Below the pieces are notes generated by a model, which was given only the letters and a program-made list of their open reading frames with translations, had not been told where the DNA came from and did not search any database. Of a stretch of DNA of 53,278 bases, positions 1 through 53,278 are shown one piece after another. Numbering within the stretch: position 1 is the stretch's first letter; each line of letters begins with the position of its first letter. The position numbers and the translations under genes were made by a program. This DNA comes from Nanobdellota archaeon. GTDB taxonomy: Archaea > Nanobdellota > Nanobdellia > Pacearchaeales > GW2011-AR1. Location: the NCBI GenBank assembly GCA_038043805.1, contig JBBTBG010000004.1, positions 1 through 53,278 on the forward strand, given 5' to 3'.

Positions 1-27
1 TTAAAGAAGAGATAGATAAGATGAAAC

Positions 28-2052
28 TTAATCCATAAGTTTATACTTTGGGTATAAGAAACTAACACAAAGAATTAAAAATATCACCAAACCTGCCAAA
101 GAAAGCCAGGTGCTCATGCGATCGATTATAAGAGACTCATAACGCAATTCGATATCTCCTTTAGCATAAACAAGTATAAGATCAGGAGCAGCACGATAAA
201 CCTTTATTTCTTTACCATTCGCATATGCTTTCCAGTTAGGGAAGTAAGATATTTTGATAAGAACAGGAACTGCATGCTCTGCATGAATACGAAATCTGAT
301 AAAGTCTTGTCTTGGGCTTTGCTCTAAAATCTCTGCCCAATCTTGCTTTTCAGCAGGAATGTATGAAATACGCTGATCAACAAGAAGCTCCTCACGAATA
401 GCAGATGAGAAAAACCATGTGAGCACTTCTTCTTTCCAAGAAGCATTATCTACTACGCGCAAAGGTGTTTTGACAACTTCGATAAGACTTGCATTGCCTA
501 CACGATATGCGCGATAAACAATGTCTTTTGTATTAGTGGAGTAGCGCGCTACTTCTCCAAGTGCAGACCATTCTTCTCGCGCATGTTCTTCTGAAGAAAT
601 TATAGTATTAATCTGAAATAATCCAAGTTGAGCAGGTAGAATTTCTTTAAGAAGAGAGTCGTTTTTTGGGAGATAAGAATGATAGATAAAATTTCCCCAT
701 GAAAGGGCACCATCAGAATCTATCTCTTTTTCAAAATTGAGAAGGTATTCTCCATTACGTGTCGACTCAACATAGAGTCCCTTGATACCATATATTTGAT
801 TTTTCAAAGGTAGAAAATGTTGGAGATAATGAGGAGCACTCTCTTCATTATACGAAGCAACAACAAATGTTCTTCCTTCACCTATGTTTTGAATGGGAAA
901 AGTTTGCATTGAAGATGGGCCAACAGGAGAAATATGTGTTGCACTTACTATCATCAATAGTGCCATGCCTGCCAGCAAAACGGTAGCAAGTGTAGATTTT
1001 TTAACTACAAAAATAAGAGCAAGAGGAAACATCAGAATAATGAAGTACATAAGCCTATAATAATGAAAAGGCGATGATGAAATAGAGTCTCCTACAAGTG
1101 TAGCGGAGAGAATAATTAAAAGATACAAGGCAATAGGATAGAGCACTTTCTTTTCAGAGGATTTCTTTCCAAGCACTAAAAATAAGGCAAAACCTAGTGC
1201 ATATGCCAAAAGCAAAGAGATATTGGCGTTATTTGCAAGATGAATAACGGTCATATGCTGCTGCTTGGCAAGGAAAGGAAGCGTCCAAAATGAAGTAAGG
1301 AGAAATGTTAGAGTAATATGCTTATATAAAAATGTTCGAAACTTATATTCTCGTGCATAAAGAAAAAGAAAAGAAAGAAGAACAATTCCTGCAGCAACAG
1401 CAGCCACAATATGGCTAAGAATGATCAAAGTAAAAAGAAAAGTAGGTAAAATGATACTTCCTACTCTTCTGGCATGCACAAGTGACGAAATATAAAAAAA
1501 GAAAAGCATCATTCCAAATGCATGCGTCACAAGACCTATTTTAAATGTCGATGAAAAATTTCCCCCATAATAAGATGTTGGAAAGAGAAAAAGAAGAGCA
1601 AACATTAGTAGCATGAGAATAGCAGATCTTCCTTTTGAAAGTCCAAATGACTTTCCAAAAACATAAAATGAAATAGGAGTTAGAAGAAGAGTAATAGTGA
1701 GCATGATGCGGAGAGAAAAAACAATTGAGAACACATAGGAAAGTGCAGCAGCAAGATAGGTGTAAAGAGGAGGATAAAATTGGTTATGAGCGTAGCCTGC
1801 GTAGAAGTAAGGATTCCAAGAAAAAATATCTGGGAAAACGTAAATTTTTTCATACCATACAGAAAAATAAAGCCCTGCATGATCCCACATAATCATCTCG
1901 TTCTGCAAAAGCAAAGGAATAATGAATGAAAAAAGCAAGACAGTATATACTATGACAAAGCTGCTGATACAAAAAAGACGGTCTGAAAAGAGGCGAGAAA
2001 GTTTTTTTTCAGAGAATAAAAGCATACGTTGAAAAGAAGAAGGAACAATCAT
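28..2052 (-). CDS. Large polytopic membrane protein with a C-terminal soluble domain (GT-C-like glycosyltransferase suspected; family not identified)
   Basis: 674-aa ORF. The N-terminal ~400 aa is a run of hydrophobic segments and the C-terminal ~270 aa is soluble. The start lies 1 nt after the stop of the upstream Cys-rich gene, so they are probably co-transcribed. Confidence 0.55.
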   Translation of the reverse strand: MIVPSSFQRMLLFSEKKLSRLFSDRLFCISSFVIVYTVLLFSFIIPLLLQNEMIMWDHAGLYFSVWYEKIYVFPDIFSWNPYFYAGYAHNQFYPPLYTYLAAALSYVFSIVFSLRIMLTITLLLTPISFYVFGKSFGLSKGRSAILMLLMFALLFLFPTSYYGGNFSSTFKIGLVTHAFGMMLFFFYISSLVHARRVGSIILPTFLFTLIILSHIVAAVAAGIVLLSFLFLYAREYKFRTFLYKHITLTFLLTSFWTLPFLAKQQHMTVIHLANNANISLLLAYALGFALFLVLGKKSSEKKVLYPIALYLLIILSATLVGDSISSSPFHYYRLMYFIILMFPLALIFVVKKSTLATVLLAGMALLMIVSATHISPVGPSSMQTFPIQNIGEGRTFVVASYNEESAPHYLQHFLPLKNQIYGIKGLYVESTRNGEYLLNFEKEIDSDGALSWGNFIYHSYLPKNDSLLKEILPAQLGLFQINTIISSEEHAREEWSALGEVARYSTNTKDIVYRAYRVGNASLIEVVKTPLRVVDNASWKEEVLTWFFSSAIREELLVDQRISYIPAEKQDWAEILEQSPRQDFIRFRIHAEHAVPVLIKISYFPNWKAYANGKEIKVYRAAPDLILVYAKGDIELRYESLIIDRMSTWLSLAGLVIFLILCVSFLYPKYKLMD

Positions 2053-2053
2053 T

Positions 2054-2854
2054 CTAACTCCATCTAAAGAATCCTCTCACACGCTCAAAAAATCCAGGTC
2101 CTGCTATAGCAACTGTTTTGGAAAAAGGAGAATGACAATAAGGTTGTCCATTCGGGTGAAGTGCACATACTTCCTTGTCTTTTTTGCAGCACACCGCATA
2201 ATCTTTAAATTCTTTTCCTGTTCCTCCACAGAATGTATCAGCCCCACATCCACCATTTTTTTTAGGGTCAACACTACATCCCCAAATAGAAATTTTAATA
2301 GGTGGGAAACTAATCCCTAACTTTTTGACCTTACAGACTTGATTTGCAGCACAGCACTCTTTAACTTCTCCTCCAGGAGGGCAAGTGGTTTCACCTTTAG
2401 CGACGTTGCAGGCAGGGATTTGATCAGCCTTAAAGCAAGTACCATGTTCTTTCGGATCAAATCCGGGCAAATCAAGACCTTGTGTTTTACAAGTTTCTCC
2501 TTTCTCACAGCAAATCTCACCACATTGCGTTTGTCCTTTAGAAGCATCGCATTTCTTTTTACAATACGTAACGATACCTAGAAGGCCATCTCCTGTTTCA
2601 CCAGGTCCGCAACAGACTTGATTTTTGTAGCAAGTTTGTGTTGAAAAGCAACAACCATTTCCACATTTTTTTGCGCCAGGATCACTGTCAAAGGGAGCCT
2701 GACCACAAACTCCTTCTTTTAGAGATTTTCCAGAAGACGTGGTTCCAGAGCTTCCACTTGCAACAGCATTTCCAGTATAGTTGAAAGGAAATGAAAGACT
2801 TCCTATAAGGATAATGAAGGCAAGTAAGACAAACCCCACAACCACTTTTTTCAT
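2054..2854 (-). CDS. Secreted or anchored cysteine-rich protein (26 Cys in 266 aa, repeated CC-x4-5-C modules)
   Basis: N-terminal hydrophobic signal/anchor MKKVVVGFVLLAFIILIG. Repeated motifs GCCFSTQTC, ICCEKGETC, ECCAANQVC and VCCKKDKEVC counted by eye. Confidence 0.7.
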   Translation of the reverse strand: MKKVVVGFVLLAFIILIGSLSFPFNYTGNAVASGSSGTTSSGKSLKEGVCGQAPFDSDPGAKKCGNGCCFSTQTCYKNQVCCGPGETGDGLLGIVTYCKKKCDASKGQTQCGEICCEKGETCKTQGLDLPGFDPKEHGTCFKADQIPACNVAKGETTCPPGGEVKECCAANQVCKVKKLGISFPPIKISIWGCSVDPKKNGGCGADTFCGGTGKEFKDYAVCCKKDKEVCALHPNGQPYCHSPFSKTVAIAGPGFFERVRGFFRWS

Positions 2855-2892
2855 ATCTTCTCAAAGAGAGTATTGTTTATAAATTTTCTTGA

Positions 2893-3657
2893 TTAGGATG
2901 TTGAAAATTGACTATAAGGGAAGACATGAGCAAGATAACTCTCTTGAATCTTTTCTTGAAATTCTTCAACGCGCTCATCTGGAACGAGTAACTGCTTAAG
3001 GCTCAACCAAATTTCCAAAGGACCTTCATGTAGAATACCTTCTGACTTGCCGTTAATAAAAGAATGTCCATGGATTTCGCAGATTTTGCTGTCTAAACCA
3101 ATAATCACTCTTTCATGAGGATCTTCTGCATCGTAGCTTGCTGCACTTAGAGGGTGGGCTCCAAAACAGACATCATAAGCATGTCCAAACTCATATAAGT
3201 GAGAATCATCAGAAGCAATGATTCCCATTTCAATCATCTTGGCGCGAGACATCCACTTGGGACCGCAAGGCTTTCCATCAGGGAATTCCTGCATATCTTT
3301 ATGCATCTCCCCACTAACTAGTTTTTTCTGGCGCACAAGATCAAGGGCAGGATAAATAATTCCATCTTGAAGAATAGAATGAAGAGCGGCTGCACTCGTG
3401 CCGTGATAAAGGTATCCAGCTTTTGCATCAAATCGGGGAGAAGGAAGCCCCTGCTCATTGAAAGTATAATCGCCAAAAGAAATAGTTTTATTAAAATTGG
3501 CAAAGGGCGAGCCATAAGGTTTATTTTTCAAAGGTAAGTGAAGAGGAAGAGAATAAGGATCTCTATCAAAATCAAAACAAAGAGGTTGAGCTTTATTTTT
3601 TTGAAAAGCAGCTAGGATATCTTTCAGAGTGATGGAAGGTTGTATAGACTCATTCAT
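2893..3657 (-). CDS. Hypothetical protein
   Basis: 254-aa ORF with no overlapping competitor of similar size. It has a YHGTS motif, but no family can be assigned from sequence alone. Confidence 0.55.
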   Translation of the reverse strand: MNESIQPSITLKDILAAFQKNKAQPLCFDFDRDPYSLPLHLPLKNKPYGSPFANFNKTISFGDYTFNEQGLPSPRFDAKAGYLYHGTSAAALHSILQDGIIYPALDLVRQKKLVSGEMHKDMQEFPDGKPCGPKWMSRAKMIEMGIIASDDSHLYEFGHAYDVCFGAHPLSAASYDAEDPHERVIIGLDSKICEIHGHSFINGKSEGILHEGPLEIWLSLKQLLVPDERVEEFQEKIQESYLAHVFPYSQFSTS

Positions 3658-3757
3658 TCTTTAAAGAATAAGATAGGCTATTTAAATCTTTCTAATGTAG
3701 TCACTAGTAAGAGATAACAATAATAAGATTTAAATACTTCAAAAGCCTGTAAAAAAT

Positions 3758-4180
3758 ATGAAAAAGACGCTGATGAAAGCAAGTCTTGCAGGTCTCCTCG
3801 GAATGGCATTGATAGCTGGAGCAGGCAAGCGCACATATGATCGTGTACATTCACGACCCTCTCCAGCGCTGGAGCAGCAGCTTTCTGGGAGCAACCTCTA
3901 CAGAGAAATTGCCTCTCAAAGCACACAATCTCCTCTCCAACGCGAGTTAAGAGGTCTGGTTACCGACTTTGTATACCCTTATATCCTTCACTGGAAAGCA
4001 GATCCTGAACTTAAAGAATATCTTAATACGAACTGGGTCGATGCCGCAACAGGCAAGCACAGAAAGTATACTGATACAGAGGGTGCAATCCTCTGGCATG
4101 TAGGATGCAATCCAACTACTCCTTCCATGAGTAAGGATTATGTTCTTGCGCAAGTCGGAGCTGCTCCGTTAAGAAAATAA
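3758..4180 (+). CDS. Small secreted hypothetical protein
   Basis: 140-aa ORF with signal-like N-terminus MKKTLMKASLAGLLGMALIAGAG. Confidence 0.55.
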   Translation: MKKTLMKASLAGLLGMALIAGAGKRTYDRVHSRPSPALEQQLSGSNLYREIASQSTQSPLQRELRGLVTDFVYPYILHWKADPELKEYLNTNWVDAATGKHRKYTDTEGAILWHVGCNPTTPSMSKDYVLAQVGAAPLRK

Positions 4181-4215
4181 GAAAGTCTTTTAAACCTTGT
4201 GTTAATGGCAAGCTC

Positions 4216-4889
4216 ATGCTAGACCAAATCATCATATATGTTAAAGATGCTTTCAGAGAGCATCCAGGGCAGATCAGACATTTTGAGAGAACGCTCTACT
4301 GGTTAAGAGAGTATCATGCAGAAGCAGATGAGGCTTTTCAAATTGCAGCGTACGCGCATGACATTGAGCGTGCAACGAAAAACGAATAGATTGCCAGAAT
4401 TCCCTTGCTGAGTCAACATGGATATCGTGACCCTGAATTTCTTAAGTATCATCAAGAGCAAGGAGCTAGAGTAATTAAGGAATTTTTACAATCAGAAAAA
4501 CGATGCGCCACCTCACCTTAAAAGGTGAGGTTTGAATAGGCGCTCGTTTTTTGGATGCTCAAGGAACAACTCCAGCTTAAAAGCTGGAGTTTGCGTCAAG
4601 TTCCTTGACATCACATGCATACCCTGTGACTCTCTGCGATCGCGTTCATAGTTTAGTAGCAGCACATGAAGTCGGAGGAGATTTTGAACAAAAACTGTTG
4701 AAAGATTGTGATAGCATGAGTTTCTTTGAAACACAAGTCGATGGATTTGTCACAAAAAAAGTTCCTGAGTTAGGCGTAGTAAAAGTGCGTGATAAATTTG
4801 ACTGGATGTTTAATCGTATCTCTGATTCTAACATACAACATCAAGTGCGGAATCTTTACCAAGGAGCAATTAACCGGCTCCCATTATAA
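4216..4889 (+). pseudogene. HD-domain protein gene interrupted by an in-frame TAG (4387-4389) and by a 119-nt family A element
   Basis: ATG at 4216 reads ...AAYAHDIERATKNE, then TAG, then continues in the same frame as IARIPLLSQHGYRDPEFLKYHQEQGARVIKEFLQS up to 4494. The C-terminal part (HAYPVTLCDRVHSLVAAHEVGGDFEQKLLKDCDSMSFFE...) is in a different frame from 4614. Deleting 4495-4613 (119 nt, 2 mod 3) joins the two frames. Confidence 0.6.
4495..4613 (+). mobile_element. Family A structured insertion element, copy 1 (119 nt)
   Basis: Basal stem 4496-4503/4544-4551 plus GCGC/GCGC (4505-4508/4540-4543). Hairpin 4511-4517/4524-4530. Conserved joint TTTGAATAG, linker TGGATGCTC, second stem 4561-4567/4600-4606, tail GACATCA. 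Preceded by AATCA. Homologous to 24165-24271 and 46599-46691. Confidence 0.75.
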
Positions 4890-5633
4890 TCTCAATTTTC
4901 CTTTCTGCCAATCTCTGATAATTTGAATACAAGTTTTCTTTTCATCAACTTCTCCGCCTCTCTTGAGAAATCCACGCTTGCGTCCTATTTCTTCAACAAG
5001 TTCTTGCTCATCTTTTAACGTAACAGTCTCAATACCATAACATTCTTTTAAAGATTCAGGAGACTGCTTTGCCATCGTAACAATTTGATATGCTATTTTA
5101 TCAGGCTCTGCAATTTTATCAGGATGTTTTGATCCAAGCAAAACCAATTTAGAAGAGCCATCTTCATAAGGAATCACTCCAGGAGTATCTAAAATACGTA
5201 GATTTCCTGCATTTACCCATTGCACACCTCGTGTTGTTCCAGGTTTATCTGCAACAAGTGTCCGCGCTCTGCGTGCAAGGGCATTCAACAAAGCAGATTT
5301 TCCAATGTTAGGATATCCTACAACACCAATGTGAGGCTCTTCTATTTTCAAGCGTTTCGCAAGAATTTGCAAATGCCTACGAAGTTCAGCAATACCTTCA
5401 TTTTTTGTCCCAGAAACAAAAAAAGCATCAGGATACTCTTTACGTGCTCGTTCAAGTCGCAATGGAGAAGTAAGATCTTTTTTTGTGAAAGCCAATACCA
5501 GCTCTTTTCCATGTTTTTTAACTTTTCTTTCAATTTCACTATTTCGAGAAAGTTCAGTCATACGTGCATCTCCTACTACAACTAATATATCTGCATTCGC
5601 AATCACATCATCCACGACGCCCCAAAAACCCAT
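4884..5633 (-). CDS. Circularly permuted GTPase (YlqF/RbgA-type ribosome biogenesis GTPase)
   Basis: Permuted motif order: TKKD (G4), VSGTKNEG (G5), GYPNIGKS (G1), GTT (G2), DTPG (G3). Confidence 0.8.
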   Translation of the reverse strand: MGFWGVVDDVIANADILVVVGDARMTELSRNSEIERKVKKHGKELVLAFTKKDLTSPLRLERARKEYPDAFFVSGTKNEGIAELRRHLQILAKRLKIEEPHIGVVGYPNIGKSALLNALARRARTLVADKPGTTRGVQWVNAGNLRILDTPGVIPYEDGSSKLVLLGSKHPDKIAEPDKIAYQIVTMAKQSPESLKECYGIETVTLKDEQELVEEIGRKRGFLKRGGEVDEKKTCIQIIRDWQKGKLRL

Positions 5634-5725
5634 CTCTAAAGGAAGAAACGAAGGGTTATAAGGGTTGTGACAAGGAAAACTTATCTACAGCATGTTTTTA
5701 AAGATAAATAGCATTTATAGGAAAG

Positions 5726-6601
5726 GTGAATTTACTTACACGTCTTGGACGCTCTTTATCTTTTCTTAAAGCTGCAGCGCTTTCCACCATTCTCTTTTCC
5801 TCTTCTCTTCTTGCGCAAGAAAAATCTCAGAATGACCCAGATCAAGACGAATCAACCTATTTCCATTTATCTGTCCGAGATAACAAAGGTATGCCTGTTG
5901 ATTTTGAGCTTTCACCTTATCAGACCTATACTGCAGAGCTCTGGGGAGGGAAAAACTGGGGAAGCAGGCTTCCAACAGTTAATGTAGAAGGAGAGATCCG
6001 TGCAAGCGATGCTCTTCAAGTGAAAGAGGCTCTACGTCCTGATTCTTTATATGTTGTGCGAGGATTTCAGCAGGATTTCTTTTCCCCTAGAGATGAGGAT
6101 GTTGTGTCTGTTGACGCATATACAGTTGTTAATCAATTTGAAGGGTCACATTTCTCTCGTTCTTTAATTGTTAAAGATGCCTCAAAGTCATATCTGCCGC
6201 GCAGTTTGGGGTATGAGGGTCTTGTGGCAATTTATCCTTTTAAGGTAGAAACGAACGCGTTGCAGCATGTCTATTTAGATGCTAGGATAACCTCCCATTT
6301 CTTCGATGGAAGTTCTATGAAGAGAGATTCTGTTTTTGTTGCTCCTTCACATTTCTTTATCGTTCCTGAACCACGTCCAATGAAAACTAAACTTCTCATC
6401 TATTCTTTTGGTCAAGGATTTCCAAAGTTATTTGCTCCAGGCCATGGAACGCCTTTAACTTTAGAGTGTGCTTTTCAACTTGAAGGGCCTTGGAAAGATA
6501 TTACCACAAGCAGGGTTCATACTGACAACCCTTATGGAAACCTGAAATATGTAGATTATCGTACTGGACTTCCCGTAAGATTTTTTAGAATCAAGGAATG
6601 A
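5726..6601 (+). CDS. Secreted hypothetical protein
   Basis: 291-aa ORF with a GTG start and signal-like N-terminus ...AAALSTILFSSSLLAQE. Confidence 0.55.
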   Translation: MNLLTRLGRSLSFLKAAALSTILFSSSLLAQEKSQNDPDQDESTYFHLSVRDNKGMPVDFELSPYQTYTAELWGGKNWGSRLPTVNVEGEIRASDALQVKEALRPDSLYVVRGFQQDFFSPRDEDVVSVDAYTVVNQFEGSHFSRSLIVKDASKSYLPRSLGYEGLVAIYPFKVETNALQHVYLDARITSHFFDGSSMKRDSVFVAPSHFFIVPEPRPMKTKLLIYSFGQGFPKLFAPGHGTPLTLECAFQLEGPWKDITTSRVHTDNPYGNLKYVDYRTGLPVRFFRIKE

Positions 6602-6642
6602 CTATAATTCAAGGCGCAATGATGACTTCAAAGAGTACGAGA

Positions 6643-7608
6643 CTACTTATAATCTTTTCTGATAGGGGCAATTATTTTTTCTAGTTCTTCAATTACACTG
6701 CTTTTAAGATCCATTGGGTGGAGGTCGCCTTGAGAATATATTTTTTCGAGTTCTTCATAACTATTGATTGAGAGGTTTCCTCCAAATTTAACTGGTCTTT
6801 TTATTTCAATTTTATTAATTCTTGGGAAAATGATGAGCCTAGTGATTTGTAGCAGAGGGTTTTCCTTGGTTTCTTTTTCTGGACAGTAAGCGTTGTTAAT
6901 TGTTTTCTTAATCTCTTCATAACTATCAGTAACGCTGATTCCAGATCCAGGGATGCTCTTTGACATCTTTTGTCCAGGCCCTTTTAATGAGGTGATGAGT
7001 GGGATGTGTAGTGCGACAAAATTGTAATCTATAATTTTACTCATATCTTTACCCATCATATGTACTTTTCTTTGTTCCAACCCTCCAAGCGCGACATCTG
7101 CTCTGAGGTATTTTATATCTGCAATTTGCATCAATGGATACCAAAGCTGAGAGATAGTCGCGTTCTCTATATCTCTTGCGATTTCCTGCATGCTTCTCAA
7201 TCCTCTATTTATCGTTGAATTTTGGGACAATCTCATAATGTCCATTTGGTATTCTCTTTTAAACTGGAAATCGCTCCCAAGGACAATTTCAGCATCTATT
7301 CCTATCGCATTTATAGTTTTTCTCCAGTTTTCGACTTCTTTCTTTATTTCTTCTTCTCCACCTTTCCTATTGAGCATCGCATGAACATCTGCTAGAAGTA
7401 TGACTACTTTAAATCCTGCTTTTTCGAGATCTATGAGTTTGGTAATAGTCACAAAATGCCCTAAATGCATAGGGCCATTAGGTTCATATCCACAGTAGAC
7501 TCTTGGATGTTGTTTCTTTTTGAGAAGTGTAACAAGATCTTCCTGTGTAACAATTTCTTCCGTATTTCTCTTAATAAGCTCGAATCTTTCTTCTGCTGAC
7601 TTCTTCAT
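6643..7608 (-). CDS. tyrS: Tyrosyl-tRNA synthetase, archaeal type
   Basis: HIGH-type motif PMHLGH and a KMSKS motif. The C-terminal block KRPVKFGGNLSINSYEELEKIYSQGDLHPMDLKSSVIEELEKIIAPIRK closely parallels the remembered Methanocaldococcus TyrRS sequence. Length of 321 aa fits. Confidence 0.92.
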   Translation of the reverse strand: MKKSAEERFELIKRNTEEIVTQEDLVTLLKKKQHPRVYCGYEPNGPMHLGHFVTITKLIDLEKAGFKVVILLADVHAMLNRKGGEEEIKKEVENWRKTINAIGIDAEIVLGSDFQFKREYQMDIMRLSQNSTINRGLRSMQEIARDIENATISQLWYPLMQIADIKYLRADVALGGLEQRKVHMMGKDMSKIIDYNFVALHIPLITSLKGPGQKMSKSIPGSGISVTDSYEEIKKTINNAYCPEKETKENPLLQITRLIIFPRINKIEIKRPVKFGGNLSINSYEELEKIYSQGDLHPMDLKSSVIEELEKIIAPIRKDYK

Positions 7609-7701
7609 CTATCTTTGAGGGATCAGGGGGTTAAAAGCCTTGCTGTGGATTTTTTCGGAGCTGAGAAAGATTATTTATACTATGCCTCCTTAGATACCTA
7701 A

Positions 7702-8124
7702 ATGAATAAGCGCAAACTTATCTCTGGGAAAGAAGCAACGTATCGAGTGAAAATCTCCCCGCAGGCAGAAAAGATGATAAGAACACTACTTCATCAGGGA
7801 GGTTATGGAAGAAATATGAATGCGACTATTGAGTGGATTGTAGGAGACTGGCTTATTCATCAAAAACGTCTTTTTGAGCTCTTTGAATTAAGCGTTGACC
7901 AAGCAAAAAAAGAAGGCTATCTACCCTTTAGAGTTAAAGATCCGCAGGAAGACAGACGTTCAGGAAATAAGAGAAGAGGTGGTTATGATATTACCTTGCG
8001 AGGAATGGCGATGTATAAAGTGGATAAGCTTGCCCAGACAGGACTTTTTGGAGAAACGAACGCACAAGTAGTTGAACGCGTAGTCTATCGCGCTTTAGAA
8101 TATGCATTAGCAGAAGAAAAATAG
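7702..8124 (+). CDS. Hypothetical protein
   Basis: 140-aa ORF with a TATA-like ATTTATAC about 25 nt upstream. Confidence 0.5.
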   Translation: MNKRKLISGKEATYRVKISPQAEKMIRTLLHQGGYGRNMNATIEWIVGDWLIHQKRLFELFELSVDQAKKEGYLPFRVKDPQEDRRSGNKRRGGYDITLRGMAMYKVDKLAQTGLFGETNAQVVERVVYRALEYALAEEK

Positions 8125-8174
8125 ATTCTGGCGACAGACGAAGCATTTTTTAATGAAGATTCTTTTATGGAAAC

Positions 8175-8903
8175 ATGGTTCCTCCTGAGTCGGATAACAA
8201 TATTTATAAACCACAAATAATTCACAGTAGCAGTATGCTCCCCGGTGATCTAAAAGGGTCGCCGGATGAGTCTTTATTTTCTGCAAAGGAAAATTCTCAT
8301 TGTAACGAGACTCTTGTTTTTATTGATGAAGGTTTTCTTGCTAAGTTGAGTAAACATCTTGGGAAAGGCAGATATGTTAAGTTTGATAAGTTTCTTTTTG
8401 CAAAACTGCTTGCTCAAAAAGAAAGGTTAGACTGTCGCCATATTTTTTATTATACTGCACCACCGTTCCAGTCAAATCGACCTACACGTGACGAGGAACT
8501 ACGCAAGAGAGGATATGATCGTTTTATTAAAAGCTTAAAGAAATCCTCATTAATTACGATACGCGAGGGAAGATGCCAGAGACTTTTGATTGACAGCCAT
8601 CTTATTTTTAAGCAGAAATATGTAGATGTTCTACTTACTATTGACTTGATGAGAATTCCATTAAAATATCCTCAGATTCAAAGAGTTATTTTAATTTCAT
8701 CAGATAGCGATTTTGTTCCAGCGATTCATGCTCTCAAAGAATTTGGTATCAAAGTGATTCTCTATACTTTTTATGAGAAAAAAAGAAACACTAACTTTTC
8801 AAGGAGCAACGATCTTGTGAAAGCAGTGCATAAGTATGTTCTTTTAACTCAGCAAGATTTTCTTAATGCTGAAAAGACGAGGAGGAGCGAGCATGCGTCA
8901 TAA
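8175..8903 (+). CDS. NYN/LabA-like (PIN-related) domain protein
   Basis: Motifs VFIDEGFL and ISSDSDFVPAIHALKEFGIKVILY are typical of the NYN (DUF88/LabA) fold. The start codon is uncertain. Confidence 0.65.
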   Translation: MVPPESDNNIYKPQIIHSSSMLPGDLKGSPDESLFSAKENSHCNETLVFIDEGFLAKLSKHLGKGRYVKFDKFLFAKLLAQKERLDCRHIFYYTAPPFQSNRPTRDEELRKRGYDRFIKSLKKSSLITIREGRCQRLLIDSHLIFKQKYVDVLLTIDLMRIPLKYPQIQRVILISSDSDFVPAIHALKEFGIKVILYTFYEKKRNTNFSRSNDLVKAVHKYVLLTQQDFLNAEKTRRSEHAS

Positions 8904-10020
8904 GACCATCTATCTCGACAGCTCCGCAACTGCACCTGTTTTTCCTGAGGTGATAAAAACAATGCTCCCGTATTTTAAGGAGAAGTACGGCAATCCCTCG
9001 TCACCGCATCAGATGGGTGAAGAAGTACGAGAATCAGTTGAAGACGCTCGAAAGAAGCTCGCCTTAGAGATGGGATGTAAATCAAATGAAGTTATTTTTA
9101 CTTCGGGAGGGACAGAGGCAAATATGCTTGCTTTCAGAGGTCTTGCATCATCTTTAGCATATGAAAAGAAGAAAAAGATTGTCATCAGCGCGATTGAGCA
9201 CTCTTCAGTTTTTGATGTGTGTGATGCCTTGGAAAAACAAGGATTTGAAGTAGTAGAGATAGGTGTATATAAGCAAGGAATCCTGAGATGGGAAGAACTA
9301 GAGAAGGCAGTTGATAGTGATACCCTTATGGTATCAATTATTCATGGAAATAATGAAATAGGAACATTACAAGATATTCATCGCATTGGTATGCTATGCA
9401 AGAAGCGAGGCGTACTGTTTCATACCGATGCTGTGCAATCGTTTGGAAAGGAAATTATTAAAGTACATGATTGGCATATCGACTTATTGACTGCCTCTGC
9501 TCATAAACTGGGAGGACCAAAAGGAATCGGGTTATTGTATGTGTGTTCTGGAGTTTCATTACAACCTTTGATTTTAGGAAGTCAAGAAAGAAGACTACGC
9601 GGGGGAACAGAAAATGTTGCAAGCATTGTAGGTTTTGCTAAGGCAGTGGAGATTGTAAATAGAAAAAGAGGAAAGATGAAACCTCTCCAGTCATTTTTTA
9701 TGCAACGTATAGAAAAGTTAGGTGGAAGAATTACAGGATCGCACGAACAGCGCTTAGAAGATCATGTCTCTGCTGTTTTTCCAGGTGTGAATGCAGAGGT
9801 ACTTGTCTTACGCCTTTCGCAGAAAGGAGTAATGTGTTCTACCAAAAGTGCATGCCTTGATAAAGGTGCGAAAGAAAGTCGCGTGCTTAGAGCCACAGGC
9901 TTATCTGGAGAAGAAATTAGAGGAGCAGTGAGATTCGGATTACATCCAAATCTTACAAAAAAAGATATTTTAAGTACTTTAAAGATCTTAGAAAAATGTC
10001 TTAAAGAAAAAGTTTATTAA
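8893..10020 (+). CDS. Cysteine desulfurase (class V aminotransferase, NifS/IscS-like)
   Basis: YLDSSATAPV N-terminus, a PLP-lysine motif SAHKLGGPKGIG, and C-terminal SACL-type Cys (STKSACL). I take the start at the internal ATG (MRHKTIYLD) rather than the track start at 8866. Confidence 0.85.
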   Translation: MRHKTIYLDSSATAPVFPEVIKTMLPYFKEKYGNPSSPHQMGEEVRESVEDARKKLALEMGCKSNEVIFTSGGTEANMLAFRGLASSLAYEKKKKIVISAIEHSSVFDVCDALEKQGFEVVEIGVYKQGILRWEELEKAVDSDTLMVSIIHGNNEIGTLQDIHRIGMLCKKRGVLFHTDAVQSFGKEIIKVHDWHIDLLTASAHKLGGPKGIGLLYVCSGVSLQPLILGSQERRLRGGTENVASIVGFAKAVEIVNRKRGKMKPLQSFFMQRIEKLGGRITGSHEQRLEDHVSAVFPGVNAEVLVLRLSQKGVMCSTKSACLDKGAKESRVLRATGLSGEEIRGAVRFGLHPNLTKKDILSTLKILEKCLKEKVY

Positions 10021-10073
10021 GAGTATTTTACTAAACAATTGATGAGATTATCTTTGTTTCGACATCTTAATAA

Positions 10074-10994
10074 CTATTTCTTCTTTTCTTTCACAGGAAT
10101 TTGAGTTGTTGTCTTGAAAAAGAATGAACATCCAAAAACTATCAATCCAATAATTCCAACTATAATTGAATAGAAAGCAATACTAGATGTAAGAGGCGTT
10201 ACAAGGTCTTGCATGACTGCAACCACAAGAGGACTCCTAGAAAGGTCTTTTTCTGTAGATGAAGAAGACGGCTGTGCGAATTGATCGGAAAGCGCTGCTC
10301 CGAGTATTCCTTGGATTAAAAAGAGCGCAATGCTTGCACTTACCAAAGGTAATCCTATCCAGCGTAAGCGTGAAGAAAGAGAATCTCTTAGAAAATAAGT
10401 TCCTACGAGGCACAAAAGTGCAAAAACAAAGGACGCAATGAGAAAGATACGAAAGTAAGAGACATACTGGCGAACTTCTCCTAAATTATGTTCTTTATCC
10501 AGAATGGGTGCAAGGTCAACAGTATATGGCTTGTCTGCTGTAATTCCTCGTCTTTGAAATTCCTCCGTGACTAGTTTTGAGGTATCTGCTCCTGCAGGTT
10601 TACACACAACATTTTCTCCTTGAACTGCCTGCTGATTCGCAGTACATTCAGGAAGAGAAGCAATCTTTTGCTCTACTGAACTGCGGAGTGTTGATGCATC
10701 AAGAGTAATCACCAAATCGAGATTTTCTGTTTCTGAATTAATATAACTTAAGAGATTGCGAATAACTTTTGTTCCCTGCTCTTGAAGTACACCCTTAGGA
10801 AATGATACTTGACTATTTCCAGAGCTACTGAGTGCTTGTTCATAAAAACCATGCTTTGCAAAGACTTGCTCATAGATAGTAGGTGAAAGATACGCTCGAG
10901 CGCTTAGAGAAGTAAATCCTACCACTAGTGAAAAAACCAGGAGAAGTGAAAGAATACTTACCCCTATATATTTTGCAACCTCTTTTCCAGACAT
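10074..10994 (-). CDS. Membrane protein, hypothetical
   Basis: 306-aa ORF with an N-terminal TM segment, a ~150-aa loop and a C-terminal cluster of TM segments. Confidence 0.55.
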   Translation of the reverse strand: MSGKEVAKYIGVSILSLLLVFSLVVGFTSLSARAYLSPTIYEQVFAKHGFYEQALSSSGNSQVSFPKGVLQEQGTKVIRNLLSYINSETENLDLVITLDASTLRSSVEQKIASLPECTANQQAVQGENVVCKPAGADTSKLVTEEFQRRGITADKPYTVDLAPILDKEHNLGEVRQYVSYFRIFLIASFVFALLCLVGTYFLRDSLSSRLRWIGLPLVSASIALFLIQGILGAALSDQFAQPSSSSTEKDLSRSPLVVAVMQDLVTPLTSSIAFYSIIVGIIGLIVFGCSFFFKTTTQIPVKEKKK

Positions 10995-11077
10995 CTTACT
11001 ATAAGCATAAGTGGGTTTTTAAGGGTTTTCATTTTTGTCACCAGCATCTTTATAATCTGCTTTTTGTTTTGAATTTA

Positions 11078-12877
11078 ATGGATATGCAAGAGACTTGGGA
11101 TCTTTCGCCTTTGTTCAAAAGCGATGACGATCTAGCCATGAAAAAAGCAAGGAAAGAGATAGAAGAGAAACATAAAGTGTTTGTCGGCAAGTGGAAGCAA
11201 CGTTCAGATTATCTCCAAGATCCTCTGATTATGAAACAGGCTCTTGATGAATATGAAAATCTGATGCGTTTTTATGGAACAAGCGGCGCAGAAGGATATT
11301 ATTTCTCACTGCGTGAATACTTAGATCAGGCAAATCCTCTTATTAAGGCTCGTGTTAACAACGTCGATGCATGGAGTAAGGCTATCCAGAACGAAATTCA
11401 TTTTTTTACTTTGCGCATTGCTAAAATTCCTCATGTTGAGCAACAAAAATTCCTCAAACATCCACAGCTTAAGAAGTATGAGCATTTTCTCGAGCGTATG
11501 TTTACAGAAGCAGAACATGTTCTGTCAGAGCCTGAAGAAAATCTCTTAAATCTTTTAACTACGACTTCATATGATAATTGGGTCAAAATGGTTTCTACAT
11601 TCTTTTCAAAAGAATCACGTATTATTTTTGATGAAGAAGGAAAGGAGAATTCTCATACATTTGAAGCGTTGCAAGGTCTACTTGAAAGTTCTCATGAGCC
11701 TGTTAGGTCATCTGCTGCACGTGCAATGAATGATATTTTAAATAAGCATTCTGATGTTGTTGAATCTGAGATGAATTCCATTCTTGCTTACAAGAAAACA
11801 GTTGATCAAATCCGCAAATTCTCTCGTCCCGACAGCTCTCGCCATTTGTCTGATGATGTTTCCAGTGAGATGGTAGATACTCTTGTTGCAAGTGTTAGTG
11901 CTTCTTTTCATTTATCAGAGCGCTTCTATGCTTTAAAGGCAAAGATTCTAGGTCTTTCGAAACTGCAGTATTACGAGCGCAATCTTTCATATGGGACGTT
12001 GAATCAGAAATATTCTTATGAAGAATCTGTGAATCTTGTTCGTAAAGTACTTCATCGCCTTGACACTGAATTTGGAGCTATTTTCGAGCAATTTCTTAAG
12101 GAAGGATCTATTGATGTGTATCCTCGCGAAGGAAAGCACGGAGGTGCTTACTGCATTCATAATCTTATGAGTCACCCTACGTATATCATGCTGAATCATG
12201 TTGGAAGGTTGCAAGACGTCAAAACTTTAGCACATGAAGTCGGGCATGGCATTAACAATGAACTTATGAAAAAACAACAACATGCGCTTTCCTTTGATAC
12301 TCCTAAGTCAACTGCGGAGGTGGCAAGCACATTTATGGAAGATTTTGTTTTTGAAGAACTTGAGAGAGGCAGCAATCCTGAACAGAGACTCGCGCTTCTT
12401 ATCTTTAAACTTAATCAAGATGTTAGTACTGTTTTTAGACAGATTGCATTTTACAACTTTGAGCAGGAACTTCATATAGAATACCGCAACAAAGGATATC
12501 TTGCGAAAGAAATTATTCACGCGCTCTTTCTTAGGCACATGAAGGCCTATATGGGGGATGCAGTGGACTTTTCAGGTGGAGGAGATGCGTGGTGGGAGTA
12601 TATTCCTCATTTTCGCGATTTCTTCTATGTTTTTTCTTATGCTTCAGGTTTGTTAATTTCTAAATCTCTTCAGGCAAAAGTGCGCAAAGATCCTAGTTTT
12701 ATCATAAAAGTCAAAGAATTTTTAAGTGCAGGTACTTCAGATTCTCCTAGGAATATATTCTTAAAGATGGGTATTGATATTACTGATAAAGAATTCTGGA
12801 ATCAAGGGCTCAAGGAGTTTGAACGACTAATAGATGAAACAACTGCTCTTGCGAAGAAATTAGGAAAAATAAAGTAA
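11078..12877 (+). CDS. pepF: Oligoendopeptidase F (M3B metallopeptidase)
   Basis: HEVGHG zinc motif with the downstream E of the M3 family. Length and overall pattern fit PepF. I take the start at MDMQETWDL (11078) because the upstream part of the track ORF overlaps the divergent gene. Confidence 0.85.
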   Translation: MDMQETWDLSPLFKSDDDLAMKKARKEIEEKHKVFVGKWKQRSDYLQDPLIMKQALDEYENLMRFYGTSGAEGYYFSLREYLDQANPLIKARVNNVDAWSKAIQNEIHFFTLRIAKIPHVEQQKFLKHPQLKKYEHFLERMFTEAEHVLSEPEENLLNLLTTTSYDNWVKMVSTFFSKESRIIFDEEGKENSHTFEALQGLLESSHEPVRSSAARAMNDILNKHSDVVESEMNSILAYKKTVDQIRKFSRPDSSRHLSDDVSSEMVDTLVASVSASFHLSERFYALKAKILGLSKLQYYERNLSYGTLNQKYSYEESVNLVRKVLHRLDTEFGAIFEQFLKEGSIDVYPREGKHGGAYCIHNLMSHPTYIMLNHVGRLQDVKTLAHEVGHGINNELMKKQQHALSFDTPKSTAEVASTFMEDFVFEELERGSNPEQRLALLIFKLNQDVSTVFRQIAFYNFEQELHIEYRNKGYLAKEIIHALFLRHMKAYMGDAVDFSGGGDAWWEYIPHFRDFFYVFSYASGLLISKSLQAKVRKDPSFIIKVKEFLSAGTSDSPRNIFLKMGIDITDKEFWNQGLKEFERLIDETTALAKKLGKIK

Positions 12878-12893
12878 GAAGTTTAGTAAGAGA

Positions 12894-13385
12894 TTATCTT
12901 ACTTGAATTTCATAACCATTGCCGTTTAATTGAGCATATAATTTATCAACGTTAAACACATTCGTCTCCTCATGTCTTGTAATATCTAGGGAGATTTGAG
13001 TTTGATTTCGTAACGAGTGGCCCAACAAAAGAGGCACAAGAGCTTCTTCTTCAATATAAATGTCACTATTATTGATAAAGAAAGGAACATCTTTTTTACC
13101 ATCAGAAATTATTCCTGTAAAGCCATTCTGCGTAACCACTGACTCTCTCACAGTACCTTTGATATGTGAGGAATCGTAGCGCAAAGCATCTTCTAGAGAA
13201 CGAGTAGGATATTCATCATCATCTTTGACTGTTTCTGAAGGAAGAGGCGGAACTCTCTCAGAATAGTCTTTCCCATTTAAGAAAGCGTGAAATCTTCCAA
13301 GAGCATATCCTATAATTATACCGCCTGTAGCGGTAGCAGCGACAATCTCGCCTGTATTCCAATTTGTAAGTGATTCCAAACCCAT
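12894..13385 (-). CDS. Hypothetical protein with an N-terminal TM anchor
   Basis: 163-aa ORF with hydrophobic segment GEIVAATATGGIIIGYALG. Confidence 0.5.
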   Translation of the reverse strand: MGLESLTNWNTGEIVAATATGGIIIGYALGRFHAFLNGKDYSERVPPLPSETVKDDDEYPTRSLEDALRYDSSHIKGTVRESVVTQNGFTGIISDGKKDVPFFINNSDIYIEEEALVPLLLGHSLRNQTQISLDITRHEETNVFNVDKLYAQLNGNGYEIQVR

Positions 13386-13451
13386 AATAGAGATGAAGTT
13401 TTAAGGTTTATAAACTTTTCTATTAATGTTATTTTATAGTAGTAACTTTAT

Positions 13452-14366
13452 TTATTCTAGTATTTCTATACCGTCTACTACACCGTCCGAGTCCAAATCC
13501 ATACCTTCAACGACCTTGCAGAAAGTATGCTTATCGAAACGATTGCCTTTTTCTATCTCCTTGAACTGCTGCAAGAACGTGAGGATGGCTGCTTTTGTCC
13601 CTGAGTTTCTGATGCCTGCGATGTAGAGAAGATCTTTTTTTTCGTTAAATGGATTTTTGCATTTGTTAATCACTCCTATTTCTTCATGAACATAAAGTTT
13701 TTGTGTTATTGTAGAGTAAAACCCTTTTTTTTCCTCATCAAAAAAGACAGGCATACGCTTACCTATAGCTTCTGCGACTTTATTTACAATAGGACCCCCT
13801 ATGACGATTAGATTTTGTTCTTTGAGATCTTTATCTTGAATTTCTGTGTCAAGTTTGACCTTGCTGTTTGGGACGCGATTTAGAAATGTGCCAAGAAAAA
13901 GGGCAAGATCCATTCCAAAATAACCATCGCGGCTTCTGGCTTTTAGAGGTCCATGAGGATCGGGACTTCCAACAATAATCAATGCATTAAGTTGGCCTTG
14001 TTCGATAAAAGGTGTAAGAAAAGGAGATGCATGCTCATCAACTTTTGAGCTTTCCTGAAACTCTCCTATTGGGATTAAAAACGATTCTGAAACAGGAGAA
14101 TACCATTTGGCTATTATTCCCTGGAGACGTTCTTCCTTGACAATCTTTACGAGCCTTGCCTTTTCCATCTGGTGAATATAGTAATAAACTTTCTGTTCAT
14201 GGATTTTCATTTTCTTGGCAAGCTGTTTTGGGTACATAGGTTCTTTATGCAATGCCTCCAATATTTTTATTGCGATTGAACTGCCCAGAATGCCTGCTTC
14301 TTTTGAATAGATCTCACGAGTCGGAATGGTAAATGTCTTTCCTTTTTCTTGCTTAAGCACTTTCAT
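13452..14366 (-). CDS. Winged-helix (ArsR-like) DNA-binding domain protein with an uncharacterised C-terminal domain
   Basis: N-terminal ILEALHKEPMYPKQLAKKMKIHEQKVYYYIHQMEKARLVKIV matches the wHTH pattern. Confidence 0.6.
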   Translation of the reverse strand: MKVLKQEKGKTFTIPTREIYSKEAGILGSSIAIKILEALHKEPMYPKQLAKKMKIHEQKVYYYIHQMEKARLVKIVKEERLQGIIAKWYSPVSESFLIPIGEFQESSKVDEHASPFLTPFIEQGQLNALIIVGSPDPHGPLKARSRDGYFGMDLALFLGTFLNRVPNSKVKLDTEIQDKDLKEQNLIVIGGPIVNKVAEAIGKRMPVFFDEEKKGFYSTITQKLYVHEEIGVINKCKNPFNEKKDLLYIAGIRNSGTKAAILTFLQQFKEIEKGNRFDKHTFCKVVEGMDLDSDGVVDGIEILE

Positions 14367-14460
14367 ATTTATTCTAAATATTTTGTATTTATAAATATTA
14401 TCATAACATAATTATAAATTTATTAAAAATAGTTAAATACTTTTCGATTTTATATACTAT

Positions 14461-15474
14461 ATGGAAGTCCAGATATTTGAAATTGCTGATCAATTCAGTC
14501 TCGGAAGAGTTGAAAATTTCAGGAGATTAGAAAATGGGCTCATCAATGAGTCTTTTCAGGTTGTGACTGATAGGGGGCAGTTCATCCTTCAGAAACTTTC
14601 GCCTATTTGGGATGAAAGAGTAATTAGTGATTATCTTGCTGTGCAAAGCTATTTGCGCACTTCTGGAGTGCATGTACCTGTTCTTCTCAATGATAGAAAT
14701 GAGAAGCCTGTTTATGTTAAAGAAAAATGCCTTTGGCGAGCCTTTGAGTACATACCTCATGATCTCGTTGAAAATCCAGATCCTGAGTTGGCTTTTGAGG
14801 CTGGAGCCTTGCTTGGAAAGTTCCATACAACTATGGCTAAGAATTCATTCAATCCTACGTTCAGACTGCCAGGCTATCGAGACACTCCTGCAATAGTCAA
14901 AAAACTAAGAGTAGTTTATTCAGATTCAATTTATTCTGATAAGGTGAAGAAGGTCTTAAGAGAATATGCACTTATATCAAATATAATTGAATCACATTAT
15001 CTTCCAAATAATGATGGGAAAATTGTAATTCATGGAGATCCTAAATTCAATAACTTTCTTTTCAAAGGAGGAAAGGCTATTGCATTATTGGATCTTGATA
15101 CTCTGATGATGGGCTCGCCTCTTTTAGATGTTGGAGATGCATTTAGAAGCTGGTGCAGAAAGAAACCGTCAACATCTGAATTCTTACCAGAGATATTCAA
15201 TGCAGCCTTGAAAGGATATAGATCACAGTCATGCTTCGAGATAGGCGCAAGCGAGGCAAAAAATGCGATGTCACTAATTACTCTAGAATTATCCGCTAGA
15301 TATCTTATAGATTACTTTGAGGAATCTTATTTCCCATTAAAACCTAAATACTCTTGCAAAGCAGAGCAGAATCTTGCGCGCTGTCGGCGCTATTTAGAAT
15401 ATTACAGGAATTTTACTGGAGGTGTAAAAGAAAATCATCTGCTCGCTTGGGGCTTGAACATTGCAATTGAGTAG
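14461..15474 (+). CDS. Aminoglycoside/homoserine-kinase-type phosphotransferase (APH family kinase fold)
   Basis: Catalytic loop IHGDPKFNNFLF and metal-binding LLDLDT. Confidence 0.7.
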   Translation: MEVQIFEIADQFSLGRVENFRRLENGLINESFQVVTDRGQFILQKLSPIWDERVISDYLAVQSYLRTSGVHVPVLLNDRNEKPVYVKEKCLWRAFEYIPHDLVENPDPELAFEAGALLGKFHTTMAKNSFNPTFRLPGYRDTPAIVKKLRVVYSDSIYSDKVKKVLREYALISNIIESHYLPNNDGKIVIHGDPKFNNFLFKGGKAIALLDLDTLMMGSPLLDVGDAFRSWCRKKPSTSEFLPEIFNAALKGYRSQSCFEIGASEAKNAMSLITLELSARYLIDYFEESYFPLKPKYSCKAEQNLARCRRYLEYYRNFTGGVKENHLLAWGLNIAIE

Positions 15475-16348
15475 TCTCTCTTTTCAATTCAAAACATTTT
15501 TTAGAACAACAGCCTCCATAAAGCTGTTCACATTGAATGCAGATAGTACAAAATGTGTCGCATGAAAATTCAGAGCAGTTCTTATAAAGATCACAGGCAA
15601 TACCACAAAGTTCACATGATGTGATTGGCTTATTTTCAGAATTAACATTGCTCTTTAACCGTTTATCAAAAACAAAACACGTGCCTTCCCATATTGTATC
15701 TGGAAATTCTTTGCCAAAAGAAAGAATACCTCCTTTAAGTTGTGAAACATCTTTGAATCCTTGTTGTCTAAAATACGCAGATGCCTTTTCACATCTAATT
15801 CCGCCCGTGCAGTACATAATAATTTTCTTGTCTTTTTTGTCTTGTAATTCTTGAGCTACTTTAGGAAACTCTCTAAAAGTTTTTATTTGAGGAGTTAACG
15901 CTCCTTTGAATTTTCCTACATGTGACTCATATTTATTTCGTGCATCGAGAATAATAATTTCTTTTCCTATTTTCTCATTTTCTTTATTATAAATATCTAG
16001 GAATTCTTGAGGTGTGAGATTCTTTCCTGTATGAGCAAGATTAACTTCCTGCCCAAAATTAACAATTTCCTTTTTTATTTTAATAATCATTTTTTTGAAG
16101 GGAATGCTTATAGAAAGATCTTCTTTAAATATAATATCAGCAAATCTATTATCTCTTCGAAGTTCAGACTTATATGCTTCGACTTGCTCTTCTGTTCCAG
16201 CGACTGAACCGTTAATTCCTTCTTCTGCTACTAGAATGCGACCACGTAGACCAATATCTTTACAAAAATCAAGGTGGCTTTCTTTGAAAGATAGAGGATC
16301 TTCTATCCTCACATACTTGTAAAAGAGGAGAACATGAATATGTTTCAT
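15413..16348 (-). CDS. trhO: Rhodanese-domain protein of the UPF0176/YceA family (TrhO-like)
   Basis: N-terminal ILVAEEGINGSV block, rhodanese active-site loop YCTGGIRCEKAS and a Cys-rich C-terminus. Confidence 0.8.
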   Translation of the reverse strand: MKHIHVLLFYKYVRIEDPLSFKESHLDFCKDIGLRGRILVAEEGINGSVAGTEEQVEAYKSELRRDNRFADIIFKEDLSISIPFKKMIIKIKKEIVNFGQEVNLAHTGKNLTPQEFLDIYNKENEKIGKEIIILDARNKYESHVGKFKGALTPQIKTFREFPKVAQELQDKKDKKIIMYCTGGIRCEKASAYFRQQGFKDVSQLKGGILSFGKEFPDTIWEGTCFVFDKRLKSNVNSENKPITSCELCGIACDLYKNCSEFSCDTFCTICIQCEQLYGGCCSKKCFELKRETTQLQCSSPKRADDFLLHLQ

Positions 16349-16380
16349 CCCATTTAATCTATTTTTCCCTTTAAAAAACT

Positions 16381-16388
16381 TTTATATA
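16381..16388 (+). promoter_or_regulatory. TATA box (TTTATATA) for htpX, leaderless-type spacing
   Basis: TTTATATA ends 22 nt upstream of the ATG at 16410. The same box and spacing recur at several other genes in this window. Confidence 0.5.
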
Positions 16389-16409
16389 CCTTGAAAACAG
16401 TAGAAATAC

Positions 16410-17312
16410 ATGGTTGAACGGCTCCATTTCGAAGATCAAATTGCAAAGAATAAGATAAAGTCCGTGATTCTATTGGGAATTATAATTGTTGTATTTGTAT
16501 TAATTGGATATATCATAGCGCTCATTCTAGATCCTAGTTTTTTCTTCATTATCATGATCCTATCAATAGTTATCTCTCTTCTTTATACCTGGTTTGGTTA
16601 TTACAATTCTGACAAAATTGCCCTCGCATCAGTTGGAGCAAAGCCAGCCTCTCAAACGGCACACCGTCAGCTTTATCATGCAGTTGAAAACATGGCTCTT
16701 GCATCGGGACTACCAATGCCTAGAGTGTATGTAATGCAAGCAGAACAAATTAATGCGTTCGCATCAGGAAGAAATCCTGCAAAGGCAGTCATTTGCGTCA
16801 CTACGGGTGCACTCGATAAGCTAAGTAAGCAAGAATTAGAAGGAGTCATTGCACATGAAATGGCACACATTGCAAATTTTGACATTCGATTTATGACTCT
16901 TGCAACAGTATTAATTGGAATGATCTCTATCGCTGCAGAAATTCTCCTAAGAAGCATGTGGTTCTCATCTTCCGATAATAGGGATAGCCGTTCAGGAGCA
17001 ATTCTTCTTATAGTAAGTATTGTCGTTGCAATTCTCGCTCCTATTCTAGCTCAGCTCGTTGCTCTTGCGATTTCTCGAAAAAGGGAATTCACTGCAGATG
17101 CAACTGGAGTAAAATTCACACGCTATCCAAAAGGTCTTTCCTCTGCATTGCGTAAAATCAAAGGCGATCACGTCTCCGGAGATGAGCGCAAGCGTTTCTC
17201 CAAAGAAACGGCCCCGCTCTTCATGTCAGATCCTTATAGGAATCGCGTGGCAAATCTCTTTATGACGCATCCTCCGATTGATGAAAGAATTAGAAGATTG
17301 GAAGCGATGTAG
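16410..17312 (+). CDS. htpX: Zinc metalloprotease HtpX (M48)
   Basis: HEMAHI motif, TM segments on both sides, C-terminal THPPIDERI block. Confidence 0.9.
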   Translation: MVERLHFEDQIAKNKIKSVILLGIIIVVFVLIGYIIALILDPSFFFIIMILSIVISLLYTWFGYYNSDKIALASVGAKPASQTAHRQLYHAVENMALASGLPMPRVYVMQAEQINAFASGRNPAKAVICVTTGALDKLSKQELEGVIAHEMAHIANFDIRFMTLATVLIGMISIAAEILLRSMWFSSSDNRDSRSGAILLIVSIVVAILAPILAQLVALAISRKREFTADATGVKFTRYPKGLSSALRKIKGDHVSGDERKRFSKETAPLFMSDPYRNRVANLFMTHPPIDERIRRLEAM

Positions 17313-17477
17313 TTGAAGCATGCCCCGACCGACATTTATACCATCATGGAATTCAAGAGAGATACGCATGATACAAATTTAGTACAATATTCTTGTAGCG
17401 GTTGAGGTTTATATATTTTGTAGTCGATAGAAATGCAAAAGCAACTCGGATCATGCCAACCTTAATGTCAAGAGAAA

Positions 17478-17819
17478 TTAGTAATTGAACCTTCTTTCGT
17501 AATCTTTATGAGTCATCCATTCAAGAATAACGCTCACAATTTTTACTTCATTGCCTACAATAGTATACAGCAAGCGCCAAGCGTTAGGCAAGTCGTACTT
17601 CCATAATGCAGATATTCCATATTTTGAAATATATTCTTGTGGAATAAGTCTTTCTGGAACACGTACTCCAGCTCTCAAAGGATTCTCAAGTAAGTCTTTC
17701 TTAGCTCTTTCAATAAATTTGTATAACTCTTTATCTTCAAACGTTCCTTCTTGTAATGTTTCAAATGATTCTTTTAATTTGGTATTAGCAAAAGTCACTT
17801 CTTTAATACGTTCGTTCAT
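17478..17819 (-). CDS. RelE/ParE-superfamily toxin-like protein
   Basis: C-terminal LWKYDLPNAWRLLYTIVGNEVKIVSVILEWMTHKDYERRF fits the RelE/ParE core pattern. 4-nt overlap with the upstream small gene. Confidence 0.6.
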   Translation of the reverse strand: MNERIKEVTFANTKLKESFETLQEGTFEDKELYKFIERAKKDLLENPLRAGVRVPERLIPQEYISKYGISALWKYDLPNAWRLLYTIVGNEVKIVSVILEWMTHKDYERRFNY

Positions 17820-18091
17820 TTTTTGAGAAGTCCCTCTGCTTCAAGCTTTCGAATGAATGCAGGGTTCCAAATCCAAACAATCTTGTCTTCTGAATCAGTC
17901 ACAATTTTATTGCTTTGTTCAAGGTAGTCTAAGACCACTAAGTAAGTTTGCCACATCACTTTCTTTGGCAACGATTTCCATAACTCTGTTCGATTGTAAG
18001 CTCCCGAAGATTGCTCGATAGCGCGTTCTATCATCAATACTGTTTCAAGGGTAGGGGAGCGTGCAAAGAGGTTTTCTTTCACGACTTGCAT
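17816..18091 (-). CDS. Small winged-helix protein, candidate cognate antitoxin
   Basis: 91-aa ORF translationally coupled (ATGA overlap) to the RelE-like gene. Confidence 0.5.
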   Translation of the reverse strand: MQVVKENLFARSPTLETVLMIERAIEQSSGAYNRTELWKSLPKKVMWQTYLVVLDYLEQSNKIVTDSEDKIVWIWNPAFIRKLEAEGLLKK

Positions 18092-18100
18092 ATTCTATTG

Positions 18101-18116
18101 TATATCAAGTGATATA
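18101..18116. promoter_or_regulatory. Palindromic operator candidate TATATCA-AG-TGATATA upstream of the RelE-like operon
   Basis: 7-nt inverted arms lie between the start codon (18091) and the TATA-like ATATATAAA on the minus strand. Confidence 0.4.
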
Positions 18117-18202
18117 TAAATGTTTTGGTTTATTTGATTGTAAAAGAGTCGAAATGCAAAGGATATCTTTAAGGGATAGGGAAGTTCGTGACAATCCGAG
18201 GC

Positions 18203-19081
18203 TTACATTTTATAATCTTGGATATATCTCTTAAAAAACCAATTAAGAAATGGAGAATCATCCCTCTTGAGCTGGCTTCTTTCAAGTGAGGTGTAATAGC
18301 TATTTCTTTTAGTATATGGAATATCCAACATAGGATATCCATGTTTATGGAAGACAAAGTTCATCATAAGTCTAGATATTCTGCCATTTCCATCTCCAAA
18401 GGGATGTATTGTTACCCATTTTAGATGTACTAAAGCAGCCAACTCGACAGGATTTAGTTTATCTTTACTTTTATTATACCAGTCAAAGAAGTCTTTAATG
18501 AGAAAATCCAATTCGGCAGGCATGGGAGGAACATATTTACTTAAGGAAATGCCTACTTGATAATTTCTAATTCTTCCAGCAGCATCCTGCTTTGTTTTTT
18601 CAAATAATTTTTTATGCCAATATAATACTATTTGCAAAGAAAGCTCTTTTTTATATGATAACATCTCATGAAATACTCTATTATGTTCTTCTGCTTCTAT
18701 TACATCATTTATGGGCTTCTCATTGGGAGTTATTCCTCTTTCAAGTAAATTTGAAGTGTCTTTCAAGCTCAAAGTTGAACCCTCTATCTTTTGAGTGTTA
18801 TAAGTGAATTTTACTGCAAAAGTTTCTCTTTGTTTAGCTCGAGAAGAAGGAGGCGTTATCTTTTGCTCTTGAAGATATCTTTTCTTTATTTGCTCAAAGT
18901 CCGAGAACCACTTTTCTTTATAGAGCTCGATAACGAATTGCCTTTTTATCTTATCAATGTCTTTAGGTATCTCTTTTCCAAGATATTTCTCTTTCTTAAT
19001 AACTTTATTGCCTTCCCGCACACTATGTTCAAGATAGTAATATGTCTGTTCTCCCGTTTTCTTTTCTCTTATAGTTACCAT
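18203..19081 (-). CDS. Fic domain protein (AMPylase family)
   Basis: Canonical Fic motif HPFGDGNGRISR. Confidence 0.9.
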   Translation of the reverse strand: MVTIREKKTGEQTYYYLEHSVREGNKVIKKEKYLGKEIPKDIDKIKRQFVIELYKEKWFSDFEQIKKRYLQEQKITPPSSRAKQRETFAVKFTYNTQKIEGSTLSLKDTSNLLERGITPNEKPINDVIEAEEHNRVFHEMLSYKKELSLQIVLYWHKKLFEKTKQDAAGRIRNYQVGISLSKYVPPMPAELDFLIKDFFDWYNKSKDKLNPVELAALVHLKWVTIHPFGDGNGRISRLMMNFVFHKHGYPMLDIPYTKRNSYYTSLERSQLKRDDSPFLNWFFKRYIQDYKM

Positions 19082-19242
19082 AGATTACCTTGCCACTACA
19101 TATTTATAAATGCTTGTATTATAGCTATTTTGTAGGGGTAAGAATTTTCGAGAATGAAAGGATATTTTGGCATAGATCGATTGGTTCATTATAACGGAAA
19201 TCTTAGTCTTATTATAACTACAGAGTAGTAAATAAAGAAAGA

Positions 19243-19250
19243 TTTATATA
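19243..19250 (+). promoter_or_regulatory. TATA box (TTTATATA)
   Basis: Ends 22 nt upstream of the ATG at 19272. Confidence 0.5.
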
Positions 19251-19271
19251 GGCATTCTCTTTTTTTTAAAT

Positions 19272-19952
19272 ATGCCGCTCACAAGAATTGGACCTGGTTC
19301 CTGGAAGGACTGTCTGGAGCAAATCGTAAGAAACAATAGAAAAGTCGTTAGTTCTAGAGAGATAACCCAAGAGTTATTGAATCAAGGAGTAGGGAAAAAC
19401 ATTTATGATAAACCCATTTGGTTAGCAGAATGTACTTATGCTGTAGGTAACCAGATTTTTTTGGCGAGAGATAAGTTGAATGTTTTTTATGATCCTAAGA
19501 TCAAAGATTTGCTTCAAAAGAGCCATATTGTTTTAAATTCATTGGATCATAATTCAGTAAAAATCAACAATCTTTATTTTGGAAAAGTTATAGAAAATAT
19601 TGCAGGACAGGATATGAAAAAACCTATTGAAGAAAGAAGAGTATTACATGCATTCAATATAGATTTATCTAGTCCCACCACATACACGTTATCAACAGAT
19701 TCGTTTGCAGATGATCCGATAATGGTCTGGTATGCTGGAGGTTCGAAAGTAGCTAAAAGGTTAGGATTATATTTAAAGACTGAAGTTCCTGACAAATTTA
19801 GAACTGACTCGTTCCGTGTGGAATTACCTCCTGCGATAGTTTGTGTTTTAAATAATTTTATGGGTATAAGTTGGATAGATCTTGGCACTCGAACAATTGA
19901 CTGTGAGGGAAGAAAAGAAGGATATACTTTAATGAATCTTAAAAAGGGTTGA
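19272..19952 (+). CDS. Hypothetical protein
   Basis: 226-aa ORF with a consensus TATA box upstream. Confidence 0.55.
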   Translation: MPLTRIGPGSWKDCLEQIVRNNRKVVSSREITQELLNQGVGKNIYDKPIWLAECTYAVGNQIFLARDKLNVFYDPKIKDLLQKSHIVLNSLDHNSVKINNLYFGKVIENIAGQDMKKPIEERRVLHAFNIDLSSPTTYTLSTDSFADDPIMVWYAGGSKVAKRLGLYLKTEVPDKFRTDSFRVELPPAIVCVLNNFMGISWIDLGTRTIDCEGRKEGYTLMNLKKG

Positions 19953-20000
19953 TTTTCTATAGATATACATAATGCCCACTAAAATCGCAAGATATGTATA

Positions 20001-20073
20001 TGCCCCGTCCGGGATTCGCACCCGGGTTTTGGCCGCGAAAGGGCCACGTACTTGACTGCTATACTAACAGGGC
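20001..20073 (-). tRNA. tRNA-Glu (UUC)
   Basis: Hand-folded cloverleaf. Acceptor GCCCTGT/ACGGGGC, D stem GTAT/GTAC, anticodon stem TGGCC/GGCCA with loop CTTTCGC, T arm CCGGG-TGCGAAT-CCCGG, discriminator A. No encoded CCA. Confidence 0.88.
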
Positions 20074-20190
20074 TCGAGGTCAAAAACCTCAAGAGACTTT
20101 TAAATGTTGCTGTCGGTGGTAATTGTTATGCAACTGTGTAGTGAAAATAACTAATCGCAAGGAATAAAAAGGGCCAAATCGTATAGACGT

Positions 20191-21135
20191 ATGCAAGTCA
20201 ATGATCTTATTTTCAAAGAATTGATTAAAAGAGGATATTCTCTAGAAGGAAAAACACGAGTATGGAACATTGCAGATTCTAAATTATGGTATCTTTCTGC
20301 AGAACAGGCGCAGGCATATCTTGACCTTGAAAAACATAAAGAATACAGCAAATACATGTTTGAAACAGAGATTGAGATGCTCAAGAAATACATGCCGGAA
20401 ATTGCCGATCGTGTTCTTAATGGGAGTACAATTAATATTATTGATATTGGTTGTGGAGATGGTAAAAAAGCAGTTCCTATCATTGAAGAGCTGTATAAAC
20501 GTGTTAAATTGAGATATTGTCCTGTAGACATTAGTAGTTATATGGTTACTAAGGCAATTGACAAGATTACTCGCCTCAACAAAGGAGAAGTGGTTCAATT
20601 TCAGTGGAATATTTCAGACTTCGACAACCTTGAGAATGTTGCATCTCTGCTTCGTAATGGGCAATTTAGGCAGAACTTTCTTGTCTTCTTAGGAAGTACA
20701 TTGAGTAATTTTGAAATGCATGAAGTGCTCTACGAGATTATGGAAGCGATGGAAAGCAGCGAGGATTATTTAATGATGGGTGTTGCTTTAACCAATGCCA
20801 AGCCTGAAGATATTGTTAGATCTTATAAGCAAAGTTTGACAGACAATTTTCTTTTGAAAGTCCTCACACAAATAGGATTTAAGAGAGAAGATGTTGAGTT
20901 CGGAGTACGATACAAAAACTCAAGAGTAGAAATATATTATACACTGTTGAGGGATACAAGGCTCGCTTTTGGAGATCGCTCTGTTGCCTTCACAAAAGGA
21001 GATCAGATTCTTGTCGCAGTTTCCTATCGCTATAATGAATCAGAATTGAAAAAATCAATAAGATTATACTTTAAAAATACAAAGTTTTATCTAAACGACG
21101 ACAAAACATGGTGCTTAATCCTCTGTAAAAAATAG
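20191..21135 (+). CDS. SAM-dependent methyltransferase, EgtD-like (Methyltransf_33 type)
   Basis: IIDIGCGDGKKAVPIIEEL followed by YCPVDISSYMV, as in histidine-specific methyltransferase-type domains. Confidence 0.65.
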   Translation: MQVNDLIFKELIKRGYSLEGKTRVWNIADSKLWYLSAEQAQAYLDLEKHKEYSKYMFETEIEMLKKYMPEIADRVLNGSTINIIDIGCGDGKKAVPIIEELYKRVKLRYCPVDISSYMVTKAIDKITRLNKGEVVQFQWNISDFDNLENVASLLRNGQFRQNFLVFLGSTLSNFEMHEVLYEIMEAMESSEDYLMMGVALTNAKPEDIVRSYKQSLTDNFLLKVLTQIGFKREDVEFGVRYKNSRVEIYYTLLRDTRLAFGDRSVAFTKGDQILVAVSYRYNESELKKSIRLYFKNTKFYLNDDKTWCLILCKK

Positions 21136-22131
21136 TCATTTCTCTCTACTGAGATAGTCATAAATGGTTCTTGAAACAGCACTCATAACACGGTCGGATT
21201 CTTCTTGCGTGCTGTTTTTACTCATCATGCACAAAAGGTAGTTCTTTTTAGGAAGATAAATAATGCCGCAGTCATGGAAGATTTTTTCTTCCCTGTTGAT
21301 ACCTACTTTATGTGCTACTTTAACGTCTGGAGGCAGGCCTGCAGGAATTTGGGAGGTAAATTCAGTATGAAGAAGCAAAGAAAGTGCAAATTCTGAGAAG
21401 GGTCGACGGAGGTAGCTCGAGATATAGAGGGAGCGGAAGAGGTTAATATATTCTTTAGGGGTTACAGTTGTAATGTCATTCTCAGGAGGAGGCAGACCAA
21501 GGGAAGCCATGGTTTCTAGATAGTCTTCATAGGAGGTATATCTGCTTGCAAGGGCACGGGACAGCCGTATTATCCGATTGTTCAATCATGACTTTAAGTA
21601 GGTCTTTAAGTTGCATTTGATGTCCTGAACCTTTTTTATACAATGTTCCTGAAGATGGATCAAGATCTTCTTCTCGAAGAGTTATTGTTTCATCAAGAGA
21701 AAGATCTCCTCTTTCCACTTTCTTAAGGATCGTCATTGCTAAGGGAACTTTGAAAAGGCTTTGAGGAATAAATTTTTCTCTTTCATTATATCCTACCCAC
21801 GCACCTGATTGAAGGTCTTCATAATATAATCCATAGAAACCACTAACGTTCTTGGTAAGGAGAGGAACAAGCATCGATTTTAAGTCAGCATATGAAAGGT
21901 CATACGATTTCTGTCTTTCTACAAACTCTTGAGCATTGAGCAATGCGATATCTGGGAAATGAGTTTAAAATCTCCTTTATCTGGAGAAGAAGTCTTGGAA
22001 AACACATACAAGGTAGTAGCAATAAAAAAAAGATTAAGGATCAAAAGAATAGAAATGATCAGAAGCGCCCTTTCCTTAAACACCCTAATAATACGTAGTT
22101 CAGAAACAACAGGAAAAGAAGGAGTATCCAC
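21136..22131 (-). pseudogene. Class A beta-lactamase-like serine hydrolase split by frameshift(s)
   Basis: SxxK (SLFK) and SDN (EQSDNTA) motifs lie in ORF 21527-21943. The frame breaks right after SDNTA, and the remainder (LSRALASRY...KVAHKVGI, a KTG-like motif) continues in ORF 21136-21585. A TM-anchor ORF (21919-22131) overlaps the 5' part in a third frame. Confidence 0.6.
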
Positions 22132-22133
22132 GG

Positions 22134-22481
22134 TTATTTATCTTCTAAAAATCGAGTCTCCATTGTAGAAAGCTTCTCTAGTAATTGCTCAAGTTTGAAT
22201 TCCAAATCATCTATTTTTACTTTGAGTGACTGTATTTCTGTATTTTCTGATAAAGTTAGAGAAGATATACTTGGTGATGAGGTGCTTGAATCGAGAAAAC
22301 CTAAAAGATCTGGAGCATGGGTTGAAGAGGTCGGCGAAGAAGATGAAGTTACATCGATAAAGTTTGCAGAAGGATTTGCAGTTAAAGGTCGATTAGTGGT
22401 AGTTTCTTTCTTCAAGATACCTCTTTTTTGAAGGAGAGTAAAGTCCACAATATCATTGCTCTCTTTTCTAAACAAACCCAT
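22134..22481 (-). CDS. Hypothetical Ser/Thr-rich protein with a C-terminal coiled coil
   Basis: 115-aa ORF. Confidence 0.45.
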   Translation of the reverse strand: MGLFRKESNDIVDFTLLQKRGILKKETTTNRPLTANPSANFIDVTSSSSPTSSTHAPDLLGFLDSSTSSPSISSLTLSENTEIQSLKVKIDDLEFKLEQLLEKLSTMETRFLEDK

Positions 22482-22591
22482 ATTCTACTTACTACGGTCT
22501 GTTATTTAAAGGTATCACTGAATAAAGAATGAGAGTCTGGTATTAAACCATGCTATAAAAAGAAAAGAGGCAGTTTTTAATAAGGAGCATC

Positions 22592-23011
22592 TTAATCATG
22601 AGCTGCTTTATTCTTAAGAATGAGACATGCAGAGTTAATGCAGTAACGTTTCTTAGTTTTCGAGGGTCCATCATCAAAGACATGTCCAAGATGGCTTCCA
22701 CAGTTTTTACAAGTCACTTCTATGCGTTGCATTCCTGAAGAATTGTCCTCATTGAGCTTAACCGCTTTCGAGCTAGAAACATCTGAAAAGCTAGGCCAGC
22801 CAGTTCCAGAATCAAATTTTGTATCTGAAGAAAAAAGTCCAATTCCACAGGCAGCGCAATGATATATTCCTTTTTCTTTTGTATTCCAGTATTTTCCAGT
22901 AAATGCTCTTTCTGTGCCTTTTTCTCTCAAGACATGATACTGCTCAGGCGAAAGCTTATTTTTGTATTTTTCTTCTATCAGTTTTATATTTTCTTTCCGA
23001 GACATGTTCAC
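22592..23011 (-). CDS. msrB: Peptide methionine (R)-S-oxide reductase
   Basis: CxxC pairs (CAACG, CKNCG), GWPSF and the HLGHVFDDGP block. Confidence 0.92.
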   Translation of the reverse strand: MNMSRKENIKLIEEKYKNKLSPEQYHVLREKGTERAFTGKYWNTKEKGIYHCAACGIGLFSSDTKFDSGTGWPSFSDVSSSKAVKLNEDNSSGMQRIEVTCKNCGSHLGHVFDDGPSKTKKRYCINSACLILKNKAAHD

Positions 23012-23055
23012 AATAACGTAATAATATTTAAGAACCTTTGTTTATCTAGCGTAAT

Positions 23056-23505
23056 ATGAAATGGACGAAACGGCAGGTTATTAACAAAGGGCTTCTTTTA
23101 TTTTCACTCACTTGTTTTTCACCACTTGCATCTCAACTTGTTTTAGGAATAGTAAATACCTATACTCAGAGATGCGGACAAAAAATAGAAGGACCTTTAG
23201 AAATGAAAGTAATGTTTGAAAGAGAACGCGCGAAGCAAAATATATCTCCTGATAAAAAAATAGGATTTATTTGGGACATCCAGACTCCTGGAAAGTCAGG
23301 GACAATGAGAGTAGCACACAATAATTATATCGTTCTTTTCAGAAAAGGAAGTAATAACTCTGCAGTTGTAGAGCATGAGTTCTATCATATCTCTGACGGA
23401 CATTGTGATAAAAGATCGTATGGAAGTTTTTTAAATAACTTAAGATACTGGCTTGTCAATGAGCCTCAAGCTACACTCTACACAGCAACGGGAATACGCC
23501 TATAG
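23056..23505 (+). CDS. Small membrane-anchored putative zinc metallopeptidase (HExxH)
   Basis: N-terminal hydrophobic segment and HEFYHISDGH motif. Confidence 0.5.
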   Translation: MKWTKRQVINKGLLLFSLTCFSPLASQLVLGIVNTYTQRCGQKIEGPLEMKVMFERERAKQNISPDKKIGFIWDIQTPGKSGTMRVAHNNYIVLFRKGSNNSAVVEHEFYHISDGHCDKRSYGSFLNNLRYWLVNEPQATLYTATGIRL

Positions 23506-23506
23506 A

Positions 23507-23806
23507 CTACTTCATCACATCTATAAAAGTCTTACAGAATTTTTCTTTAGCTACGAGTAACACTTTTTTTCCTAACGGGGTAAGATGGTAGACAATATTC
23601 CGACCTTCTTTTTTTTCTTGGATTAGACCCTCTTCTTTTAGAGATTTGAGCGCAGGGTAGATCGTACCCGGGCTTGGACGGTCACCTTTACGTTTTTCCA
23701 GTTCATCTGCCAACTCTTGCCCATGCATGGTTTTTTTGGAAAGCATGAACAAGATAAGGAATGAAAGCATACCTCTCATATCACAACAATATTCCTTTTC
23801 GTTCAT
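23507..23806 (-). CDS. PadR family transcriptional regulator
   Basis: 99-aa protein with MHGQELADELEKRKGDRPSPGTIYPALKSLKEEGLI, typical of PadR wHTH. Confidence 0.85.
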   Translation of the reverse strand: MNEKEYCCDMRGMLSFLILFMLSKKTMHGQELADELEKRKGDRPSPGTIYPALKSLKEEGLIQEKKEGRNIVYHLTPLGKKVLLVAKEKFCKTFIDVMK

Positions 23807-23818
23807 ACATTTATTGGG

Positions 23819-23871
23819 TGACCGATATATTTAAATATAACTACCTTCCTATATATCGCATGACCGATATA
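23819..23871. promoter_or_regulatory. Repeated TGACCGATATA motif (x2) plus an inverted ATATATCG in the PadR divergent intergenic region
   Basis: TGACCGATATA at 23819-23829 and 23861-23871. ATATATCG (23851-23858) is the reverse complement of CGATATAT (23823-23830). Confidence 0.45.
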
Positions 23872-23979
23872 GTCATCTTCGTACGAAAACAAGAAGTGAA
23901 ACTTCAAGAATACTCTTATATTCACCAATTCTTGACAGTTGTCAAAAATTGGAAATCTTTGAAAGGAGGTGATGATACG

Positions 23980-24147
23980 ATGAATAGTTGTGACTACGGA
24001 TCTTGCTCTTCAGTCTGCCTCTCTGCAGATTCTCGCAGGTTTTTCACACGCGAGGAAAAACTAGAGATGTTAAAGGAATACAAGGAAGCTTTGGAGAAAG
24101 AGACTCAAGGCGTAAAAGAACGGATTACAGAACTCGAGAAGAAGTAA
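23980..24147 (+). CDS. Small Cys-containing coiled-coil protein (DUF5320-like), divergent partner of PadR
   Basis: GGAGGTGA lies 8 nt upstream of the ATG at 23980. MNSCDYGSCSS... is followed by EEKLEMLKEYKEALEKE coiled coil. Confidence 0.5.
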   Translation: MNSCDYGSCSSVCLSADSRRFFTREEKLEMLKEYKEALEKETQGVKERITELEKK

Positions 24148-24164
24148 ACCTCCATTTTCTTTTT

Positions 24165-24271
24165 TTATGTCGGGAACCGACGAAAACCACGTCATTCATG
24201 GCGTGGTGGTTCCCGAGCATCTCCAAAAACGAGCGCCTATTCAAACCACGGCTTTTAGCGCATCGTTTTTA
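24165..24271 (-). mobile_element. Family A structured insertion element, copy 2 (107 nt, intergenic, first hairpin largely deleted)
   Basis: The reverse complement reads AATCA|TAAAAACGATGCGC-TAAAAGCCGTGG-TTTGAATAGGCGCTCGTTTTTGGAGATGCTC-GGGAACC...GGTTCCC-GACATAA. Confidence 0.7.
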
Positions 24272-24347
24272 TGATTTATTTTTTTCTTTGTCTGAAAATA
24301 AGAGTTATGCGTTCTTCTGTTATTTTTTCAAGATAATGAAAAGGTTT

Positions 24348-24671
24348 TTATGCTACTTCAGACTCCAGATTTTTTGTTAAATCTCTTAATTCTTCAGGCG
24401 TTGCCGGTCTAAGTTCTGCTAATACAGGAATGTTAAGTGTGCGCGCCAGTTCTTGTTGCATTCTTCTCATCTCAAACACTGTTTCTTTATATCTTTCAAA
24501 AGAACCTTCAGGCACAGTAAATTTGGTATGTCTAAAGCTCTTACTGGGATCATATCCTTTTTCAAATCTCATTACTAAAAATCCATTTAGACAAATACCT
24601 TCTGCTCTCTTTAGGTGATAAATCATAGGGCTTCCTACAATTTCTGGAAAGTAATAGAGATCTTCTTCCAT
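24348..24671 (-). CDS. Hypothetical protein
   Basis: 107-aa ORF. Confidence 0.45.
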   Translation of the reverse strand: MEEDLYYFPEIVGSPMIYHLKRAEGICLNGFLVMRFEKGYDPSKSFRHTKFTVPEGSFERYKETVFEMRRMQQELARTLNIPVLAELRPATPEELRDLTKNLESEVA

Positions 24672-24752
24672 AAACGAAAAGGAAGAGGGTTTCTTTATAA
24701 ATCTTACTTTTCGTTAGGAAATATTAACGGGATAACACATTTTCTTTAGAAA

Positions 24753-24825
24753 TGGGGCCACTGGGATTCGCACCCAGGCCGCCAACACCCCATGCTGGAA
24801 TCCTACTAGGCTGGACCATGGCCCC
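24753..24825 (-). tRNA. tRNA-Pro (GGG)
   Basis: Acceptor GGGGCCA/TGGCCCC, anticodon stem CCAGC/GTTGG with loop ATGGGGT (G37), T arm CTGGG-TGCGAAT-CCCAG, discriminator A. Confidence 0.85.
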
Positions 24826-24867
24826 ATTAGCAAGGATGATGAAATGAGTCTTATAAAGATATGGAGA

Positions 24868-25752
24868 TTATCTTCTTGATGCATCTCCGAGACGCTCGAT
24901 AAGAGAACGCTTGGCTACTTTATAGTGATGATCTAAGGGCCAATAGTGTAGTGTGTTTTTATGATCTTCATCGCCAAAATAGATTGTACCAGTACCTAGT
25001 ATTTCTGGCTTTCCTGTGCTCGGATTACCTTTAAGAAAGACTGGAAGATCAAGGCGATCAGGATGCACTTTTGCAGGATAGACCATGATTTGATTTTTTG
25101 TGCTATCAAATTCATCATATGAGACGAGCTGGAGATTGTGCTCATAAAGATCAAGCGTTTGGGCTTTTCGTTGTGGCAAACCATGTTTTGACCACGTCTT
25201 CTCTACAAGATTTCTATAGAATTTTGTCGGGTGGATAGGACAGAGGATACCAATTTCTCCAGAATCAAGATTAAAAGCAGTAGAATCATAATACCTAGGT
25301 CTACTTCCGAGAGTGAAAGGAGTCCAGAAGAGGAATTCTTCTGTAAGATTAAGAACCGCTCCACGGATGTGTGTGCCTAAATACTGACCTAAATGAAAGT
25401 TTGTTCCTTGATGCAAGTCATCGAGGATTTTTTGAAAATTGTAAAAGGGAGCTTCATGTGAAAGAGGTTTGATAGAGAAGAAACAATCGATCTGGAGACC
25501 ATCAAACGTTGCTTTTTTAATAAAGAAAGGAACATTGCCGTGCGGCCAGACTCGAAAGGAACGCGGCCTTTCACCTTTTTGATTAGTTGAAGCATCCCAA
25601 GTGTAACAATTATATGTAATGGTTGTAAGATTTTGCTCGAACTCTTCTTGCGTATACAGACGCCTACCCTCAAAACCAAGTTGCCACCAGAGGACAAAAC
25701 GCTTGTCAATAATTTTTCTATGATGCAGTTCATCAAGAAGCGCGCGATCCAT
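24868..25752 (-). CDS. Hypothetical protein
   Basis: 294-aa ORF with no recognisable motifs. Confidence 0.55.
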   Translation of the reverse strand: MDRALLDELHHRKIIDKRFVLWWQLGFEGRRLYTQEEFEQNLTTITYNCYTWDASTNQKGERPRSFRVWPHGNVPFFIKKATFDGLQIDCFFSIKPLSHEAPFYNFQKILDDLHQGTNFHLGQYLGTHIRGAVLNLTEEFLFWTPFTLGSRPRYYDSTAFNLDSGEIGILCPIHPTKFYRNLVEKTWSKHGLPQRKAQTLDLYEHNLQLVSYDEFDSTKNQIMVYPAKVHPDRLDLPVFLKGNPSTGKPEILGTGTIYFGDEDHKNTLHYWPLDHHYKVAKRSLIERLGDASRR

Positions 25753-25778
25753 GTTGAGGCAGAGAGCTGCAAGCTTAA

Positions 25779-27541
<1,763 letters not shown>

Positions 27542-27542
27542 A

Positions 27543-28109
27543 TTAATGTGTTTTGAGGTAATTAAGAAGATCGGGACTTAACAGTGGTTTTCCTTTAACG
27601 AGTACATACCTATAAGGGAGAATAGTTGATTCTATTTTATTAATCTTTATTTCAATTTCATCTTTGAAAGAGATTTTTTCGAAAGGAGTTCCTTCAATAA
27701 TCTTCTTTACAGTATAGACTGCATTGTCTGTGCTCATTTGCATATTACCAATATTGAATGCAGGCATCTGCTTGAGAAACTGAGTAAGCTCTTCTCTTGT
27801 TCTTTTTTGAGGAGGATTGTCTCCAAGAATACCTCCTAGGACAAAATATTGGAATTGAGATGAGTTTTGAGGTGTTAATAATTGAGGGGCTTCGGGATCG
27901 AGAATACAGGGATTTTTTAGTTTAATCTTTTTTACTGATTCAGATAATACTCTTCCATAAGCCGAAAGCATCTCTTGATCTTTATTCTTAGAAACATTAG
28001 TAAACCACAAGTTATTTTTCCCTACTATTTTAGAAATATACCTATATTCAATAAAAGTCCACTCTCCTATTTCAGGTTCTAAGTGTTCAATGATAAAAGT
28101 CTTCTTCAT
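27543..28109 (-). CDS. SPOUT-fold SAM-dependent methyltransferase of the DUF431/Sfm1 type
   Basis: N-terminal FIIEHLEPEIGEWTFIEY and YFVLGGILGDNPPQKRT parallel the remembered yeast Sfm1 blocks (IIEHME..., FVFGGILGDHPPRDRT). Confidence 0.7.
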   Translation of the reverse strand: MKKTFIIEHLEPEIGEWTFIEYRYISKIVGKNNLWFTNVSKNKDQEMLSAYGRVLSESVKKIKLKNPCILDPEAPQLLTPQNSSQFQYFVLGGILGDNPPQKRTREELTQFLKQMPAFNIGNMQMSTDNAVYTVKKIIEGTPFEKISFKDEIEIKINKIESTILPYRYVLVKGKPLLSPDLLNYLKTH

Positions 28110-28161
28110 CTATTAAAAATGAAGAGAAGGTTAATAAAGCATATGCTCATTTTTTGTACAG

Positions 28162-28243
28162 GCCCAGATCGCATAATGGCATTGCGCCGCACTCGAAATG
28201 CGGTTTCCGCAAGGATTTCGAGGTTCGATTCCTCGTCTGGGCG
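28162..28243 (+). tRNA. tRNA-Ser (CGA), class II with a long variable arm
   Basis: Acceptor GCCCAGA/TCTGGGC, 3-bp D stem GCA/TGC with GG in the loop, anticodon stem CCGCA/TGCGG with loop CTCGAAA, 15-nt variable arm, T arm CGAGG-TTCGATT-CCTCG, discriminator G. Confidence 0.88.
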
Positions 28244-28323
28244 CTCGGAATCGAAGCGCTCACAGAGCAAAGCTCCGTGGCGACTTTTGCGAAGTATTCG
28301 CTCAAGTATTCCTCTTCTAGACG
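28244..28323 (+). repeat. Family B tRNA-linked module: 64-nt conserved two-hairpin insert (28244-28307) plus a degenerate repeat of the tRNA-Ser 3' end (28308-28323)
   Basis: About 52 of 65 hand-aligned columns are identical to the sequence following tRNA-Val (53085-53148, minus strand). ATTCCTCTTCTAGACG matches tRNA positions 58-73 (ATTCCTCGTCTGGGCG) at 13/16. The repeat period is exactly 80 nt. Confidence 0.75.
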
Positions 28324-28347
28324 TAGAAAAATATATCAAAAAAAAGA

Positions 28348-28683
28348 TTAATCTCCTCCTCCGCCTCCACCATCTCCACCACATCCACCTCCGCTATCTC
28401 CCCAATCGCTTCCACCACCAAAGTATGTAAAGAACGAGGATGAATCGCAGCTTCCCGAATATCTTGAAGACCTTCTGTTTAGTTTGGCAAGTTTGTAGAT
28501 ACAGGTTCCTACAACTAGAGCACATAGTCCCATTGTTGCGCCTAGGCATATTTTTTCACCGAGTGTCAATCCATCAGCTTGTTCTGCCTTTGCCTCAAGG
28601 TTACTCTGCGCATACACAGGGAGCGTAAGTACTGCAGTTATACCTACTTGACAAGATCTACTAATAAATTCTTGGAGTTTCAT
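28348..28683 (-). CDS. Bitopic membrane protein with a Gly/Cys-rich tail ending in GGGGGGD (paralog B)
   Basis: I take the start at MKLQEFISR (28683), 1 nt after the stop of paralog A. It shares LPxYxQSNL, GLT(L/I)GE, a TM segment and a C-terminal CGG.DGGGGGGD with the upstream gene. Confidence 0.6.
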   Translation of the reverse strand: MKLQEFISRSCQVGITAVLTLPVYAQSNLEAKAEQADGLTLGEKICLGATMGLCALVVGTCIYKLAKLNRRSSRYSGSCDSSSFFTYFGGGSDWGDSGGGCGGDGGGGGGD

Positions 28684-28684
28684 T

Positions 28685-29356
28685 TTAGTCTCCTCCACCT
28701 CCACCGCCATCACATCCACCTCCACAGTCGCTACTTCCACTACTACCACAGTCATATCCTCCAGAGTCATGGGAAGAGTGAGAATCAATATGGGAATGAG
28801 AACTCCCAAAATGCTGATGCGAGTGATCTTGATGTGTATGAGGACGTTTGGGCTCTTCAGCTTCAAGCAAGGGATGATGTTGAGGAACAGGATGTTGATA
28901 GTTTTGTGAGCGTTCAAGCTCCTCTTGATGCAGATTTCTTTGAAGGAAAGAATTATTGAGAGCAGGGTCTACGAGATCTGCTACGAGATCTGTTAAAGAA
29001 GATCCTGCATCTACGAAGGGAGTCTCATCTCCTTTGTCTTTTCTTCTTGATGCATAGGTTCCAGAAGAGTATTGTGATGGGGTGCGGGAAGATAATGCTC
29101 GCGAATCTCTATGAGATTGGTCTTTTTTAGCCTGATGTTTTTTATAGAAGTGTCTAATTCCAGTATATACAAGTGCACTCAGTCCCGCAAGGAGTGTACC
29201 TCCTGCAAGGAGTTCTCCGATTGTCAACCCATGTATGGGCGGTGCATCAAGATTGAGATTGCTCTGCGGATACATGGGGAGCATAAGGGAGCTTGTAATC
29301 GCTGTCTGATAAGTTCTCTGGAGTGTTGTTCCGTTAAGTTTTTTTTGTAGCGTCAT
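28685..29356 (-). CDS. Bitopic membrane protein with a His/Ser/Cys/Gly-rich tail ending in GGGGGGD (paralog A)
   Basis: 223-aa ORF: signal-like N-terminus, one TM segment (LLAGGTLLAGLSALVYTGI), His-rich stretch HTHQDHSHQHFGSSHSHIDSHSSHDS, then CGSSGSSDCGGGCDGGGGGGD. Confidence 0.65.
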   Translation of the reverse strand: MTLQKKLNGTTLQRTYQTAITSSLMLPMYPQSNLNLDAPPIHGLTIGELLAGGTLLAGLSALVYTGIRHFYKKHQAKKDQSHRDSRALSSRTPSQYSSGTYASRRKDKGDETPFVDAGSSLTDLVADLVDPALNNSFLQRNLHQEELERSQNYQHPVPQHHPLLEAEEPKRPHTHQDHSHQHFGSSHSHIDSHSSHDSGGYDCGSSGSSDCGGGCDGGGGGGD

Positions 29357-29459
29357 GGTGTTTTCCTACACTTGAGAAGATATCGGAATATTAGAAGCTT
29401 TTTATCTAAATTAGCGTAAAAACCGTAATATTTAAATATATAATAAGGTATTAACGATA

Positions 29460-30416
29460 ATGTCTCAGATTGATGAGGAAAACTCAGTAATAGAAAAAGT
29501 CGATGCACGCGATCTAAAAATTCTTGATATTCTTAAAGAGAACGCTAGAACAACTTACCAACAAATCGCTAAAAGGGTCTTGCTTTCACATGATGCTGTT
29601 GCAGAGAGAGTAAAAAGACTGCATATAAGTGGAATTATTTCTAAATTTACACTAGATGTAAATTACCGCTTGCTCGATTATGATGAATATTATTTATTTC
29701 TCCAGCTTCTTGAAAATGATGATGAAGAATTAGGAAAATTCTTTACATATCTCAAAGATTCACAATACTTTTCTCAAGTCATTCATTATTCAGGGAACAG
29801 AGATTTATGTATTGCGATAAAAACCCATAATCTTAATGAAACTGATGAGGTAATCACTGATGTTAATAATCATTTTGCAAAAATTATTTTAGGACAAGAA
29901 CTAATGAGAAAGGTAAAGAACCTTTCCAAGGAAAATACAGTCCCTCGAAAAAAAGAGATAGATCTAGACGCAAAAGACATACAATTACTCAATCTTCTTT
30001 TAGAGGATAGTCGCATGAATGCAGTAGATCTCGCGTCCAAGCTCTCTTTAAGTCCAGATGCAGTAGTCTACAGAATTAAGAAACTTGTTACTTCAGGAAT
30101 CATACGAAAATTTACAATAACTCTCAATGTAAATAAACTAGGAAACAGATGGTATACTATTCTTTTGTTGATGAATCTCCTGACAGCCAATGAAGAGAAA
30201 AAACTCCAAGAATATGCCAGAAGTAATAAGAATGTTGTAAGAATATTCAAAACAATTGGTGAATGGAACGTGATTTTAGACTTCTTGGTAAAAAATTCAA
30301 ATGAACTGCACTCGTGTATTAAAGAAATTAAGAATATGCTTCGAGGAAGCTTAAAAGATTATGACATCTCTTTGGGCTACAAAGAACTCAAGAACTCATT
30401 TAAAATTATACTTTAA
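29460..30416 (+). CDS. Tandem-duplicated Lrp/AsnC-type transcriptional regulator (two HTH+RAM units)
   Basis: Two copies of the D.(K/Q)(I/L)L..L..(N/D)(A/S)R pattern (DARDLKILDILKENART..., DAKDIQLLNLLLEDSRMN...), each followed by GII.KFT. Confidence 0.75.
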   Translation: MSQIDEENSVIEKVDARDLKILDILKENARTTYQQIAKRVLLSHDAVAERVKRLHISGIISKFTLDVNYRLLDYDEYYLFLQLLENDDEELGKFFTYLKDSQYFSQVIHYSGNRDLCIAIKTHNLNETDEVITDVNNHFAKIILGQELMRKVKNLSKENTVPRKKEIDLDAKDIQLLNLLLEDSRMNAVDLASKLSLSPDAVVYRIKKLVTSGIIRKFTITLNVNKLGNRWYTILLLMNLLTANEEKKLQEYARSNKNVVRIFKTIGEWNVILDFLVKNSNELHSCIKEIKNMLRGSLKDYDISLGYKELKNSFKIIL

Positions 30417-30508
30417 TTAGCCAAAATATTAATCGTTCTCTTTTTCATGGTTTAAAAGTCCAATGGGAACTTTTAAATAAAGTCTTATCTTCTTCACATT
30501 ATAAAAAG

Positions 30509-32059
30509 ATGGCACTCGACGTTCATAACCTTATCGCGGCAATCAATCCAGATATTTTCTGTGATCCAAGCGTGAAAAAAGAAGTAAAACAGATTAAAAA
30601 AGAAAAAGGGATTCGTGAAGCTGCAAAAAAGGCAAAGCCTCTGAAAGCAGAGTTTATGGACTTTGATGAAATTGCCTATAAAAACGCGTTTAAGAAAGCA
30701 GGTTTGAAAAACCCTATAGAAAAACACTCACTCACATATGATGCTTCAAGCGAATCTCTTGAGCAAATCTATTTCTGGATTCTAGATAAGCTGTATAAGG
30801 AATACGATGATGTACTTAATGTTGACAAATTAGCTGACAACTTCATCTCTGCACCAGGCTCATCACACTTCTCTGAATTTGGTATGAAGGCAACGACTAT
30901 GCAAAACCAAGGTATGAAACTTCTAGGAGATGCAAACAACGTTCTTAAGTCCATTCTTAACATTGTTTATGATCTTAAGGAATTCAAGCTACGCCTTGAC
31001 TTATATGACACTTATAACAACTCAAAAAAAGAGGTAGAAAAAAATACGGCTTTGCTCTCTCTTAAGCAGGTCTGGATGGATACTGTGGATGCAAAACGAG
31101 GAAATACTGGGATAAAGATGATGGCTCAACAGTATGATTATGTAACGCTCATTGATGCATTTATGTCAGCCAATTCAGTAGATGATGTCGCAAAATCTGT
31201 TGAAAAGGGAGGTTTAGATCTCAATGAACGAGTGCGAAGAATAGTCCAACAACGTATTGGCGAGTTCTTTCGTTGGGTAAAAGAATCAGGGAAAGAGCTC
31301 CAGAAAAGATTTGAGATTGAGAAGACTTATCTCAAAAGTCAAGTCAACGCCGTGAAGCTCTATGCTCACTGGGCAAAGCCTTACCTTCGCGCAGCACGGG
31401 CGCTTGAACAACGGGCAGCCCCAAACGCAGCATTAGTCAGCGTATTTAATACTGCTCTCTTTGAGTTGCTCTTGCTTGCGACAGGAGAGTTCAAAGTAGG
31501 AGACGAAATAATGAGAGGAAATCTGCCAAAAATATTTAGCAATTCTAAAATCCGCAAGTACAGGGCAATTCTGATTATTCAATTCAACTTCAGAAGCGTA
31601 CCTGAACGGGCAGGTCAGCAAGGATACGGGTATCGAGGAAAAGTAGATATTAATTTTACCAGTTATGCCCTCAATGATGAAGAGATTGAACTTCTAAAGA
31701 AAGAAGTGGATAAGGATGATTTTGAGGATACGTTCGCACTTATTGAAGGAGCCACGACAGAAAGTTTAGAGCAAATACAGGAAGAAATTAATCAATTTTT
31801 AGAGGACGACAAAGAAAAGAAAGAAAAGAAAGAAGAGAAAAAAGATACTGGGAATCCTTTCTCTGCTCTGATGGATTCATTTAAAGAACTTTTTGGCATG
31901 AAGAAGAAAGAAGAGAAAAAAGAAAAGAAAGAAGGAGAGATCGCGTCTGATTCAGAGCTCGAACAGGTGATGCGCTCACTTGTTCTTATTAAAGCCCGTA
32001 AAGAATGCCGTAAGTTCTACGGTCTGTATAAAGGTGCCCATAATATGCCTGGGTTCTAA
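30509..32059 (+). CDS. Hypothetical 516-aa protein with a Lys/Glu-rich C-terminal region
   Basis: Long ORF with no recognisable catalytic motif and KEKKEKKEEKK-type low complexity near the C-terminus. Confidence 0.6.
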   Translation: MALDVHNLIAAINPDIFCDPSVKKEVKQIKKEKGIREAAKKAKPLKAEFMDFDEIAYKNAFKKAGLKNPIEKHSLTYDASSESLEQIYFWILDKLYKEYDDVLNVDKLADNFISAPGSSHFSEFGMKATTMQNQGMKLLGDANNVLKSILNIVYDLKEFKLRLDLYDTYNNSKKEVEKNTALLSLKQVWMDTVDAKRGNTGIKMMAQQYDYVTLIDAFMSANSVDDVAKSVEKGGLDLNERVRRIVQQRIGEFFRWVKESGKELQKRFEIEKTYLKSQVNAVKLYAHWAKPYLRAARALEQRAAPNAALVSVFNTALFELLLLATGEFKVGDEIMRGNLPKIFSNSKIRKYRAILIIQFNFRSVPERAGQQGYGYRGKVDINFTSYALNDEEIELLKKEVDKDDFEDTFALIEGATTESLEQIQEEINQFLEDDKEKKEKKEEKKDTGNPFSALMDSFKELFGMKKKEEKKEKKEGEIASDSELEQVMRSLVLIKARKECRKFYGLYKGAHNMPGF

Positions 32060-32065
32060 ACAGGA

Positions 32066-32863
32066 CTATCGTAAAAGAAAAACATGCGACCCTGCATTGC
32101 TTTCTTTGAACTCTAAGGGCTGCCAAACTGGAATATCTAACTCAATTTCAAGTCCAGCACCACGTACATGAGTATTAAAAAGTGCGAAATCAACTTTATG
32201 TTCTTCTTCACAAGCCACTTCTAAAAGATAAACTTCATTGATAGCTTCACAAGCTTCAGGCGTAGCGTTTCCTTGAGCATAATAATCTCGTAGATTAGAA
32301 TAATAGGTCTCGATTGCAAAAACTCGTTCGATATCATTAGTATAGTTTGGAAGGAGATTTTCACATACTAAGACCTTGCCTGAAGGTCTAAGGTGATTCT
32401 TAAGAACGCACATAAATCGTTGTTTATACAAATCAGGAATGTGATGATATGCAGAGCTTGCTAAAACAAAGTCATATCTCTCTGAAAAACTCAATGTGCA
32501 CATATCATGACAAAAGAATCCCCAACCATCTTTTTGAAACCGTTTTTGCGCTACCTCAATAAATATAGGATTAATATCGACTCCTGTGACACTTAAAGAG
32601 GGATACACAAGGCTGATGTAATTAGCAAAGTTGCCAGGTCCACAGCATGCATCAAGCAAAGAGAGGTGTGGCAAAGCTAAACGCCGTTCAAGCCCCTTTG
32701 ATGCGTGCAACCCTCCAAAACCTTTCATGTCCTGCATTCTGACAGACTCTTTCATTAAGATTCCTGCAGCAACTGCCCACATCGTAACTTCATTATTCAT
32801 TCCATCAGGCCCATGTAAATAGGCATCTGCTGATGTATACAATAGTGAATCTTTTGCTTTCAT
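32066..32863 (-). CDS. Class I SAM-dependent methyltransferase
   Basis: Motif I LLDACCGPGNF and motif II VTGVDINP. 4-nt overlap with the upstream decarboxylase-like gene. Confidence 0.8.
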   Translation of the reverse strand: MKAKDSLLYTSADAYLHGPDGMNNEVTMWAVAAGILMKESVRMQDMKGFGGLHASKGLERRLALPHLSLLDACCGPGNFANYISLVYPSLSVTGVDINPIFIEVAQKRFQKDGWGFFCHDMCTLSFSERYDFVLASSAYHHIPDLYKQRFMCVLKNHLRPSGKVLVCENLLPNYTNDIERVFAIETYYSNLRDYYAQGNATPEACEAINEVYLLEVACEEEHKVDFALFNTHVRGAGLEIELDIPVWQPLEFKESNAGSHVFLLR

Positions 32864-34095
32864 TGTTTTCTCCGAATTGTTTGAGGAGAAGAAAGGACAT
32901 AACGCGTTTTATCAGTAAGATTACCTCTTGAAGTGATAATATCAGTGGTTCCATTTTTTCGAATGAGTACTTCCGCAGCAGGAGTTTTATTAAGAAAGTC
33001 CATATGTTGGGTCGCACAATATGCTCCAACATCTTCAACAATAATGTAATCTCCTTCCTTAAGGCTTGAAGGTATGTAAACAATACCTGGAAAAAGTCTA
33101 TCACTTGAGAGAGTGGTATTTCCACTAAGTTGCGCGGCTTTTTCTTTGTGTGATTCATTACAGATCAGACTGAATGTAGAGTCATAAAACTGTAAATGGT
33201 GCTGTCGTGGACGGATAGTGGCTGAAGGCATATATACATAGGATCCATTTGTAAATATTTCATAACATTCTTTACCCCATGTTTTCTCAACACCATTAAC
33301 TTGCAAAACAAGTTGCCCCACATCTGCGAGAACATCTCTTCCTGGCTCAATGCAAATAACTACATTACTATTCAAAGCATATTTTTGTATTCTTTCTTTA
33401 AGTGTTCTAAAATAAGGCAGCCATTCAAAATGTTCCTGTTTTTCATAATCAAATTTAAATCCCCCACCAAGGTTAATCTCTTTCAGTTCCGGGAAGTCAC
33501 TAAGACACTCAAATCCTTTTGTTTGGAATCGTGTATGAACTTCCAATCCATTGCCTGTTCCTGCATACATTTGAATTCCATAGAGAGTTTTTCCATATTT
33601 TTTCAAGAGCGCTTTGACTTCAGGAAACTGGCCTGGTTTGATTCCCTGACGTTGATTGGATTCAGGGGACAAATCCACACGAATTCTTGGTTCATCAGCT
33701 CCGCATTTCAACAATAACTCGAGGTTGCTTAAGGTAGCACAGTTAATAGGTATTCTTTCCCGAGTAAAATAGTTCAAATCTTCTCTAGAGAGGTGAGTTG
33801 GGGAAAGAACTTTGCTGATCGAGTTTAAGCCAAATCTTTTGAGCTGTTCGTTTTCCTCTAAAGATTGTAAAGTTAATCCAACCTTCCAAGATTCAAGGAG
33901 TGATGCAAGGTGAGGGTTAGAGTTTGCAAAATAAGACACATAGAGATTGATTTTGTTCTGTATGCCTGAGGTAGAGATGGCTTGAATAACCCTCTTAACA
34001 TTTGCGATAAGTGTGTTCTCACTGTAAACGAAGGTAGGAGTTCCTACAGTTTCTATAATCGCTTGCAACGATCTATTATTCATTTTCATTACCAT
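32860..34095 (-). CDS. Orn/DAP/Arg decarboxylase family (fold-type III PLP) homolog, atypical active-site residues
   Basis: Family blocks NLGGGF, CIEPGRDVLADVG and GAYCATQHMDFLN are present. However, the usual [FY]AxKAN reads SYFANSN and the usual GxHxHxGS reads GIQMYAGTG. Confidence 0.65.
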   Translation of the reverse strand: MVMKMNNRSLQAIIETVGTPTFVYSENTLIANVKRVIQAISTSGIQNKINLYVSYFANSNPHLASLLESWKVGLTLQSLEENEQLKRFGLNSISKVLSPTHLSREDLNYFTRERIPINCATLSNLELLLKCGADEPRIRVDLSPESNQRQGIKPGQFPEVKALLKKYGKTLYGIQMYAGTGNGLEVHTRFQTKGFECLSDFPELKEINLGGGFKFDYEKQEHFEWLPYFRTLKERIQKYALNSNVVICIEPGRDVLADVGQLVLQVNGVEKTWGKECYEIFTNGSYVYMPSATIRPRQHHLQFYDSTFSLICNESHKEKAAQLSGNTTLSSDRLFPGIVYIPSSLKEGDYIIVEDVGAYCATQHMDFLNKTPAAEVLIRKNGTTDIITSRGNLTDKTRYVLSSPQTIRRKQ

Positions 34096-34189
34096 AAAAT
34101 GGCATCTTATTGCTAGTATATAAAAACTATGAGACTTAATTCTTCATTAATAGGAAAAAGTATATAAATAGTACAATTTAATACATGAT

Positions 34190-35161
34190 ATGAATCTAGA
34201 CCTTAGAGAGAGGAAGCTGCTGTATTGGCTTGACCAAAACAGTCGTGCAACAAATAAAGAACTTGGAAAGAAGATTGGTCTCTCAGAACAAGCAATAGGT
34301 TACAAGTTAAAACGTTTGGAAGAAGAGGGCATTATCAAGAAGTATGTAACTTTCGTAAACACACCTGCTTTAGGATACACACACTATAAAGTTCTTTTGA
34401 GGCTGCATAAAACAAATGTCGAAAAAGAGAAAGAAATCATTAGTTTTTTAGTGAAGAATAAGAACGTGCGTTGGGTGGTATCATGTAGTGGAAAATGGGA
34501 TATTAACTTCTCTATTTTAGCAAAAAGTCCGCAAACATTTACAGACATTTATCGGGAGATTGAGCATAAGATCGGAGAGTATATCTCTGAGAAAAGTGTT
34601 TCACTTCTTATTCTCTCTCCTGGATTAACTAAGGGATACCTTGTTGGACAGGCAGGAGTTAAGGTCAGAAGATATGGAGAAAAAATAATAGGATGGGAGC
34701 TTGATTCGATTGAGAAAAAACTTTTAAAAGCAATTTCTCAAAATTCGCGCCAAAATATAGTGAATATAGCAGAAAAAATCAATTCTACAATAGATGTGGT
34801 ACGTTATAGACTAAAAAATCTAGAACAAGAAGGAATAATCAGTGGATACACTGTTCAACTAGGATTTGACAAAATAGGAGTACAGAGATATAGTATCTTC
34901 TTCACTCTGCATAAAATGAGCGATCAAACAGAGCGGGAGATGTTTGATTTTGCTCAAAAACAAAAAAACATCGTATTTATGTTGACAATGATTGGAACAT
35001 ATGACCTCTCGCTCGAATTTGAAGTTTCATCGTATCAAGAATTAGAAAGTATTCTTAAAAGATTTAGAGAAGAATTTGCAGATAATATTAACAATTTTGA
35101 GATCATCCTCAACACTGAAGAGTTCAAATACGACTTCTATCCCTTTGACTTTCGAGACTAG
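34190..35161 (+). CDS. Tandem-duplicated Lrp/AsnC-type transcriptional regulator (paralog of 29460-30416)
   Basis: LRERKLLYWLDQNSRATNKELGKKIGLSEQAIGYKLKRLEEEGIIKKY, and a second unit IEKKLLKAISQNSRQN...LEQEGIISGY. Confidence 0.75.
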   Translation: MNLDLRERKLLYWLDQNSRATNKELGKKIGLSEQAIGYKLKRLEEEGIIKKYVTFVNTPALGYTHYKVLLRLHKTNVEKEKEIISFLVKNKNVRWVVSCSGKWDINFSILAKSPQTFTDIYREIEHKIGEYISEKSVSLLILSPGLTKGYLVGQAGVKVRRYGEKIIGWELDSIEKKLLKAISQNSRQNIVNIAEKINSTIDVVRYRLKNLEQEGIISGYTVQLGFDKIGVQRYSIFFTLHKMSDQTEREMFDFAQKQKNIVFMLTMIGTYDLSLEFEVSSYQELESILKRFREEFADNINNFEIILNTEEFKYDFYPFDFRD

Positions 35162-35195
35162 CAACATTTATTTACTTCTCCCACCTCTATAAATA

Positions 35196-35723
35196 ATGGA
35201 AAAAAGAGAGAATCAGGAAGAGAAGAAGGAAAAAATAATTATTAAAGAGATTCCTTCAAAGGTAAAAATAATTCGCCAGATTTCAGAAGAAGAACGCACT
35301 CCTTCAGCACGCCCTTCAGGTCTGGAAAGAAGAGAGGAGGAAGTAGAGAGAGAGTTCTCAAGCTCGGCAACTTCAAACACAAATAACAACTTTCTTATTC
35401 GTTCTAATGCTCCTCCAACTTCTATTCAGCAAGTACGTACAACAGGAAATACTGCTGTTCAGCAAAATCCTCAAGAAGAGTCAGAAGCAGTAAGAAGATG
35501 GTATGCTCAAAGCACTAAGACTGCAGAGCAAGAAAGAAAGTATCAGCTTTCTACACAAGGCTCCGCAGTTATTCCTCAAGATAACTCTTTTGGTAGAAGA
35601 ATGATTGGAGAGAATCAGGAGCTTCAAAATATCCAAAATAGATCGATAGATAATGAAGATAAATACAATCTTAATAAGCCAGAAAAGAAAGAAACACGAA
35701 GAAGATATCCTTGGGAAGTCTAA
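35196..35723 (+). CDS. Hypothetical low-complexity (Glu/Lys/Gln-rich) protein
   Basis: 175-aa ORF directly upstream of the TIM-barrel gene. Confidence 0.45.
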   Translation: MEKRENQEEKKEKIIIKEIPSKVKIIRQISEEERTPSARPSGLERREEEVEREFSSSATSNTNNNFLIRSNAPPTSIQQVRTTGNTAVQQNPQEESEAVRRWYAQSTKTAEQERKYQLSTQGSAVIPQDNSFGRRMIGENQELQNIQNRSIDNEDKYNLNKPEKKETRRRYPWEV

Positions 35724-35758
35724 GAAGAGTATTTAAACATACATCTCCTCGATAAAGT

Positions 35759-37669
35759 ATGGGGGGCGAACATACATTTTATCCAGGGGGCCAGTATCCT
35801 CTAGATGTTGGAGGAAGAATAACTTCTGATTATTCAACAGGATACACTGCTGCAGCCGGCTCTTTCGGTGCAACTACAGATCCAAGGACAAGTAACCAGC
35901 TCAAAGCAGTTTCTGACAAAATTTCTACAGGCGTCAAAGCAATAGAGATAACCGCCATTCAGATGGAAGCATTGGACTATATTCCTAAACAGCATCTCGA
36001 TGAAATTAATCGTTTAAGAAAGATGGCTGGTGTTGACCTCACATTCCATGGACCACTTGTAGAACCAACAGGCATAACTAAGCAGGGATGGGATGAATCT
36101 CAAAGAGTAGAATCAGAAAAAAAGATGTGGAGTGCAGTAGATCGTGCTCATCGTGTTGATCCTGATGGAAATATCGTGGTCACATTTCACTCAGGAGTTG
36201 CCGGACTTCAGCCTGAGACAAAAATTATCGATGAAAAAGAGAAAGATCCTAAGAAAAGGGAAAAAACTATGACTATAATGGTAGTTGATGAACAATCAGG
36301 GAATTTCAGCAGCATACCTTTGACAGAAAAAAGGTATTTTCCAGGAGAAGAAAGAGAACCAGGGGATGCGAAAGGAATAAAAAAAGAACTGCAAAAAGTA
36401 AACAAAGAAGAGTGGATAAAGAAGCTCCAACAGTTGAATTATCATGCTTATCAGGGAAAGGAGATTGTTCAGCGCGCCCTTAATTCTAAAGAAGGGATAT
36501 CTGAGGAAGAGAAGGAAATTACAAAGAAGCCTGAAACTCTTCTTTCATATTATCAAAACTATGGGGATGAAAAAGTCCAGAAAGAAATTGACTCATTTAA
36601 TCCAATCTATGCTAAGGCAGTCCATAACAAGATTCAAGAGATAGCGCATGGAGATATCTACCTCAGGGATTCTTATAATGAGCTTAAAAATCTCTTCAAT
36701 CAAGCCTACGGAACTGCAGAAAAAAACGCAATGTCTAATGATATTGAGCGCAGAGAAAAAGCAGAAGCAGATCTCAAGAAACTCAATGGATTCAAAGAGG
36801 AAATGTCTAAGGTTGTGAATAATATAGAGAACGCACAGGAAATAGATAAATTTGGAAAAGAAATCATTAGAGGCGTTAATGTTTTACGTTCTCTCAATCC
36901 TCCTGAAACGCGTAAACCACTATTAGAGTTTATGCGTGACAAAGCTTCAGACACGTTCTCGAATGTGGCTTTCAATGCATATAAGGAATTTGCGCATAAT
37001 AAGCCAAAAAATACTGCTCCCATTATTAGTATAGAAAACCCTCCTGCAGGTACGGCAGCGTTCGACCGTGCAGAAGATTTAAGGGATCTTATTGAAGATA
37101 GCCAGAAAAAGTTTACACAGAGGGCAGTAAAAGAATTAGGCCTTTCAGAGTCACAAGCAAAAGAGCAGTCTGAAAAAATTATCGGAGCAACCTGGGACGT
37201 GGGTCATATTAATATGATTCGTAAATTTGGGTATAGTGAGAAGGATACGATCAAGCAAGCTGAAACGATTGCAAAGCACGTCAAACATGTTCATCTCTCT
37301 GATAATTTTGGTCTTGAACACACAGAATTGCCTATGGGAATGGGAAACGTCAAGACTAAAGAGATTCTCTCTCTACATGAAAACTTCAAAAAAGCAAAGA
37401 AAATTATTGAAACAGGAGGATGGTTCAAAGATTTCAAGCAGACACCTCTAAGAGAAACGCTTGCAGCGTTTGGTTCTCCTCTCTACGCAAATCAAATGGC
37501 TCCTGCCTGGAATCAGGCAGCTTTTGCAAGTTCAGGCTACTTTTCAGGCTATGGATTTAATCCCGACATTCATCATAGTATCTACGGAGCGGGATTTTCA
37601 GGTCTTCCCGTAGAGCTCGGTGGTCAAATTCAAGGCCGCAGTCGTGTTTCAGGCACACCTATGGAATAG
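35759..37669 (+). CDS. Xylose isomerase-like TIM-barrel (AP endonuclease 2 family) protein with a large charged insertion
   Basis: The N-terminal block ends in LTFHGP. The C-terminal block is WDVGHINM...HVKHVHLSDNFGLEHTELPMGMGNV (the HxHxxD...H.P.G.G pattern of this fold). They are separated by ~270 aa of Lys/Glu-rich sequence. Confidence 0.6.
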   Translation: MGGEHTFYPGGQYPLDVGGRITSDYSTGYTAAAGSFGATTDPRTSNQLKAVSDKISTGVKAIEITAIQMEALDYIPKQHLDEINRLRKMAGVDLTFHGPLVEPTGITKQGWDESQRVESEKKMWSAVDRAHRVDPDGNIVVTFHSGVAGLQPETKIIDEKEKDPKKREKTMTIMVVDEQSGNFSSIPLTEKRYFPGEEREPGDAKGIKKELQKVNKEEWIKKLQQLNYHAYQGKEIVQRALNSKEGISEEEKEITKKPETLLSYYQNYGDEKVQKEIDSFNPIYAKAVHNKIQEIAHGDIYLRDSYNELKNLFNQAYGTAEKNAMSNDIERREKAEADLKKLNGFKEEMSKVVNNIENAQEIDKFGKEIIRGVNVLRSLNPPETRKPLLEFMRDKASDTFSNVAFNAYKEFAHNKPKNTAPIISIENPPAGTAAFDRAEDLRDLIEDSQKKFTQRAVKELGLSESQAKEQSEKIIGATWDVGHINMIRKFGYSEKDTIKQAETIAKHVKHVHLSDNFGLEHTELPMGMGNVKTKEILSLHENFKKAKKIIETGGWFKDFKQTPLRETLAAFGSPLYANQMAPAWNQAAFASSGYFSGYGFNPDIHHSIYGAGFSGLPVELGGQIQGRSRVSGTPME

Positions 37670-37732
37670 AATTCTCGTCTATTCCAAGTAGTAAATCCCA
37701 AAGTTTAAAAACAACCCTCTCTTCGGTATCCT

Positions 37733-38569
37733 ATGGAGAAGAAAAAGGGGAAAGAAAAGCCTAGTCCCACTCGCACCCCATTACGCAAGATCACAGACCC
37801 CAAAGACATTGCCAGAGAATTTGCAATTAAAGTGCATGAGAAATTTGATCGAACGGTAAAAGCATCTATTTTATTTGGGTCTCAGGCAAAAGATTCTGCC
37901 AAGGTGGGTTCAGATATCGATATCATTCTAATTATTGATGACGCTTCAATCAACTGGGATCTCGAGCTCATTTCATGGTATCGGGAAGAGCTAGCAAAGA
38001 TCATAGAAAATTATAACGAAAAGGCAGACTTACACATCAATACTGTAAAGCTTACGACTTGGTGGCAAGACTTAATGTACGGCGATCCCGTTGTGATTAA
38101 TATTCTTCGCTATGGAGAAGCACTCATAGACATCGGAGGGTTTTTCAATCCTCTCAAGGCGCTTCTTCTTAAAGGAAAAATTCATTCTACTCCAGAGGCC
38201 ATATACGCCGCACTCCAGCGTGCACCAGGCCATCTTTCACGAAGCAAATACGCAGAAATGAGCGCCATCGAAGGTATTTATTGGTGCATGACGGATTCAG
38301 CACAGGCAGCACTCATGACTGCAGGCAAAGTCCCTCCCTCACCGGAACAAATTCCCCTTATGCTCAAAGAAATATTTGTTGATAAAGGAATGTTGAACAT
38401 GGATGCAGTCAAGGCAATGCGAGATCTCTACACAATTCACAAAGGAATTTTACATCACGAAATAGCAGAAGTCAAGGGTGCAGATATTGACCGATGGCAA
38501 GTCGTTGCAGAAAAGTTTCTTAAAGACATGACTTCAATTATTGATAAGCTTATAGAACAGCAAAAATAA
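37733..38569 (+). CDS. Minimal nucleotidyltransferase domain protein with a helical C-terminal domain
   Basis: FGSQAKDSAKVGSDIDIILIIDD (GS...DxD NTase signature). The core is paralogous to 48083-50005. Confidence 0.75.
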   Translation: MEKKKGKEKPSPTRTPLRKITDPKDIAREFAIKVHEKFDRTVKASILFGSQAKDSAKVGSDIDIILIIDDASINWDLELISWYREELAKIIENYNEKADLHINTVKLTTWWQDLMYGDPVVINILRYGEALIDIGGFFNPLKALLLKGKIHSTPEAIYAALQRAPGHLSRSKYAEMSAIEGIYWCMTDSAQAALMTAGKVPPSPEQIPLMLKEIFVDKGMLNMDAVKAMRDLYTIHKGILHHEIAEVKGADIDRWQVVAEKFLKDMTSIIDKLIEQQK

Positions 38570-38578
38570 AAAGAAAAA

Positions 38579-39400
38579 TTATCCAACAATGCTGTAAAGA
38601 TCCTTAGACGTCTGAGTGTAATTTGGATGATTCTTAATCGCTGCTTTTGACTTCAAGAGACTGCGTGCATACTCTGCGCGCTGGGCTTCAGGAATAAGCT
38701 CATCGAGATCTTTCTCCAATTCTTTGATAGTATAACGAAGCATACGATCCGCTTCATGTGGATGAGAAGTCTCATAGGTCTCCCTGATAAGAGCTGCGCG
38801 CTCATTTGCAACATCAGGATGAACTCCTCTTATCACATGATGTTGTGCAACTGCATTCTGAAGAAGCTCTGCACTTTTTTCAATAAAAGCAGCCATCGTT
38901 CTTACATCTTTAGCTTCTTTATTGGCATCAGAAAGTTCATTCAATTGATAGTAAGCATTATGAACATGAGCAATCAATCTTTCTCGATCAGAATTTCCAA
39001 GCTCAATTAACTTATTCTTTTCAAATTTGCCAGGTTCAACTTCAGTCCAGGCCATGGGATCAATCTTTAAATAGTTCTTAGCAAAATTCTCAGGATTCTT
39101 AGGATCAGCAGTAAATGCAAAATCAATCATTCCTTCAGGATTGACAGCAAAAGATCCCAATGAGCGTGATTCAAAGACTTGCTTTGCAGGTTCGTAATGC
39201 TTTAAAAGATGAGCATCTACATCATGCCTTCCAAAAACTAATCTACCATCATATTTACGCAAGAGCCTTTCAAGTTTTCCACGAGAACTTCCTTTCCTTG
39301 TAGGATCTTCTGCTCCAAGGCCTTTGGCTGCTCCCTCTATAGAAGTATAATCTTTCGTATGACCTCTCCAAGTATCATATTCTGCTTGTGTGATTGCCAT
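38579..39400 (-). CDS. Hypothetical protein
   Basis: 273-aa ORF with no recognisable motifs. Confidence 0.55.
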   Translation of the reverse strand: MAITQAEYDTWRGHTKDYTSIEGAAKGLGAEDPTRKGSSRGKLERLLRKYDGRLVFGRHDVDAHLLKHYEPAKQVFESRSLGSFAVNPEGMIDFAFTADPKNPENFAKNYLKIDPMAWTEVEPGKFEKNKLIELGNSDRERLIAHVHNAYYQLNELSDANKEAKDVRTMAAFIEKSAELLQNAVAQHHVIRGVHPDVANERAALIRETYETSHPHEADRMLRYTIKELEKDLDELIPEAQRAEYARSLLKSKAAIKNHPNYTQTSKDLYSIVG

Positions 39401-39469
39401 ACTTTTCCTCAGTATTCAGACTATTTAAACCTTTCGGCATATAGTGCCTAAATAGTAGTAACAGAAATG

Positions 39470-39477
39470 TTTATATA
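39470..39477 (+). promoter_or_regulatory. TATA box (TTTATATA)
   Basis: Ends 23 nt upstream of the ATG at 39500. Confidence 0.5.
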
Positions 39478-39499
39478 GAAGAGAAATGCGCTTGGTATT

Positions 39500-40054
39500 A
39501 TGAGAAATACTCACATATATTCAGGCATACACTCAAAACATATAGAAGATTTAAGTGCAATAGATAGAGCTTGCTTCGGGCGCGAGCCTTCAGAGCAAGA
39601 AATAAGACGTGCATTGAGACATCCTCATCTCTTCACATTTATCACACATCACGACAATAATCGAGAACAGATTGTAGGATACGGTTTAGTACTTCCACTA
39701 AATAGAACAGCTCATAAGGCCATCAAAGAGGGAAGAATGGCTGAAGAAGAGATAGGTTCAAAACATATTGTACCAGAATCAGAGGCTTCAGGAATATATA
39801 TAGCTTCAATTGCATCTCTACCTTATCATCCTAAAATTTCTCCTCTTCGCATGGTCTCTTTGCGCGGAAGAATTGTAGGATATACCCTTGGACCCCTGCT
39901 TCGTACTCCTAAAGAAGTTTTCGCTATTGCGATTTCTCACGATGGAGAATCTATTTGTCGTGAGACAGGTATGGTGCCTCAAGAGTATCAGGGTTCTCTT
40001 CAGGGTCTCAAAGGATATACTTCTCAACTTTTCACTAAATCCCCTTTAACATAA
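39500..40054 (+). CDS. Hypothetical protein (possible GNAT-like fold, weak)
   Basis: 184-aa ORF, first gene of a tightly packed three-gene unit. Only a vague IVGYGLV-type strand pattern is visible. Confidence 0.4.
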   Translation: MRNTHIYSGIHSKHIEDLSAIDRACFGREPSEQEIRRALRHPHLFTFITHHDNNREQIVGYGLVLPLNRTAHKAIKEGRMAEEEIGSKHIVPESEASGIYIASIASLPYHPKISPLRMVSLRGRIVGYTLGPLLRTPKEVFAIAISHDGESICRETGMVPQEYQGSLQGLKGYTSQLFTKSPLT

Positions 40055-40055
40055 T

Positions 40056-40550
40056 ATGAACAATCAATCTTTAAGAAAGAACATTGCCTCTGAATCCTGG
40101 CGCCTCGTCAAGGAAAAATTCACTCGTTACCTTCCCGCAGAACTTATAGGTACAGCATCGGCGTTTGCAGCAGGAGCTTATGCAGCAAATCACTTCAATA
40201 ATAATGCTTTAGCCATAGGATATGCTGCTACATTAGGAGAAACAATAGGATTCTACACTACAATTATTACTCAGCAAGTCCGTGAAGATCGTAAACAGGC
40301 ACAACGCAATCAACAACCTTATGGTTTTCAAGGGGCTCTTTCAACTTCGTGGGATCTCATCCGTGAATTCGGTCTTGCAGAAGTAATTGATACTCCCTTA
40401 ATTCGTCCTAGTGCAAAAGCGCTAGGAACAAAAGTCCTAGGACCAGAAACAGGAATTCTGGCAGGAAAGCTTGTAGGTGACCTGATGTACTTTATCATTG
40501 CAGGAACATGCCATGAGCTCACTAAAAGAAAAAAGGAGAAGAAGATATGA
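40056..40550 (+). CDS. Membrane protein, hypothetical
   Basis: 164-aa ORF with 3-4 hydrophobic segments and a 1-nt gap from the upstream gene. Confidence 0.5.
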   Translation: MNNQSLRKNIASESWRLVKEKFTRYLPAELIGTASAFAAGAYAANHFNNNALAIGYAATLGETIGFYTTIITQQVREDRKQAQRNQQPYGFQGALSTSWDLIREFGLAEVIDTPLIRPSAKALGTKVLGPETGILAGKLVGDLMYFIIAGTCHELTKRKKEKKI

Positions 40551-41122
40551 CTCTCTTTTATACTCAAGAGGAAGAGCAAACACTTAGAGACGTAGCCGCT
40601 TTATTAATAGCTGTGCTTCCAGAAGAACAAAAAACAGCTACTGCTCCTCTGAAGGAGTTATTAAGAGCTCAAGTCGTTACACAACATTTTCATCATCCTG
40701 AAGAGTTTCTCAATATTCCTCAAGGCATTCTTATGCTCGCAGAAGTAATAACAATGGCACGTTCTGCAAGATGGAAAGAAACACAAGCAGCTAATGATGA
40801 AGAATATCAATTTGCCAGTGCAAGTACGCGTTTCTATCTTCAAAATGAATATGCCCTACGATTTGCAGGCCTTCCATCCATTCTCCAGGAAGGGCTTCTG
40901 AAAAAAGCAAGTCAACCTATCACACTCATCCCCTTATTTAAGTTTCAGCTAGGACAATCAGACGCTTTCGTTTCATATATTCATCAACGTTCTCGGTATG
41001 AAGATCTTGTGATAGATACTGGAACAAAAAACCCTCTCGAGATAAGCCCTCTTGAACTGTATCTCACGCAAGGAGAGCTTCGTATAACGCTGCGTGCGAA
41101 GCTTAGGGAGTTTCTCAAATGA
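40547..41122 (+). CDS. Hypothetical protein
   Basis: 191-aa ORF with a 4-nt overlap (ATGA) with the upstream gene. Confidence 0.5.
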   Translation: MTLFYTQEEEQTLRDVAALLIAVLPEEQKTATAPLKELLRAQVVTQHFHHPEEFLNIPQGILMLAEVITMARSARWKETQAANDEEYQFASASTRFYLQNEYALRFAGLPSILQEGLLKKASQPITLIPLFKFQLGQSDAFVSYIHQRSRYEDLVIDTGTKNPLEISPLELYLTQGELRITLRAKLREFLK

Positions 41123-41181
41123 CATTCAAAGCAGACTTCGAGCAATTGCAGGGAATCGCGACAGAACGTGCGATGAAAACA

Positions 41182-41577
41182 TCAGTATGCCTCAATCTCT
41201 AATCCTTTAATCTTCTCAAAATGCCTTGCATTACGCGTAACAAGTGTTTCATGATGTTGCAGAGCAATCGCCGCAATCATAACATCTTCAGGTTCTATTT
41301 CATCGTTCTTTTTTGTTAGTGTTGCCTCAATCTCACCTGCAATAAAAGCACTTTCCATATCAAAGTCAACAACATAATGAGATGAGAGAAATTGTTTAAT
41401 TTTTTCTTTCTCACTATCAGGTCTATCACTTAAATGTGCTCCACTTATTAGTTCCATGACAACAGGTGATGGGATAAAAAGAGCAGAGTTATTCTTTTCT
41501 AAGCGATCTTTAAGAATGCGGGCTTTTTCACTACCTCGTAAGATGTCGATGATGAATGAAGTATCTAAGCAAACCAT
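41182..41577 (-). CDS. vapC: PIN-domain toxin VapC
   Basis: MVCLDTSFIID N-terminus and conserved acidic positions. It lies directly after the antitoxin gene. Confidence 0.85.
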   Translation of the reverse strand: MVCLDTSFIIDILRGSEKARILKDRLEKNNSALFIPSPVVMELISGAHLSDRPDSEKEKIKQFLSSHYVVDFDMESAFIAGEIEATLTKKNDEIEPEDVMIAAIALQHHETLVTRNARHFEKIKGLEIEAY

Positions 41578-41823
41578 TTAATTAAGCTCCTTAACAATTC
41601 GAGAGACTCTTTCAAAGCGAGATTTTCGGTGCTTATTTCTCCGTTCCTCAATTGCTTTTTCTAATTTCTCTCCAGACTCTCGAGAGAGAACTCCAAAGAA
41701 CTTGCTCAGGGAAGGTTTTCCTGTAATTCGAATCACAATTTCTGAAAAGCTTTCATTTTCTTTGCCAAGGCCTCTTAGCCTTCGATACGCCTCTTCAGTC
41801 AGAGAGATATTCTTTGTTGCCAT
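41578..41823 (-). CDS. vapB: VapB-type antitoxin (COG1753-like)
   Basis: ATKNISLTEEAYRRLRGLGKENESFSEIV pattern. I take the ATG at 41823 rather than the GTG at 41829. Confidence 0.75.
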   Translation of the reverse strand: MATKNISLTEEAYRRLRGLGKENESFSEIVIRITGKPSLSKFFGVLSRESGEKLEKAIEERRNKHRKSRFERVSRIVKELN

Positions 41824-41847
41824 ACCCACACATATATGTGTGGGTAT
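41822..41847. promoter_or_regulatory. Perfect 26-nt palindrome ATACCCACACATATATGTGTGGGTAT between the TATA box and the vapB start (operator)
   Basis: The sequence is self-complementary over all 26 nt. A TATA-like ATATAAATA lies immediately upstream on the minus strand, and the start codon is embedded in the palindrome end. Confidence 0.65.
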
Positions 41848-41857
41848 TTATATCTTT

Positions 41858-43558
41858 CTATGACAAAGAGTCTTCTAAGCGACTGAATATACTCTGATCC
41901 AATGTTTCTCCAACGACAATAGCATCATTCAAAGGAGGAATATCTCGTTTAGAGTCATGAGACCCAGGTTCATAAGTCTCTTTTTCATCAGCGGAAAGTT
42001 CTTCTAAAATAACTTCTTCTATATCTTTTTCTTCAAAAGGCACAGGCAAATTTTCCCAAGAAAGACTTTCTCCAAGAGCATCAACATTCGAAGGAGCTTC
42101 TTTAAGGAACTCTCTCTCTTGAAGATTTACTTTTACTTTACCAATAATAGCTTCTTCTTTCTCCTCCTTTTTTGCATCCACTCTCTCTGACATATCTTCA
42201 TATATTTTACTCCCATCTAAAACCACAGTAGTTCCTTCTTTGAGCCTTCCTATGGCTCCCGTTGCTCCAACCATACAGGCAATGCCAAGTTCGCGAGCAA
42301 GAACAGCAGCATGGCTGGTACTTCCTCCTTCTTCAGCAATCAAAAGACCTGCGCTAGAGAGTGCAAGCAAGGCATCAGGATATAGAAAAGAACGTACTAC
42401 AGCATCGTTCTTATTCACATGAGAAAAATCATTGTCAGAGATAATTTTCACATCTCCTTGTCCAGGTACTCCATTCGCAAATCCTTTTAGAATTTCATTT
42501 CCAGTGTAATTCTTATTGCTTGGTTCATTTAAAGTAAAACAAAGAGGGCGTGCTTCTAATAGAAAAAGCTCTTCACCAATATATGCAAATTCGATCGCCA
42601 AAGGTTGCTTAAAATGCTCTTCACATCTCAAGGCAGTACGCGCAAGCATTTTAACTTCTCGTTCACTTAATACTTGATATGTACTCTTGCCTTCAGATAA
42701 CTTAACAATACTACTTTCTCCAGAAGAGTCTCGCAAGACTGCATGTTTCTTTAAAGCTATGTTCACACGCTCAATAGAGAGTTCGCCTTCTTTCTCGCTC
42801 AGTTCATAATGATCTGGGGTAATCACTCCAGAGACAACACCTTCTCCCAGTCCCCAAACAGCTTCGACAACCATTCGGTTACTAGTAAGAGGATCTTTCG
42901 TAAAGAGCGTTCCCGATCTCTCAGAATCAATCATATGCTGAATAACAACTCCTAAAGAAAAATCATTCCAACTCATACCCTTTAAAGAGCGATATTTGAG
43001 TGCGCAGGCATTAAAAAGAGATGCAAAACATTGTTTTACTCTACGCAAAACATCTTTCTCTCCTTTTACATGAAGATAACTATCATGTTGCCCTGCAAAA
43101 CTCTCAGTTTCTTTACTGCATACAGAACTTCGTACAGATACAAAAAGAGGTTCAAAAGAACGCTTTAAAATAGCCAGTGCGCTGCTATCCTTTCCTTCAA
43201 ATACATGTTTATCAACATCTAAAATATCATAAGCTTCACTAACTGCATCAGCCAAATCTGAGGGTATGCTCGCATCAAGAATCATTTTTTTAATCTGCCC
43301 AGAAATCTCCTCAATTTTTTTAAAGTCATTCATATCTGTGTTCTCAAACAAAGACATAATTTTTGTTGACAATCCAGATTTTTCAAGAAAATGATTATAG
43401 GCTTTACTCGTAACACAAAAACCTGCAGGGACAGGATATTTTTCACGATACATCTCAGAAAGGAAAGCTCCTTTACTTCCCATCAAAGAAATATCTTGAG
43501 CTCCACTTTCAGAGAACCACCTTATAAAATCACTGGCTACTTCCCCTTTTCCAACCAT
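41858..43558 (-). CDS. PEP-utilising enzyme family protein: ATP-grasp (PPDK_N) plus mobile His domain, no PEP/pyruvate TIM-barrel domain
   Basis: GSKGAFLSEMYREKYPVPAGFCVT near the N-terminus and phospho-His motif GGSTSHAAVLARELGIACMVG. The C-terminus is an acidic tail instead of the third domain. Confidence 0.75.
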   Translation of the reverse strand: MVGKGEVASDFIRWFSESGAQDISLMGSKGAFLSEMYREKYPVPAGFCVTSKAYNHFLEKSGLSTKIMSLFENTDMNDFKKIEEISGQIKKMILDASIPSDLADAVSEAYDILDVDKHVFEGKDSSALAILKRSFEPLFVSVRSSVCSKETESFAGQHDSYLHVKGEKDVLRRVKQCFASLFNACALKYRSLKGMSWNDFSLGVVIQHMIDSERSGTLFTKDPLTSNRMVVEAVWGLGEGVVSGVITPDHYELSEKEGELSIERVNIALKKHAVLRDSSGESSIVKLSEGKSTYQVLSEREVKMLARTALRCEEHFKQPLAIEFAYIGEELFLLEARPLCFTLNEPSNKNYTGNEILKGFANGVPGQGDVKIISDNDFSHVNKNDAVVRSFLYPDALLALSSAGLLIAEEGGSTSHAAVLARELGIACMVGATGAIGRLKEGTTVVLDGSKIYEDMSERVDAKKEEKEEAIIGKVKVNLQEREFLKEAPSNVDALGESLSWENLPVPFEEKDIEEVILEELSADEKETYEPGSHDSKRDIPPLNDAIVVGETLDQSIFSRLEDSLS

Positions 43559-43590
43559 TCTAAGAAAAAGAATAACAGGTTAATAAATCT

Positions 43591-44130
43591 TTACTGCGTC
43601 TTTTCAAAAACAACTCTTGTCTTGCAAGGCACTTTAGACTTTATCATAATCATAGCAGCTTTAGCAACTTGAGCGCCTTTTTCTGTTGCACAAGCAACTG
43701 AAAACATCTGTTGTCCAGGCTTCACCATTGCAGCCCTTCCAACAACAACACCAAACGATTGAGTCATACCTGTAGAGATTCTGTCAGCTCCTGCAACTGC
43801 CGCCGCACTCTTATTCTCCCTTAAAAGGTGATGGGGATGTACTTTCACCATTAAGAAATACTGTCCTGGAGCCCCTTCATCCATCTGCTTAGTCAATAAC
43901 ATTCTACAAGCCTCTAATGCATTATCTCTCACTTGGACAGCCTGTTCAGAGGCAAGACTGATTTCATAGCCATATTTTCCCTGCTCATAATCTTTGCGAA
44001 CACCAGCATCAAATTTAACAATCTTACTATAAGGCACTGTCTTTATATAAGACTTATCCTTGCGACGCGAATTACGCGTATAAGGGCGCGCAATCTTCTT
44101 TGAATATGCTAATGCTTTACGTAAGCCCAT
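43591..44130 (-). CDS. rpl10e: Ribosomal protein uL16 (L10e)
   Basis: N-terminal ARPYTRNSRRKDKSYIKTVP...KIVKFDAG pattern and ~175-aa length typical of archaeal L10e. Confidence 0.88.
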   Translation of the reverse strand: MGLRKALAYSKKIARPYTRNSRRKDKSYIKTVPYSKIVKFDAGVRKDYEQGKYGYEISLASEQAVQVRDNALEACRMLLTKQMDEGAPGQYFLMVKVHPHHLLRENKSAAAVAGADRISTGMTQSFGVVVGRAAMVKPGQQMFSVACATEKGAQVAKAAMIMIKSKVPCKTRVVFEKTQ

Positions 44131-44409
44131 TTACTTCTTCCCTCCAGTCACAGCTTCAGAAACTTCAATCTCACTTGTCATAGCTTGTCCAGGCAATCCT
44201 TTCTCAAATATAGCTCTTACAATACCCTTATTACCATGCGCATCGCTTATTTTTCCCATAACCATCTTTCCCGAACTACTCTTCCAACTTACAGCCTTAC
44301 CCACATACTTTTTTGCCTCTTCTCTCTTGGAAAGTCCAAGATCAATCAAATAATGTTTTTCATGAATGCGATGTCTACTGCGTCGGAATTGTACTAAAAT
44401 ACCTTTCAT
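44131..44409 (-). CDS. rpl35ae: Ribosomal protein eL33 (L35Ae)
   Basis: GKISDAHGNKGIVRAIFEKGLPGQAM block. 92 aa, contiguous with rpl10e. Confidence 0.85.
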   Translation of the reverse strand: MKGILVQFRRSRHRIHEKHYLIDLGLSKREEAKKYVGKAVSWKSSSGKMVMGKISDAHGNKGIVRAIFEKGLPGQAMTSEIEVSEAVTGGKK

Positions 44410-44662
44410 CTCTCTTAAAGAAAAAAGAGGTTTTTAAACCTTTAGCTCTTTTGAGCTAAATGGGATAAAGATTCTATAAATCTTTATATCTTGTTGCTCT
44501 TCGATCGACGACAATATTATTTATCCTCCAACACTTTCTTTAAATTTAGAAAAATAGATACTTTTGTATAACAGAAAAATCTATTCAATCAACCTCATAC
44601 AACTATAATTATCCTATAACAGTCCACTTAAAAACTCTACAGAAAATAAACCAAAAGGAGAA

Positions 44663-45973
44663 CTAAACAGATCTTCTCTTATTAAAATAAGTATAGAGAT
44701 CTTTTATCTCTTGATCAGAGAGATCCTTATTAAAGAGCATCAACTCATCCATCAAACCTTTATAATCCATAAAACTATTCGTATTAGGAGACGTTCCAGT
44801 AGTTATCCTACAATTCGTTGTAGAACATGGAACTGTGCTTTGCAATACTCCGATACGTCTAACTTGAGTAAATGAAGTCATTGTAGGGCAACCTGTAGCC
44901 GTAGATTCTCTCAATACTCCATCAACATAAAATTTACAACTTCCTCCACTCGGCGTAATAGAAATAACTACAAAAGTCCACCTATTAGGATCAAAAAATG
45001 CTCCCTTTGCAGACTCTTTCCAACTACCTGCAGCACCCACTGCCAAAGAAGATTGCGAAGAGGTACCTGCAGTGACAACATTCATTCCAAAACCATATCC
45101 TGCGCCAGGAGCATTCCCCGATTGACCACTTATTAACAACACCTGTGAAGTCAAATCCGCTGGTTTTAACCAAACCGCAAAAGTAATACCTGTAGAAATC
45201 AAATCTAAAGACTTGTCTGCAGCTACAGCAGGCAAAGTTATGTAAGTAGTACCAGATCCACTAGGAAGAAATTCTGCAGAAGCACTACCTGAAATAAAAG
45301 AACTCTTACTCTGCGCAACACTACCCTGCCCAGTAGAATAAACAGGGGTAGCTGACAAACCTTGATAACTTCCAGCAGTATCTGAAATAGTAGGGTTATT
45401 TGGAGTCCAAGGATTAACCTCATCAAACCCGTACCAAGCGATAATTTTATTAAGCACAAGATGATCGCCTTCCTGAACTTGCTGTTCAGCAGAAATAGAT
45501 CCTGGCTGGTTTGTACCATCTGGGAGAAGAAGAACAGGTTGAACCTTAACGGAAGTGATCCTACCTGCTAATCCAGTTGAGCCAGGATTATCGATTGTAA
45601 TTGGTAAAGTTTCAAGCTCTTTAAAATTACCTCCAGGAACATTATAATCCAAAGCAGTTTCTTTACCAGAAGAATCTCTCAAAATTACTTTCAAAACACT
45701 CACTCTCGCCTCAGACCCTCCCTGATCTCTTCTTAAATTAAACTTTACTGAACTAATAGAACCGTCCCTTACAACATCTGTAACACCAGGAAGAATAGTA
45801 AACGAAGTTGTTAAAGCACTCGCACTAAGTTGACTCGTAGTTCCAATAATAAACTGCCTGATAACAACCCACATAATAGCAACTCCTGCCAACACTAGTA
45901 AAATCAATAGAACTGTCGTGACAACGTCACTCAAACCTTTTTTATCACCTATCAACAAACCTCTCCTTTGCAT
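44663..45973 (-). CDS. Archaeal type IV pilin-like protein (class III signal peptide) with a C-terminal LamG/concanavalin-like domain
   Basis: KKGLSDVVTTVLLILLVLAGVAIMWVV (prepilin-type N-terminus) and a C-terminal DELMLFNKDLSDQEIKDLY typical of LamG-type domains. Confidence 0.7.
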   Translation of the reverse strand: MQRRGLLIGDKKGLSDVVTTVLLILLVLAGVAIMWVVIRQFIIGTTSQLSASALTTSFTILPGVTDVVRDGSISSVKFNLRRDQGGSEARVSVLKVILRDSSGKETALDYNVPGGNFKELETLPITIDNPGSTGLAGRITSVKVQPVLLLPDGTNQPGSISAEQQVQEGDHLVLNKIIAWYGFDEVNPWTPNNPTISDTAGSYQGLSATPVYSTGQGSVAQSKSSFISGSASAEFLPSGSGTTYITLPAVAADKSLDLISTGITFAVWLKPADLTSQVLLISGQSGNAPGAGYGFGMNVVTAGTSSQSSLAVGAAGSWKESAKGAFFDPNRWTFVVISITPSGGSCKFYVDGVLRESTATGCPTMTSFTQVRRIGVLQSTVPCSTTNCRITTGTSPNTNSFMDYKGLMDELMLFNKDLSDQEIKDLYTYFNKRRSV

Positions 45974-46239
45974 ACCGTATATAAAATGCAGGGGTATTTA
46001 AATGTTTCTGCTAAATTAACCGTCGGTGTTCCGAGGAGAATAATAAACAAAAATAATTTTATCGAATAGAAATTTTCATCTAAACAATTTTTCTCCAAAA
46101 ACTTCAAGAAATTCTTTTGTTGTTCATACGCGAATGTGTTTCTGTTGTTGAAAGTGATGGTCATCGCTCCAGATGCCATCTTTAGGATGAGCGAGTGCAA
46201 GGGCGATAACCAAAATCAAAGATACAAATGAAACTCTAA

Positions 46240-46458
46240 TTACAATCCTTCTACCGCTTGTTCAATAAGACGAGAGACAGAAGAACCCTTAGCTTTGCTT
46301 ACTTCTTTAAGTTTCTTAATAGTACGCAAGGGAAGGGTAATATCTATACGCTTTCGTTTCCACAATTTCTCTCGTGTCTGGTCATAATGCTCCAGCTCCA
46401 TGAAATCTTGCTTGTACTTCTCAAAAATGTATTTGATATATTCTTCAGTGAATGACAT
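46240..46458 (-). CDS. Ribbon-helix-helix (CopG-like) protein, candidate antitoxin
   Basis: C-terminal IDITLPLRTIKKLKEVSKAKGSSVSRLIEQAV fits the RHH pattern. 14-nt overlap with the Doc gene. Confidence 0.6.
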   Translation of the reverse strand: MSFTEEYIKYIFEKYKQDFMELEHYDQTREKLWKRKRIDITLPLRTIKKLKEVSKAKGSSVSRLIEQAVEGL

Positions 46459-46879
46459 GTTTCAACCTCTCTGCAATAACGCGAATGTCACTAATATTTT
46501 TAGAAGCGATGGAAAGCATATGATGTTTGAGTAATTCTCGATCAACAGTTTTTTTGTGTTGATCAGCAAAGGCAAATGTTATAAACATGGCTGTTTTTTT
46601 ATGTCGGGGATCGACGGTCGCTCCCCGAGCATCCAAAGCACGAGCGCTTCCCCAAACCCCATCCTTTAGGATGGAGTGCGCATCGTGCTTTTGATTTCCA
46701 TCACTAAAGGGATGGTCAATTAAAATGGCTCGCATAAGATAGGCAAGTTTTTTGTAAATGCCTAATTTCTTTCTCTGCTGTTGATCGAGGGCAAAATCAA
46801 GGCTTGAGCTATTACTAAGAGTACCTCCAAATCCAAGAGCAATTCTACTAATGTCTTCCTTACTAATATTCATACACAT
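46445..46879 (-). CDS. doc: Doc (Fic-fold) toxin gene carrying an in-frame 93-nt family A element inside the catalytic motif
   Basis: HPFSDGNQK-[31 inserted codons]-TAMFITFAF. Removing 46599-46691 gives HPFSDGNQKTAMF, matching the length and pattern of HPFxDGNKRTA. Confidence 0.7.
   Translation of the reverse strand: MCMNISKEDISRIALGFGGTLSNSSSLDFALDQQQRKKLGIYKKLAYLMRAILIDHPFSDGNQKHDAHSILKDGVWGSARALDARGATVDPRHKKTAMFITFAFADQHKKTVDRELLKHHMLSIASKNISDIRVIAERLKHVIH
46599..46691 (-). mobile_element. Family A structured insertion element, copy 3 (93 nt)
   Basis: The minus strand reads AATCA|AAAGCACGA-T-GCGC-AC-TCCATCC-TAAA-GGATGGGG-TTTGGGGAA-GCGC-TCGTGCTTT-GGATGCTC-GGGGA-GCGACCGTCGA-TCCCC-GACATAA. 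Confidence 0.75.
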
Positions 46880-46969
46880 AATATCTCGTAAGTTCTATTT
46901 AAATCTTTCTATAAATAGCGTTATTTTATGTGTATAAATCTACGTAATCAATTAAAACCAAAGCTAAAG

Positions 46970-47572
46970 TTAGAGCTCACGAAATTTAACTCTATGCTTC
47001 TGAAGAGCTTCTCGAATTGCAGAAGCATCCTTTACATTAACAAAAAGTACATTTGAAAGTTTATCTATATTCAACGAAGAAACAATTCCTTCTCGTCGGT
47101 AAACTTTTTTGCCTTTCTTAAGGGTATAACCATAGAGCTCACGAAGTACAGCCATTTTCTGATGTTGTTTCAAGGAAGAAAGGTCGTATGAAATAAGAAC
47201 GTTATCCCCCTCTCTCTTCTCAAAAGAACACTTTCCATAAATAAGGATCCCATAAGCAGTTAATTCTCTTCGTAGTTCATTCCACTGTTCACTCTGCAAG
47301 TCACCTACAAGTACTGAAAGGGGAAGGGTAATCCCCCTCAATTTCCAAGTTTTTTCAGAGCGAAGTTCAAATTCATTGACAGCTTCTCGACAGAACGATT
47401 GTATCTCTCCGATTAGTTTATTATCGTTGATATCAATAAACAAGTCAACATCAGAGTCTTTTTTCTGTTCTCCACGCGCTACACTCCCAAAAAGAGTAAT
47501 ACTTCTTATTTTTTCTCTATCTTTTAACTTATCAAAGAAGACAGAAAGAAAATCATAAACATAAGCGAGCAT
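46970..47572 (-). CDS. Minimal nucleotidyltransferase (MNT-type)
   Basis: LFGSVARGEQKKDSDVDLFIDI signature. I take the start at MLAYVYD (47572), 1 nt after the stop of the upstream gene. Confidence 0.75.
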   Translation of the reverse strand: MLAYVYDFLSVFFDKLKDREKIRSITLFGSVARGEQKKDSDVDLFIDINDNKLIGEIQSFCREAVNEFELRSEKTWKLRGITLPLSVLVGDLQSEQWNELRRELTAYGILIYGKCSFEKREGDNVLISYDLSSLKQHQKMAVLRELYGYTLKKGKKVYRREGIVSSLNIDKLSNVLFVNVKDASAIREALQKHRVKFREL

Positions 47573-47573
47573 G

Positions 47574-47966
47574 CTACATTTTCTCCTCAAGTAGTTTTTG
47601 TAATGCAAATAACAATTCAATAGCTTCTTCCGCTTCTCTGGCTTCTTTATCTCTACCATAACAGAGGCGATTTCTTAATTCTTCAATACGAACAAGCTTC
47701 TTAAGAATGTCTTCTTTGTGGTTAAAGGCAAAAGAAAATGTATTCTCCGATCGTTTTTCAGATGCAAAAAAAGAATGGTTCACGTGAAATCCAGGAGGTA
47801 TTAAGAGATGTTCATGTAGGAAAATTGCAAAAAGATTCGTCGCTGCTTCAGAAACGGCAAATCCTATAATTTTTTGTCGTTGAACAACCAATCCAAGACG
47901 AATCTTTTCTTCGATGTCATCTATAAGTTCCTTTACAATTTTCTGATGTTCTTCAATGGAAGGCAT
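47574..47966 (-). CDS. Helical HEPN-like partner of the MNT (no clear RxxxxH motif)
   Basis: 130-aa helical ORF directly upstream of the NTase. I take the start at MPSIEEHQK (47966) because a TATA-like TTATATATA lies ~21 nt upstream on the minus strand. Confidence 0.45.
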   Translation of the reverse strand: MPSIEEHQKIVKELIDDIEEKIRLGLVVQRQKIIGFAVSEAATNLFAIFLHEHLLIPPGFHVNHSFFASEKRSENTFSFAFNHKEDILKKLVRIEELRNRLCYGRDKEAREAEEAIELLFALQKLLEEKM

Positions 47967-48001
47967 AAGGAAGAATAATAAAAGAAGTATATATAACTTT
48001 C

Positions 48002-48056
48002 TGTTATTAATAACAGAAAAGATGTTATACATAACAAATTTATGTTACATATAACA
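48002..48056. promoter_or_regulatory. Three phased operator palindromes TGTTA-N4-TAACA upstream of the HEPN-like/MNT operon
   Basis: TGTTATTAATAACA (48002-48015), TGTTATACATAACA (48023-48036) and TGTTACATATAACA (48043-48056). Starts are spaced 21 and 20 nt apart, immediately upstream of the TATA box. Confidence 0.6.
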
Positions 48057-48082
48057 TATTTACAAACTTGTTAGAGAACCTC

Positions 48083-50005
48083 TTACAATTCCAGCTCAAA
48101 CTTCCCTAATTCTTTCTCTAACACTTTAAACAATTCTCCAGAAATCTTCGTCGTTAATTTCCCCTTATTCTCAGAAAGTGCTTTATCAAATTCTTCTTGA
48201 GTAGACGTAACTAGCTTTCCATCGCTAACTTTACGGATATCCTTTCCCTCAATAATGAAATTAATGTTGCCAAGCAAAACAACCTCAGCTTTTCTGTTCC
48301 CTGCATAGGTAATCTGCACAAGTCCCTTTTCAGTCTTCACAAGGTCAGCACGTTGAGCATATTCCACGAGAGCATTAATCAGCTCCAAAGCGTCTTTACG
48401 CACACGGTCACTCTCAAGGGCATCCATCTTTCCAGAGGATACTTTACTCTTGAGGTTTACAAGTTCTTTCATTACCAAAGAGAATCTTCCCGAAATCTTA
48501 CCTTTCTTGATCATCTGAGTTTCAAACTGTTTAACAAGCTCAGGAGCAGGATGCTGTCCAAAGAACGTCTTCAGTAAACCAAACACTTCATTGTACAACT
48601 CTTGCGCTGTTTTTTGTTGGAGATTCTTCTCAATCTTTTTGCGCAGTTCCTTGAGCATAGCATTATATTCTTTTGTCTCCTTAAGAAAAGCATCCAGCTC
48701 TTTGCCAGAAAATTCTTTTAATTTACCGTATTCATACTGTTTGAAATAGTGCACAGCCTTCTCCAACGTTTTTAAATTTCCATCTGTCATGACCTTCATC
48801 TGATCGACAAACACTTTTTTAACATCTGCGACAATAGTTTTAGGCACAGGCGGCGCTTCTCCCGTAAGCATCATCAGTGCTTGCGTCGGAGTAACAACTC
48901 CATAATAGATATCTACCATAATATCCAGCATTTTTCTCTTTACAATCTCTTCAGTCTGTTCTCCCTGCTTCATATAGAGATCAATTGCTTCAGGGCTTGG
49001 CTTAATACGCCCCATTTTTAACAATAATTTCCATGGGATAAACGTTCCTCGATCATAGAGAGGTATACCATCACGAATAAATGTAAATGCGACAGGTTCT
49101 GCATCTTTTACTCTCTGCCAGAAGTCAGTCAATAACCACACCTGTACATTGAGTATATTCTTCACACCTGCCAATGCATTCGCTTCTCTAATAAAATCAT
49201 GTACGATAATATTTCTCAATCTCTCAAGCAAGTCAATACGCGACATACGTTTTACATCAGTATCATCGATAATGATAAAGACATCAACATCACTGTCTTT
49301 TCCAGCTGTTCCTCGAACAAGACTTCCTCCAACGACATAACTGGCAACATATTTATCGAATTTTCTCAACGAAAGAGACTTGTGAATGTTCGCAACTCTC
49401 AATGCGCCAAGAAATCCCGAATCATGTAATGGAAACATCGCGCTAATTGCATCTAAGAACTCATATTTGCTGTCAAGACCATAGTTCCACAAATCTATAG
49501 GTGTCTTTATGAGAACCCAAAGATTTTCTCCTGTCTCTTTTGCCATCTTAATAATTTCTGGCTTAATCTTAGGAACATTTTTGTACTGCTCTTCAGGAAT
49601 AATAACTAATGCATATAATGGCCTTGTATCTGCAATCTCTTTAGGGATCTGCTCATCTTCTTCAAACATCGGAGCTGCCTGCGCAGGCAATATTCCAAAT
49701 GCAATAGTAAATCTATATTTCTTCACAATATTTTTCTTCAATCCTTCTAATTTCTGCTTTACTTTCTCAAAATCAATCGCTTGTGGTTGAGATTGTTGTG
49801 GAACCATCATTCCAGGAGGAATTCCTGCAGCTAGAGGCATTCCAGCAGATGGCGACATTTTTCCAGGAAGCATTCCCAAAGAAGATATTGACGGCAAAGA
49901 GGGAAGAGCAACACCTTTATTCATCCCTTGAATGCTAGGAATGTAAACTTGAGATTTCTCTTCTTTGCCCTTTTCACTCTTCGCAGAAGTCTTATCTTTA
50001 CTCAT
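48083..50005 (-). CDS. Large nucleotidyltransferase-domain protein with a Pro/Met/Gly-rich N-terminus
   Basis: VVGGSLVRGTAGKDSDVDVFIIIDD NTase signature. The ~230-aa core is paralogous to 37733-38569 (shared ...W...GRIKPSPEAI / GKIHSTPEAI, PPVPKTI / PPSPEQI). Confidence 0.75.
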   Translation of the reverse strand: MSKDKTSAKSEKGKEEKSQVYIPSIQGMNKGVALPSLPSISSLGMLPGKMSPSAGMPLAAGIPPGMMVPQQSQPQAIDFEKVKQKLEGLKKNIVKKYRFTIAFGILPAQAAPMFEEDEQIPKEIADTRPLYALVIIPEEQYKNVPKIKPEIIKMAKETGENLWVLIKTPIDLWNYGLDSKYEFLDAISAMFPLHDSGFLGALRVANIHKSLSLRKFDKYVASYVVGGSLVRGTAGKDSDVDVFIIIDDTDVKRMSRIDLLERLRNIIVHDFIREANALAGVKNILNVQVWLLTDFWQRVKDAEPVAFTFIRDGIPLYDRGTFIPWKLLLKMGRIKPSPEAIDLYMKQGEQTEEIVKRKMLDIMVDIYYGVVTPTQALMMLTGEAPPVPKTIVADVKKVFVDQMKVMTDGNLKTLEKAVHYFKQYEYGKLKEFSGKELDAFLKETKEYNAMLKELRKKIEKNLQQKTAQELYNEVFGLLKTFFGQHPAPELVKQFETQMIKKGKISGRFSLVMKELVNLKSKVSSGKMDALESDRVRKDALELINALVEYAQRADLVKTEKGLVQITYAGNRKAEVVLLGNINFIIEGKDIRKVSDGKLVTSTQEEFDKALSENKGKLTTKISGELFKVLEKELGKFELEL

Positions 50006-50056
50006 AAGTATGTCACTTTGTAGGCATATTTAAAGTTATGCTTGACTTTTGATAAT

Positions 50057-50064
50057 TTTATATA
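50057..50064 (+). promoter_or_regulatory. TATA box (TTTATATA)
   Basis: Ends 22 nt upstream of the ATG at 50086. Confidence 0.5.
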
Positions 50065-50085
50065 ATCTTCTTTCCTTTCAAGAAG

Positions 50086-50634
50086 ATGTCAACATCATGG
50101 CAAAGAGGAGAGCGCAAATACCTTCCTGAATTTGTTTACGGAGGTATCGATGGAGCGGTGACGACGTTCGCAGTTGTTGCAGGCTCTATGGGTGCATCTC
50201 TCTCCTCAACAATTATTCTTATTCTTGGATTCGCCAATCTTATCGCAGATGGTTTTTCCATGGCCGTTTCTAACTATCTTTCTACAAAATCCCAGCAGGA
50301 CTTGCATCGCCACGACGCAGAAACAAAATTCTTTAAAAAAGAAGCAAAACATCCTTTTAAAACAGCAATAGCAACATTCTTTTCATTCATCATCATTGGA
50401 ATCATCCCTCTTCTCTCATTTGTCTGCGCAGTTTTTCTTCCCACACTCATTACTTTGCAGTTCACCCTTTCCTTTCTTTTAACAGGCGTTGCTCTCATCA
50501 TAGTAGGCGCTGTGAAAGGGACAATCGTGAAAAAGCATCCCTTCCACTCCTCTCTGGAAACACTCTTTATTGGAGGCGTCGCCGCCCTTCTTGCCTATGT
50601 CGTTGGTGCAGGAGTCAAAGCAATCATTAATTAA
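50086..50634 (+). CDS. VIT1/CCC1-family iron/manganese transporter-like membrane protein
   Basis: EFVYGGIDGAVTTFAVVAG and GFANLIADGFSMAVSNYLS blocks, with C-terminal TM segments. Confidence 0.75.
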   Translation: MSTSWQRGERKYLPEFVYGGIDGAVTTFAVVAGSMGASLSSTIILILGFANLIADGFSMAVSNYLSTKSQQDLHRHDAETKFFKKEAKHPFKTAIATFFSFIIIGIIPLLSFVCAVFLPTLITLQFTLSFLLTGVALIIVGAVKGTIVKKHPFHSSLETLFIGGVAALLAYVVGAGVKAIIN

Positions 50635-50635
50635 T

Positions 50636-51142
50636 ATGACTAATACAGATTATAGTGTTCAGAGACGTATTGAAATTGTTAAAGCAATGGAGAAGATAGT
50701 TCTTAAATCACCTAGCGATTTGATAGATTTTGTGTGTGAACTCATGAATGTTCCTAAAGACCAAGTATTGGCAGAAAAAGGGCCAAAACGCAATCCTGAA
50801 CTCTTGAGTACCCGTCATGTAATTCAATATCTTTTAGAAGGAAAGTTTCACCTCGGAAAAAGCGAGATAGGAAGATTGACCAACAGAGACCATGGATCAG
50901 TCATTAATGCGATTAAAGGAATTGAGGGCATGCTTCAAACGTATGGAAAACAAGTCAACCCGATTCATATTCCTGAAAGTTTGTTGAGAAAATACAGCGA
51001 ACAAGAGAGAGATCTCTCTTATATTGTACAAACTCCATTAGAAATTCTTGCGCCTGTGAGAAAATCACATGTCTATTATATTGTATTGAATCAGCCAACA
51101 CTAAGACATAAAAAACTCTCAAAAACTCTGAGCCTCGGATAA
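50636..51142 (+). CDS. Protein with a DnaA C-terminal-domain-like helix-turn-helix
   Basis: STRHVIQYLLEGKFHLGKSEIGRLTNRDHGSVINAIKGIE matches the R..AMYL....SL.EIG..F..RDHSTV.HA..KI pattern of bacterial DnaA domain IV. I take the start at the ATG at 50636. Confidence 0.6.
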   Translation: MTNTDYSVQRRIEIVKAMEKIVLKSPSDLIDFVCELMNVPKDQVLAEKGPKRNPELLSTRHVIQYLLEGKFHLGKSEIGRLTNRDHGSVINAIKGIEGMLQTYGKQVNPIHIPESLLRKYSEQERDLSYIVQTPLEILAPVRKSHVYYIVLNQPTLRHKKLSKTLSLG

Positions 51143-51275
51143 CCTGTCCCAAGAAGTCAATCTCCAGCATGAAGGCGATAATTATAAAATCTGTGAAGCG
51201 TGTGGTGCAGTCATGCAGGAAGACCATTGCAAACTCAAATGCAAACGCTGCGGATATTTTAGAAGTTGCAGCGAT

Positions 51276-52223
51276 CTATTTTAAAGCGTATGAAAAAAAG
51301 TCCTGGTAATTAACTTGAGATAGACTGCGAATATAGGCAGTATCTTCCGCGTTCAATGTTTCCTGATGATGAAAAATACTTCTTTTAATCGCACGTAACG
51401 GAACTTTTAAAGGCTCAGGTAAGACAGCACGCAATACTTCAATACTTGATTTTGCAAGACTATTACGATAAGCCCAGCCTTTCAAATGCTTTGCAAAGAT
51501 TTGTTTATAGCATCTCCAGCGAACTCCACTCCAAACATTCTGAACCCACAAATTATGATCATGTTGACGATTAACTACTGAATTTCGAGAGAGGTGTGTT
51601 GTTTTTTCTTGTCTAGACTCCAGATTGTGTGCGCTTCGCAGAGCAATGTCCCAGTCTTCAGCAGAAGTGATTGCGGGATCGTATCCCTGAACTTCATTTG
51701 TAAAAAAATCTCTCTCCCAAAACATCGTAGGATAGGGAAGAGGCCCTTGGCGAAGAAGATAACTGTAAAGAAGCGCGCCAGTCTCAAATGAGGGAGCAGG
51801 GACTTGGAAAAAATTACCTACTCTCTCATTTAAAAGAATCATATCAGTGTACACAAATTTTGCTCCTTTTTTGCTCGCAGCACTTACCCTCATCTCCAAA
51901 CTTCTCGGCGTCAAAAGATCATCTGAATGGATTATAGTAATATACTGAGCATTACATTGTCTAAGTCCTTGTTCAACACCTGTGTTAATGGCGGCGCTCG
52001 ATCCTTTATTCGATTGATGCACCACAATCAAGTTGTCGTTGCGCGCAGCAATCTTATCCAGAACTTTCGGCGTTTCATCCGTGCTCCCATCATCAACAAT
52101 AACATGCCTAAAGTTCCTATCTGTCTGCTGCCGTACCCAATAGAGATTCTGCAGCAGTAAAGGCAGACGCTGATTCTCTCGCGTACAATATACTGGAGTT
52201 ACCACAAGTGTTTGCGGTTGCAT
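51276..52223 (-). CDS. Family 2 glycosyltransferase
   Basis: VVTPVYCTRENQ...FRHVIVDDGSTDETPKVL N-terminal GT-A signature. The start at MQPQTL is likely. Confidence 0.8.
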   Translation of the reverse strand: MQPQTLVVTPVYCTRENQRLPLLLQNLYWVRQQTDRNFRHVIVDDGSTDETPKVLDKIAARNDNLIVVHQSNKGSSAAINTGVEQGLRQCNAQYITIIHSDDLLTPRSLEMRVSAASKKGAKFVYTDMILLNERVGNFFQVPAPSFETGALLYSYLLRQGPLPYPTMFWERDFFTNEVQGYDPAITSAEDWDIALRSAHNLESRQEKTTHLSRNSVVNRQHDHNLWVQNVWSGVRWRCYKQIFAKHLKGWAYRNSLAKSSIEVLRAVLPEPLKVPLRAIKRSIFHHQETLNAEDTAYIRSLSQVNYQDFFSYALK

Positions 52224-52314
52224 TAAAAAAAACTCACTCTTTAATTTAAAAACTTTTCTTTTTAGCAATTCTTGCAAACACTATTAATTTAAAGAGGTTC
52301 TACGTATAAACTTC

Positions 52315-52764
52315 ATGTTCGAATGGCTCTTCCGAAGAGGCTTTAAGGAATATTTATTTAAGGAAAGGCTTCCTGTCATTACAACACCTGCTCTTGGCAG
52401 AGGATTTTTTATTTTACATCCTCAGCACGCAAGAAGTTATCTTCTACGGCATAATGAAATAAGCCAGCCCGAAGTCCTTGGAAGAGTAGAAAGACAAAGA
52501 GCCGCCCAAGGGCAACGATATACAGTCAGCGTAACTCCTTATGCTCTTTTGTCAGATCGTGAGAAGCAAATGCTCGAAGCATCAATTGCCCCATACAAAA
52601 AGCTAGAAGCTAGAGGACAATCTATCTATGAAGCCAGAGAGGATTTGGAAAAAATTTCACGCGTTTTCATCTTCATAGATTTTCAACAATCTCCTATTCA
52701 ACAATTTCTTCCAGAAAATGTTGTCACTGGCGTTTTTACTAGCCCCCAGCATGAACAAGCATGA
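52315..52764 (+). CDS. Hypothetical protein
   Basis: 149-aa ORF. Confidence 0.5.
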   Translation: MFEWLFRRGFKEYLFKERLPVITTPALGRGFFILHPQHARSYLLRHNEISQPEVLGRVERQRAAQGQRYTVSVTPYALLSDREKQMLEASIAPYKKLEARGQSIYEAREDLEKISRVFIFIDFQQSPIQQFLPENVVTGVFTSPQHEQA

Positions 52765-52829
52765 GAACTCAACATCGGTAAGGGAGATCTTTCAGTAAAT
52801 TATTTAAAAATCAAAAAATACATTTTCTC

Positions 52830-53123
52830 ATGTCGCGATTATGGGGAAGTATCCGTGAAGTAGGATCTCTAGCATTATGGTCAGGATATATGATCTACGA
52901 AGCAGGCGTGGACCTTCTCAGCATTACCTACAATCGACTCAAAAACTACCGTATTTCTTATATGAAAGAAAAAGATCTTTTTATTCCAACTATCTATCTC
53001 CCTTCAGGAAGAGACGATCATCGTGCCCTGCCTCTATTGAATCTCATCTATAAAGAAAAAGAAAGAACTGGCCCCACAGGGAATACTTTAGCGAATACTT
53101 CGCGAAAGTCACCACGGAACTAA
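52830..53123 (+). CDS. Hypothetical small protein; the 3' end reads into the family B repeat
   Basis: 97-aa ORF with a hydrophobic N-terminus. The last ~18 codons (TGPTGNTLANTSRKSPRN) are encoded by the tRNA-Val 3' repeat and the 64-nt module, so the C-terminus is doubtful. Confidence 0.4.
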   Translation: MSRLWGSIREVGSLALWSGYMIYEAGVDLLSITYNRLKNYRISYMKEKDLFIPTIYLPSGRDDHRALPLLNLIYKEKERTGPTGNTLANTSRKSPRN

Positions 53124-53148
53124 GTTCTGTGAGTGCGTTCGATTCAGA
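53069..53148 (-). repeat. Family B tRNA-linked module: 64-nt conserved insert (53085-53148) plus an exact 16-nt repeat of the tRNA-Val 3' end (53069-53084)
   Basis: On the minus strand, ATTCCCTGTGGGGCCA occurs at 53164-53149 (inside the tRNA) and again at 53084-53069, 80 nt apart. The intervening 64 nt is homologous to 28244-28307. Confidence 0.75.
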
Positions 53149-53219
53149 TGGCCCCACAGGGAATCGAACCCCGGCGTCCTCCACGTGAAAGAGGCGTTCT
53201 GCCACTAGACTATAGGGCC
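53149..53219 (-). tRNA. tRNA-Val (CAC)
   Basis: Acceptor GGCCCTA/TGGGGCC, anticodon stem CCTCT/GGAGG with loop TTCACGT, T arm CGGGG-TTCGATT-CCCTG, discriminator A. The D stem is weak (one C-A mismatch) and the variable loop is 4 nt. Confidence 0.78.
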
Positions 53220-53278
53220 TTATTTTAAATAAAGAAAGAAGTTTATAAGCTTCACTTAAATAGATGGAAATTACTAAG

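Follow-up and report, generated by a model that had tools for sequence, protein, structure and literature searches.

Family A, a new family of short mobile elements with two hairpin modules in DPANN archaea

The window, by which we mean the whole stretch of 53,278 nucleotides analysed here, is an entire contig of a DPANN ('Nanoarchaeota') metagenome-assembled genome (MAG). It carries three copies of a short structured element, Family A, two of them inside protein-coding genes. The relevant features are given below with their positions in the window and, for the three copies, their covariance model scores.

4216..4889, + strand: DUF4202/HD-domain gene (Pfam), interrupted by copy 1; in-frame TAG at 4387-4389
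4491..4492, + strand: target AT at the left junction of copy 1, placed by the flank logo and by empty sites with a single AT
4493..4611, + strand: copy 1, full-length, 119 nt, CA...GACAT; 141 bits
4495..4552, + strand: left module (domain 1) of copy 1, from fold and covariation
4553..4560, + strand: joint GGATGCTC between the modules of copy 1, invariant in 39/39 aligned copies
4561..4611, + strand: right module (domain 2) of copy 1, from fold, alignment and covariation
4610-4611, + strand: second AT of copy 1, at the very end of the inserted unit
24167..24273, - strand: copy 2, 107 nt; 84 bits
46445..46879, - strand: Doc/Fic-family toxin gene, interrupted in frame by copy 3 (Pfam Fic, E = 7e-7 for the restored protein)
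46601..46693, - strand: copy 3, 93 nt = 31 codons, no in-frame stop; 93 bits

Copy 1 lies in sense orientation within the DUF4202/HD-domain gene and adds stop codons to its reading frame. Excising exactly 119 nt yields ...KEFLQ|SHAYPVTL..., and the Pfam DUF4202/HD match then crosses the junction. With both the element and an in-frame TAG, this gene is probably a pseudogene. Copy 2 is intergenic, between the convergent ORFs 23761-24147 (+) and 24348-24671 (-). Copy 3, again in sense, splits the Fic motif of a Doc-type toxin (HPFSDGN|KKTA) by an in-frame insert of 31 residues; the annotated product (P0001) has 142 aa, as against 111-113 aa in most of the relatives listed. The insert is absent from all 20 of 20 Doc homologues, which read DGN-KK/KR-TA in 19 cases and DGK-NK-TA in the remaining one (P0058), and the Asn is always followed by K, never by Q. 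As a passenger of this window, the element has disrupted one gene, has interrupted a Doc toxin within its catalytic motif and has left one copy between genes.

The pattern ACGATGCGC-N(8-38)-GCGCTCGT-N(5-9)-GATGCTC matched the window three times, at the three copies, with 0.00 matches expected from 100 shuffles. The covariance model, run over the whole window with filters off and trained partly on these very copies, returned the three copies only, the next match scoring 19.6 bits. In every copy, the fold has two hairpin domains next to each other (z = -10.1, -4.2 and -5.6 against dinucleotide shuffles), and the opposite strands fold equally well. The pattern search, the folds and the covariance model bear out the first-pass annotation, which had described three copies with a two-hairpin architecture, and show no further copy in the window; its compensatory basal stems (AAAAACGA/TCGTTTTT versus AAAGCACGA/TCGTGCTTT) and its variants of hairpin 1 and hairpin 2 were found as described. 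It had also seen no transposase in the window and no known ribozyme or intron core in the element. None of the 50 larger ORFs of the window screened with Pfam has a transposase domain, and Rfam 15 placed only four tRNAs of the window above threshold and gave no match to the element, the best match on copy 1 reaching 23.4 bits against a gathering threshold of 102 bits.

Copy 1 displays the full architecture. In its left module, the basal stem GAAAAACGA/TCGTTTTTT is followed by a bulged T, a GCGC/GCGC stem and an inner hairpin (loop TAAAA), and TTTGAATAG forms the internal loop on the 3' side. In the joint GGATGCTC, the GATG is paired in the fold with the terminal CAT(C). The right module has the outer stem AAGGAAC/GTTCCTT, the inner hairpin CTCCAGC-TTAAAA-GCTGGAG, the internal loop TTTGCGTCA and the invariant terminus GACAT. 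The two modules resemble each other (z = 3.3-5.4 against shuffles; z = 4.2 for copy 1) and share GATGC, a CTTAAAAG-type loop and GTTT. The canonical element has 118-121 nt, and copies 2 and 3 derive from it by internal deletions, which removed the 5' arm of inner hairpin 1 from copy 2 and the inner hairpin of domain 2 from copy 3. Bulges are of 1 nt only and the junctions lie at the helix bases. Oligo-T runs occur 3' of the left module, and some hairpin loops host smaller nested elements. The 3' ACA brought H/ACA and K-turn sRNAs to mind, and both were ruled out from the sequence, which offers neither a two-sided pseudouridylation pocket nor a GA/AG motif.

Across the alignment, the covariation score was 0.408, compared with 0.145 for shuffled columns and 0.04-0.09 for slid partners; 97.3% of the alignment cells are paired, and 20 pairs carry changes on both sides. 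In the left module, covariation is seen at columns 5/65, 8/62 and 9/61 and in the inner hairpin. Even between the subfamilies of a single genome the stem sequences differ, while the joints are invariant. Selection has acted on the hairpin structure and not on the sequence of the stems. The early description of a structured, non-coding, mobile family with real compensatory changes and invariant joints is supported. The stems are 96% Watson-Crick, and G:T pairs (33) show no significant excess over A:C (22; p = 0.18). The G-T pair of copy 3, which had been read as an indication of the strand, is real but does not serve as strand evidence in a family without G:T bias.

The ends of the inserted unit were defined by comparison with uninterrupted loci, as the first-pass annotation had proposed. 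A paralogous empty site, TTGTTAGAT|AATTAATATCC, corresponds to the occupied TTGTTAGAT[CA...GACAT]AATTAATATCC, and this site at the DNA level and the 20 Doc homologues place a unit CA...GACAT beside a single AT. The flank logo shows an unvarying AT at either junction, and the empty site has one AT; the arrangement AT[CA...GAC]AT is thus compatible either with no duplication, the second AT belonging to the element, or with a 2-bp duplication of AT. The earlier coordinates (4495-4613, 24165-24271 and 46599-46691) have to be moved, as the true unit lies 2 nt leftward in the orientation of the element. Likewise, AATCA had been taken for the target; the empty site and the Doc homologues, which lack the CA, show that the element itself begins with CA and that the target contributes AT alone. 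An AATCA target with a CATNA end was also ruled out by the base 3' of GACAT, which differs among otherwise identical copies. Three placements of the boundaries are equivalent (a 2-nt ambiguity), one of them reading A|TC...GACA|T. The element has no terminal inverted repeats: the 5' end CAAAAAACGATGCGCC finds no complement at the 3' end ...GTTCCTTGACAT, and all pairing stays within the modules.

The target is A-rich, with the consensus AAWAT|aANAAaa. In the left flank, AAWAT, the AT is invariant and A occupies position -4 in 59/83 sites; in the right flank, A is found at +2 in 80/83 sites and also at +4 and +5. Both flanks of the cut are informative, and the target looks like the right end of the element joined to its left end, GACAT|CAAAAA.

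The proposed search for further copies, with the covariance model and in related genomes, found about 100 occurrences in 21 species genomes of Pace-, Woese- and Nanoarchaeota, with 81 archaeal stretches from 21 DPANN species genomes holding the element. The covariance model gave about 100 matches in 635 kb, more than 120 metagenomic stretches contain the element, and the MAG VGKP01 alone has at least 43 copies. Two subfamilies of one MAG comprise 11 and 9 identical copies, and chimeras between these two are present. In the comparison across genomes, insertion sites were nearly all non-orthologous; two ambiguous site pairs in divergent genomes have homologous flanks on both sides. Viral contigs gave no match to the full pattern, and the left end alone retrieved only chance GC-rich matches. 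The translated element belongs to no Pfam family, and only five short hypothetical proteins with the peptide were found in the protein database. A cyanobacterial origin, suggested by a GCGATCGC site, was ruled out by the genome matches, which are DPANN MAGs. In the literature searched, we found no description of this element, nor of such elements in DPANN archaea. Family A is a new, previously undescribed family, and it is conserved in Pace-, Woese- and Nanoarchaeota alike. It is specific to DPANN archaea, whose genomes are among the smallest of any cells, and it is common in these tiny genomes.

Unique insertion sites are genic in 18 of 114 cases (84% intergenic), compared with 68% of random positions (p = 4e-30). 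The genic copies comprise 7 in sense and 11 in antisense orientation. After exact excision, the Pfam domains RNase_T, HAD, EamA, Fic and DUF4202 span the junction of sense copies, and NUDIX and HMUDK_hel that of antisense copies, where a weak, sub-cutoff MutS_V match also lies beside a junction. Insertion is independent of gene orientation. The length is a multiple of 3 in 15/18 genic copies versus 50/96 elsewhere (p = 0.018); about one third of the genic copies are read through and the rest bring stops. Along contigs, 19 adjacent pairs share their orientation and 5 differ (p = 0.007), with 9/9 on one contig. Relative to GC skew and gene strand, the copies show a modest orientation bias, and they are not independent of each other.

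We also searched for the mobilising enzyme. All-against-all clustering of ORFs in 0.6-1.3 Mb of DPANN flanks revealed no repeated transposase-like ORF, and crude motif screens of up to 1.3 Mb of flanks retrieved no TnpA (Y1 HUH...Y), TnpB zinc-ribbon or serine-recombinase motif. No Rep gene was seen. A left end lacking its adjacent right end was not found in the loci, nor was the left end plus a non-G base in metagenome contigs (0 matches). The first-pass annotation had advised looking for Y1 TnpA and TnpB genes flanked by the same ends; none turned up in the window or in the flank screens. A transposon combining these ends with TnpA and/or TnpB was absent from the window and from the 1.3 Mb of flanks, a sample smaller than the whole genomes. 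Since the searches yielded neither a TnpA nor a TnpB partner sharing these ends, membership in IS200/IS605 is unproven.

Non-orthologous sites, the empty paralogous site, the genic insertions and the near-identical copies within one genome demonstrate that Family A moves, and we consider it very likely to be a non-autonomous mobile DNA element. The canonical unit measures about 120 nt, from a 5'-CA start to a GACAT-3' end, and its two related subterminal hairpin modules would serve as left and right ends. Each module combines GATGC with an outer stem, an inner hairpin whose loop is of TTAAAA type, and GTTT with a short loop. Insertion occurs adjoining an AT in an A-rich site and gives AT[CA...GAC]AT. 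We infer that the hairpins could be read as single-stranded DNA (ssDNA) by a transposase supplied in trans. The likeliest candidate would be an HUH enzyme (Y1, IS200/IS605-like or RAYT-like) that cuts after ...AT at both junctions, for which the invariant GATGC and GACAT might be recognition or guide sequences. An HUH or other ssDNA enzyme as the mover is a tentative proposal, and the reading as a whole, a hairpin-ended MITE of PATE (palindrome-associated transposable element) type moved in trans by an HUH enzyme, seems to us about evenly poised between right and wrong.

The IS608-type Y1 mechanism does not predict a target that is informative on both sides of the cut; such a target better fits a site-specific recombinase. 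A double-stranded circle could be moved by an IS607-like serine recombinase, or by another one with a 2-bp crossover, if the joined ends GAC-AT-CAAAAA recombined with look-alike AT sites of the genome. IS607 uses a fixed dinucleotide as its insertion point, or inserts right beside it, and duplicates 0 or 2 bp; for Family A, the AT at both junctions with one in the empty site, the mimicry of the right-left junction by AAWAT|aANAAaa, and the lack of IS200/IS605 genes seen near any copy would all agree with such a circle. However, the stems vary freely with compensation, even between the subfamilies of one genome, a sign that a folded single strand is recognised rather than the duplex sequence; AT, being identical to its reverse complement, would not set the orientation for a serine recombinase; and the clustering of orientations by contig is unexpected for double-stranded recombination. 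The flank screen also lacked a recombinase motif. We regard this mechanism as unlikely. Alternatively, Family A could be a REPIN-like, long-lived and partly domesticated repeat, kept by a single-copy RAYT-like HUH gene or another host gene for some use to the cell, for example as a terminator, RNA-stability element or protein-binding site. The joints that stay invariant across the MAGs of three lineages while the stems drift, the lack of an IS-like autonomous copy in 1.3 Mb, the mostly intergenic sites, the oligo-T runs after the left module and the two site pairs with homologous flanks speak for domestication. Several real genes knocked out in one MAG and bursts of identical copies are instead typical of a selfish element, the sites are nearly all non-orthologous, and no HUH-like ORF was detected in the flanks. 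To our knowledge, RAYTs are known from bacteria only. On balance, domestication appears distinctly improbable.

The first-pass annotation had offered a choice between a functional RNA and ssDNA hairpins. The functional form might be an RNA: a small structured RNA, a self-cleaving or self-splicing one, or an intron that the archaeal splicing endonuclease excises. Genic insertions would then do no harm. Strong folding and covariation and the many real genes interrupted in a reduced genome would suit such an RNA, and DPANN endonucleases accept non-canonical introns (PMC5829648). Against it, the genic copies occur in both orientations and genic sites are strongly depleted, G:U pairs show no excess over A:C in stems that are almost entirely Watson-Crick, and the gene of copy 1 has an in-frame stop besides the element. 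Neither fold nor alignment forms a bulge-helix-bulge (two 3-nt bulges, 4-bp helix) at the junctions, where bulges are of 1 nt only, and the best Rfam match stays far below its gathering score. Gene orientation, the lack of G:U bias, the junction structure and Rfam led us to reject the intron, ribozyme and bulge-helix-bulge readings, and a functional RNA of any kind is highly improbable; ssDNA hairpins read by an HUH enzyme remain our best guess. We also see a small chance that the mover lies outside the recognised prokaryotic transposase families or that genic copies are removed or bypassed after transcription. The novel mover might be a single-copy nuclease of DPANN archaea or of a virus, reading two Y-shaped ssDNA modules and cutting AT|NA. 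Such a novel mechanism would explain an abundant cross-order family with no transposase seen near any of more than 100 copies.

DPANN genomes can carry bursts of a tiny structured parasite, several copies of which knock out real genes. The sequence and structure model can be used to mask or annotate repeats behind spurious ORFs, split genes and odd protein insertions, such as the 31 residues in the Doc toxin motif, and the element can be a marker for strain-level insertion polymorphism. The CA...GACAT ends, the GATGC joints and the AT|NA target provide bait for the mover, which could be a new HUH-type or other ssDNA enzyme. The nested mini-elements suggest that hairpin parasites form a layered community, as in Haloquadratum (PMC3119063).

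Among known systems, classical MITEs (Sulfolobus SM, Nezha, Correia) are likewise small, non-autonomous, multi-copy and mobilised in trans, whereas Family A lacks terminal inverted repeats and duplicates at most AT. IS607-type elements have one and the same crossover dinucleotide at both ends and in the target, along with a serine recombinase gene. In Family A, AT would be this dinucleotide; no recombinase motif was found in the flanks, and covariation of hairpins is not expected for IS607. On the boundary placement A|TC...GACA|T, Family A resembles Helitron/IS91 elements (Y2 HUH), in that insertion falls between A and T, the start is 5'-TC, a hairpin stands just before the 3' end, and inverted repeats and duplication are both absent; however, its 3' end is GACA and not CTRR, and the likeness rests on the unresolvable 2-nt ambiguity. 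We know of no RepHel or IS91 transposase in these archaea. REP/REPIN elements (RAYT) are also abundant, mostly intergenic, geneless hairpins with structure-preserving variation that possibly depend on a single-copy HUH gene. REPINs are bacterial and consist of two inverted REPs in one long hairpin, whereas Family A consists of two modules in tandem, has the defined ends CA...GACAT and also inserts into genes. The palindromic elements of Rickettsia, of about 100-150 nt, occur between genes and in frame within genes of reduced genomes, and their mover is unknown, as for Family A (PMC10969869); there is no sequence relation, and about two thirds of the genic Family A copies introduce stops.

Of all IS families, IS200/IS605 is the most widespread in archaea (PMC13343696). 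IS608 and ISDra2, which move by the single-strand 'peel and paste' of a Y1 HUH enzyme, share with Family A the subterminal hairpins with a bulged base, the exact insertion 3' of a fixed short sequence, the absence of inverted repeats and the orientation bias along the chromosome. Unlike IS608, Family A has no TnpA or TnpB, the 3' side of its target is conserved, its hairpins are not near-identical and its left outer stem begins only 1-2 nt from the end. Pairing of a guide with the cleavage site is not demonstrable in Family A, where the candidate bases never vary. The PATEs of Haloquadratum walsbyi derive from IS200/IS605-type transposons and harbour nested SMR-A elements (PMC3119063). Elements of this origin insert 3' of a specific 4-6-nt sequence that lies in the left flank only; in Family A, AAWAT on the left is accompanied by constraint on the right. 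Neither PATEs nor Family A have room for a protein gene or possess terminal inverted repeats. Both carry similar palindromes near the two ends, invaded by smaller mobile repeats, and both have a short conserved stretch at the 5' junction and no demonstrable duplication of the target. Family A differs from PATEs in that no IS605-type transposon with matching ends was found, in its target, which is only AT in an A-rich context with two-sided information, and in being a compact 120-nt pair of Y-shaped modules that inhabits DPANN archaea rather than haloarchaea.

The positions of the three Family A copies reported in the first-pass annotation were confirmed, and every difference between their stems named there proved correct. 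A search pattern assembled from the invariant segments of the family, ACGATGCGC-N8-38-GCGCTCGT-N5-9-GATGCTC, matched the window at exactly these copies, with 0.00 matches expected in shuffled sequence. The covariance model proposed as a check, scored at every window position, recovered only the same three (141, 93 and 84 bits), and nothing else exceeded 20 bits. Two neighbouring hairpin domains form in every copy, with folding far better than that of shuffled sequence (z = -10.1, -4.2 and -5.6), and the complementary strands fold about equally well.

4493-4611, + strand, copy 1, interrupts a DUF4202/HD gene
24167-24273, - strand, copy 2, between two convergent ORFs
46601-46693, - strand, copy 3, in frame within a Doc toxin gene

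The window corresponds to one complete contig (53,278 nt) from a MAG labelled 'Nanoarchaeota archaeon' (Doc product P0001), and the genes on it are ordinary for DPANN archaea, among them TyrRS, archaeosine TGT and L10e. A domain screen of its 50 larger ORFs found no transposase domain, in line with the earlier statement that the window lacks a transposase. The host gene of copy 1 (4216-4889, +) has an in-frame TAG at 4387-4389, through which the Pfam alignment continues, so that it looks like a pseudogene with two lesions; the stop is as expected for a dead gene, which may have been a pseudogene already or have since become one. Copy 3 adds 31 residues in frame between N and K of the Doc catalytic motif HPFSDGN-KK and very probably inactivates the toxin. 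The surroundings of copy 3 are rich in toxin-antitoxin-type genes. Overlapping the interrupted Doc gene is a 72-aa ORF (46240-46458) that may be an antitoxin, and the window holds two Fic/Doc genes (18203-19081 and within 46240-46879) and three nucleotidyltransferase (NTP_transf_2/Polbeta) genes (37733-38569, 46970-47659 and 48083-50005). Elsewhere, a Beta-lactamase2-family gene is split into two ORFs (21136-21510 and 21527-21874, -) matching profile positions 131-213 and 1-91, with the domain middle missing. The locus involves no copy of Family A and represents a second broken gene or, alternatively, a split one. Low-complexity, CTCC/ACC-rich direct repeats at 28350-28750 (-/+), unrelated to Family A, lie inside two adjacent ORFs ending in Gly/Asp/Ser-rich tails.

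The suggested search for further copies in related genomes was productive. Scanning one genome per prokaryotic species with the pattern gave 98 stretches. Of these, 81 come from 21 DPANN MAGs (labelled Pacearchaeota, Woesearchaeota or Nanoarchaeota) and lie on AT-rich contigs; the remaining 17 were GC-rich bacterial chance matches lacking the flanking signature. The covariance model found about 100 copies over 635 kb of fetched loci, and metagenome contigs contributed more than 120 further stretches, while the viral contigs scanned with the pattern gave 0. The canonical length is 118-121 nt (mode 120), and window copies 2 and 3 are derivatives by internal deletion. The Pacearchaeota MAG VGKP01 holds at least 43 copies, including identical sets of 11 and 9. 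It also contains chimeric copies joining the left module of one subfamily to the right module of the other, indicating that the modules recombine, or are exchanged, as independent units:

L039, 2404-2526, chimeric copy
L095, 1559-1678, chimeric copy
L010, 5537-5656, chimeric copy

In a structural alignment of 39 distinct copies, ATCA, ACGATGCG(C), GTTTG, GCGCTCGT, GATGCTC and GACAT are invariant or nearly so, and the four helices vary with compensation. Paired cells amount to 97.3%, changes on both sides occur at 20 of 36 pairs (213 cells), and the covariation score is 0.408 (shuffled columns, 0.145; slid partners, 0.04-0.09), which fully bears out the co-varying stems and invariant junctions seen at first reading. 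The left and right domains resemble each other (z = 3.3-5.4), having in common GATGC, an outer stem, an inner hairpin with a CTTAAAAG-type loop, and GTTT with a short loop. Family A thus has the look of a pair of related 'ends' placed back to back.

Three independent lines of sequence comparison place the boundary between AT and CA, which makes the inserted unit CA...GACAT, set next to one AT that was already there. Upstream of ACGATGCGC, the sequence at 83 unique sites follows AT-CA-(A/C)AAA(A/G)N, and GACAT is followed by N-A-N-A-A, with A at +2 in 80 of the 83. Otherwise identical copies differ at the base after GACAT, which thus belongs to the flank. None of 20 Doc homologues (67-77% identity) has the 31-residue insert of copy 3, and 19 of them read DGN-KK/KR-TA (the homologue P0058 has DGK-NK-TA), which sets the insert between N and K. 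The boundaries first proposed would restore GN-Q-K, a reading found in no homologue, and are replaced here. The metagenomic locus L249 (contig Ga0180007_10032926) contains an intergenic segment of about 110 nt, GCTTTGTTTAAAAAGTAT...GGGATATTTAACAAATTAAAGAAAATTTTGAC, three times in 3.9 kb:

about 2223-2331, ~110-nt segment
about 3568-3676, ~110-nt segment
one further segment, occupied by a Family A copy

The two empty segments read TTGTTAGAT^AATTAATATCC (the caret marks a junction), and in the occupied one CAAAAAAACGATGCGCC...CTCCCGACAT stands between TTGTTAGAT and AATTAATATCC. Since AT is present at both junctions after insertion, three placements fit the data alike: no duplication (AT^CA...CAT^), insertion between A and T, or a 2-bp AT duplication. 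When the two termini of the element are joined they give GACAT^CAAAAAA, and the target consensus AAWAT^aANAAaa is similar to this.

Exact excision restores long ORFs at 18 of 114 unique sites. Pfam domains cross the restored junction for sense copies (RNase_T, HAD, EamA, Fic/Doc, DUF4202/HD) and antisense copies (NUDIX, HMUDK_hel); in a MutS-like protein with an antisense copy, a weak, sub-cutoff MutS_V match lies beside the junction, not across it. Removal from mRNA would require an element in sense orientation, so the 11 antisense copies, against 7 sense ones, speak against RNA removal. The stems are 96% Watson-Crick. An A:C mismatch on one strand is a G:U pair on the other, and the excess of G:T pairs (33) over A:C mismatches (22) is not significant (p = 0.18); together with an Rfam search, run as earlier suggested, in which no family came near its threshold, this argues against a strand-specific RNA. 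Bulge-helix-bulge motifs are absent: bulges measure only 1 nt, and the junctions fall at the bases of helices. Translation would continue in frame through about one-third of the genic copies; the remainder introduce stop codons. Genic copies make up 16% of sites, compared with 68% of random positions (p = 4e-30), and their length is divisible by three in 15 of 18 cases, compared with 50 of 96 other copies (p = 0.018); both are expected remnants of purifying selection on random DNA insertions. Genic orientation, the absence of bulge-helix-bulge motifs and the lack of a G:U excess speak against an intron or ribozyme, and the functional-RNA option raised in the first-pass annotation is not supported. 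We conclude that Family A is a DNA transposable element and neither an intron nor a ribozyme.

For only 2 site pairs from divergent genomes are the flanks homologous on both sides; most copies therefore stem from transposition rather than inheritance. We favor a 'peel and paste' mechanism on single strands, in which an HUH-type enzyme supplied in trans would cleave after the ...AT of the left flank and again after GACAT, with the invariant GATGC, bulged-base and GACAT segments as putative recognition or guide elements. The orientation of copies along contigs is clustered (19 adjacent pairs the same, 5 different; p = 0.007), 9 of 9 share one orientation on one 53-kb contig, and the C-rich strand, antisense to genes, more often carries the top strand; this would fit strand-specific, replication-linked insertion, weakly so because the copies are not independent of one another. 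Three features, namely the two-sided target, its resemblance to the joined ends and the AT found at either junction, would suit an IS607-like recombinase with a 2-bp crossover at least as well. Covariation in the hairpins speaks against an enzyme that recognizes double-stranded DNA. Conservation across DPANN orders and the absence of an IS-like master copy would both be accounted for by a REPIN/RAYT-like arrangement, in which a host gene present in single copy accompanies a long-lived repeat. No left end without an adjacent right end occurs in the fetched loci, and in the metagenome contigs, which hold many ordinary copies, the left end followed by a base other than G gave 0 matches. Across the first 635 kb of loci, no transposase-like ORF was seen to recur, and no Pfam family matches the translated element. 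The partner search that had been suggested gave no motif of TnpB, Y1 or serine recombinases in 1.3 Mb of DPANN flanks; as the screens were crude and covered flanks rather than whole genomes, this does not prove absence.

Smaller elements accompany the family. Double hairpins of about 52 nt, CCTCRAGGA...TCCTYGATG-GCA-GTCAAGAAT...ATTCTTGATGAG, are nested in Family A copies, usually directly after GCTTAAA in the hairpin loop, and are a second, smaller mobile family targeting Family A, much as SMR-A repeats are nested in Haloquadratum PATE palindromes:

L065, 2134-2307, - strand, nested element
L076, 4549-4719, + strand, nested element
L003, 6300-6640, + strand, nested element
L066, 6841-6979, + strand, nested element
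L025, about 3100, - strand, nested element

Another small hairpin family, starting CACAAAAC(C/T)CTTCGGGTTTTA..., adjoins the GACAT end of Family A copies:

L069, ~3322-3390, - strand, abutting hairpin
L086, ~4584-4650, - strand, abutting hairpin
L001, ~1925, - strand, abutting hairpin

Its 5'-CA(A/C)AAA start, common with Family A, suggests that several families use the same insertion machinery.

We found no description of Family A in the literature. It is neither a bulge-helix-bulge intron nor an Rfam family, nor a classical MITE, as it has no terminal inverted repeats; in a census of MITEs based on such repeats, a Woesearchaeal genome was among the MITE-densest archaeal genomes (PMC11602168). 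The only likeness to Helitrons comes from the A^T placement, itself ambiguous, and the 5'-TC start that goes with it; Rickettsia RPEs are similar in that they too sit in frame inside proteins. IS200/IS605 is the most widespread IS family in archaea (PMC13343696), and PATEs, described in Haloquadratum, are its non-autonomous relatives (PMC3119063). Ends shared with a TnpA/TnpB transposon, the fifth PATE feature, were not found in the loci, flanks and metagenome contigs examined, and Family A is therefore not filed as a proven IS200/IS605 derivative. Of the other four, two are present, namely the lack of inverted repeats and two similar subterminal hairpins with stems constrained in structure and not sequence, and two are compatible, namely no or minimal target duplication and a fixed short sequence at the junction. 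Family A thus behaves like a PATE or hairpin MITE.

What the first reader, a model, noticed from the sequence alone, without database searches (positions are those of the whole stretch)
4216..4889. Precise removal of the 119-nt family A copy rejoins the two frames of an HD-domain gene
I applied the boundaries inferred independently from the Doc copy: the element starts right after AATCA and ends 2 nt after GACAT. The HD gene copy then spans 4495-4613, which is 119 nt (2 mod 3). This is exactly the shift needed to join the upstream frame (...VIKEFLQS, ending 4494) to the downstream frame (HAYPVTLCDRVHSLVAAHEVGG..., from 4614). One boundary rule therefore restores the reading frame in two unrelated genes.
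Basis: seen in the sequence. Interest (0 to 1): 0.65.

Follow-up and report, generated by a model that had tools for sequence, protein, structure and literature searches.

The report
Hairpin transposon copy disrupting an archaeal gene
A 119-base, two-hairpin mobile DNA element has landed inside a small HD-domain (DUF4202) gene of a tiny DPANN archaeon and killed it; cutting the element out on paper restores the gene exactly, which is the normal footprint of this class of transposon rather than a sign of an intron.

Summary
Removing 119 nt (4495-4613, or any of five equivalent cuts back to 4491-4609) rejoins the two frames. The repaired 184-aa protein is a DUF4202/HD protein that aligns without a gap across the junction to 16 homologs and to a syntenic, uninterrupted ortholog (an empty site).

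The gene is nevertheless dead. An in-frame TAG at 4387-4389 (CAG in the ortholog) also interrupts it, and TAG is an ordinary stop in this contig.

The insert belongs to a roughly 93-131 nt family, mostly 118-120 nt. I found 128 distinct copies in Pacearchaeota, Woesearchaeota and Nanoarchaeota genomes and metagenomes. It has:
- two tandem stem-loop modules with strong covariation;
- no terminal inverted repeats and no autonomous coding capacity;
- an invariant ATCA at the left junction and GACAT-N-A at the right.

Copies disrupt other genes in both orientations, are depleted from ORFs, and show a strand bias. The right-end hairpin is identical or nearly identical to right-end hairpins of IS200-type (Y1 HUH transposase) elements from the same archaeal group.

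Best reading: a non-autonomous PATE/MITE-type derivative of IS200/IS605-like single-strand transposons.

The parts
4216..4389 (+). N-terminal piece of the DUF4202/HD gene. It contains the conserved HD dipeptide (AYAHDIERA) and ends at an in-frame TAG (4387-4389).
   Evidence: ORF list and translation. The TAG aligns to CAG (Gln) in ortholog L113. TAG is a normal stop in the window.
4390..4492 (+). Middle piece of the same gene, same frame as the N-terminal piece (...IARIPLLSQHGYRDPEFLKYHQEQGARVIKEFLQ-). It ends at the AT of the insertion site.
   Evidence: Translation. Gapless alignment to 16 homologs and to the ortholog DNA.
4493..4611 (+). Family A element, 119 nt, given with the preferred ends 5'-CA...GACAT-3'. 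Module 1 is about 4493-4552 (outer stem AAAAACGA(T)GCGCC/GGCGCTCGTTTTT plus an inner hairpin with a TTAAAAG loop). Module 2 is about 4553-4611 (GATG(C)TCAAGGAAC ... GTTCCTTGACAT plus an inner hairpin).
   Evidence: Unique in-window exact match. Fold z = -10. Family alignment and covariation, 22 of 42 pairs with compensatory changes. Empty-site ortholog.
4612..4889 (+). C-terminal piece of the DUF4202/HD gene (S)HAYPVTLCDRVHSLVAAHEVGG...RLPL, with stop TAA at 4887-4889, in a frame shifted by +2 relative to the upstream pieces.
24167..24273 (-). Second family A copy, 107 nt, intergenic. The inner hairpin of module 1 is partly deleted.
   Evidence: BLAST and nhmmer, sequence, fold.
46601..46693 (-). 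Third family A copy, 93 nt, with module 2 truncated. It is inserted in frame in the Fic/Doc toxin gene (46445-46879, minus strand) and splits the active-site motif HPFSDGN|KKTA.
   Evidence: Doc homolog motif census.

Best explanation
The 119-nt block is one copy of a non-autonomous mobile DNA element. It is hairpin-ended, has no terminal inverted repeats and is too short to encode anything. It inserted into the DUF4202/HD gene of a DPANN archaeon without deleting or (beyond at most the AT dinucleotide) duplicating host sequence. The insertion shifted the frame and inactivated the gene, which has since picked up a nonsense mutation. Exact in-silico excision therefore restores the ancestral ORF.

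Shown:
- the insertion, its exact extent and the empty site;
- multi-copy family status across DPANN genomes;
- conserved two-module hairpin structure;
- insertion into other genes in either orientation;
- depletion from ORFs;
- strand and orientation bias;
- sequence identity of its right-end hairpin with right ends of IS200-type elements that encode a Y1 (HUH) transposase.

Inferred: the element is a PATE/MITE-type derivative of IS200/IS605-like transposons. A Y1 TnpA supplied in trans would move it as single-stranded DNA ('peel and paste'). TnpA would bind the two inner hairpins and cut the top strand after A-W-A-T at the left (host side) and after G-A-C-A-T at the right (element side). Excision and insertion would then be seamless. 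The central GAT, which can pair either with the ATC of the left junction or with the CAT of the right end, may help present both cleavage sites.
For: Insertion and empty site:
- (ortholog L113 uninterrupted; 119 nt is the only indel).

Multi-copy family:
- Three copies in the window.
- Dozens in one Pacearchaeota MAG and many in Woesearchaeota/Nanoarchaeota MAGs.
- 128 unique flanked copies after the metagenome scan.

Ends:
- Left ATCA in 66/66 copies.
- Right end GACAT, then N (A94 C18 G8 T8), then A (121/128).
- No TIR.

Structure:
- Two adjacent imperfect hairpins.
- 22/42 pairs with compensatory changes.
- G.U 20 versus A.C 8 (p=0.036), favouring the top strand.

DNA-level insertion:
- Repaired genes HMUDK_hel and NUDIX (element antisense) and HAD_2 and EamA (element sense) each give one Pfam stretch across the junction.
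- Insertions are harmful: 14% of copies lie inside ORFs versus 46-48% of motif-matched control sites, p=2.5e-7.
- The HD gene has an extra nonsense mutation.

Strand bias, as expected for replication-coupled ssDNA transposons:
- Adjacent copies share orientation in 18/23 cases (p=0.005).
- The element's top strand lies on the negative-GC-skew strand in 44/60 loci (p=4e-4).

Link to Y1 transposons:
- Two PF01797 Y1_Tnp genes lie in the held DPANN loci (E 1e-18 and 1e-21).
- About 1000 homologs occur in archaeal gene contexts.
- The L242 IS right-end hairpin is 20/20 identical to the module-2 hairpin of copy L074, and the L243 one is 19/20 identical to copy L054, with the same polarity. Both classes share an upstream GGAA-like motif (not conserved in every family A copy) and end in CAT.
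- The left linker is 17 nt in family A versus 18 nt in the IS.
- A preprint reports K07491 (Y1/RAYT) as the only transposase KO with strict hits in 256 Nanobdellota proteomes.
- PATE definition: PMC3119063. IS608 mechanism: PMC3597680.
Against: - No Y1 transposase gene lies in the window, and none was seen whose own ends match family A over their whole length. nhmmer with the family model finds nothing in the tnpA loci L242-L244. Only the right-end hairpin region is shared.
- The right linker (about 20 nt, folded into an outer stem) is longer than the left. This is opposite to the canonical IS200/IS605 asymmetry.
- No guide/cleavage-site complementarity of the IS608 type could be demonstrated.
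- The conserved A two bases past the cut, and the A-rich downstream target, are not standard IS200/IS605 features.
- The GC-skew sign is opposite to what is reported for IS608/ISDra2 if the usual leading-strand convention holds. It is also confounded with gene orientation.
- An AT 2-bp duplication or a 2-bp recombinase crossover cannot be distinguished from a duplication-free insertion.
Confidence: 0.8

Rival explanations
1. The element is a mobile DNA element, but it is moved by a mechanism other than Y1 HUH single-strand transposition. One option is a site-specific (serine, IS607-like, or tyrosine) recombinase exchanging at the shared AT dinucleotide between a circular junction (GACAT|CAAAAAA) and look-alike targets (AWAT|NANAAA). 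Another is a still unknown hairpin-recognising enzyme, as for double-hairpin elements of fungal mitochondria.
For: - AT is present at both junctions, and the target downstream of the cut resembles the element's own 5' end.
- No cognate transposase with full-length matching ends was found.
- Linker geometry is non-canonical for IS200/IS605.
- Tiny nested double-hairpin inserts ('family B') occur inside family A loops and T-runs without duplication, showing a wider ecosystem of hairpin elements of unknown mobility.
Against: - Hairpin stems covary, and G.T wobble is strand-biased. This is not expected for double-strand recombinase sites.
- The right-end hairpin is identical to that of Y1_Tnp-encoding IS.
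- A preprint reports Y1/RAYT as the only transposase KO with strict hits in the phylum.
- Orientation and strand bias fit ssDNA transposition.
Confidence: 0.13
2. The element is removed after transcription, so the interrupted genes stay functional. It would act either as an intron (archaeal bulge-helix-bulge type cut by the tRNA splicing endonuclease, or self-splicing) or as a translational bypass ('hop') element like T4 gene 60 or the byps of Magnusiomyces mitochondria.
For: - Exact removal restores ORFs in six unrelated genes.
- In the HD copy the codon TCA precedes the element and also ends it, resembling take-off and landing codons.
- The element is highly structured as RNA.
- DPANN archaea have broad-specificity splicing endonucleases (background knowledge; PMC12397907 abstract).
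Against: - The HD gene also carries a nonsense codon.
- Elements interrupt genes in antisense orientation as often as in sense.
- Copies are 3-fold depleted from ORFs and mostly intergenic with no orientation rule relative to neighbours.
- The consensus structure has only 1-nt bulges. It has no two 3-nt bulges separated by 4 bp, and no pairing between the two exon edges.
- No ribozyme or intron family matches even at E<=10.
- Matching TCA codons exist only when N=C (18/128 copies), and no stop codon follows the putative take-off codon.
Confidence: 0.04
3. The match is an assembly or chance artefact: a repeat mis-assembled into the gene, or a frame coincidence (1 in 3).
For: - Repeats do break assemblies here: two Logan contigs start inside the Doc copy.
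- A 2-mod-3 length alone has a one-in-three chance of fitting.
Against: - The same insertion with the same flanks occurs in at least one independent assembly from a different sample (L117; L115 is sequence-identical and may be the window's own genome).
- The junction is gapless against 16 homologs and an ortholog.
- The same precise rule holds in five other genes.
Confidence: 0.02

Closest known systems
PATEs (palindrome-associated transposable elements) and other IS200/IS605-derived miniature elements, e.g. in Haloquadratum walsbyi (PMC3119063)
   Same: - No terminal inverted repeats.
- Palindromes near both ends.
- No target duplication (at most 2 bp here).
- Too short to encode a transposase.
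- Expands to many near-identical copies.
- Ends related to those of IS605/IS200-type transposons.
- Is itself a target for other tiny mobile repeats, like SMR-A elements in PATEs.
   Different: - Found in DPANN archaea with roughly 1-Mb genomes.
- Each end hairpin is wrapped in a second, outer stem with a single bulged pyrimidine, giving two tandem, similarly built modules.
- The right linker is longer than the left.
- Only the right-end hairpin region could be matched to a tnpA-bearing IS.
IS200/IS605 family (IS608, ISDra2): Y1 HUH 'peel and paste' single-strand transposons (PMC3597680)
   Same: - Subterminal hairpins instead of TIRs.
- Strand-specific polarity.
- Conserved short sequence on the host side of the left end (A-W-A-T) and a conserved element-side right terminus (GACAT).
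- Seamless insertion, so excision restores the target.
- Orientation bias along the chromosome.
   Different: - No transposase gene inside the element.
- Linker asymmetry is reversed.
- Guide/cleavage pairing is not demonstrable.
- There is an extra preference for A-rich sequence 3' of the cut.
Classical MITEs (Correia/NEMIS, Stowaway-like, archaeal SM elements)
   Same: Small (about 120 nt), non-coding, multi-copy, structured, and can disrupt or be read through in genes.
   Different: MITEs are defined by terminal inverted repeats matching a DDE transposon, and usually by a target duplication. Family A has asymmetric ends with no TIR.
Rickettsia palindromic elements (RPE)
   Same: Roughly 100-150 nt palindromic repeats that can sit inside protein-coding genes in frame. 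The 93-nt Doc copy is in frame and stop-free.
   Different: RPEs are typically in frame and translated. Most family A genic copies carry stops or shift the frame (the HD copy is 119 nt), and there is no sequence relation.
REP/BIME/REPIN elements with RAYT (REP-associated Y1 transposases)
   Same: Hairpin repeats are presumably handled by a Y1 HUH enzyme. The modules are mosaic and recombining (left and right module types are shuffled in one genome).
   Different: REPs are 20-40 nt with a 5' GTAG-type tetranucleotide, are strictly extragenic, and cluster around a single rayT gene. Family A is a fixed two-module unit with defined ends, and single modules are rare.
Double-hairpin elements of fungal mitochondria / repetitive hairpin-forming elements (PMC2800124)
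   Same: Very small two-hairpin mobile inserts found in intergenic regions, in other elements and occasionally in genes. The mechanism is unknown. The nested 'family B' inserts of about 51 nt resemble these most.
   Different: Organellar, GC-rich clusters in AT-rich genomes, with no link to a transposase family.

Membership tests
PATE (palindrome-associated transposable element; PMC3119063) | No terminal inverted repeats | tested here: met
   The 5' end is CA(A)nACGATGC and the 3' end is ...CCTTGACAT. They are not reverse complements of each other.
PATE (palindrome-associated transposable element; PMC3119063) | Palindromes close to both termini | tested here: met
   The inner hairpins sit 17 nt from the left end and about 20 nt from the right end. 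Outer stems reach the ends. Covariation is seen in 22/42 pairs.
PATE (palindrome-associated transposable element; PMC3119063) | No target duplication | tested here: inconclusive
   The empty site L113 and the Doc motif show no duplication longer than 2 bp. An AT dinucleotide at both junctions could be a 2-bp duplication, a crossover core, or target plus element end.
PATE (palindrome-associated transposable element; PMC3119063) | Too short to encode a transposase; multi-copy | tested here: met
   Lengths are 93-131 nt. There are 128 unique copies, dozens of them in one MAG.
PATE (palindrome-associated transposable element; PMC3119063) | Near-terminal palindromes related to those of IS605/IS200-type transposons | tested here: met
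   The right-end hairpin matches 20/20 and 19/20 to Y1_Tnp-bearing IS in DPANN contigs. It has the same polarity, a partly shared GGAA-like upstream motif and a CAT terminus. No left-end sequence similarity was shown; only the linker length is similar.
IS200/IS605 family transposition (PMC3597680) | Y1 HUH transposase (PF01797) available in the same genome | tested here: inconclusive
   None is present in the 53-kb window. Two were found in 1.38 Mb of related DPANN loci, and many in metagenomes. The source genome could not be scanned as a whole.
IS200/IS605 family transposition (PMC3597680) | Insertion 3' of a specific tetra- or pentanucleotide that stays outside the element | tested here: met
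   The host-side AT is invariant, preceded by A (73%) and W (85%), giving A-W-A-T|. That the AT belongs to the host gene is shown by the Doc codons GGA AAT.
IS200/IS605 family transposition (PMC3597680) | Left linker longer than right (about 15-19 versus 8-10 nt); guide/cleavage-site complementarity | tested here: not met
   The left linker is 17 nt and the right about 20 nt. No tetranucleotide 5' of the hairpin feet is complementary to the cleavage sites. Only the central GAT pairs with ATC or CAT.
IS200/IS605 family transposition (PMC3597680) | Strand-specific activity with orientation bias linked to replication | tested here: met
   - 18/23 adjacent copies are co-oriented (p=0.005).
- GC skew is negative relative to the top strand in 44/60 loci (p=4e-4).
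- G.T is in excess on the top strand.
The direction relative to replication is not determinable from MAG contigs.
IS200/IS605 family transposition (PMC3597680) | Excision as a single-strand circle and cleavage by TnpA | not testable with these tools
   This needs biochemistry or junction PCR.
MITE (classical) | Terminal inverted repeats matching a DDE transposon, with target site duplication | tested here: not met
   No TIR. No multi-copy DDE-type ORF in the held loci.
Archaeal bulge-helix-bulge intron | Two 3-nt bulges separated by a 4-bp helix at the exon-intron borders; sense orientation in transcripts | tested here: not met
   Single-sequence and consensus folds show only 1-nt bulges and unpaired borders. 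Genic copies occur in both orientations.
Programmed translational bypass (T4 gene 60 type) | Matched take-off and landing codons, a stop codon after take-off, and an intact functional gene | tested here: not met
   TCA/TCA matching occurs only when N=C (18/128 copies). GAA, not a stop, follows the take-off codon. The gene has an upstream nonsense codon.
Known RNA families (Rfam 15) | Match to a curated covariance model | tested here: not met
   Only tRNAs were found at gathering threshold in the window. Over the element, only far sub-threshold hairpin look-alikes appeared (best 23 bits versus a 102-bit cut-off).

The most novel reading that the evidence does not exclude
Family A elements could be seamless, reversible gene interrupters in ultra-small DPANN genomes. 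Removal would be at the DNA level (TnpA-catalysed precise excision switching genes such as the Doc toxin back on) or, more radically, at the RNA level, with the two-module fold recognised by the broad-specificity archaeal splicing endonuclease. In the second case sense-oriented copies would behave as a new class of mobile mini-introns in protein-coding genes.
Probability: 0.05. Interest if true: 0.85.

Novelty: new member of a known kind. Interest (0 to 1): 0.35.

Why it matters
For annotating this window, it turns three small unexplained ORFs (57, 38 and 94 aa) into one DUF4202/HD pseudogene with two lesions. It also explains a 31-aa insert in the Doc toxin active site.

More broadly, it documents an apparently undescribed, widespread family of hairpin-ended miniature transposons in Pacearchaeota, Woesearchaeota and Nanoarchaeota. 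These organisms have genomes of about 1 Mb and are usually thought to be almost free of mobile DNA. One MAG carries dozens of near-identical copies and at least four freshly disrupted genes.

The family offers:
- a tractable substrate set (many covarying hairpins, exact ends, target logo) for studying Y1 HUH transposases in DPANN;
- a marker for strain-level population genomics;
- a cause of contig breaks in DPANN assemblies.

Smaller double-hairpin inserts of about 51 nt nested inside these elements hint at a second mobile family that has not been characterised.

Tried and rejected
- The gapless repeat finder on the whole window did not detect the family, because the copies differ by indels. 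Local BLAST and nhmmer did.
- Rfam at gathering and at E<=10 gave nothing relevant.
- The IMG/VR scan with the family pattern gave zero hits.
- An exact-match metagenome search for an empty Doc site (with A/C ambiguity at the diagnostic base) gave zero hits.
- A search for autonomous copies with an ORF between modules found none. I looked at partial and solo modules and at 125 right-module hits from metagenomes. Only internal deletions and nested small inserts turned up.
- A first, narrow Y1 motif regex and an all-vs-all ORF clustering found no transposase in 545 kb. A broader regex on 1.38 Mb found two.
- TAG recoding was considered as an explanation for the in-frame TAG and rejected, because TAG ends 17 of 59 long ORFs.
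- Alternative excision registers were rejected. Removing 117 nt (ATCA| to GACAT|) does not restore the frame. Removing 116 nt (crossover at CA) adds a codon absent from all homologs and would give GNHKKTA in Doc.
- A 9-bp imperfect target duplication (ATCAAAAAA / ATNANAAAA) was rejected because the left A-run covaries with its pairing partner inside the element.
- A hammerhead-like CTGATGAG in some module-1 variants was rejected because the GAAA/stem III context is missing.
- attC/integron was rejected because there are no arrays and no R-box consensus.
- Literature searches for DPANN MITEs or repeats found no prior description.
Full report
**1. The observation**

Window 4216-4889 holds three short ORFs: 4216-4389 (57 aa), 4405-4521 (38 aa, same frame) and 4605-4889 (94 aa, frame +2). 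Deleting 4495-4613 (119 nt) fuses ...VIKEFLQS to HAYPVTLCDRV... in one frame. ATCA lies both just before the block and at its end, so five cut registers (4491-4609 to 4495-4613) give the same product.

The repaired protein hits Pfam DUF4202 (3.9e-13) and HD (2.7e-5) with single stretches spanning the junction. A database search returned 67 homologs of about 180-190 aa. In an alignment with 16 of them there is no gap, loss or duplication at the junction.

The closest homolog (P0001, 71% identity) lies on a syntenic contig, L113, with the order 141-aa gene, DUF4202, then a convergent 249-aa GTPase. Its DNA reads ...CTAAAATCA|AGAGCG..., and the 119 nt is the only indel at this site relative to the window.

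**2.

The first two ORFs are separated by an in-frame TAG (4387-4389). It aligns with CAG (Gln) in L113. TAG terminates 17 of 59 long ORFs in the window, so it is a genuine stop. The gene therefore has two independent lesions.

Both lesions are present in an independent assembly, L117 (Hainich groundwater, one mismatch in 900 nt, at 4882). L115 is sequence-identical over the same 900 nt and may be the window's own genome in another assembly.

**3. The element family**

BLAST and nhmmer find two more copies in the window, both on the minus strand:
- 24167-24273, which is intergenic;
- 46601-46693, which lies inside a Fic/Doc gene.

A pattern built from the conserved blocks hit many genomes of Pacearchaeota, Woesearchaeota and Nanoarchaeota. 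One Lake Tanganyika-type Pacearchaeota MAG (VGKP01) carries dozens of near-identical copies. Hits in high-GC bacteria lack the rest of the element and are chance matches. The window is therefore from a DPANN archaeon.

A second scan with the right-hand module added 120 metagenome loci. In all, 128 unique flanked copies were collected, mostly 118-120 nt long.

All copies share one architecture:
- **Module 1:** A-run/T-run plus an ACGA(T)GCGC/GCGCTCGT outer stem with a bulged T. This encloses an inner 8-9-bp hairpin with a TTAAAAG-type loop, followed by GTTTG.
- **Module 2:** a GATG(C)TCAAGG.../...CCTTGACAT outer stem with a bulged C. This encloses a second inner hairpin, followed by GTTTTC.

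RNAalifold on 23 diverse copies predicts 42 pairs, and 22 of them keep pairing through changes on both sides. The folds are far more stable than shuffles (z = -10 for the HD copy). There are no terminal inverted repeats. No Rfam family matches, and there are no hits in IMG/VR.

**4. Exact ends**

The left junction is ATCA in every copy. The right end is GACAT, followed by a variable base (A94 C18 G8 T8) and then A (121/128).

In the Doc gene this rule gives HPFSDGNQKTA. Among 118 homologs, 117 have DGNK(K/R)T/A, 78 have exactly HPFSDGNKKTA, and none has Q. Cutting AT|CA...GACAT|AA gives exactly HPFSDGNKKTA.

Three lines of evidence therefore favour 5'-CA...GACAT-3' inserted at A-W-A-T^N-A:
- the Doc motif;
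- the base after GACAT differs among otherwise identical copies in one genome;
- a paralogous empty site (L035) compared with a filled site (L011) has AA, not CA, at the diagnostic positions.

This reading cannot be distinguished from a 2-bp AT duplication or an AT crossover. For the HD copy N = C, so both rules give the same product.

**5. DNA insertion, not RNA removal**

- **Other disrupted genes.** In VGKP01, precise removal also restores four other genes, each with one Pfam stretch across the junction. HMUDK_hel and NUDIX carry the element antisense to the gene. HAD_2 and EamA carry it in sense. Most of these copies contain in-frame stops.
- **Depletion from ORFs.** Only 14% of copies lie inside long ORFs, against 46-48% of motif-matched control sites in the same loci (Fisher p = 2.5e-7). 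Genic insertions are therefore selected against.
- **No orientation rule.** Intergenic copies follow no orientation rule relative to neighbouring genes.
- **No intron-type structure.** The structure has only single-base bulges and unpaired borders, so there is no bulge-helix-bulge motif.
- **No bypass signal.** The TCA/TCA 'take-off/landing' coincidence in the HD copy exists only because N = C there, which is true for 18/128 copies.

With the extra nonsense codon in the HD gene, these points make intron or bypass readings unlikely (about 4%).

**6. Mechanism**

Several features point to a strand-specific, single-strand mechanism:
- covarying hairpins, with more G.T than A.C mismatches on the top strand (20 versus 8, p = 0.036);
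- co-orientation of neighbouring copies along contigs (18/23, p = 0.005);
- the top strand lying on the negative-GC-skew strand in 44/60 loci (p = 4e-4). This is confounded with a preference for being antisense to local genes.

A recent preprint reports that K07491 (a Y1 'REP-associated tyrosine transposase') is the only transposase KO with strict hits in 256 Nanobdellota proteomes. Both are full-length PF01797 Y1_Tnp proteins (E 1.7e-18 and 1.6e-21). About 1000 homologs exist in metagenomes. Most are on contigs of about 1 kb, and where context is visible they sit next to archaeal genes (RFC, eIF2-gamma, NYN, Fic, PPDK_N).

These IS200-type elements have an 18-nt left linker followed by a hairpin. 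Their right end consists of GGAA, a hairpin, 11-13 nt, and then ...CAT.

The links to family A are these:
- The right-end hairpin of the L242 IS is 20/20 identical to the module-2 inner hairpin of family A copy L074.
- The right-end hairpin of the L243 IS is 19/20 identical to that of copy L054, in the same polarity.
- Aligned together, module 2 looks like an IS right end. It has about 5 extra nt 5' and about 12 extra nt 3' of the hairpin, which pair to form the outer stem.

Family A thus meets the published descriptive definition of a PATE (PMC3119063): no TIR, near-terminal palindromes, no target duplication, no coding capacity, and palindromes related to IS605/IS200-type transposons. The most likely mechanism is trans-mobilisation by a Y1 HUH TnpA as single-stranded DNA. 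That process is seamless in both directions (PMC3597680), which explains why in-silico excision restores genes exactly.

What does not fit, or remains open:
- no tnpA-bearing element with full-length family A ends was found;
- the right linker is longer than the left;
- IS608-type guide/cleavage complementarity is not evident;
- the target also prefers A-rich sequence after the cut, which resembles the element's own 5' end (AT|CAAAAAA).

These points leave room (about 13%) for another enzyme or mechanism.

**7. Comparison and novelty**

The element works like an IS200/IS605-derived miniature element (PATE). It is not a classical MITE (no TIR), not an RPE (not generally in frame or translated), not a REP/BIME (defined two-module unit with exact ends; solo modules are rare), and not an intron.

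I found no prior description of it in DPANN archaea, so I rate it a new member of a known kind. The specific finding, that precise removal rejoins the HD gene, is the expected signature of such an insertion in what is now a pseudogene. That is of modest interest in itself.

The family has some independent interest:
- it is abundant in ultra-small genomes;
- it shows a recent burst with several disrupted genes in one MAG;
- it has a doubly nested hairpin architecture;
- it is itself invaded by smaller double-hairpin inserts of about 51 nt.

**8. Verdict**

- **Observation:** confirmed.
- **Interpretation:** partly supported. The frame is restored, the boundary is shifted by about 2 nt, and the gene is dead rather than spliced.
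- **Best explanation:** a non-autonomous hairpin transposon of the IS200/IS605-PATE type. Confidence is about 0.8 for 'mobile DNA insertion in a pseudogene', and lower (about 0.55-0.6) for the specific Y1 single-strand mechanism.
- **Interest:** 0.35.

Noticed in passing
window 4387-4389: An in-frame TAG in the DUF4202/HD gene aligns to CAG (Gln) in the ortholog. This is a second, independent inactivating lesion, also present in an independent groundwater assembly (L117).
   Followed up: yes
window 46445-46879 (minus strand), element 46601-46693: The Fic/Doc toxin gene carries a 93-nt, stop-free, in-frame truncated family A copy. It inserts 31 aa between N and K of the catalytic HPFSDGN|KKTA motif, so the toxin is probably inactivated. 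Two Logan contigs (L120, L121) begin inside this copy, so the repeat breaks assemblies.
   Followed up: yes
L034 ~4687-4912, L088 ~2132-2307, L105 ~4549-4721, L136, L188, L228 ~663-837: A second family ('family B') of double-hairpin inserts of about 51 nt (CCTCAAGG...CCTTGATG GCA CTCAAGAA...TTCTTGATG) is nested inside family A copies. In some copies they lie in the TTAAA^AG hairpin loop. In others they lie, in reverse orientation, in the TCGTTT^TTTG T-run. No duplication is produced. Their stems resemble the module-2 outer stem.
   Followed up: partly
L130 (rc) ~1095-1629; L228 3350-3817; L242 2501-2956; L243 2501-2941: IS200-type elements encoding only a Y1_Tnp (PF01797) transposase occur in DPANN-like contigs, each with its own left and right hairpins. 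There are about 1000 homologs in metagenomes, mostly on contigs of about 1 kb, as expected for multi-copy IS.
   Followed up: partly
VGKP01 loci L009, L016, L039, L073: In one Pacearchaeota MAG, near-identical 120-nt copies interrupt genes for a 5-hmdU DNA kinase-like protein, a HAD hydrolase, a NUDIX hydrolase and an EamA transporter. This points to a recent transposition burst. Left and right module subtypes are also found recombined (L049).
   Followed up: partly
window ~36000-42000: Cumulative GC skew rises to a maximum near 38 kb and then falls steeply (skew about -0.25 at 42-46 kb). This may be a replication origin or terminus, or a switch in gene orientation.
   Followed up: no
window 28350-28750: A low-complexity CCTCCACC-type repeat lies on the plus strand (Gly-rich if read on the minus strand), inside overlapping ORFs 28348-28917 and 28685-29356.
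   Followed up: no
L115 17656-19038 (beyond the window's left end on the same genome): A Csm6/Cas02710-family gene lies a few kb beyond the window start in a sequence-identical contig (GCA_964364415.1).
   Followed up: no
window 24752-24826 and 24167-24273: The intergenic family A copy lies about 480 nt from tRNA-Pro(GGG). No functional link is evident.
   Followed up: no

Follow-up and report, generated by a model that had tools for sequence, protein, structure and literature searches.

The usual guests of tRNA genes (viruses, plasmids, genomic islands and casposons) are kilobases long and bring their own integrase, whereas the unit described here is 64 bp and non-coding. Casposons generate 14–15-bp duplications at the 3′ ends of tRNA-Pro and tRNA-Leu genes and require the T-loop segment of the target, and in vitro the casposase integrates random double-stranded ends, casposon-derived single-stranded ends and single-stranded RNA (PMC5137440, PMC6977970). 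The unit resembles the family 2 casposons of Aciduliprofundum boonei and Methanosarcina mazei in being archaeal, in leaving the tRNA intact and in its site, the 3′ end of a tRNA gene next to the T-loop palindrome needed by their enzyme. Casposons make a duplication with a fixed length of 14–15 bp, and in vitro the casposase accepts short donors that have no terminal inverted repeats. Casposons are, however, ~8–20 kb in length, whereas the module is 64 bp and has neither Cas1, PolB nor terminal inverted repeats; its 16-bp duplication in the window lies wholly inside the tRNA (positions 58–73), while those of casposons overlap just its last 4–5 bp. Elements of tyrosine recombinases (archaeal SSV-type and pNOB8-type elements, genomic islands, tycheposons and CIMEs) are similar in that repeats run from the T-loop to the tRNA 3′ end and the tRNA is regenerated; in their accretion arrays later insertions push older ones outward and leave partial tRNA copies, and members without an integrase exist. 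They differ in being kilobases long, in carrying or deriving from an integrase module and in having an element-borne repeat specific to one tRNA. The 64-bp module, by contrast, occurs with repeats specific to Ser, Val and Gly, of which two have a length of exactly 16 nt, and neither the scanned open reading frames of the window nor the annotated flanks of core and insert loci yielded an integrase gene.

The window, meaning the whole 53,278-nt stretch of DNA that was analysed, is an entire contig from a groundwater metagenome-assembled genome (MAG) of the Nanoarchaeota (DPANN). Two intact tRNA genes serve as insertion targets: tRNA-Ser(CGA) at 28162–28243 on the + strand (ARAGORN; Rfam RF00005, 54.8 bits) and tRNA-Val(CAC) at 53149–53219 on the − strand (ARAGORN; Rfam, 52.8 bits). 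Both are canonical and complete upstream of the insert according to ARAGORN and Rfam, and the 5′ acceptor strand of tRNA-Ser, GCCCAGA, pairs correctly with the first repeat copy when read from the sequence. The 64-nt module occupies 28244–28307 (Ser, +) and 53148–53085 (Val, −). As the preliminary description had proposed, the two modules are homologous, with 84% identity by blastn and two compensating 1-nt indels within the first 16 nt. At the Ser locus, tRNA positions 58–73 (ATTCCTCGTCTGGGCG, 28228–28243, +), which form the functional tRNA 3′ end, are followed exactly 80 nt downstream by a decaying 13/16 copy (ATTCCTCTTCTAGACG, 28308–28323, +); position, module length and copy were all as first described. 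That description did not mention that the Val module is likewise bracketed, by positions 58–73 of its own tRNA (ATTCCCTGTGGGGCCA, 53149–53164, −) and an exact 16/16 copy at 53069–53084 (−), with identity breaking off sharply at both sides; this second copy is seen in four independent assemblies that cover the complete locus. The upstream repeat is the working tRNA 3′ end and the downstream repeat a decaying leftover, and the perfect, sharply bounded Val repeat marks that insertion as recent. No further repeat copies were found downstream of Ser and Val in the window.

Both modules share one layout, in which a variable 3-nt spacer is followed by a 9-nt inverted T-loop copy, then by a linker of 3 nt and a core of ~50 nt that contains two hairpins. 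In the Ser module the left end (28244–28255, +) consists of the spacer CTC and GGAATCGAA, the reverse complement of T-arm positions 54–62; that of the Val module (53137–53148, −) consists of TCT and GAATCGAAC, the reverse complement of positions 53–61. The module had been said to begin with GGAATCGAA, and the exact T-arm complement is indeed there, but behind a spacer whose 3 nt differ between copies. Together, T-arm and inverted copy form a 9–12-bp inverted repeat surrounding the acceptor strand; in a relative, L045 (GCA_964202455.1), this palindrome is perfect over 12 bp, with a 10-nt spacer and a DNA fold z of −4.1. The inverted T-loop motif stands at offset +77 after tRNA-Ser in L045, as it does in the window, and it also begins a cassette in L045 that carries a DUF2569 gene. 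Because the inverted copy is also the start of this protein-coding cassette, it looks like a DNA-level feature of the cassette left end, and the earlier suggestion that it folds back on the T arm as RNA is unsupported as a function.

The conserved core spans 28256–28307 for Ser (+; RNAfold; covariance model R1, 80.7 bits) and 53085–53136 for Val (−; RNAfold; R1, 79.8 bits). RNAfold places hairpin 1 of the Ser core at 28257–28282 (+), with 10 pairs, a bulged T, an A·C mismatch and the loop AAA, and hairpin 2 at 28283–28307 (+), where an outer ACTT/AAGT stem encloses GCGAA-GTA-TTCGC; the Val counterparts lie at 53135–53110 and 53109–53085 (−). Both hairpins had been recognised before, but hairpin 1 is longer than was then thought, hairpin 2 has the additional 4-bp outer extension, and the A·C mismatch is conserved. 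A search for terminal inverted repeats by hand and with blastn-short gave, as the best end-to-end match, a weak one of ~6–7 out of 10–11 positions around CGAA. Readings of the core as a C/D-box, H/ACA or K-turn RNA were rejected by eye for want of box motifs, and its origin from a pseudo-tRNA or a reverse-strand tRNA was dismissed on inspection.

Deleting any 80-nt frame within the repeat restores tRNA-Val, as would be expected if the 80 nt (module plus one repeat) were an archaeal tRNA intron of the T-loop region cut at a bulge-helix-bulge, or a remnant left by a tRNA gene that was split or permuted. Introns transpose among the tRNA genes of Thermoproteales, where homologous 50–80-nt inserts sit at the T-loop region of different tRNAs; the homologous inserts in our two tRNA genes recall this, and RNAfold allows pairing between the second repeat and the 5′ strand of the T-stem. 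The module differs in having no bulge-helix-bulge in any frame: 0 of 19 frames at either locus give a 4-bp central helix together with both flanking helices, and frame 59/60, which keeps the T-stem, retains 1 of 4 pairs in the central helix. The tRNA is already whole and unspliced upstream of the insert. Read from the sequence, the downstream Ser copy is unable to form the acceptor stem, and it could not complete a tRNA because two acceptor-stem mismatches and one T-stem mismatch would result. One copy of the core, in the H43-bin213 MAG (L033), is inverted, that is, antisense to the tRNA. The intron reading is close to refuted, and we leave it only a very slight probability.

Related cores were found in three other genomes, giving 5 distinct copies in 4 genomes, 2 of them in ~60 kb of sequence from the window's genome. 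In L045 the core lies at the orthologous tRNA-Ser, displaced 547 nt outward by the DUF2569 cassette, which carries its gene without the hairpin core. In L033 it lies beside tRNA-Gly, and in L094 cores form a tandem array with a period of 90 nt and no adjoining tRNA; in both of these genomes the inverted T-loop is on the other side of the core. The family is therefore found at no fewer than three different tRNAs, namely Ser, Val and Gly. The R1 covariance scan scored core copies at 41–81 bits and nothing else above 20 bits in ~315 kb of related DNA, and no homology was found between the proteins of L033 or L094 and the window. An empty site, for which the preliminary description had called, exists at the orthologous tRNA-Ser of L048, and in the same genome a tRNA-Ser(GGA) that shares the T-loop is unoccupied. 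Our search for an empty tRNA-Val site yielded one homolog of a neighbouring gene, on a contig that ends before the tRNA, and CTP-transferase homologs that are not syntenic. Unrelated short inserts bounded by 13–16-nt tRNA-end repeats lie behind two tRNA-Pro genes in L138/L139, and stacked tRNA-repeat-insert-repeat-insert arrays occur at tRNA-Pro(TGG) in L138 and tRNA-Ser in L045. What first appeared to be a fourth repeat copy in L045, with a match to TCAAGTATTCC, was attributed to chance, both lying within the conserved N-terminal coding part of a patatin gene.

These observations also dispose of the idea that the pattern is an artefact of assembly, a chance similarity or a local duplication. 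In several assemblies the contigs end beside tRNA-Ser and tRNA-Val, as an artefact might produce. Independent assemblies nevertheless agree in sequence: four are identical base for base at the Val locus through the module, a fifth contig stopping just within the downstream repeat, and two carry the same sequence at the Ser locus. Two conserved module patterns each occur twice in the window, far in excess of the 0.00–0.01 occurrences expected from shuffled sequence, and the three other contigs with core homologs come from different samples and show compensatory changes. We consider this explanation refuted, with a negligible probability. The preliminary description had offered a choice between a miniature element that targets tRNA genes and a small RNA linked to them, and that pair of options is supported: similarity extends to cores at tRNA-Ser, at tRNA-Gly and in an array in other genomes instead of being confined to two locally duplicated loci, and the module, which has no match in Rfam or in phage, plasmid or IMG/VR sequences, is not the terminal part of any known larger element.

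We next consider constraint at the orthologous Ser loci of the window and L045. Identity is 90% for tRNA-Ser(CGA) (74/82) and 90% for the core (45/50), compared with 52% at four-fold sites of the neighbouring gene and 62% in the downstream repeat (Fisher p = 0.018, or 0.0004 when spacer and inverted T-loop are added). All 3 spacer positions differ, and 0 of 12 differ in the inverted T-loop motif plus GCG linker. The core thus equals the tRNA in conservation, while decay of the downstream repeat is close to neutral. The downstream Ser copy of L045, ATTTCTCGTCTGAGGG, also matches at 13/16, and its three substitutions differ from those in the window copy, ATTCCTCTTCTAGACG; the Ser copies therefore decayed independently. 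Compensatory double changes were found at 6 of the 10 pairs of hairpin 1, with 97.9% of cells paired and 0 of 500 shuffles equalling the observed pattern, a covariation signal that rests on few sequences because just five distinct copies are known. Strong constraint and covariation together allow that the core may be made as RNA.

The same conservation, equal to that of the tRNA, and the covariation of hairpin 1 could indicate that the module is not mobile at all and is a vertically inherited host small RNA or 3′-trailer element, the downstream tRNA-end copy serving as an RNA structure or processing signal. In agreement with this, the 5′ GGAAT and 3′ ATTCC are able to close a three-way junction (in one of several predicted folds), and T-runs follow the downstream repeat of Val in the window and of Ser in L045. 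A processing signal is difficult to reconcile with a downstream repeat that decays nearly neutrally, and does so independently in two lineages. Three different tRNAs have modules with their own repeats, the L048 ortholog and tRNA-Ser(GGA) have none, the core is inverted with respect to the tRNA in L033 and without a tRNA in L094, and no Rfam family matches. Within one genome the Val and Ser copies diverge by 16% although the Val repeat is perfect, which implies that the Val copy arrived separately. We judge vertical inheritance of a non-mobile element decidedly improbable.

If the module is mobile, the repeats bear on the enzyme. Repeats of 16 nt flank Val (16/16), Ser (13/16), copy 3 in L045 (13/16) and tRNA-Pro(CGG) in L138 (16/16); others are 13–17 nt long, and one, the perfect repeat flanking the DUF2569 cassette of L045, is 24 nt. 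The two perfect 16-nt repeats have different coordinates, positions 58–73 for Val in the window and positions 64–73 plus 6 nt of trailer in L138, and repeats also extend into the lineage-specific, non-conserved trailer in L033 (+4). Target duplication predicts both repeats that reach into the trailer and the presence of Ser-, Val- and Gly-specific repeats around a single cassette family. The preliminary description had seen in the Ser repeat the footprint of integrase-mediated insertion into a tRNA gene; repeats specific to each tRNA are indeed expected under target duplication, but a classic tyrosine-type integrase is slightly disfavoured by the evidence.

Such an integrase could nonetheless account for the module as a satellite of tyrosine-recombinase integrative elements. 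The repeat would then be an element-borne identity block (attL/attR), and the inverted T-loop copy would be the core binding site on the element's side; the 64 nt would be the cargo-less attP arms, either mobilised in trans or left by an excised larger tandem partner. Repeats that flank archaeal tRNA genes are mostly made by tyrosine integrases, and those described here begin in or near the T-loop (positions 58, 59, 61, 62 and 64) and run to or past the tRNA 3′ end, as those of T-loop-class integrases do. The palindrome formed around the acceptor strand by T-arm and inverted copy, 9–12 bp in length and perfect over 12 bp in L045, matches the layout of core sites used by tyrosine recombinases. 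In L045 the module and the DUF2569 cassette share the start TGAGGAATCGAA, like homologous P′ arms, which on this reading explains the 24-nt repeat; accretion beside the tRNA is as in tycheposons, and the inverted core of L033 could arise by recombination between inverted sites. Several observations weigh on the other side. The identity block must have been swapped for Ser, Val and Gly within one cassette family, lineage-specific trailer bases lie inside the repeats (L138 and L033), and two perfect repeats share a length of exactly 16 nt although they cover different coordinates. As a substrate for recombination, a double-stranded circle of 80 bp is implausibly small; the cassettes of L138 have no inverted T-loop copy after the repeat, the core is absent from the virus and plasmid collections searched, and the scanned ORFs and annotated flanks gave no integrase gene. 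A tyrosine-recombinase satellite is, in our estimate, possible but doubtful.

Our searches for an enzyme were extended to relatives. None of 50 ORFs of the window (Pfam; ~50 of 53 kb) matched Cas1, PolB, a transposase, an integrase or a Phage_integrase-type domain. For the flanks of L045 and L138, precomputed Pfam annotation lists no confident Cas1, transposase or integrase hit, and no tyrosine integrase was present among the six L033 and four L094 ORFs scanned. A weak rve match was seen in L135, a core-less relative. Rfam returned tRNAs only for the whole window at gathering score, and nothing credible for 28100–28400 at E up to 10. Phage, plasmid and IMG/VR collections contained neither the core nor a free or circular form of it, a blastn search of phages and plasmids with the Val unit gave no match, and no autonomous transposon partner for the module was found. 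An 18-base pattern searched in GTDB genomes, JGI metagenomes and IMG/VR produced mostly chance matches in bacterial coding genes, the real ones being L033 and L094 only; a stricter module pattern had no matches in the same kind of scan, and the sole match of a looser hairpin-1/2 pattern, in a GC-rich phage gene, was set aside as chance.

Based on these comparisons, we tentatively propose, at somewhat less than an even chance, that the module is a miniature insertion cassette, non-coding and non-autonomous, which reaches tRNA gene 3′ ends by means of a trans-acting, staggered-cut integrase, with the core as possible small-RNA cargo. The cassette would rank among the smallest mobile elements with site specificity seen so far. 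Provided from elsewhere, the integrase would recognise the T-arm palindrome and nick the two target strands ~16 bp apart, in the window at 57/58 and 73/74; the cassette would be joined between the nicks, and gap repair would duplicate the 16 bp. Casposases, which are Cas1-family integrases, insert at tRNA 3′ ends in this manner, and we favour staggered 16-bp cuts of a casposase-like enzyme over a tyrosine integrase. Fresh insertions would land next to the tRNA and shove older cassettes outward, building small arrays. Several features fit a casposase-like enzyme poorly: terminal inverted repeats are missing and the first 3 nt vary, unlike the ends of transposons and casposons; repeat lengths are not constant, given the 24-nt repeat and others of 13–17 nt; the arrangement of T-arm and inverted copy is that of tyrosine-recombinase core sites; repeats from T-loop to 3′ end are the usual mark of tyrosine integrases; no Cas1, transposase or integrase gene was found in the scanned ORFs or annotated flanks; and the proposal accounts only in part for L033 and L094, where the inverted T-loop lies on the other side of the core. 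The core may be cargo held by selection, most simply a small RNA of ~50–65 nt, which in the window could be co-transcribed with the tRNA and freed by tRNA 3′ processing. This part of the proposal is the weaker one, and the antisense orientation of the core in L033 speaks against a small RNA.

A more far-reaching version of this proposal, which we consider improbable, is that small CRISPR-like arrays are anchored at the 3′ ends of tRNA genes in these Nanoarchaeota. The T-arm would serve as a 'leader' for a Cas1-family integrase encoded elsewhere, short pieces without terminal inverted repeats would be added at the tRNA-proximal end with ~16 bp duplicated per addition, and the 64-nt module would be a preferred or selected insert.

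Two further classes of small elements invite comparison with the proposed cassette. MITEs and PATEs are similarly tiny, non-coding, hairpin-rich and non-autonomous, occur as several diverged copies and in some cases have target duplications; the module differs from them by its lack of terminal inverted repeats, its strict T-loop/3′-end preference, an unusually long 16-bp duplication and a very low copy number. The resemblance to integron cassettes and attC sites is limited to two traits: one-gene or empty cassettes gather at a fixed site, and compensatory changes preserve the structure of a hairpin whose helix keeps an imperfection. Here, in contrast, there is no IntI-type integrase among the scanned ORFs and annotated flanks, R′/R″ core sites were not recognised, the anchor is a tRNA, and the gene cassette of L045 has no hairpin core.

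The duplication in the window is precise, recent and target-specific, and both genes have it at the same 16 positions of the tRNA. If it was made by a Cas1-like enzyme that cuts in a staggered way, these loci would be natural cases of short DNA filed beside a 'leader' with duplication of a short repeat, the step that has been proposed as the link between casposons and CRISPR adaptation; CRISPR-like arrays, if they do exist at these tRNAs, would represent a living stage between the integration of casposons and the acquisition of CRISPR spacers. If the enzyme is instead a tyrosine integrase, the module would be the smallest integrative satellite known and would raise the question of how one unit switches tRNA specificity. 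For annotators, partial tRNA copies 64–130 nt behind a tRNA are genuine features in these genomes. With either enzyme, the tRNA 3′ ends would be a hotspot of genome change in the very reduced genomes of DPANN archaea, and the conserved 50-nt structured core may be a new small RNA.

The window is one complete contig of 53,278 nt (GC content ~38%) from a MAG that NCBI labels Nanoarchaeota archaeon (DPANN), and its sequence is also present in the Hainich groundwater assembly ERZ1292631. It contains four tRNA genes: Glu, Pro, Ser(CGA) and Val(CAC). tRNA-Ser(CGA) ends at 28243 on the + strand, and directly behind it lie, as the preliminary description held, a 64-nt module (28244–28307, +) and then ATTCCTCTTCTAGACG, a 13/16 copy of tRNA positions 58–73 exactly 80 nt downstream of the original. 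The 64 nt following tRNA-Val(CAC) (53219–53149, − strand), described earlier as homologous, proved to be 84% identical to the Ser module; two 1-nt indels close to the start compensate each other. Val positions 58–73 are copied 16/16 after the module, and the match breaks off sharply at both edges. Two conserved module patterns each occur exactly twice in the window, compared with 0.00–0.01 expected.

The module consists, in order, of a 3-nt spacer that is variable (CTC in Ser, TCT in Val), a 9-nt inverted T-loop copy, a 3-nt linker and a core of ~50 nt. The 9-nt part repeats the T-loop region in exact reverse complement (GGAATCGAA in Ser, GAATCGAAC in Val); it was thought to begin the module, but the variable spacer precedes it. 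Both hairpins noticed earlier reappear in the predicted fold of the core. The stem of hairpin 1 comprises 10 pairs together with a bulged T and a central A.C mismatch, and its loop is 3 nt long; hairpin 2 is composed of an outer stem, ACTT/AAGT, and GCGAA-GTA-TTCGC.

Chance and artefact were rejected as explanations. The Val locus through the module is identical in four independent assemblies from different samples, and the Ser locus in two, which excludes an assembly artefact. A bulge-helix-bulge intron was also rejected, since no frame works and the tRNA is complete without splicing, as was a split or permuted tRNA. Read from the sequence, the upstream Ser repeat alone can complete the acceptor stem with the 5′ strand; with the downstream copy, two acceptor-stem mismatches and one T-stem mismatch would result. 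The upstream copy is therefore the functional end of the tRNA, and its downstream counterpart a relic. Several independent assemblies break within ~60–90 nt of tRNA-Ser or tRNA-Val (window end, 53278; starts of contigs L042 and L044; end of contig L140), suggesting that repeats or strain variation at these flanks fragment assemblies. A 97-aa ORF (52830–53123, +), called as a gene in public annotations, has its last 18 codons (~55 nt) on the reverse strand of the Val downstream repeat and module, and has either been re-tailed by the insertion or is spurious.

We searched for the core in GTDB (one genome per species), JGI metagenomes and IMG/VR with one strict pattern. Matches were mostly due to chance; among those listed, two are real. 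In L033, a contig of another Nanoarchaeota MAG, the core adjoins tRNA-Gly in the opposite orientation; along the tRNA strand, tRNA-Gly positions 54–73 and 4 trailer bases recur as a second copy, into which the inverted core is set at 60/61. The other, L094, is a JGI metagenome contig; no tRNA is present on it, and it ends in a perfect tandem array (2223–2414; period 90, 2.1 copies) in which each unit combines the core with a T-loop-like palindrome. The first unit of the array, AAGTATTCGCTCAAGT, is partial and exactly 16 nt long, and the array runs off the contig end just past a thioredoxin gene; it could have arisen by repeated insertion, be an integrated multimer or reflect an assembly loop. 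A covariance model built from the five distinct core copies on which the evidence rests scores them at 41–81 bits and finds nothing else above 20 bits in ~315 kb of related DNA. A known integrated element or a duplication confined to the two window loci, both considered at the outset, find no support: the core and module resemble nothing in Rfam, phage or plasmid collections, so Rfam family membership was rejected, and the core recurs in L033, L094 and the relative L045.

Orthologous tRNA-Ser loci in relatives were located through the neighbouring SFM1-like methyltransferase gene. The tRNA-Ser(CGA) site of L048 (69% SFM1-like protein identity) is empty, providing the unoccupied site that had been sought; for tRNA-Val, a search for an empty site yielded none. 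In L045 (78% identity; 8673–9331, minus strand), the order behind tRNA-Ser is TGA-GGAATCGAAC and a ~520-nt cassette with one DUF2569 gene antisense to the tRNA, then a second tRNA-end copy, the module, and a third copy, ATTTCTCGTCTGAGGG (13/16), which closes the locus. The DUF2569 cassette is bounded by a perfect 24-nt repeat consisting of tRNA 62–73 plus TGAGGAATCGAA. Hairpin 1 of the L045 module is intact, and a 50-nt two-hairpin insertion lies exactly in the loop of hairpin 2.

One cassette family is found at three different tRNAs (Ser, Val and Gly), and in each case the repeats match the tRNA concerned; tRNA-Ser(GGA) of the same genome has the same T-loop and is unoccupied. The perfect repeat marks the Val insertion as recent, yet its module is 16% different from the one behind tRNA-Ser in this genome and so derives from another source copy. 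The Ser insertion is old: its downstream repeats in the window and L045 carry three substitutions apiece, different ones. Together with the empty site, the tRNA-specific repeats support the earlier proposal of a miniature tRNA-targeting element, and we consider the mini-cassette family very probably real and mobile.

The core is under constraint. Across the five copies 97.9% of hairpin-1 cells are paired, a value reached by 0 of 500 shuffles, and slid controls gave 30–39%. Compensatory double changes affect 6 of 10 pairs, with none one-sided, the helix imperfection is retained in all copies, and hairpin 2 is almost invariant in sequence. All hairpin-1 substitutions are Watson-Crick to Watson-Crick, so an RNA and a single-stranded DNA hairpin, and the strand, are indistinguishable. 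Between the window and L045, identity is 52% at four-fold sites of the adjacent gene, 90% in tRNA-Ser, 90% in the core (45/50, with 3 of 5 differences in the hairpin-1 loop), 12/12 in the inverted T-loop plus linker, 0/3 in the spacer and 10/16 in the downstream repeat (Fisher, core vs downstream repeat, p = 0.018; 0.0004 when spacer and inverted T-loop are included). The core and inverted T-loop copy are thus maintained at the tRNA-Ser locus. Intragenomic homogenisation cannot account for this, because the Ser and Val copies differ.

Short-range tRNA-end repeats occur at 6 of ~17 distinct tRNA loci inspected in these archaea, where calculation predicts ~0.003 chance matches per 300 nt for a 13-mer with ≤2 mismatches. 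In the relative L138/L139 (63% SFM1 identity), two unrelated inserts rich in hairpins, ~127 and ~105 nt long, stand behind tRNA-Pro(TGG) (L138 7627–7965; L139 alike), and a copy of the tRNA 3′ part closes each of them. tRNA-Pro(CGG) (L138 8917–9075; L139 alike) has a perfect 16-nt repeat with a period of 79 nt, made up of positions 64–73 and six trailer bases; its 63-nt insert begins with a sense copy of the T-loop. By sequence, none of these inserts is related to the core found in the window. In L033, a tRNA containing a long intron (3745–3925; 160-nt Rfam match, missed by ARAGORN) has at +15 an inverted copy of its own T-arm, CAAGTGAATCGA, with no core and no repeat; inverted T-arm copies behind tRNAs therefore also exist without a cassette. 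In the window, tRNA-Glu has a degenerate copy of its 3′ end, AATGTCGGTCGGGGCA (13/16; chance expectation 0.06), 2.7 kb downstream, directly abutting the end of an M48 peptidase gene. Between tRNA-Glu and this copy (17321–20073, minus strand) lie a Fic/DOC gene and two ORFs without a Pfam match; the stretch may represent an integrated element that has decayed and lacks an integrase. Also in the window, a Beta-lactamase2-family gene (21136–21943, −) is divided into two overlapping ORFs (138 and 149 aa) matching the N- and C-terminal profile halves; its counterpart in the relative L047 is intact (255 aa), and either a frameshift that turned the gene into a pseudogene or an error in sequencing probably explains the split.

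Two mechanisms of insertion fit most of the data. We give slightly less than an even chance to staggered cutting of the target, in which gap repair would then duplicate ~16 bp of the tRNA end. This directly explains Ser-, Val- and Gly-specific repeats in one cassette family, repeats reaching into the non-conserved trailer, and the exact 16-nt length of both perfect repeats despite their different coordinates. Casposases offer a precedent: they generate 14–15-bp duplications at the 3′ ends of tRNA-Pro and tRNA-Leu, require the adjacent T-loop segment, and in vitro insert random double-stranded ends, casposon-derived single-stranded ends and ssRNA (PMC5137440, PMC6977970). Against staggered cuts, the cassette has no terminal inverted repeats and its first 3 nt are variable, and the DUF2569 cassette has a 24-nt repeat, 8–12 nt of which may be the shared left end of the cassette. 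We also know of no casposase gene for these genomes. Insertion by a tyrosine integrase, which we regard as rather unlikely, would account for repeats from T-loop to 3′ end, its usual mark, and for the 9–12-bp palindrome that the T-arm and its inverted copy form around the acceptor strand; accretion beside tRNAs is known for tycheposons. However, a mini-element would need three identity-block swaps, an 80-bp double-stranded circle is implausible, and no such integrase was in view among window ORFs scanned against Pfam or in the annotated flanks of L045 and L138. The L033 and L094 layouts (inverted T-loop on the opposite flank of the core, tandem array, 16-nt partial first unit) are only partly accounted for. 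Separately, L135, a contig of a relative from the same aquifer, encodes a 284-aa protein (6238–7092) with a weak rve (DDE integrase) match, ~1 kb from the SFM1 gene and 1.8 kb from a tRNA-Asp that has neither repeat nor core.

Since cassettes of the same architecture hold genes (DUF2569) or unrelated hairpins, the core is dispensable for insertion. A/T-rich, putatively TATA-like stretches lie ~22–25 nt upstream of hairpin 1 in L033 and L094. The conservation of the core suggests that it may have a function of its own, the simplest candidate being a small RNA, which in the window would be co-transcribed with the tRNA and released through tRNA 3′ processing.

What the first reader, a model, noticed from the sequence alone, without database searches (positions are those of the whole stretch)
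46599..46691. Family A copy sits in sense orientation and in frame inside the catalytic HPFxDGNKR motif of a Doc toxin
The Doc ORF reads HPFSDGNQK, then 31 codons with no stop, then TAMFITFAF. The 31 codons are exactly the 93-nt element. Removing it yields HPFSDGNQKTAMF, the normal spacing of the Fic/Doc signature. There are three possibilities. The toxin may be inactivated by a mobile insertion. The element may be removed from the mRNA, intron-like, so that toxin production depends on RNA processing. Or a 31-aa loop may be tolerated. The element lies in the same orientation as its host gene here and in the HD gene, which an RNA-level mechanism would require.
Basis: partly seen in the sequence, partly recalled or inferred. 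Interest (0 to 1): 0.75.

Follow-up and report, generated by a model that had tools for sequence, protein, structure and literature searches.

The report
Hairpin mobile element inside Doc toxin
A 93-base, two-hairpin mobile DNA element, from a large and apparently undescribed family in tiny DPANN archaea, has landed in frame inside the catalytic motif of a Doc toxin gene because that stretch of DNA is the element's favourite landing site; nothing suggests it is spliced out like an intron.

Summary
The Doc ORF (46445-46879, minus strand) is 144 aa, while nearly all of the listed homologs are 111-113 aa and read DGN-KKTAMF without a gap. The extra 31 codons are one copy of a repeat.

The repeat belongs to a family found in about 48 Pacearchaeota, Woesearchaeota and Nanoarchaeota MAGs. 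I parsed 105 complete copies. Each has two adjacent hairpin domains with strong covariation. AT precedes the element in 105/105 copies, and 96/105 end in GACAT.

- Orientation relative to genes is random.
- G:U pairs are not favoured over A:C mismatches.
- Real genes are interrupted in both orientations, usually with stop codons.

These results fit a DNA-level non-autonomous mobile element and argue against an intron.

A target-site matrix built from 97 other insertion sites ranks the Doc site 1st of 652 positions in the gene. A distant Doc ortholog carries a different subfamily member at the same site, which ranks 2nd of 640. Target preference therefore explains both the position and the sense orientation.

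The insert is translated as a loop that AlphaFold models with low confidence. I infer that Doc is crippled or attenuated; this was not tested. The closest analogues are Rickettsia palindromic elements and hairpin elements of the IS200/IS605 or REP type. The mobilising enzyme was not identified.

The parts
46601..46693 (-). Family A element, copy 3 (93 nt, 31 codons, in frame and free of stops), inserted in the Doc gene between the codons for Asn62 (AAT) and Lys (AAA)
   Evidence: The boundaries come from 105 family members (AT|CA...GACAT|). Removal gives the ortholog consensus HPFSDGNKKTAMF.
46635..46693 (-). Domain 1: the basal helix CAAAAGCACGA(T)GCGC / GCGCTCGTGCTTTG with one bulged base, plus the apical hairpin CTCCATCCTAAAGGATGGGG
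   Evidence: This copy has AAAAGCAC/GTGCTTT where the consensus has AAAAAAAC/GTTTTTT, which is a compensatory change.
46627..46637 (-). Central conserved strand TTTGGATGCTC. It pairs with both the 5' end and the 3' end of the element, so the two ends abut on it.
   Evidence: GGATGCTC is invariant in alignment A4.
46601..46632 (-). Domain 2: the helix ATG(C)TCGGGGA / TCCCCGACAT with a short inner hairpin. Compared with the full-length 117-nt relative in L125, this copy has lost 24 nt of the apical hairpin.
46694..46695 (-). The AT dinucleotide immediately 5' of the element, the last two bases of the Asn codon. It is either the invariant target or a 2-bp duplicated core.
   Evidence: AT precedes the element in 105/105 copies and at 101/101 non-redundant sites.
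46445..46879 (-). Host gene: a small Doc/Fic-family toxin, 144 aa with the insert and 113 aa without it
   Evidence: The AlphaFold model is closest to P1 Doc (3k33, 3kh2, 3dd7; probability 0.97-0.99, target-normalised TM 0.64-0.69).
46240..46458 (-). Downstream ribbon-helix-helix gene, the putative antitoxin. It overlaps the end of Doc by 14 nt. The same gene pair occurs in L002, and the two are fused in P0027.
4493..4611 (+). Family A element, copy 1 (119 nt, full length), in sense orientation in an HD/DUF4202 gene. It shifts the reading frame and carries stop codons.
4216..4889 (+). HD/DUF4202 gene interrupted by copy 1, with an additional in-frame TAG at 4387-4389. It is probably a pseudogene.
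24167..24273 (-). Family A element, copy 2 (107 nt). It is intergenic, and its domain-1 apical hairpin is partly deleted.

Best explanation
The 93 nt are a copy of a non-autonomous mobile DNA element. The element is built from two adjacent imperfect palindromes (hairpin domains), and its 5' and 3' ends both pair with one conserved central strand (TTTTTTGG-ATGCTC). The family inserts in one defined orientation at an AT dinucleotide within an A-rich stretch (consensus KAAWAT|AAAAAAA). This target resembles the element's own joined ends (..GACAT|CAAAAAAAC..). In AT-rich DPANN genomes the DNA that encodes the Doc motif D-G-N-K-K-T (GATGGAAAT|AAAAAAAC) is by far the best such site in the gene. That explains why the element sits in the catalytic motif, why it is in sense orientation, and why a distant Doc ortholog was hit at the same place by a different subfamily member. 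The insert stays in the mRNA and is translated as a 31-residue loop between Asn62 and the Lys-Lys that begins the next helix. I infer that this cripples or attenuates the kinase-type active site. Continued translation of the ORF may still matter, because the downstream RHH gene overlaps it by 14 nt. The steps that are shown are insertion, family membership, structure conservation, target preference, random orientation, and gene disruption elsewhere. The steps that are inferred are the mobilisation mechanism (a hairpin- or ssDNA-recognising or site-specific recombinase acting in trans, not identified) and the loss of Doc activity.
For: Insertion: homologs are 111-113 aa with an uninterrupted DGNKKTAMF, and the Pfam Fic match is restored by removal. 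Mobility: a pattern scan of species-representative genomes gave more than 115 stretches, about 100 of them true and all true ones in Pacearchaeota, Woesearchaeota or Nanoarchaeota MAGs. One MAG (VGKP01) has 15 or more near-identical 120-nt copies in different flanks. Boundaries: AT precedes 105/105 copies and GACAT ends 96/105. In-silico removal reopens ORFs with Pfam domains that span the junction, including copies whose length is not a multiple of 3. Structure: of 37 pairs, 95.9% of cells are paired, against 80% in shuffles and about 40% in slid controls. 25 pairs show compensatory changes, and 0/500 shuffles reach the observed values. Both strands of the Doc copy fold well (z -4.5 as RNA on the sense strand, z -5.6 as DNA on the other strand). 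DNA level rather than RNA level: G:U 33 vs A:C 23; in-ORF copies are 15 sense and 9 antisense, and intergenic copies show no orientation bias; about 77% of copies are intergenic; most genic copies carry stops. Target: a PWM from 97 independent sites ranks the true Doc site 1st of 652 positions (11.6 bits, next best 5.1) in the window gene and 2nd of 640 in the L002 gene. Independence: the two insert-bearing Doc genes are 62% identical, and each sits among uninterrupted relatives that are 76-77% identical to it. Their inserts belong to different subfamilies. Translation: the ORF is open, and AlphaFold keeps the Doc fold with residues 62-87 at pLDDT below 50.
Against: No transposase or recombinase was found, so mobilisation in trans is assumed. 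The ends are not inverted repeats of each other, so this is not a textbook MITE. Both known Doc insertions keep the frame and have no stop, although only 5 of 73 non-redundant family members would do so in this phase. All invariant Doc residues are intact as well. This hints that the insert-bearing protein, or at least its translation, is under selection, which sits awkwardly with simple inactivation. The hint is weakened by the fact that the GC-rich subfamily is inherently open in this frame. Strong stem covariation is also what a functional RNA would show. No expression data are available.
Confidence: 0.75

Rival explanations
1. Tolerated or domesticated loop. The element-encoded 31 residues loop out of the Fic/Doc core, and the toxin remains active or gains an altered, regulated activity. 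The ORF is therefore kept by selection, as proposed for Rickettsia palindromic elements in proteins.
For: The ORF is preserved in two independent Doc insertions, against a family-wide prior of about 7% per event. All 26 invariant alignment columns are intact in both proteins. The element's first codons (CAA AAG = QK) partly regenerate DGNxK. The 24-nt internal deletion in this copy, relative to the 117-nt relative, is a multiple of 3. An essential PheRS-beta gene carries an in-frame, stop-free 87-nt copy. AlphaFold keeps the Doc fold around the loop.
Against: The insert splits the Asn-Lys junction of the catalytic loop-helix motif. From established knowledge of Fic/Doc enzymes, these residues must be contiguous to bind the phosphate. 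AlphaFold confidence for the loop is below 50, and the model says nothing about activity. The GC-rich subfamily is open in this frame in any case. ORF maintenance could instead serve translational coupling to the overlapping RHH gene.
Confidence: 0.2
2. Intron-like RNA element. The structured RNA is cut out of the sense transcript and the exons are ligated, so that toxin production depends on RNA processing.
For: In this window both genic copies are in sense orientation. The two ends of the element are brought together by pairing with the central strand. Removal restores both ORFs exactly. The stems covary.
Against: Antisense copies interrupt real genes: HepT, HMUDK, His-phosphatase, DHQ synthase and NUDIX. 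Orientation relative to genes is random. G:U pairs show no excess over A:C. The junctions show no bulge-helix-bulge, because the flanks are A-rich on both sides and cannot pair. There is no Rfam intron or ribozyme hit. Genic copies are depleted (about 23% of copies, whereas I would expect roughly 90% of such a genome to be coding; that coding fraction is my assumption and was not measured here), as expected if they are harmful. The HD host gene has a second lesion.
Confidence: 0.03
3. Reversible genetic switch. The element excises precisely at the DNA level, as IS200/IS605-type elements do, so the Doc gene toggles between a disrupted and an intact state within the population.
For: The closest relatives of both insert-bearing genes have clean empty sites. 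The geometry of the ends, abutting on a central strand, would favour precise deletion. Either a 2-bp AT repeat or the absence of any duplication is compatible with scarless loss.
Against: No empty-site allele of this same gene was found. The only other record of it, Logan contig L001, also carries the insert. This copy and the L002 copy are truncated or degenerate versions of the family consensus, which makes them poor substrates. No enzyme is known.
Confidence: 0.05

Closest known systems
Rickettsia palindromic elements (RPEs; reviewed in PMC10969869)
   Same: Both are palindromic repeats of roughly 100-150 bp. Both occur in reduced, AT-rich genomes and are found inside protein-coding genes in frame, where they add a peptide segment without destroying the ORF. 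Here this is seen in Doc twice and in PheRS-beta once.
   Different: There is no sequence relationship, and the host is archaeal (DPANN). Most copies here are intergenic (about 77%), and most genic copies carry stops and disrupt the gene. Insertion requires a strict AT dinucleotide. The architecture is two hairpins, with both ends pairing to a central strand.
Hairpin-based ssDNA elements of HUH transposases: IS200/IS605-derived MITEs (PATEs) and REP/BIME with RAYT (own knowledge; REP survey in PMC3733652)
   Same: The ends are asymmetric and lack terminal inverted repeats. The conserved imperfect hairpins each have an extrahelical base. Insertion occurs in one orientation next to a short fixed sequence with no obvious target duplication. 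The hairpin structure is conserved by compensatory changes. Removal is exact.
   Different: The fixed flank is only 2 nt (AT), not 4-5 nt. The hairpins include the very termini and are not subterminal. No Y1 transposase, TnpB or RAYT was looked for or found. Strand bias relative to replication could not be tested.
Helitron / IS91 rolling-circle elements (own knowledge)
   Same: If the boundary is drawn one base over (A|TC....GACA|T), the element inserts between A and T, starts with TC and ends with a hairpin, as Helitrons do.
   Different: There is no CTRR 3' end, no Rep/helicase gene, and the size is about 100 nt. The resemblance may be coincidental.
Archaeal bulge-helix-bulge introns in protein-coding genes (e.g. 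cbf5 in Crenarchaeota; own knowledge)
   Same: Both are short structured inserts in archaeal ORFs, and removing them restores the protein.
   Different: There is no BHB motif. Copies occur in both orientations and mostly between genes. The element is multi-copy and mobile.
Classical prokaryotic MITEs (Correia/NEMIS, ERIC; a bulk survey noted a high MITE density in a Woesearchaeal genome, PMC11602168)
   Same: Both are small, non-coding, multi-copy and non-autonomous, can disrupt genes or fuse with them, and are mainly intergenic.
   Different: There are no terminal inverted repeats. The internal structure is conserved across dozens of species, not only the ends. The 2-nt flank is invariant.

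Membership tests
Doc/Fic toxin (host gene) | Signature HxFx(D/N)(A/G)NKR as one contiguous loop-helix motif | tested here: met
   After removal of 46601-46693 the motif reads HPFSDGNKKTAMF (R replaced by K, as in all close homologs). With the insert, the motif is split between N and K.
Doc/Fic toxin (host gene) | Pfam PF02661 match above the gathering score | tested here: met
   27.9 bits against a cut-off of 24 without the insert; 19.7 bits (below the cut-off) with it. Homologs carry precomputed PF02661 hits.
Doc/Fic toxin (host gene) | Doc-like all-helical fold | tested here: met
   The top Foldseek hits of the AlphaFold model are P1 Doc (3kh2, 3k33, 3dd7), with probability 0.97-0.99 and TM 0.64-0.69 on the target. 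E-values are weak at about 0.2. Sequence-only PDB searches gave only spurious SpeG hits.
Doc/Fic toxin (host gene) | Adjacent antitoxin gene | tested here: inconclusive
   An RHH gene lies downstream and overlaps by 14 nt, not an upstream Phd. Its Pfam RHH scores are just below the cut-offs.
Archaeal BHB intron | Two 3-nt bulges separated by a 4-bp helix at the exon-intron junctions | tested here: not met
   The fold with flanks shows two plain hairpins. Both flanks are A-rich and cannot pair.
Archaeal BHB intron | Occurs only in the sense strand of transcribed genes | tested here: not met
   In ORFs there are 15 sense and 9 antisense copies; about 77% of copies are intergenic, in all four neighbour arrangements.
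Group I/II introns and known ribozymes or RNA families | Match to a curated covariance model | tested here: not met
   The Rfam gathering search of the window found only 4 tRNAs. The E-value search of 46500-46800 found only chance hits.
Classical MITE | Terminal inverted repeats | tested here: not met
   The 5' end CAAAAAAACGATG and the 3' end CCTTGACAT are not reverse complements. Each pairs with the central strand instead.
Classical MITE | Small, non-coding, multi-copy, with target-site duplication | tested here: inconclusive
   Size is 66-171 nt and there are many copies per genome. AT is present on both sides (AT|..C AT|), which could be a 2-bp duplication or part of the element.
IS200/IS605-type or REP-type hairpin element | Conserved imperfect hairpins at or near both ends, with the structure kept by compensatory change | tested here: met
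   There are five helices, 25 of 37 pairs show compensatory changes, and each basal helix has one bulged base.
IS200/IS605-type or REP-type hairpin element | Oriented insertion next to a fixed short sequence, without duplication | tested here: inconclusive
   AT is present at 105/105 left flanks, and the target logo is asymmetric. However, only 2 nt are fixed, and a 2-bp duplication cannot be excluded.
IS200/IS605-type or REP-type hairpin element | Cognate HUH (Y1) transposase or RAYT in the same genomes | not tested
   No full-length autonomous copy was found in about 0.8 Mb of fetched loci. Whole MAGs could not be scanned.
Rickettsia-palindromic-element-like in-frame inserts | Palindromic repeat read in frame as part of host proteins | tested here: met
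   Doc in the window, Doc in L002 and PheRS-beta in L107 all have stop-free in-frame copies. The same frame is read in P0146, P0149 and P0181.
Rickettsia-palindromic-element-like in-frame inserts | Sequence homology to RPE families | not tested
   No RPE sequences were on hand. Homology is not expected, given that the distribution is restricted to archaea.

The most novel reading that the evidence does not exclude
The conserved central strand (TTTTTTGG-ATGCTC), which pairs with both ends of the element, may act as a built-in splint or guide. It would hold the ends together for scarless excision and select targets that resemble the joined ends. In that case the DNA encoding the Doc catalytic motif would be a natural landing pad, and insertion and precise loss of the element would switch the toxin off and on. 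This would be a new hairpin-guided transposition system specific to DPANN archaea, mobilised by an enzyme not yet recognised.
Probability: 0.1. Interest if true: 0.75.

Novelty: new variant of a known kind. Interest (0 to 1): 0.45.

Why it matters
For the finding itself, the result removes the attractive reading of an intron inside a toxin. It replaces it with a concrete and testable reason for the position: the motif DNA is the best target in the gene, and a distant ortholog was hit at the same place.

More broadly, the work brings to light an abundant, structurally conserved family of mobile elements in Pacearchaeota and Woesearchaeota that I could not find in Rfam or in the searchable literature. 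These are organisms with tiny genomes and no cultures.

- The family splits real genes, including several toxin or defence genes, so it affects gene calling and pseudogene counts in DPANN MAGs.
- It adds peptides to proteins, including an essential tRNA synthetase.
- Its two-hairpin, strict-AT, ends-on-a-splint design points to a transposition enzyme that has yet to be identified.

Tried and rejected
- **Rfam.** The gathering search on the whole window and the E-value search on 46500-46800 found nothing beyond tRNAs and chance hits.
- **BHB intron, C/D or H/ACA sRNA, K-turn, hammerhead.** I checked these by eye and none has its defining motif here. An apparent CUGAUGAG in L062 belongs to a nested hairpin module and lacks the remaining hammerhead core motifs.
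- **Metagenome scan for the Doc::element 5' junction** (CAYCCNTTYNNNGAYGGNAATCANAARNNC). It returned three hits, all chance matches in GC-rich bacterial DNA. This spent the only metagenome scan, and no further Doc alleles were found.
- **Viral-contig scan with the element pattern.** It returned three chance hits that lack the AT flank and the 3' arm.
- **Search for an autonomous, ORF-carrying copy.** I looked in all fetched loci for 5' and 3' halves far apart. I found only two separate elements (L089), a copy truncated by a contig end (L019) and nested small modules.
- **Guide-target covariation.** Subfamilies with AAAAAGTC/GACTTTT or AAAAGCAC/GTGCTTT basal helices do not have matching 3' flanks. 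Only a few cases exist, so this is not supported.
- **P0128**, a Doc that diverges right after DG, looked like a third hit at the site. Its DNA shows a 1-nt frameshift and no element. P0124, P0126 and P0127 are ordinary or frameshifted Fic/Doc proteins.
- **Sequence-only PDB searches** gave spurious spermidine-acetyltransferase hits. The fold search was needed to reach P1 Doc.
- **ORF preservation as evidence of selection.** The raw prior of 5/73 would give p of about 0.005 for two events. I discount this because the GC-rich subfamily is open in that frame by composition.
- **Homolog search for the HD gene.** I considered this but did not run it, because the Pfam match across the healed junction was sufficient.

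Full report
**1. The observation**

The window is a 53,278-bp contig of a Nanoarchaeota (DPANN) MAG; the Doc protein is NCBI locus tag AABY00_00745. It has about 38% G+C.

On the minus strand, ORF 46445-46879 encodes 144 aa that read ...LIDHPFSDGNQK-HDAHSILKDGVWGSARALDARGATVDPRHKK-TAMFITFAF.... A search of 5.8 billion proteins returned 287 homologs. Of the 120 listed, nearly all are 111-113 aa. In alignments they read DHPFSDGN-KKTAMF with no gap.

With the insert, the Pfam Fic/Doc match is sub-threshold (19.7 bits) and stops at the motif. Without the insert it reaches 27.9 bits, above the 24-bit cut-off, and runs through the motif. The 31 extra codons are therefore real and lie inside the catalytic signature.

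They are one copy of a repeat with three copies in the window:
- copy 1 at 4493-4611 (+), 119 nt
- copy 2 at 24167-24273 (-), 107 nt
- copy 3 at 46601-46693 (-), 93 nt

The boundary shared by the whole family gives HPFSDGNKKTAMF after removal, which is exactly the ortholog consensus.

The statement about the HD gene is also correct. Deleting 4493-4611 joins frame 0 to frame 2 and gives one protein with DUF4202 and HD matches across the junction. That gene has a second lesion, an in-frame TAG at 4387-4389.

**2. What the element is**

No Rfam family matches it.

*Distribution.* I scanned one genome per prokaryotic species with a pattern taken from two copies. The true hits come from about 48 MAGs labelled Pacearchaeota, Woesearchaeota, Nanoarchaeota or Nanoarchaeia. 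The dozen hits outside DPANN (all bacterial but one Nitrososphaerales MAG) lack the flank and the 3' arm and are chance matches. One MAG (VGKP01) has 15 or more nearly identical 120-nt copies in unrelated flanks, so the family has been mobile recently.

*Consensus.* From 105 complete copies the consensus is AT|CAAAAAAAC GATGYGCC-[hairpin]-GGTTTG...GGCRCTCG TTTTTTGG ATGCTC AAGGAAC-[hairpin]-...GTTCCTTGA CAT|AA. AT precedes the element in 105/105 copies. The element ends in GACAT in 96/105. The second base after the element is A at 92/101 sites.

*Structure.* An alignment of 38 diverse copies supports five helices arranged as two hairpin domains.
- 95.9% of cells are paired, against 80% in column shuffles and about 40% when partners are slid.
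- 25 of 37 pairs carry compensatory changes.
- None of 500 shuffles reaches the observed values.
- The base of domain 1 uses the element's first bases and the base of domain 2 uses its last bases. Both pair with one continuous, invariant central strand (TTTTTTGG-ATGCTC), so the two ends of the element abut.

*Modularity.* Other small hairpin modules are nested in some copies, and the 3' domain occurs with other 5' domains.

**3. DNA element or RNA element**

Four results point to DNA.

- **Orientation is random.** After removing each copy in silico, 24 of 105 lie in ORFs that reopen across the junction, 15 in sense and 9 in antisense. A cruder gene call gives 14 sense and 22 antisense, and all four intergenic neighbour arrangements occur at similar frequency.
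- **The reopened ORFs are real genes with Pfam domains spanning the junction.** Antisense copies lie in HepT, a 5-hmdU DNA kinase, a histidine phosphatase, 3-dehydroquinate synthase and NUDIX. Sense copies lie in HAD, PIN, a CN-hydrolase and PheRS-beta. Most of these copies carry stop codons in the host frame, so they disrupt the gene.
- **There is no strand asymmetry.** In the helices, G:T(U) pairs (33) are not clearly more frequent than A:C mismatches (23). A functional sense-strand RNA should show a clear asymmetry. Both strands of the Doc copy fold much better than shuffles.
- **Genic copies are depleted.** About 77% of copies are intergenic, which fits selection against genic insertions.

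There is also no bulge-helix-bulge at the junctions. The flanks are A-rich on both sides and cannot pair. The intron-like option is therefore not supported.

**4. Why the catalytic motif, and why sense**

The non-redundant target logo is KAAWAT|AAAAAAA on the element's sense strand. It resembles the element's own joined ends (GACAT|CAAAAAAAC).

I built a position weight matrix from 97 sites that excluded the Doc sites, and scored every position on both strands of the healed genes.
- In the window's Doc, the true site ATGGAAAT|AAAAAAAC ranks 1st of 652 (11.6 bits; the next best is 5.1).
- In the second Doc, the true site ranks 2nd of 640 (10.0 against 10.2).

That second gene is P0073 from MAG JAUSIT01 (locus L002). 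It has a 105-nt, 35-codon insert at exactly the same place, DGN|QKNSPVY...FDFGH|KRTAAF. Several results indicate that the two insertions are independent:
- The insert shares the end motifs, the central GGATGCTC and the helices with the window's copy, but not the peptide sequence.
- It belongs to a different subfamily, with a short domain 1.
- The two host proteins are only 62% identical.
- Each host protein clusters with uninterrupted relatives that are 76-77% identical to it.

So these are two independent hits on one hot spot. In AT-rich genomes the DNA that encodes D-G-N-K-K-T happens to mimic the preferred target. Because the target is asymmetric, the orientation is fixed as sense.

**5. 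Consequence for Doc**

The AlphaFold model of the 144-aa protein keeps the helical Doc core (pLDDT 85-94) and leaves residues 62-87 as a low-confidence loop. Its best structural matches are P1 Doc structures.

The insert separates Asn62 from the Lys-Lys that starts the next helix. From established knowledge of Fic/Doc enzymes, this loop-helix junction binds the phosphate. I therefore infer a dead or weakened toxin, but this was not tested.

Some results argue against simple decay.
- Both Doc insertions keep the frame and have no stop, although only 5 of 73 non-redundant family members would do so in this phase.
- All invariant residues of the alignment are present in both proteins.
- This copy's 24-nt internal deletion, relative to a full-length 117-nt relative (L125), is a multiple of three.

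A caveat applies. The GC-rich subfamily is open in this frame in other predicted proteins too (P0146, P0149, P0181), so part of the effect comes from composition.

One plausible reason to keep the ORF open is the RHH gene that overlaps the end of Doc by 14 nt. The overlap is seen here and in L002, and the two genes are fused in P0027. The one essential gene found with a copy, PheRS-beta in L107, carries an in-frame, stop-free 87-nt copy. This is the pattern known from Rickettsia palindromic elements (PMC10969869).

**6. Mechanism of mobility (inferred)**

These features do not fit a DDE-type MITE with terminal inverted repeats:
- asymmetric ends
- conserved imperfect hairpins with one bulged base each
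- a fixed dinucleotide at the junction
- oriented insertion
- exact removal
- a target that resembles the joined ends

They do fit elements moved by hairpin- or ssDNA-recognising HUH enzymes (IS200/IS605-type MITEs, REP/RAYT), or by a site-specific recombinase that uses a 2-bp AT core. If the boundary is shifted by one base, the element even mimics the Helitron rule (inserted between A and T, starting with TC, ending in a hairpin).

I found no autonomous copy in about 0.8 Mb of fetched DNA, nothing in viral contigs, and could not scan whole MAGs for enzymes. The mechanism therefore remains a hypothesis.

**7. Novelty and verdict**

The literature held here mentions a high MITE density in one Woesearchaeal genome in a bulk survey (PMC11602168). 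I found no description of this family.

The Doc insertion is best seen as an ordinary outcome of an unusual element: a target-driven insertion that is translated. It is not an intron. The element family is a new variant of a known kind, namely structured, non-autonomous palindromic mobile elements, and it is specific to DPANN archaea. I rate interest as moderate (0.45).

The most novel reading still open is a hairpin-guided, scarless insertion and excision system that toggles toxin genes. I give it a probability of about 0.1.

Noticed in passing
window 28245-28312 (+) and 53080-53148 (-): A conserved sequence of about 68 nt (about 86% identical between the two copies) lies immediately 3' of tRNA-Ser(CGA) and of tRNA-Val(CAC). 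After the tRNA-Val copy, the last 11 nt of the tRNA (CTGTGGGGCCA) are repeated. This looks like an att-type duplication left by a small element integrated at tRNA 3' ends.
   Followed up: partly
window 4387-4389: There is an in-frame TAG inside the Pfam-matched part of the HD/DUF4202 gene that also carries element copy 1. The gene therefore has two lesions and is probably a pseudogene.
   Followed up: partly
L062 (-) about 7874-8000; L076 (+) about 570-760; L081 (-) about 6191; L087 (-) about 6353; L019 (-) about 4229: Other small two-hairpin modules are nested inside Family A copies, either in the domain-1 loop or between GGATGC and TC. Domains of the form 'TGTGCTC-stem-GACAT' also occur with unrelated 5' domains (L012, L097). 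This suggests a larger modular superfamily of hairpin elements in DPANN genomes.
   Followed up: no
family consensus; window 4545-4552, and 46635-46643 for the variant: Most copies carry a T6 run (GTTTTTTGG) on the sense strand just after the domain-1 hairpin, which could act as an archaeal oligo-T terminator for sense transcription. The Doc copy has GTGCTTTGG instead, with a compensating AAAAGCAC at its 5' end.
   Followed up: no
L107 4585-4671 (+), Pacearchaeota MAG JAGVWU01: An 87-nt copy is inserted in frame and without stops (29 aa, QKNDAKVSRFLDARESQHSKECGFQDSRH) in the B5 domain of the essential phenylalanyl-tRNA synthetase beta subunit.
   Followed up: partly
L011, L049, L016 and the window's Doc and L002's Doc: Several of the interrupted genes are toxin or defence-type genes: HepT, PIN, a 5-hmdU DNA kinase, and Doc twice. 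This may simply mean that such genes are dispensable. I did not test whether it is an enrichment.
   Followed up: no
window 46970-48032 (-): Directly upstream of the Doc-RHH pair lies a nucleotidyltransferase (MNT-type) gene that overlaps a 152-aa ORF, so the region looks like a cluster of toxin-antitoxin modules.
   Followed up: no
L124 740-862: A Doc homolog (P0128) that seems to diverge right at the motif is explained by a single-base deletion in GGAAA(A)CAAG. This is either an assembly error or a pseudogene, and no element is involved.
   Followed up: yes
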